The notes: generated by a model from the sequence alone, not told the origin. A DNA stretch of 32,000 nucleotides from Microcystis aeruginosa NIES-843 (GCF_000010625.1 NC_010296.1:120001-152000), one strand, 5' to 3'; counted from the stretch's first letter, positions 1 through 32,000 are shown. Program-made: numbers and translations.

Positions 1-658
1 TAACACACGAAAACCAGAAGAGCCAAATGTTTATCATTGGTGAGTATTAGAGCATCAATTTTGTTTTGAGGGATAAAAAAAGAGCTAATCTGGAAGAAGT
101 TATCCAACTTCAGACAAAAAAATGCCGAAGAAAAAATATATTGTAGAGCTAACAGACTCCGAAAGAACTGAACTCGAGCAGCTAACCAAGAAAGGAAAAA
201 TAGCAGCTTACAAAATGAACCATGCCAGAATACTACTTTTAGCAGACGTCAATCAACAGGAAGGTGGTTGGACTGACTCGAAAATTAGTGAAGCCTTAAA
301 TGTTGCTCAAGCCACCATTGAGAGAGTACGACAAAGATTTGTCGAGTCAGGAATTGAATCATCATTAACTCGAAAAAAGCAAGAACATCGCCGTGCCAAA
401 ATTATCGATGGGGAAAAGGAAGCAGATCTGATTGCCATCGCTTGTAGTGAAACACCAACGGGACGAGCAAAATGGACACTTCAAATGCTGGCAGATAAAA
501 TGGTCGAACTTGAATATGTGGAAAAAATATCACGAGAAACCATCAGAAAAACCTTAAAAAAAATGAATTGAAACCATGGCTGAATCAATCATGGGTCATT
601 CCCCCAAAAGAATCAGCGGAGTTTGTCTGTGCCATGGAAGATGTCTTGGATATTTATA

Positions 659-1688
659 GCAATTCTTGGAGCTATGAGGTACAATAGAAAGTAAATAGAC
701 AAATAATAGAACTTACCAGCTTCCTATGAGACCCTATTCCGTAGATTTTCGCCAAAAAATTATCGATGTCTGGAAGAAAGAAAAAATTTCCATTCGAGGA
801 CTAGCCCAGAGATTTGACGTGGCTAAAAGCTTTATTCAGAAGTTATTGAAGCAACATAAAGAAACAGGAGATATCCGTCCTCGTCCGCAAGGGGGAAGTC
901 CGCCAACCAAGTTAAATAGTGAACAACTGATAATTTTAATAGAAATCATCGAAGCTAACAATGATGCAACTCTCGAAGAATTATCGGACTTACTGTATGA
1001 AAAGACACAGGTGAAAGTCAGTAGAGCCACCCTGGGGCGGCTTACGCAAAAACTCAATTACAGTTTCAAAAAAAAACACTACACGCGGCGGAAAAAGAAA
1101 GTGACAGGGTACAGCAAAAAAGAGTGGAATACTGGTCAGAAGTTCGGGAAATTGAGGCATCAAAACTAATTTTCATCGATGAATCGGGGGTAAATTTAGC
1201 CCTTTTGAGACTCTATGCTAGAGCCTTAATTGGCCGAAGAGCTCGGGGAAGAAAACCACAAAAAAGAGGGAGAAATATTTCAATAATTAGTGCTATAAGC
1301 TTAGAAAAAGTTGTCGCATCAGTCAACATATACGGTGCAGTGGATGCGGTAACATTTGAAGGATTTATTCTAAAGGAAGTGCTGCCAAAAATTAAAGAAG
1401 GAGACTGTCTGATCATGGATAACGCCAAGATTCATCTCGGAGAAATGGTCAGAGAAATAATCGAACAAGAAAAAGCTAGACTCATCTATTTACCTCCTTA
1501 TTCTCCCGAATTCTCTCCTATTGAAAACTTTTGGTCAAAAGTGAAAGCGACGTTAAGAAAACTGAAGGCGAGAACTTACAAAGACTTAATAGAAGGGATT
1601 GAATTGGCTATGTTAGAAGTTACTCAAAAAGATATTCGCAATTGGTTTACTCACTGTTGCTACTGTACCTCATAAGTCAGAGAATTGC
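659..1688 (+). mobile_element. Second, different IS630-family IS (1030 bp) nested in the first
   Basis: 25-nt terminal inverted repeats: 659-683 gcaattcttggagctatgaggtaca vs the reverse complement of 1664-1688, gcaattctctgacttatgaggtaca. TATA on both flanks (655-658, 1689-1692). It interrupts the host transposase frame. Confidence 0.8.
726..1675 (+). CDS. IS630-family transposase of the nested element; frames 726-1169 and 1124-1675 joined by a -1 shift
   Basis: Frame 1 reads ...KLNYSFKKK. Across the A9 run at 1068-1076 the -1 frame reads KKTLHAAEKESDRVQQKRVEYWSEVREIEASKLIFIDESG. DDE-type motifs IFIDESG, LIMDNAKIH and YLPPYSPEFSPIENFWSKVK are present. Confidence 0.8.
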
Positions 1689-2391
1689 TATATCATAGTG
1701 AGTATGACCAGCAAAATCCCTGGCTGTGTTTTGATGAGAGTTGTCAACAATTAGTCAAAGAAACAAAAGAGAAAATACCAGCCGAACCGAGAGAACCAGA
1801 AAGGTATGACTATCAATATGAGCGTAATGGTGTAGCCAATATGTTTATGTTTTTTGAACCATTACAAGGTTGGCGACATGTAGAAGTTACACAACAAAGG
1901 ACGGCGAGCGATTATGCACACCAAATGAAATATTTGGTTGATGAGCGTTATCCGGATGCCCAGAAAATTAGAGTAATTCAAGACAACTTAAATACTCATG
2001 TAAAAGCCTCATTATATAAAGCCTTTGAACCGGAAGAGGCCAAGAGAATTTTAGATAAACTCGAATTTCATTACACTCCCAAACATGGCAGCTGGTTAAA
2101 TATGGCAGAAATTGAGTTGAGCGTTTTGAATCGTCAATGTCTCGAGCGTCGTATCCCAGACATGGATAGTTTAAAACAAGAAATTAAGGCATGGGAAGAA
2201 AATCGAAATGAAAAGTCAAATTCAGTTGACTGGAGATTTACTACTGCTGATGCTCGTATTAAATTAAAAAAACTCTATCCCTCAATTCAAACTTGACAGA
2301 CTAGTAGATTCAAGAATAGATAATTAAGTTTGTCAGCAAAAAATTAAGTAAGTCAACTCACTAAAATTCAGTAATCTAAGGATTTACGCTC

Positions 2392-3021
2392 ATGGCGATA
2401 CAAGACGATGCGAATAAACAGTTGGGATCACTCCCTTTTGGTAATATCATTGGTGGGCCTTTGGTGGCGGCGATTGAAGCCCAAGCAAAAGCTGCAAGAT
2501 CTTCAGTTGATTTTATCCAATCAGTTGCTTATAAGCCGCTCGCAGTAGGACAGGACGGAACGACCGATCCCAATGCAGTAAGAGAACTTCAAACAGTTGA
2601 ATTCGTATATGAGAGTGGTGACAAAAACGTAAAACTAAGCGTTCCATTACTGTCGATTGTACCGATTCCGTATATCCGCATTGATGATATGACAATCCAG
2701 TTCAAAGCAAATATTAGTGCTGAGACGGCCTCACAAGACACAACTACAACTGGAACAAATACCAATGTCAATGCAAACGTGACTGGGAGATATGGATGGG
2801 GGCCAGCGAAGGTTGAAGCAAGTTTTAATGCCTCCTACTCCGCTAAGAAAGACAGCACTTCTGCTGCAAATTCTAAGTATTCCGTTGAATACACTATGGA
2901 TATTTATATCCACGCCGTTCAGGATGATATGCCAGGTGGAATGGTTGAGGTTTTAAAGATCCTCAAAGAGAGCATTAAGGGAATACCTCCAAAAACGGAT
3001 GAAACAACACCTACCTCATAA
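2392..3021 (+). CDS. Hypothetical protein, paralog 1 of a three-gene family (may be DUF2589-like; recalled from memory, unverified)
   Basis: 209-aa ORF with an ATG start. Shares with the 3822 gene an N-terminal IIG(G/A)PL(V/L)A...AQ..A....FIQ helix motif, a central VPLLSIVPIPYIRIDDMTIQF strand motif and a C-terminal ..AVQDDMPGGM..VL motif. Has a Thr/Asn-rich low-complexity middle. Confidence 0.75.
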   Translation: MAIQDDANKQLGSLPFGNIIGGPLVAAIEAQAKAARSSVDFIQSVAYKPLAVGQDGTTDPNAVRELQTVEFVYESGDKNVKLSVPLLSIVPIPYIRIDDMTIQFKANISAETASQDTTTTGTNTNVNANVTGRYGWGPAKVEASFNASYSAKKDSTSAANSKYSVEYTMDIYIHAVQDDMPGGMVEVLKILKESIKGIPPKTDETTPTS

Positions 3022-3218
3022 TAGCTAACCTATATCCACGTTTGAACTTGATTTAGGTGAAAATGAGGGAACCGAACTGTAATAAATTACGCGTATTCGG
3101 TAGGTGGGCAGACTTATTTTTTTGTGAGGCTAAACTGAGTGCAGATTTTCAAATTTTAAGCGTCATAGTCTTAGTCACGCCCATCTAGATTTATCAGGAA
3201 AACTATCTTAGGACTCAT

Positions 3219-3779
3219 ATGGCTAAATTAAACCAAGTCATCGGCGCGATTCTCACTGAGATTACTAAAGCTCAGGCTACTTCGGATGCTTATTTACGGG
3301 ATTTAAAGGCTTCCTACCGAGAAAATCCCTTTCTGAAATTGCTTTCTGTTCCTCGAATAGAAGTCAGAGATGTCACGGTCGATCTGAAGTTTGCTATTCT
3401 TACTGGAGAGGCATTACCAAGTGGCAAAGTTGTAATCTACGCGGATGGGAGTTACCAAGGAGCCAGTCAAGAACTTGCTGAGGGGAACTACGATATAAAC
3501 GATTTGACGATTGGCAATGATACCTTGAGTTCTTTAAAAATACCACAAGGAATAAAGGTAACGGTTTACGAACATAGAGGGTTTAGTGGCCGCTCTAAGG
3601 TATTTGTTGAGGATACGCCCTGGGTCGGCGATGATTTCAATGATCTGACCTCTTCAATCAAAGTTGAAAAAATTTCGATTGACTCAATGGATATAGAAGT
3701 AAACACAGATTATCTTGAAAAGTTATCCGAAACTGCTATTTCATCAATTTCTATTCAACTAGATGTGGCAAGCACTTAA
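3219..3779 (+). CDS. Hypothetical protein, divergent paralog 2 with an inserted beta-gamma-crystallin domain
   Basis: 186-aa ORF. The N-terminus LNQVIGAILTEITKAQA and the strand LSVPRIEVRDVTVDLKFAI parallel the paralog motifs. Residues ~69-151 carry two Greek-key signatures (YADGSYQG, YEHRGFSG) and two N/D-N/D-x-x-S/T-S Ca-binding motifs (NDTLSS, NDLTSS). Confidence 0.75.
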   Translation: MAKLNQVIGAILTEITKAQATSDAYLRDLKASYRENPFLKLLSVPRIEVRDVTVDLKFAILTGEALPSGKVVIYADGSYQGASQELAEGNYDINDLTIGNDTLSSLKIPQGIKVTVYEHRGFSGRSKVFVEDTPWVGDDFNDLTSSIKVEKISIDSMDIEVNTDYLEKLSETAISSISIQLDVAST

Positions 3780-4062
3780 GGAAATTCATGTTTAATTGTA
3801 AACAGTTTTGGGCGTTACACCATGTCTGATATTACAGATGTACCTCTCTATCAAATTATTGGCGCACCCTTGCTGGCACTCGTGCAAGGTGAAACGCAAG
3901 CCGCACAGGCCACTGCTCGATTTATTCAGGAGATTGGCTTTGAGACTTCTCCTGATGAGCCGTTACAGTTTGGCAGGTTAAAGACCCTTACCTTTCGCTA
4001 TAGCAAAATAAGCGTAGGAGGAACGATTACTGAATTAGAAGTAGAAATTCCTGTTTTATCAA

Positions 4063-6136
4063 CCCACATTCCGCACCCTAAGTGTCACAACGTCTCAAAA
4101 GAGGAAGGGGCGCGAGTCAAAATACTTATCTAGAGGAGTGAGTTGGCGGCAAGCTGCCGGCAACTAAGCCGAAAATTTCAGAGTTCCCCCGGTCATTCTC
4201 AATAAACAGTGCTTGTTGAGAATGACTAGGCAATCAGACTTAACATCTAGGGGGAGATGTTCCAGTTGCTCGCTTTGTTTTGTCACCCCTTGAAGTCAAT
4301 CCATCTGGTCAAGATAAGAGATAATATTCCTGGCAAGGTTTGGGAAAAAATCTCAAAATGTTGCGCCTCTCATCCGTTAAGTTGCTAATCTTTTGATTGT
4401 CTTGAATACGGACGAGATGAATCCCTTGAAAGCCCTGAAATATCCAGCGTAACGTCGGTCGGTCAGTTAACTTACCCAACGGATTTTTCAGTCCCGTCTC
4501 CTGCTGTTTTAAACTTAAACGAAGTTGTCTTTGACCAATAGTATAAACCAGCAGGCACAAGCCCATGAGCATGGCCATGACCTCGATTCTATGGGGAGAT
4601 TTGAGAAAGACACTGTGGGCAAAAAAGCAGGGGTCTTTGAGAAAAGAAAATCCTCTTTCCGGAGCTTGTTGCCCTTTATATTTTTTGAGTATATCCTCAC
4701 TGCTTAATCGTTGTTTCTCCAAATCGTTAGTTGCTAAAACGAATCGTCCTGCTCGTTTCTTTAGCCTCTCAATGGCGGTCAAATTCAACTCTAATTCGGC
4801 TTGAACTTGATAGCTTTGAGAGGGTAAATCGTCTTTTGATTTGAGTTTTGACCCCTGGGACTCAGGCGGAATGAGATTGACTTTAATCTCCGTTAACTGA
4901 TGAGATTTTAAGGAGTCAGATAATCCTTTGGCTATCGCCAACGCCACCGCTCTATTCTCAAATTCTCTTCGGGATAGTTGCCGGATTTTTTCTTGGGCAG
5001 AATTCTTTTCCTGCTCGATTTTTTTCTCTAATTTTTTCAAGTCTGATTCTTGTCTAGCTTGACTTTCAACTAGCAACCATCTTTGTTCTATCCCCCCATA
5101 GTTAGAGATGGTTTCCCGCCAGGAATAACCCGGTATTTCTGAATCGGTTAACTCTTTTTCTGAGATGCTATCAACCAACTCTTGAGCCTCTTTAATGCTT
5201 AATGGTACTCGAGACAACCAACGCATTTCTTTCATTAGTTTTAAATTCTCTTTGCTATAGAGGGCGCTATCGCCGACTATTAAACTGTCAAAGTCAACTT
5301 GTTTTTTAAATTCTCGGGCGATTTGACCAAAAACCGCTTTGTCCGCTTCATTTCCGTCCCCTACTTTCAGGAATAAAGGTACATCTCCATCCCCACTTAC
5401 GATTAAGTCAATCATAAATTGTTTTAAGTCAGGTCTTCGGTCGCGGGAGTATCCGTAGGTAATTTTTATTGGCTGTTGTCTGGTTTCAATTTCTTCTCCC
5501 ACTGCTCCTGATTTCAGGATTTCTACTGTTGGGTATTCCTTGTTATATTCTCCTTCTACTGATAGAGAAGTCGAATCTAAATGGGAGTTCTCGGTTGCTA
5601 CACCAAATTTTTTCACGGCCGCTAAACTAATCAGTAGGAAAATGACCGAAACATTAAGTTGATAAAGTTTGTCCATTACTCGACCAATTTTATCATCATT
5701 CAGGTGTTTTGGTTCGATGCCCTCTCCCAGCAGATGTTCGGTTGCTTTATCTTCAAAAAATTGAGGAAATAAATACAAGGCTCGGGAGACAAATCCCAAT
5801 CCATTCAGGATAATTGCTTTCACGACTTGCCCAGCTGTGACAATTTCTCCTCGCTCAATTGAGACTTGTTCGTTGATAATTTCAACGATTCCTATTTCAT
5901 CGATAATTCCGGCTACTAATCCCAGATGGTCTAGATTTTTGACTTCAATTTCTGTTGATTGATTCATGGTCGAACAGTCCACTCGCCTCAGTTTTCCAAC
6001 AATTCCTATTTTTTCATAATTAGGGGTCTCAAGACCCCCCTAGCGGCCACCGAGAAAACCTTCACCAGCTAGGTATTTTTACTCAAGTCTCTGGCGGGGG
6101 ACAGCTTATGTGACAGTTGAGGGTGCGGAATGTGGG
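4063..6136 (-). mobile_element. IS1634/IS4-like IS, copy 1 (2074 bp)
   Basis: Terminal inverted repeats: cccacattccgcaccct from 4063 vs agggtgcggaatgtggg ending at 6136. 7-bp direct duplication ttatcaa (4056-4062, 6137-6143). A second copy lies at 12250-15606. Confidence 0.85.
4309..5982 (-). CDS. IS1634-family-like DDE transposase (557 aa; the real start is probably the MNQSTEIEV Met at 5967)
   Basis: Long ORF filling the IS. The N-terminal LDHLGLVAGIIDEIGIVEIIN segment resembles the DUF4277-type N-terminus of IS1634 transposases. A coiled-coil middle and a C-terminal LKDPCFF...LMGLCLLVY segment follow. Hairpins at 4150-4240 lie downstream of the stop. Confidence 0.7.
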   Translation of the reverse strand: MDCSTMNQSTEIEVKNLDHLGLVAGIIDEIGIVEIINEQVSIERGEIVTAGQVVKAIILNGLGFVSRALYLFPQFFEDKATEHLLGEGIEPKHLNDDKIGRVMDKLYQLNVSVIFLLISLAAVKKFGVATENSHLDSTSLSVEGEYNKEYPTVEILKSGAVGEEIETRQQPIKITYGYSRDRRPDLKQFMIDLIVSGDGDVPLFLKVGDGNEADKAVFGQIAREFKKQVDFDSLIVGDSALYSKENLKLMKEMRWLSRVPLSIKEAQELVDSISEKELTDSEIPGYSWRETISNYGGIEQRWLLVESQARQESDLKKLEKKIEQEKNSAQEKIRQLSRREFENRAVALAIAKGLSDSLKSHQLTEIKVNLIPPESQGSKLKSKDDLPSQSYQVQAELELNLTAIERLKKRAGRFVLATNDLEKQRLSSEDILKKYKGQQAPERGFSFLKDPCFFAHSVFLKSPHRIEVMAMLMGLCLLVYTIGQRQLRLSLKQQETGLKNPLGKLTDRPTLRWIFQGFQGIHLVRIQDNQKISNLTDERRNILRFFPKPCQEYYLLS

Positions 6137-6760
6137 TTATCAATCGTGCCTATTCCGACACTTCAAATTCGTGAAGCGGAAATCGACTTTTCAGTGGAAA
6201 TCAATAGCATCGTTAAATTGGATACGCCCAATGCTGTTAGCGTTGCTGAGGTTTCTGAAGACGAGTCTTCTTCAGAAATTAAAAAAGACTCATCTTTAAA
6301 GCCAGAAATGGTGGCTTTTAGAGCAGGTTTGGCTAGACAAGATTCCAAATCAGCAATGAAGATCAATATCAAAGCAGGTCAAGCAGACACTCCTGTTGGC
6401 TTACTGACAATCTTCAGGTTATTGGATCAAGGAATTTCTAGTCGCGAAGTCAAGGATAATCAAACTCCTCCTTCTGAGGGGTCTGGATCATCGGCAACTT
6501 AGCTTTAACCTTTTAGTTCATCAAGTCCTTTTTCAAGGTGGAGAATTTATGACCGAACAACCTACTAATGGGACTTAGACAAAAAACAAATCGAGAAAAG
6601 CTTCAACTCCAATCCCCGCTTGGGATTTACTTCGAGAAGCCCAAAATCGCTGAAACCCAGATATATCAAGGAAAATCATAAATCGAGGTTAACCCTTTGT
6701 CCCGTAATGGTTTGAGCCTTTTTTGCTGACCGAAAACGCCTAAGTCCCACTAACCAAAAT

Positions 6761-6958
6761 GGTGTTCCTTGTCCCGAATGCAATTTTACGATTCCCACAA
6801 CAATGCCGATGTTGCTCTCTGGTGAGCCAATTGTTTGCCCAATGTGTGGATTAGCTTTGCACGTTGACAGGGAAAAATCGGCTGAAAGTCTCAATTTGAT
6901 TCGCAATCTGTATGAGGCTACTAAGGAGGTTGAAGAAACCAAACAGCAGTGGAGATAA
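6761..6958 (+). pseudogene. Possible small zinc-ribbon protein with no in-frame start codon
   Basis: The frame, open from 6716, reads GVPCPECNFTIPTTMPMLLSGEPIVCPMCGLALHVDREKSAESLNLIRNLYEATKEVEETKQQWR* (CxxC...CxxC). The only upstream ATG (6759) is in another frame, so this is a 1-nt frameshift relic or uses a non-canonical start. Confidence 0.25.
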
Positions 6959-7420
6959 TGTCCGAAGCTCCTTAAAGCAATCAAACTGTGTGAGTGCTAA
7001 TTATGCCCAAGTATTATGTAATTCCTATCGATAATTTTGATCAAGCCTATTTTGGCATTAGATCACTTTTGAATCCTTATAATAGGCAAGTCAACTGGTG
7101 TGCAGGAACACCGAATGTATTTGGCGGACGTGGAACAGAAGCTCGTGAAACTATATATAGGGAGACTCGCGAAGAATCTCGTTTCAAAATAGATATTGAT
7201 CAGTGTGGAGCTACTCTTCATCAGATTCATCAAAGTAATGGAATGACTTTCTATGCTATCCGAAATAGGTTTGTCTACTATCCAGATCCTTACTTTCCGG
7301 CGTTACTGGGAAATCGACCTGAGTATCAAGAATGTACTGGTGAAATCCTAAGGGTCAACTTGAACGCTGTTAATACAGACAACAGTATTTCTGCTGGTAG
7401 TTATGTTATTAAAGAATTTA

Positions 7421-8842
7421 GGCTCTTCGTTACCCTTTATGCTAAATCAACATACAAGATGCCAAGATAACATACTTCTAACCCAAAAATTCCGAAAGTT
7501 TCTAAAGCCATAGCCTCTCCGTTTTATTAGTTTAAGTTTATTGTTGATTCCTTCGACCACCCCATTCGTTGTCCTTCGCTCGAAATAACTAATTATTTCT
7601 CCAAACCAGTTTCGGATTGTTTGACAACTCTTGGTAAAAACACTGGAGGATTTTGCCAACCATTCCGAGATGGATAGCATTCCCTCTGTCGGATTCTCTG
7701 AGGTTTCATAAATCTTTCTAAATTCTTCCTTTAATTCCTGCATCTTTTTCAAATTTGGGAATTTTTCTTTGATAGCTTCTAGTTTAATTTTTTGGGGTTC
7801 CGTTAAATCTTCTTCATTTTTTAACAGGCTATATTTACTTCGCTTTAAAACTTCTAGCTTGGCTTCTTTTTCTGCTTTCTGTTTTTTATTTTTCTGCGCT
7901 TCTACGGCTCTTTTTTCTGCTCTTCTCTGTTCGTCTAACTCTTGATTAATTTGTTTCATTACATGGAATCTATCGGCGACTACTTCGGCCGATGGCATCA
8001 ATTCTTTCACCAAATTTTTATAAGGCAACCAAAGGTCTATGCTCACTTCTTCAATTTGCTCTAACACCTCTTTTCCCCAGCCCGTAAGCGTTTCTCTCAA
8101 CTCTTCTTGTGTTCGCTTCTCTAGAATAGCTATTAGTTTTCCCGTATCTAAATTTACTAAAACCGCACAGTAATTTTTTTGTCCTTTGACTAGAGCGATT
8201 TCATCAATTCCTAGTCTTTTTAATTCCGATAGGTCTGGCTCTGTAATTTCTTCGGCGATGTCCTCTATCATTCTTTGAATCTCTTCTTCCGTTACGTCAT
8301 TTATTCGACTAACATTTAAAATATCTCCTTCTTTTAATTGTTCGAGTATATTTGCGGCTAGTCTTTTCGTATAGGTTCGTTTCTTGGCGACAAAATCTAA
8401 CTCTTCGCTAAAGGGTCTCTGACAATTATCGCACTTAAATTGACGACGATTAACTTGTAGGTATACTGGTTGACCTGAGATTGGTAAATCTTTGACTAAA
8501 TGTCGATGATTTTGGTGGAGTTTATCGCTCTCTAACCCACAACGAGGACAGGTTGCTTTTTGATTTTTCGATTCGATTCGGCAAACTATACCGATATTTT
8601 CTAGGTGTAGATAGCCTTGAATACAGGTTCCTTTTAGGTTCAAAAATTTGTCAAGTATCATAAGTAAAATAATCTCGTTTTTGGCTATTATATCAAATCT
8701 TAACTCAATTGTCTATCTTTTGGTATTAACCTGTTTGTGCCTTAAGTCCTTCCCTGTATGGATTTCAGCTACTTTTGAGCGTAGGCGCTCTCATCGAATT
8801 TTATTTTAAGTTAATTATTTGCATAACAATTCCCGAAGAGCC
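7421..8842 (-). mobile_element. ISL3-family IS, copy 1 (1422 bp)
   Basis: Ends: ggctcttcg...tatgc at 7421 vs the reverse complement of ...cgaagagcc at 8842. 8-bp direct duplication agaattta (7413-7420, 8843-8850). A second copy of identical length lies at 17150-18571. Confidence 0.9.
7447..8661 (-). CDS. ISL3-family transposase (404 aa)
   Basis: N-terminal zinc finger CPRCG...CDNC, then ADRFHVMKQIN and a C-terminal TNGVVEGINNKLKLIKRRGYGFRNFRNF, as in IS204/IS1001/IS1096/IS1165-type (ISL3) transposases. Confidence 0.9.
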   Translation of the reverse strand: MILDKFLNLKGTCIQGYLHLENIGIVCRIESKNQKATCPRCGLESDKLHQNHRHLVKDLPISGQPVYLQVNRRQFKCDNCQRPFSEELDFVAKKRTYTKRLAANILEQLKEGDILNVSRINDVTEEEIQRMIEDIAEEITEPDLSELKRLGIDEIALVKGQKNYCAVLVNLDTGKLIAILEKRTQEELRETLTGWGKEVLEQIEEVSIDLWLPYKNLVKELMPSAEVVADRFHVMKQINQELDEQRRAEKRAVEAQKNKKQKAEKEAKLEVLKRSKYSLLKNEEDLTEPQKIKLEAIKEKFPNLKKMQELKEEFRKIYETSENPTEGMLSISEWLAKSSSVFTKSCQTIRNWFGEIISYFERRTTNGVVEGINNKLKLIKRRGYGFRNFRNFWVRSMLSWHLVC

Positions 8843-8959
8843 AGAATTTAAGAGACGATTTAAACGCACTCTTACTCCTTCAGCTACAAAAGAATTTTTA
8901 TCCTCAGAAATGGCTCAAGCTATACAGATGGCAGCTTGTGAAGTGCAAAAAGGACTGTT

Positions 8960-17149: not shown

Positions 17150-18571
17150 GGCTCTTCGTTACCCTTTATGCTAAATCAACATACAAGATGCCAAGATAAC
17201 ATACTTCTAACCCAAAAATTCCGAAAGTTTCTAAAGCCATAGCCTCTCCGTTTTATTAGTTTAAGTTTATTGTTGATTCCTTCGACCACCCCATTCGTTG
17301 TCCTTCGCTCGAAATAACTAATTATTTCTCCAAACCAGTTTCGGATTGTTTGACAACTCTTGGTAAAAACACTGGAGGATTTTGCCAACCATTCCGAGAT
17401 GGATAGCATTCCCTCTGTCGGATTCTCTGAGGTTTCATAAATCTTTCTAAATTCTTCCTTTAATTCCTGCATCTTTTTCAAATTTGGGAATTTTTCTTTG
17501 ATAGCTTCTAGTTTAATTTTTTGGGGTTCCGTTAAATCTTCTTCATTTTTTAACAGGCTATATTTACTTCGCTTTAAAACTTCTAGCTTGGCTTCTTTTT
17601 CTGCTTTCTGTTTTTTATTTTTCTGCGCTTCTACGGCTCTTTTTTCTGCTCTTCTCTGTTCGTCTAACTCTTGATTAATTTGTTTCATTACATGGAATCT
17701 ATCGGCGACTACTTCGGCCGATGGCATCAATTCTTTCACCAAATTTTTATAAGGCAACCAAAGGTCTATGCTCACTTCTTCAATTTGCTCTAACACCTCT
17801 TTTCCCCAGCCCGTAAGCGTTTCTCTCAACTCTTCTTGTGTTCGCTTCTCTAGAATAGCTATTAGTTTTCCCGTATCTAAATTTACTAAAACCGCACAGT
17901 AATTTTTTTGTCCTTTGACTAGAGCGATTTCATCAATTCCTAGTCTTTTTAATTCCGATAGGTCTGGCTCTGTAATTTCTTCGGCGATGTCCTCTATCAT
18001 TCTTTGAATCTCTTCTTCCGTTACGTCATTTATTCGACTAACATTTAAAATATCTCCTTCTTTTAATTGTTCGAGTATATTTGCGGCTAGTCTTTTCGTA
18101 TAGGTTCGTTTCTTGGCGACAAAATCTAACTCTTCGCTAAAGGGTCTCTGACAATTATCGCACTTAAATTGACGACGATTAACTTGTAGGTATACTGGTT
18201 GACCTGAGATTGGTAAATCTTTGACTAAATGTCGATGATTTTGGTGGAGTTTATCGCTCTCTAACCCACAACGAGGACAGGTTGCTTTTTGATTTTTCGA
18301 TTCGATTCGGCAAACTATACCGATATTTTCTAGGTGTAGATAGCCTTGAATACAGGTTCCTTTTAGGTTCAAAAATTTGTCAAGTATCATAAGTAAAATA
18401 ATCTCGTTTTTGGCTATTATATCAAATCTTAACTCAATTGTCTATCTTTTGGTATTAACCTGTTTGTGCCTTAAGTCCTTCCCTGTATGGATTTCAGCTA
18501 CTTTTGAGCGTAGGCGCTCTCATCGAATTTTATTTTAAGTTAATTATTTGCATAACAATTCCCGAAGAGCC
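17150..18571 (-). mobile_element. ISL3-family IS, copy 2 (1422 bp)
   Basis: Same ends and length as copy 1. Has its own 8-bp duplication tttttatt (17142-17149, 18572-18579). Confidence 0.9.
17176..18390 (-). CDS. ISL3-family transposase (404 aa, identical to the 7447-8661 product)
   Basis: The ORF-track translation is identical, residue for residue, to that of copy 1. Confidence 0.9.
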   Translation of the reverse strand: MILDKFLNLKGTCIQGYLHLENIGIVCRIESKNQKATCPRCGLESDKLHQNHRHLVKDLPISGQPVYLQVNRRQFKCDNCQRPFSEELDFVAKKRTYTKRLAANILEQLKEGDILNVSRINDVTEEEIQRMIEDIAEEITEPDLSELKRLGIDEIALVKGQKNYCAVLVNLDTGKLIAILEKRTQEELRETLTGWGKEVLEQIEEVSIDLWLPYKNLVKELMPSAEVVADRFHVMKQINQELDEQRRAEKRAVEAQKNKKQKAEKEAKLEVLKRSKYSLLKNEEDLTEPQKIKLEAIKEKFPNLKKMQELKEEFRKIYETSENPTEGMLSISEWLAKSSSVFTKSCQTIRNWFGEIISYFERRTTNGVVEGINNKLKLIKRRGYGFRNFRNFWVRSMLSWHLVC

Positions 18572-18633
18572 TTTTTATTTTTATTGGCTTATTATATGCG
18601 TTCTTTATCGAAAGCCTCAATTAATATCTATTC

Positions 18634-18745
18634 AGGAGACATTATAACATCAATCTCTCGCATCCTTAAACCTTTGTTGATCGCCTTAGAAATACTTTCA
18701 TCCAGTGCGATCACTATCTTCTTGTTAATTAAACTTTAAAACTGC
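18634..18745 (-). pseudogene. N-terminal fragment of a DUF5615-like toxin gene, dispersed-repeat copy 3
   Basis: The reverse strand reads SLINKKIVIALDESISKAINKGLRMREIDVIMSPE*. The DNA is homologous to 15613-15700. A shorter relic lies at about 16400-16470. Confidence 0.4.
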
Positions 18746-18799
18746 GATCGCTGGTGGCATTGTTAAGTTTTCTTGAACGGGCGATTTTTGTAATCAAGA

Positions 18800-18930
18800 G
18801 TAGAACCATCAATATTTATGGTTCGGTTGGCTCTTGGTATGATACGAATGTCTATGGAGAAATGGGTGTTATACATTCCAGTCAAATTAAATTTGACAAC
18901 TAGCGATCGCTTTTCTACGGGAACAGAGAA
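18800..18930 (+). repeat. Direct repeat, copy 1 (~131 bp), duplicating the murJ 5' region
   Basis: Near-identical (about 7 mismatches) to 19557-19687 at a constant offset of 757 bp. Begins with the hairpin gaaccat-caatattt-atggttc. Confidence 0.85.
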
Positions 18931-19034
18931 TTAGATAAAAAATACTAATATTTTGTCGCCATCAGGTTCTAGCCGCAATTCAATTGAGTATAAAATGATC
19001 TCAGAAAAAGCCTCCAGAAAATGTCAAATCAACC

Positions 19035-19382
19035 ATGAAAAAAATTATTTTGATTTCTAGTCTATCTTTGACAATGGTAGTCGGTGCTTCCTGGGCAAAA
19101 CCGAATATAGTTTTGGCTGAAACTTGTAATTACTTTGCCGGAACTGCTGTGACGGGAAAAAGCGTTAACATCGATTTATGTTCGATTGTTCCGGCTAGTT
19201 CCCGTAGTGTTGACTTTGTTTATTATTTAGGAAATCAACGACTGGTTAGCCAAGCTAATTGTGATAACGGAACTTGGACGACTTTTCCCGAAAGACAAAT
19301 TCATCGTCCCCGCTCTCAGGCGACTCAAACAATGCTAGAGGTGGTGTGTAGTTACAGATTCTATAAGCTTAGACGCATTTAA
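19035..19382 (+). CDS. Small secreted Cys-containing protein (115 aa)
   Basis: Signal-peptide-like N-terminus MKKIILISSLSLTMVVGASWA followed by KPN. Four Cys in the mature part. No family recognised. Confidence 0.55.
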   Translation: MKKIILISSLSLTMVVGASWAKPNIVLAETCNYFAGTAVTGKSVNIDLCSIVPASSRSVDFVYYLGNQRLVSQANCDNGTWTTFPERQIHRPRSQATQTMLEVVCSYRFYKLRRI

Positions 19383-19526
19383 GTTTCCTACTCGTATCCC
19401 TATCTACAAGGCGTTCCAGGATATTAAAGTGCAATGTAAGTGCGTCTAAGCTTAGTTCTCAATCCACATCGAGAATCGCTGCGGCAATAGTGTTTTCTCC
19501 ACCATCAAATGTGAGAACATCCCCCA

Positions 19527-21332
19527 ATGGCAATATCATCTGTTCAGTCAGAGAACGTAGAACCATCAATATTTATGGTTCGGTTGGCTCTTGGTATTAT
19601 ACGAATGTCTGTGGGGAAATGGGTGTTATACATTCCAGTCAAATTAAATTTGCCAACTAGAGATCGCTTTTCTACGGGAACACAGAAACGGGTAGAATCG
19701 ATCAATGCAGTTGTTTTCTTTCGAGGTGTCATCATTACTAAGAAAGCTACCCGTTCCTTAGCCGGTATTGCCGGAATTGTCGCCGTTGCCACCTTAATCA
19801 GTAAGGTTTTTGGTTTAGTCCGCGAACAGGTAATCGCCGCTGCCTACGGTGTCGGGCCGGTGGTGAACGCCTACGCTTTTGCCTACGTTATCCCCGGTTT
19901 TCTGTTAATTCTCCTCGGTGGCATTAACGGCCCCTTTCATAGCGCTTTGGTCAGTGTTTTGGCCAAAAGAGATAAATCCGAGTCCGCGCCGATTGTCGAG
20001 ACTATTACCACCCTAGTCAGCGCGATTTTATTAGCTGTCACCGTCTTTTTAATCGTTTTTGCCAATATTTTTATCGATGTTCTCGCTCCCGGTTTAGATG
20101 CCGCCACCCGCAGCATGGCCATTCAACAACTGCAAATTATGGCCCCCATGGCGGTTTTAGCCGGTTTAATCGGTATCGGTTTCGGTACTCTCAATGCGGC
20201 GGACCAATACTGGCTACCGAGTCTCAGTCCGCTTTTTTCCAGTGTGGCGGTGATTATCGGGGTGGGTTTGCTGGCCTGGTTCCTTGGCGATCGCATTGAT
20301 AATCCCCAATATATTCAACTAGGGGGTTTTGTCCTCGCCGGCGGTACTCTCGTCGGGGCACTCTGGCAATGGTTAGCACAAGTGGGCGCACAAGTCAAGG
20401 CAGGTTTAGGAAAATTAACATTTCGCTGGGATTGGCGGATTCCGGGGGTGTCGGAGGTGTTGCGGGTGATGATTCCGGCGACCTTATCTTCGGGAATGTT
20501 GCATATTAACGTTTATACTGACCTCTTTTTCGCTTCTTTTATCGAAAATGCCGCCGCTTCCATGCGTTACGCCAGTTTTATCGTTCTCACGCCCTTGGGC
20601 ATCATGTCTAACATGATTCTCGTGCCGTTTATGCCGATATTTTCTCGACTGACGGAACCGGAAAATTGGGGAGAATTGAAGCAAAGAATCCGTCAGGGTT
20701 TATTATTGACGGCTTTAACCATGTTACCCTTCACCGCTATCTTTATCGCCCTCGCTTTCCCGGTAGTGCGAGTTATCTATCAACGGGGTGCCTTTAATCT
20801 GGCTGCCTCGGAACAGGTGGTTCCCGTATTAATGGCCTACGGTTTCGGGATGTTTTTCTATCTCGGCCGCGATGTTTTAGTACGAGTGTTCTATGCTTTG
20901 GGTGATGGTGACACTCCCTTTAAGGTGAGTATGGTGAATATTTTTCTCAATGGTGTCCTTGATTTCCTCTTGTATAAACCCTTTGGTACTCCGGGGATTG
21001 TTTTAGCAACCGTGGGGGTTAATATCATTTCTATGGGCATTTTTACGGTAATTTTAAATCGTCGTTTAGGGGGTTTACCTCTAGGAGAATGGGGTTTATC
21101 CTTATTGGGATTAACGGTAATTACAATGCTTTCTGGTGTTGCTAGTTGGGGAGCTAGTTGGGGATGGGAAAAGGTTTTTGGTGCTGGTAATATTTTCTTA
21201 CAATTGTTACAGTTGGGTTTTGCTTCGACCGTAGCGGTGGGTTTATTCCTCCTCGGTGCGATGTTATTGAAGTTACCTGAATTAGACCTGTTAATCTCGC
21301 GAGTTCGTCAGAAGTTCTTGAAAAAATCTTAG
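19527..21332 (+). CDS. murJ: Lipid II flippase MurJ/MviN (start uncertain; the conserved core begins near residue 75)
   Basis: SLAGIAGIVAVATLISKVFGLVREQVIAAAYGVGPVVNAYAFAYVIPGF plus about 12-14 hydrophobic segments is typical of MurJ. There is no in-frame ATG between 19605 and the conserved core, so the N-terminal ~70 aa are doubtful. Confidence 0.85.
   Translation: MAISSVQSENVEPSIFMVRLALGIIRMSVGKWVLYIPVKLNLPTRDRFSTGTQKRVESINAVVFFRGVIITKKATRSLAGIAGIVAVATLISKVFGLVREQVIAAAYGVGPVVNAYAFAYVIPGFLLILLGGINGPFHSALVSVLAKRDKSESAPIVETITTLVSAILLAVTVFLIVFANIFIDVLAPGLDAATRSMAIQQLQIMAPMAVLAGLIGIGFGTLNAADQYWLPSLSPLFSSVAVIIGVGLLAWFLGDRIDNPQYIQLGGFVLAGGTLVGALWQWLAQVGAQVKAGLGKLTFRWDWRIPGVSEVLRVMIPATLSSGMLHINVYTDLFFASFIENAAASMRYASFIVLTPLGIMSNMILVPFMPIFSRLTEPENWGELKQRIRQGLLLTALTMLPFTAIFIALAFPVVRVIYQRGAFNLAASEQVVPVLMAYGFGMFFYLGRDVLVRVFYALGDGDTPFKVSMVNIFLNGVLDFLLYKPFGTPGIVLATVGVNIISMGIFTVILNRRLGGLPLGEWGLSLLGLTVITMLSGVASWGASWGWEKVFGAGNIFLQLLQLGFASTVAVGLFLLGAMLLKLPELDLLISRVRQKFLKKS
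19557..19687 (+). repeat. Direct repeat, copy 2 (~131 bp), overlapping the annotated 5' end of the murJ ORF
   Basis: See 18800-18930. Both copies keep the same open frame (VEPSIFMVRLALG.IRMS..KWVLYIPVKLNL). Confidence 0.85.
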
Positions 21333-21362
21333 GTTTAAGTTGCTGCCTCACCTCATCATTAC

Positions 21363-21581
21363 ATAGGGTTTGCTGAAAAAGTTTTTTCTGGGGGCAGGGT
21401 GTAGGGTGCAGGGTGTAGGGTGTAGGGTTTTACCGATTTTCATCTGGTCAATTATCTAATTTTCAGGGAAAAAGTACCTGAATTTTCCCCCCAATCACTC
21501 CAAGGGTCGGCACTTTTTGATGGGCAAAAGGTCTAAAAGTTTTACCCAACAAGGTTTTCACATTTATTCAGCAAACCCTAT
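21363..21581. mobile_element. MITE-like 219-bp element bounded by 15-bp perfect inverted repeats
   Basis: atagggtttgctgaa (21363-21377) vs ttcagcaaaccctat (21567-21581). Lies between convergent genes. I could not identify a target duplication and saw no other copy in the window. Confidence 0.35.
21390..21427 (+). repeat. G-quadruplex-type motif: 7-nt tandem repeat GGGTG(T/C)A
   Basis: ggggg ca ggg tgta ggg tgca ggg tgta ggg tgta ggg: six G3+ tracts separated by 2-4-nt loops. Confidence 0.6.
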
Positions 21582-22228
21582 TTATTTTTAGGAATTGGGG
21601 GCAGTTGCGGGGATTTTCGGCGAGAATTAGAACCGGATATTTTCGGGGGTAGGGGTGCAGAATTGCGATTAGATAAACTTTGAAGGCTCTTTTTCATATT
21701 AGCAGGTTCCGGCAGTTCTAGAGTTACCCCTTCTCTAGCGGTCATTGTTTCCTCTGGTAGGCATAAATCAAAAACAAAGGCGGAATTATTGGTTAAATCG
21801 GCCAGTTCTAATTTTACCATCTCTGGAGAGTATTCTAGTGCTAATAAAGGTTCAATTTCGGTCTTAATTAACTGTTCTAATTGAGCCAGATAATTGATCT
21901 TAACAGGAGTAACAATTAAAGTTAAGGTTTCTTGCCAACCTTGCCCCCCCAATTCTGCCAGAATATCCCCATAACAGCGAATTTTCCAGCTACCTATTCC
22001 TAAATCTCGATAGGAAAAAATTTCTAGCCAACCCCCGGCATCCGATCGATAATAATGAGTATATCTTTCACTACTTTCGGGAGATTCGTAATCGATACGC
22101 ACTTCAATATGAGCAAAAGGAGAATCCAGACGGGCCAAGAGACGATAGTTTCCCGAGACAATTTCTAGAGAATTATTAGAAATTGTGTGTCCGTGATTCT
22201 CCCCTTGTTTTTGCAGTATAAATTCCAT
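21578..22228 (-). CDS. Hypothetical protein (216 aa)
   Basis: ATG-initiated ORF downstream of hisS on the same strand. Pro/Ser/Lys-rich C-terminal tail. The stop codon (21578-21580) lies inside the inverted repeat of the MITE-like element. Confidence 0.6.
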   Translation of the reverse strand: MEFILQKQGENHGHTISNNSLEIVSGNYRLLARLDSPFAHIEVRIDYESPESSERYTHYYRSDAGGWLEIFSYRDLGIGSWKIRCYGDILAELGGQGWQETLTLIVTPVKINYLAQLEQLIKTEIEPLLALEYSPEMVKLELADLTNNSAFVFDLCLPEETMTAREGVTLELPEPANMKKSLQSLSNRNSAPLPPKISGSNSRRKSPQLPPIPKNK

Positions 22229-22269
22229 AATCCTAGCCTAGGCCTAATGTTTGGCCATGACGCTAAAAC

Positions 22270-23550
22270 TTAGGATTTGTGCCGAGAGATTTGCGCTTTT
22301 AATTCCCCTGCTTGTGTCAGTAAATCCGCTTGGGTTAGACTAATTTGTTCTTGGGTGGCCATCCATTTCAGTTGTACCGTGCCATTTTCAGCCTCAGCAT
22401 CCCCCAAAATTATACAGCCCACGGCCTTAGCTCGATCGGCCCGTTTAAATTGTTTCCCGAAAGCGCTGCCGCTTAAGTCTAACTCGACGCTAAACCCCAA
22501 TCCGCGTAATTGTTGCGCTAACACCACACTGCGTGCCTCAGCTTTTTCTCCTTTGGAGACAAGATAAAAATCGGGAACCAAAAAAGATAAAGATTGCTTT
22601 TGTTGTAATAATATAATCAGACGTTCTAAACCGATCGCCCAACCCACTGCCGGCGTGTCTAGACCGCCTAATTGAGCTATTAAACCATCATAACGACCAC
22701 CACCGCAAACCGTGGCTTGAGCGCCTAAATCATCGGACTGAATTTCAAAGGCCGTATGGGTGTAATAGTCCAATCCGCGCACTAAACAGGGATTAAGATT
22801 ATAGATAACTCCCAAATCAGTTAGTAAAGATTGCACCCGTTCAAAATGCTTTTGAGAATCACTGCCGAGATGTTCAAGAATACTGGGGACATTCTCACAG
22901 ATAATCTTGGTTTTTTCGTCCTTACTATCCAAAATTCGCAGGGGATTTTTTTCTAATCTCTGTTGAGAATCTGCGTCTAAATCAGCTTTGTAGGGAGTCA
23001 AATAATCTAGCAAGGCCTGACGATAATTTTGCCTATCTTGGGCATTTCCCAGGGAATTAATATCTAATTTTAGGTTTTCTAGCCCCACAGCTTTTAATAT
23101 CTCGCTGGCAAGGGTAATTACTTCCACATCGGCCCTAGGGTCATCACTTCCCAACAATTCGACCCCAATTTGATGAAACTGTCGCTGCCTACCCGCTTGC
23201 GGACGTTCATAACGAAACATCGGCCCCTTATACCAGAGTCTTTGTACTCCTCCAGCGGCCTGTAATTTGTGTTCAATATAGGCGCGAACGACCCCAGCCG
23301 TTCCCTCCGGTCGCAAAGTCAGGGAACGTTGACGGCGATCGAGGAAAGTGTACATTTCTTTACCCACCACGTCCGTCGCTTCCCCGATACCCCGTTCAAA
23401 AAGTTGCGTCTGTTCAAAAATGGGAGTTCGTATCTCTTGATACAGCGCAGTCCCTAAAATTCTGCTGGCAGTTTCCTCTAACCACTGCCAGTAACCGACC
23501 TCCGCCGGTAAAATATCTTTTGTGCCTCGGATTGCCTGGATTTCGCCCAT
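22270..23550 (-). CDS. hisS: Histidine--tRNA ligase (426 aa)
   Basis: IQAIRGTKDILP, LRPEGTAGVVRA, WYKGPMFRYERPQAGRQRQFHQ and GGGRYDGL are class-II HisRS motifs. Confidence 0.95.
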   Translation of the reverse strand: MGEIQAIRGTKDILPAEVGYWQWLEETASRILGTALYQEIRTPIFEQTQLFERGIGEATDVVGKEMYTFLDRRQRSLTLRPEGTAGVVRAYIEHKLQAAGGVQRLWYKGPMFRYERPQAGRQRQFHQIGVELLGSDDPRADVEVITLASEILKAVGLENLKLDINSLGNAQDRQNYRQALLDYLTPYKADLDADSQQRLEKNPLRILDSKDEKTKIICENVPSILEHLGSDSQKHFERVQSLLTDLGVIYNLNPCLVRGLDYYTHTAFEIQSDDLGAQATVCGGGRYDGLIAQLGGLDTPAVGWAIGLERLIILLQQKQSLSFLVPDFYLVSKGEKAEARSVVLAQQLRGLGFSVELDLSGSAFGKQFKRADRAKAVGCIILGDAEAENGTVQLKWMATQEQISLTQADLLTQAGELKAQISRHKS

Positions 23551-23570
23551 AGTTCTCTGTATTTTTATCC

Positions 23571-25481
23571 CTATTTGAACAATCTTAAACCGCTTAGAGT
23601 CACTAATACCGTCGATCCTTCATGACCGATGACACCTAGAGGTAAAGTTATATCACCGGCAAAATTGGCTATTAGCAATATGCCGATAAACGCGAGGGCG
23701 AAAGTGATATTCTGTTTAACGATGCGATTGGCACGACGACCGAGGTTAATCGCGCTGGGAATTTTGGCTAAATTATCGGACATAAGGATAATATCGGCCG
23801 TTTCCAAAGCGACATCACTACCAGCTTTTCCCATGGCAATCCCCACATTAGCCATAGCTAAAGCGGGCGCGTCATTAATGCCATCCCCCACCATAGCGAC
23901 AGTGTGATATTTTTCTTGTAGATTTTGGATAACGGTTAACTTATCTTCGGGCAGTAAATCAGCGTAAACCTCCTCAATGCCGAGTTTTTCAGCAACTTTA
24001 TCGGCACTTTGTTGATTATCACCCGTAATTAAAACGATATGTTCGATACCGATCTTTTTTAGCTGCTTCACCAGATTAACTGCCGATTCACGAAGGGTAT
24101 CGGCAACGGCAATCGCACCGATTATCTGATTCTCTTGTACTACCCAAACTAGGGTTCTGCCTTCTTTTTGTAAACGTTCGCGGATAGCTAAAATATTCTG
24201 GTCAAGATCGGAAATATGGTCACGAATATAGGCAAAATTGCCCACAGATACCGACTTATCGGCAATTTTTCCCGTGATACCCCGTCCCGATACCGCTTGT
24301 ACCTGATTAGCACTGAAGAAATTTATACCACGTTCCCTAGCTGTGGCGGTAATAGCGGATCCGATGGGATGTTCCGAACAGGATTCTAGGGATGCAGCCA
24401 CCGCTAACACCTCATTTTCACTGACTGCATGGATAGGGATAATTTCCACCACTTGCAACTTACCAAGGGTGAGAGTGCCGGTTTTATCAAAAGCGATCGC
24501 TCGTATGCGGCCGATCATCTCCAATCTTGCGCCATTTTTGAATAAAATCCCCTGTTTTGCCCCGTTAGCGATACCCGATAACAAAGCTGGCATAATTGAG
24601 GCCATTAAAGCACAGGGAGAAGCCACCACGAGAAAAATTAAGGCCCGATAGATAGTGGTTTCCCAGGTCCAACCCCAGAAAAAAGGCGGTAAAATCCCGA
24701 AAATTAAGCCCAAAATCACGATAATTTTCGCATAACCCCGCTCGAAACCTTCGATAAACTGTTGGGAGGGAGGGGATTCATTTTGCGCTTTTTCTACCAA
24801 ACGAATCACCCTCTCAATTAAGCGACTTTCGGGGGGAGTTTCCACCTGTAAACGTAGCACTCCTGCACCGTTGAGAGTTCCCGCAAAGACTTCTTCACCG
24901 ATGGTTTTATCCACGGGAAGCGATTCTCCCGTAATTGGCGCTTGATTAATGGGACTGTTTCCCTCCATAATAATGCCGTCAATGGGGATTAATTCACCCG
25001 GTTTGACCAAAACTGTGTCACCGATCCGTAATTGCTTGATAGGAACCTCTTTTTCCCTGTCTCCCGTGATTAATCTAGCAGTATCGGGGGTCATGGCCAT
25101 GAGAGAACGAATATTGCGATCGGTTTTCGCCATGGCAATCTGTTCTAAAGCACCACTAATGGCGAAAATCAGGATTAAAACGGCTCCATCGATGATGAGA
25201 TAGTAATTACTGTCCCAGAGTCCCAAAATCGCCGCCCCCAAGGCCGCTACAATCATTAACAGGTCCACATCCAGTTCTTTTTCCTCCCATAAAGTCGTCA
25301 ATCCTGCTTGGGTACTCTCGTATCCTCCCACCACATAGGCGATCGCTAGTAGGAGGAAAGCTGGGCCGATCAGATTAAAGTGTAGGCATAACCAACCAAA
25401 AAAGACTAAAATAGCGCAAATTCCTGCGGCAACTGCCGAGGAATACTCAGACAACCAAGAGGACGAGATACTCTGAATCAT
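23571..25481 (-). CDS. Heavy-metal P-type ATPase, P1B-4-like (Co/Zn/Cd-type), with no N-terminal metal-binding domain
   Basis: TGES (ITGESLPV), DKTGT (AFDKTGTLT), GDGINDAPAL, the transmembrane SPC motif (VVASPCALM) and HEGSTVLVTLSGLRL. Confidence 0.9.
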   Translation of the reverse strand: MIQSISSSWLSEYSSAVAAGICAILVFFGWLCLHFNLIGPAFLLLAIAYVVGGYESTQAGLTTLWEEKELDVDLLMIVAALGAAILGLWDSNYYLIIDGAVLILIFAISGALEQIAMAKTDRNIRSLMAMTPDTARLITGDREKEVPIKQLRIGDTVLVKPGELIPIDGIIMEGNSPINQAPITGESLPVDKTIGEEVFAGTLNGAGVLRLQVETPPESRLIERVIRLVEKAQNESPPSQQFIEGFERGYAKIIVILGLIFGILPPFFWGWTWETTIYRALIFLVVASPCALMASIMPALLSGIANGAKQGILFKNGARLEMIGRIRAIAFDKTGTLTLGKLQVVEIIPIHAVSENEVLAVAASLESCSEHPIGSAITATARERGINFFSANQVQAVSGRGITGKIADKSVSVGNFAYIRDHISDLDQNILAIRERLQKEGRTLVWVVQENQIIGAIAVADTLRESAVNLVKQLKKIGIEHIVLITGDNQQSADKVAEKLGIEEVYADLLPEDKLTVIQNLQEKYHTVAMVGDGINDAPALAMANVGIAMGKAGSDVALETADIILMSDNLAKIPSAINLGRRANRIVKQNITFALAFIGILLIANFAGDITLPLGVIGHEGSTVLVTLSGLRLFK

Positions 25482-25487
25482 GGATCG

Positions 25488-25796
25488 ATGGCAATTACTT
25501 TTCTCCCCATTCTAGAAAAAATTGGATCGATGCAGAAAACCCCTAGGACGTTATCCCCTGCAGCTAACCTAGCTGATAATAATTGGAATTTTGCCGAGGT
25601 TTGGATCGATCCGCTGCTATCTCCTCCCTATATCTTGCTTTTACTGGCTGAATCTTCAGGAAACTATCGCGTGTACGATCCCTCTGAGGGTTATCAGGTG
25701 GTATTTACCGGTGCGAGTTACGAGGAAGCGGAAAATTGGCTACTAGAGGACGAATTTGAACCGGTAGAGGGACGACTTTCGCCAGTAGAGATATAA
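25488..25796 (+). CDS. Hypothetical protein (102 aa; the start may be the MQKTPR Met at 25530)
   Basis: ORF divergent from the ATPase gene. Its last 16 codons (EDEFEPVEGRLSPVEI*) recur at 28884-28931. Confidence 0.5.
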   Translation: MAITFLPILEKIGSMQKTPRTLSPAANLADNNWNFAEVWIDPLLSPPYILLLLAESSGNYRVYDPSEGYQVVFTGASYEEAENWLLEDEFEPVEGRLSPVEI

Positions 25797-25936
25797 TTTC
25801 CTTATCTTCCTTTCCGCTTTTCTTCGATGCTATCCTTACTAAAAAAGCGATGGAATTGGCTAAAATCGCTTTTTATTGGCAGTCTGAAGGCAATTAACCC
25901 CAAAGAAGTCAAAAATACTCCTCCAGAAGCCAGCGA
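25749..25936 (+). repeat. 188-bp direct repeat, copy 1 (tail of the 25488 ORF, spacer and 5' end of the TPR gene)
   Basis: Collinear with 28884-29071 at equal length with scattered mismatches. A partial third copy lies at 26895-27006. Confidence 0.85.
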
Positions 25937-25952
25937 CGCACCAGAGGGATAG
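25827..25952 (+). pseudogene. Duplicated 5' fragment of the TPR gene (41 codons, then a stop)
   Basis: MLSLLKKRWNWLKSLFIGSLKAINPKEVKNTPPEASDAPEG* vs the TPR gene N-terminus MLSLLKKLWNWLKSLFIASPKAINLKKVENTPPEPSDGEYEG. Confidence 0.75.
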
Positions 25953-25961
25953 ACCGAACTC

Positions 25962-32000: not shown

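Follow-up and report, generated by a model that had tools for sequence, protein, structure and literature searches.

A microbial βγ-crystallin domain in the middle gene of a DUF2589 operon of Microcystis aeruginosa NIES-843: evidence for a domain insertion

The window analysed here is a stretch of 32,000 nucleotides from Microcystis aeruginosa NIES-843 (NC_010296.1:120001-152000). An open reading frame at 3219..3779 on its forward strand codes for a protein of 186 amino acids, here called g2, which consists of a small scaffold and a complete βγ-crystallin domain inserted into it. It is the second of three co-oriented genes of a conserved operon and has a gene of the DUF2589 family on either side. 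Much is known of βγ-crystallin domains that occur singly or in series as Ca2+-binding modules. In g2 such a domain sits in a socket that evolution has filled with different domains, exchanged between near-identical scaffolds.

The crystallin domain occupies residues 67-151 of g2 (nucleotides 3417..3671, forward strand) and is a complete single domain of the microbial type with two Greek keys, since the Pfam score, the match to clostrillin, the confidence of the structure model and its superposition on known structures all agree. The Pfam profile Crystall (PF00030), which has a gathering cut-off of 25 bits, gives 30.4 bits for the whole g2 protein and 33.5 bits for 3423-3671 alone. A phmmer search of the PDB sequences aligned residues 67-151 with chain residues 2-89 of clostrillin (E=3.6e-18), the two Greek-key signatures and the two Ca motifs of each protein falling opposite one another. 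The signature Y/F-x-x-x-x-Y/F-x-G and the Ca motif N/D-N/D-x-x-S/T-S, as defined in PMC3551895, each occur twice on the forward strand: YADGSYQG at residues 74-81 (3438..3461) stands opposite YEDINYGG of clostrillin and YEHRGFSG at residues 117-124 (3567..3590) opposite YENDNFTG, while NDTLSS at residues 100-105 (3516..3533) stands opposite NDWMSS and NDLTSS at residues 141-146 (3639..3656) opposite NDKMSS. An AF2 model of g2 built from 24 orthologues has a pLDDT of 78-88 over residues 70-150 and predicts a double Greek-key β-sandwich; in a Foldseek comparison with the PDB it was superposed on clostrillin, flavollin and the N-domain of Protein S (3i9h, 3hzb and 1nps) with TM 0.81-0.86 and an rmsd of 1.9 Å over 84-87 columns. 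A preliminary description of this DNA had placed the four motifs at these very residues, had taken the region for a complete single βγ-crystallin domain and had proposed the Crystall profile and a structure prediction as checks. Motifs, profile match and predicted fold all bear it out; of the span it gave, 3423-3671, the 3' end stands, but the alignment puts the N-terminal side two residues further out.

Taken by itself the domain adds one more member of the usual kind to the microbial βγ-crystallins. Clostrillin from Clostridium beijerinckii (PDB 3i9h, 3so1) is 44-46% identical to the insert across the whole 85-residue domain and has the same fold (TM 0.83-0.86, rmsd 1.9 Å), and the first Ca motif, NDTLSS, is identical to motif 1 of vibrillin (PMC3551895). 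The double Greek key is common to the g2 insert and to clostrillin, Protein S, flavollin, hahellin and vibrillin. The domains of these proteins, however, stand alone, occur in tandem, or form terminal or serial parts of large proteins, whereas the crystallin of g2 is placed within a scaffold of roughly 100 amino acids, between its N- and C-terminal halves.

The N-terminal half of the scaffold (3219..3416, forward strand, residues 1-66) contains a helix with the pattern IGxxLxxIxxAQ and the strand LSVPRIEVRDVTVDLKFAI. The C-terminal half (3672..3779, forward strand, residues 152-186) ends in ...MDIEVNTDYLEKLSETAISSISIQLDVAST and the stop codon; it is kept in all insert variants, and its motif LxxLPExAISSIxI recurs across the wider family. 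The slot thus lies after an alternating β-strand (residues 44-61) and before a C-terminal segment (about 156-183). Orthologues with 55-92% identity have the same architecture, and more than 20 orthologue clusters share the arrangement of a crystallin in this scaffold, including those from Okeania, Hydrocoleum and a Chroococcales MAG.

That the crystallin is a genuine insertion, and neither a fusion nor an ancestral part of the protein, is shown by three kinds of comparison: a homologue that lacks the insert, other inserts at the same site, and sharp breakpoints of homology. A fourth, independent line is the diversity of the slot across the family, described below. The first is a protein of 107 amino acids from Microcoleus (P0159), one of the 2 proteins returned when the 63-aa scaffold profile was used in a word-indexed protein search. 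In it a linker of 14 residues connects the first 61 residues of the scaffold to its last ~33, and its gene has the same position in the operon as g2. Other inserts are found in P0029/30/35, where the g2 scaffold carries an unrelated stretch of ~110 amino acids without a Pfam match (P0029 gave nothing significant against the PDB sequences), in P0038, with an unrelated insert of ~125 amino acids at the same point, and in the middle gene of Musicola, which has a helical centre of ~140 amino acids at the slot. The breakpoints are seen in a contig from a Lake Erken MAG (L011). Its DNA is 92.6% identical to the window over 2846-3400, has no detectable similarity to it over 3401-3680, and is 81% identical from 3681 on, which amounts to the replacement of a cassette bracketing the crystallin, with breakpoints at 3400/3401 and 3680/3681. 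The preliminary description had located an insertion between the conserved strand and the C-terminal segment, and these comparisons support that view.

In another contig (L007) the DNA homology to the window resumes at 3639, within the second Ca motif, and the P0029-type proteins retain a remnant, 'NDVTASSK', so that this variant probably descends from a crystallin-bearing ancestor. The contents of the slot can thus pass, as a cassette, from one scaffold to another that is nearly identical.

Beyond the g2 family, the insert is most closely related to cyanobacterial multi-crystallin, repeat or modular proteins (P0011, P0031-34; 63-69% identity), which suggests that it was captured from a local pool of domains. 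The same relatives could be cited for another history, in which the crystallin was taken up by illegitimate recombination from a cyanobacterial multi-crystallin protein and is a passenger with no role of its own in a decaying operon; the operon in the window is in fact broken by an IS element and a MITE-like insert. We regard this as very improbable, because the dN/dS values of the insert are low. In a comparison with two close orthologues (dS 0.3-0.5) they were 0.08-0.21 for the crystallin segment and 0.04-0.26 for the scaffold segments, so that the insert is under purifying selection as strong as that on the scaffold, and is maintained by selection. It also speaks against a passenger that the architecture is retained in the >20 orthologue clusters down to 55% identity, and that intact operons carry the same gene with the crystallin (L048, L002).

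The contents of the slot vary widely across the family. A profile of the N-terminal residues 1-63 of g2 matched 765 cluster representatives at E<=1e-3 among 1.84 billion; the matching proteins range from 78 to 465 amino acids, and most of the 150 listed are matched from residue 1-3 onwards. After tight trimming against the scaffold residues, the central regions of 156 family members formed at least 36 groups not linked by BLAST, with 22 having a centre under 40 amino acids. A Pfam scan of 150 of the 765 representatives found Crystall in 4, the OAA lectin in 4 and one DUF2589 match below threshold. Outside the cyanobacteria the commonest filling is a helical region of 130-170 amino acids without a Pfam match. 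As to whether the insert is restricted to a lineage, which the preliminary description had proposed to check in orthologues, the crystallin variant appears to be rare and largely cyanobacterial, since full-length matches among the GTDB species representatives came only from an Okeania MAG and the Erken MAG, the latter with the swapped variant.

The lectins of the OAA family (OAA, MBHA, PFA and BOA; PF17882) deserve separate mention. Their ligands are high-mannose glycans, and they differ from the crystallin in fold as well as in ligand. In P0171 the scaffold carries an OAA lectin in the identical slot and in the same operon. In P0161 the scaffold carries a crystallin whose Ca-motif-1 loop harbours an entire OAA lectin, the lectin match extending over 130 residues with E about 1e-56. 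The gene in the window has no lectin.

The domain as such was already detectable, since NCBI names one Okeania orthologue 'beta/gamma crystallin-related protein'. The preliminary description was not aware of a described crystallin embedded in a protein of this kind, which needs qualification: the label for the domain existed in that one orthologue, but a literature search found no paper describing the architecture, a βγ-crystallin inserted in a small scaffold. Nor did the search find a description of the exchange with lectins or other domains in the slot, of a lectin nested in a crystallin, or of the operon itself.

This operon consists of a DUF2589 gene (g1), g2, a second DUF2589 gene (g3), a gene for a zinc-ribbon protein of 74 amino acids and a variable fifth gene. 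In the window g1 is at 2392..3021 on the forward strand and codes for a canonical DUF2589 protein of 209 amino acids (Pfam E=1.6e-24, full profile 1-154), which shares 45-55% identity with its homologues from Proteobacteria, Bacteroidota and Planctomycetota. In every locus examined g2 is flanked by two DUF2589 genes. The intact layout was found in Okeania, several cyanobacterial metagenome contigs, Musicola paradisiaca, Geoalkalibacter and Reichenbachiella, and from the cyanobacteria to the last three g1, g2 and g3 are always adjacent and co-oriented. In all bacterial phyla examined the zinc-ribbon gene follows the trio. Among the fifth genes elsewhere are those for proteins with Peptidase_C58 (E=2.1e-8) and Peptidase_C39 (E=3.6e-6). 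The operon thus extends from the cyanobacteria to the Proteobacteria and Bacteroidota, and possibly, to judge from the gene naming in one paper, to Archaeoglobus, and the finding points to an uncharacterised system spread over bacterial phyla. Scans of the operon proteins with NCBIfam and PHROGs gave weak zinc-ribbon noise only, a megablast search with 2300-4300 found nothing similar among plasmids, and promoter and terminator sites in 2250-4150 were no more numerous than in shuffled sequences. It should be noted that toxin-antitoxin genes, a NACHT/NB-ARC gene and transposases occur in the neighbourhoods of the operon.

The relation of g2 itself to DUF2589 is more distant. The Pfam profile DUF2589 (PF11655), with a gathering cut-off of 23 bits, gives 10.9 bits (E=0.58) over residues 35-60 of g2 only, and other members of the g2 family give E=1.8e-4 to 0.03, still below threshold. 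Alignments of the g2 and g1 families with hhalign were weak (E=8e-4, 2e-3 and 5.6e-4, probability 14-30%) and always covered the same strand region of ~40 residues, in which LLSVPRxEIxxVTIDLKFAI of g2 stands opposite PLLtIVPIPyIRIDdMtIqFKAnI of DUF2589; in it LLSVPRxEIxxVTIDLKF is aligned with the DUF2589 strand motif PLLxIVPIPxIxIxxxxIxFK. We take g2 to be probably a highly diverged paralogue of DUF2589 rather than a member of it. It belongs to a middle-gene family of its own, for which precomputed annotation of two g2 homologues gives the name PF27375 'AF_0414', in matches that are weak or faint. Members of the g2 family have a scaffold of ~62 amino acids at the start of the protein and a place between two DUF2589 genes, and this place was confirmed in 11 loci. 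The preliminary description had called the host of the crystallin a family member; this is right for the middle-gene family between the DUF2589 genes, but with 10.9 bits against 23 g2 is no bona fide DUF2589 protein. Compared with the AF_0414-type family, the cyanobacterial subclade of g2 has globular β-domains in place of the usual helical centre of ~140 amino acids, and lacks the tail RNYVW...RRLIPE.

The only remark on DUF2589 function found in the literature is that in Archaeoglobus fulgidus the expression of the 'DUF2589 related genes AF0414-AF0417' goes up on lactate (PMC3949148). No experiment or structure for a DUF2589 or AF_0414-type protein was found in the literature or among the PDB sequences. 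The contents of the g2 socket offer a concrete handle on what DUF2589 proteins do.

The reading towards which we lean, with odds in our view a little better than even, is that within a hetero-oligomer of g1, g2 and g3 the exchangeable display subunit is g2, the slot of which projects a Ca2+-stabilised crystallin as a binding or targeting module. The two scaffold segments of g2 would pair and dock the protein into a hetero-oligomer with both DUF2589 paralogues, and the binding or targeting module projected by the slot would face outwards. The module of this lineage would be the βγ-crystallin domain, with Ca2+ sites that chiefly stabilise the fold. Such stabilisation would take place where Ca2+ is micromolar to millimolar, which means beyond the cytoplasm or following release, and the crystallin would lend the assembly specificity for a surface, a glycan or a partner rather than Ca2+ switching. 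The g2 socket may then be a natural scaffold for the display of domains.

That the three proteins form a heteromer is inferred from the constant adjacency and co-orientation of their genes. The monomer models made with AF2 are poor, with a pLDDT of about 50 for the g2 scaffold and of 49 for g1 (alignment of 53 sequences), which is compatible with these being parts of an obligate oligomer. The reading as a binding module is based on the OAA lectin, which shares the slot and also nests in the crystallin, and on g1 homologues in Bacteroidota and Nostoc, which bear C-terminal Big_1 or invasin-type Ig domains. The nature of this cargo (a lectin, a Ca-binding crystallin, Ig-like domains) suggests recognition of surfaces or glycans. 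No obvious signal peptide or transmembrane segment was seen by eye in g1-g3, so that an extracellular role would need lysis or an unrecognised export route. A double-glycine leader in g1 (...LIGG followed by P), to go with a fifth gene of the C39 type, was considered and rejected: g2 and g3 do not conserve the Gly-Gly, the Pro after it is invariant, and not every fifth gene codes for a C39 peptidase. It should also be noted that the display of binding modules may be limited to the cyanobacterial subclade, since most members of the family have a helical centre without the signature of a binding domain.

The state of the Ca motifs bears on what Ca2+ could do in such an assembly. Both motifs are canonical in g2 of the window and its closest orthologues; of 21 orthologues with the crystallin, 17 have a canonical motif 2 and 12 a canonical motif 1, the other nine having the variants GG, GD, DK or NQ in motif 1. 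One could imagine that Ca2+ binding at the two sites rigidifies the insert and thereby gates the folding or assembly of the g1-g2-g3 complex, which would make the module responsive to Ca2+, as the preliminary description had suggested it could be. The canonical motifs of the window and the conservation of motif 2 fit this, as does the position of the insert: on a hairpin tip it would tie the order of the domain to the geometry of the scaffold. There are microbial βγ-crystallins that need Ca2+ in order to fold; hahellin is reported to be one (bioRxiv 10.1101/475277), and PMC3551895 mentions members that are intrinsically unstructured. We nevertheless find a switch unlikely, and a switching role seems the less likely because motif 1 is degenerate in nine of the 21 orthologues, in which the domain is otherwise conserved. 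In P0161, moreover, a lectin of 130 amino acids takes the place of the motif-1 loop, the same slot works empty or with domains that do not bind Ca2+, and in other βγ-crystallins no influence of Ca2+ on the association of domains is known (PMC3551895).

The variability of the slot could also be that of a sensor. An operon for defence or abortive infection would have a hypervariable g2 centre that senses an invader and a cysteine peptidase from the fifth gene that activates the DUF2589 proteins, with damage to the membrane as the outcome; the crystallin would be one sensor head among many, and would act inside the cell. A central region that falls into the ≥36 unlinked groups and is swapped as a cassette between near-identical scaffolds fits this, as do the variable fifth gene and its Peptidase_C58 and Peptidase_C39 proteins, the toxin-antitoxin, NACHT/NB-ARC and transposase genes of the neighbourhoods, and a conserved amphipathic hairpin in g1. 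Still, we consider it quite doubtful. When nine operon proteins were scanned with PADLOC no model matched at E<0.009, and the only two matches were weak and covered other proteins; the surroundings of the operon do not regularly form defence islands; one typically meets lectin, βγ-crystallin and Big_1 domains in extracellular binding and not in cytoplasmic sensing; and cytoplasmic Ca2+ is far under the affinities of 4-100 µM reported for βγ-crystallin domains (PMC3551895).

The hairpin of g1 was seen in the column statistics of 53 sequences. A long alternating strand (residues 97-110) is followed by a Ser/Thr tract (111-124) and by a perfectly alternating amphipathic hairpin (126-151) with aromatic residues at the turn; then come KKDS and a Ser/Thr tract (152-161) and a second long alternating strand (163-176). 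An amphipathic hairpin flanked by Ser/Thr tracts is like the insertion loops of aerolysin-type pore formers. In the hhalign register the slot of g2 starts exactly at the start of the g1 Ser/Thr tract. The DUF2589 trio might accordingly be imagined as a multi-component complex that is membrane-active, of the β-barrel pore type, or assembles on surfaces. In such a complex g1 would supply the conserved amphipathic hairpin with its Ser/Thr tracts, its paralogue g2 would have the tip of that hairpin turned into a plug-in targeting socket for the βγ-crystallin, the OAA lectin and others, and the zinc-ribbon protein and the variable cysteine peptidase would be accessory or activating factors. We hold this to be rather improbable. 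The likeness of g1 to aerolysin-like β-pore-forming proteins is one of sequence pattern only, conserved over the 53 sequences in columns 111-161; the AF2 model of g1 has a pLDDT of 49, g1 has no relative in the PDB (nothing below E=0.88 with either the sequence or the profile of g1 against the PDB sequences) and no signal peptide by eye.

If the trio were membrane-active, a functional analogue could be named. The βγ-CAT complex of Bombina maxima reportedly contains a non-lens βγ-crystallin fused to an aerolysin-like module and complexed with a trefoil factor. It resembles the g2 system in that a βγ-crystallin is joined to another module in a multi-subunit complex; it differs in being eukaryotic, in having its crystallins N-terminal and not inserted, and in having no sequence relationship to DUF2589. 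The g1-g2-g3 system would in that case be a bacterial counterpart of crystallin-armed pore formers like βγ-CAT, with a specificity that can be exchanged as a cassette.

Returning to the display subunit that we prefer, the crystallin could not do this job in the window itself, since both g3 and the zinc-ribbon gene are disrupted there. The 5' part of g3 (3822..4062, forward strand; Pfam DUF2589 E=2.7e-6, profile 1-71), whose homology to intact orthologues ends at 4060, is separated from the 3' part (6137..6502, forward strand; E=7.5e-9, profile 70-151) by an IS element of 2074 bp on the reverse strand (4063..6136) with a transposase gene at 4309..5982 (DUF4277 and DDE_Tnp_1). A target duplication of 7 bp (TTATCAA, 4056-4062 and 6137-6143) flanks the element, and removal of the element together with one copy of the target restores an open frame of 199 amino acids (...EIPVLSIVPIPTLQ...). 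The zinc-ribbon gene (6549..6958, forward strand, 74 amino acids if intact, as judged from intact orthologues) contains a MITE-like insert of 185 bp at about 6561-6753 with inverted repeats at 6566-6578 and 6740-6752. Intact zinc-ribbon orthologues of 74 amino acids are 73-82% identical to each other and 75-78% identical to the remnant of 51 amino acids in the window. Because mobile elements split both genes, the system is probably inactive in this genome. The position of the variable fifth gene is taken by an open reading frame of 158 amino acids (6994..7470, forward strand) without a family match, which runs into an ISL3 element and is unrelated to the fifth genes of other loci. Close relatives are found in MAGs of freshwater cyanobacteria, including Snowella.

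A triple nesting was found outside the window in P0161, a g2 homologue of 342 aa from a Logan contig, in which a lectin of the OAA family lies within a βγ-crystallin domain which itself lies within the g2 scaffold. The lectin is complete (residues 113-242) and interrupts the βγ-crystallin within its first Greek key, in the loop of Ca motif 1. The third gene of the operon, g3, a DUF2589 gene, codes for 275 aa in two close relatives (L011:1045-1872, on the Lake Erken MAG contig, and L047:1607-2434) versus about 197-199 aa, and the additional ~80-100 aa follow the N-terminal helix and precede the first strand; insertions are therefore tolerated by g3 as well, in another loop.

In g1 (window 2392-3021) an amphipathic alternating hairpin at residues 126-151 is conserved across g1 and 52 homologues (alignment A3), with tracts rich in Ser/Thr and long alternating strands on either side of it, within residues 97-176. 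As a sequence pattern this may be likened to the insertion loops of β-pore-formers. The region of residues 97-176 is disordered in the AF2 model. In Bacteroidota, Rhodothermaceae, Planctomycetota and Nostoc, g1 homologues have a C-terminal extension of ~100 aa (P0103, P0122, P0128-P0131, P0140 and P0156; alignment A2), and precomputed matches to Big_1 or Invasin_D3 fall in the extension of several of these.

Two genes of the window operon are interrupted. A 2074-bp IS (4063-6136; minus-strand transposase at 4309..5982 with DUF4277 and DDE_Tnp_1) splits g3 into 3822-4062 and 6137-6502. Its terminal inverted repeats are CCCACATTCCGCA / TGCGGAATGTGGG, it is flanked by a 7-bp target duplication, TTATCAA, and when it is cut out in silico the 199-aa frame of g3 is regained. 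An incomplete second copy of this transposase type is present at 14554..15453. The 74-aa zinc-ribbon gene (6549-6958) contains a 185-bp MITE-like element (about 6561-6753) with inverted repeats at 6566-6578 and 6740-6752, and without this element the gene reads MTEQPTNQNGVPCPECNF..., in agreement with intact orthologues.

The identity of the fifth gene varies among the six loci compared. It is a YopT-like Peptidase_C58 in L007 (3493-4116), a Peptidase_C39 in L008 (9358-9912), and in L002 (11515-12153) and L048 (1582-2139) a member of a common family with the motif WGVCGFTSC, for which no Pfam match was obtained; unrelated proteins are encoded in Musicola (L005:12242-13066) and in the window (6994-7470). 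The operon of Musicola paradisiaca Ech703 follows directly on two genes (L005:8251-9866) that could possibly be dedicated regulators: one encodes an AAA protein of the sigma-54-activator type carrying an AraC HTH, and the other is a second AraC-type gene.

Mobile elements are very abundant in this region of the window. IS630-type fragments lie in series at its left end (122-2296; HTH, HTH, DDE_3, DDE_3), and two ISL3-family transposase genes (7447-8661 and 17176-18390) are probably identical copies because their Pfam scores are equal. A PemK/MazF-type toxin gene is located at 10417-10788 on the minus strand; L048, L049 and L002 likewise have toxin-antitoxin genes (BrnT/BrnA, PemK, ParE, PhdYeFM) close to the operon.
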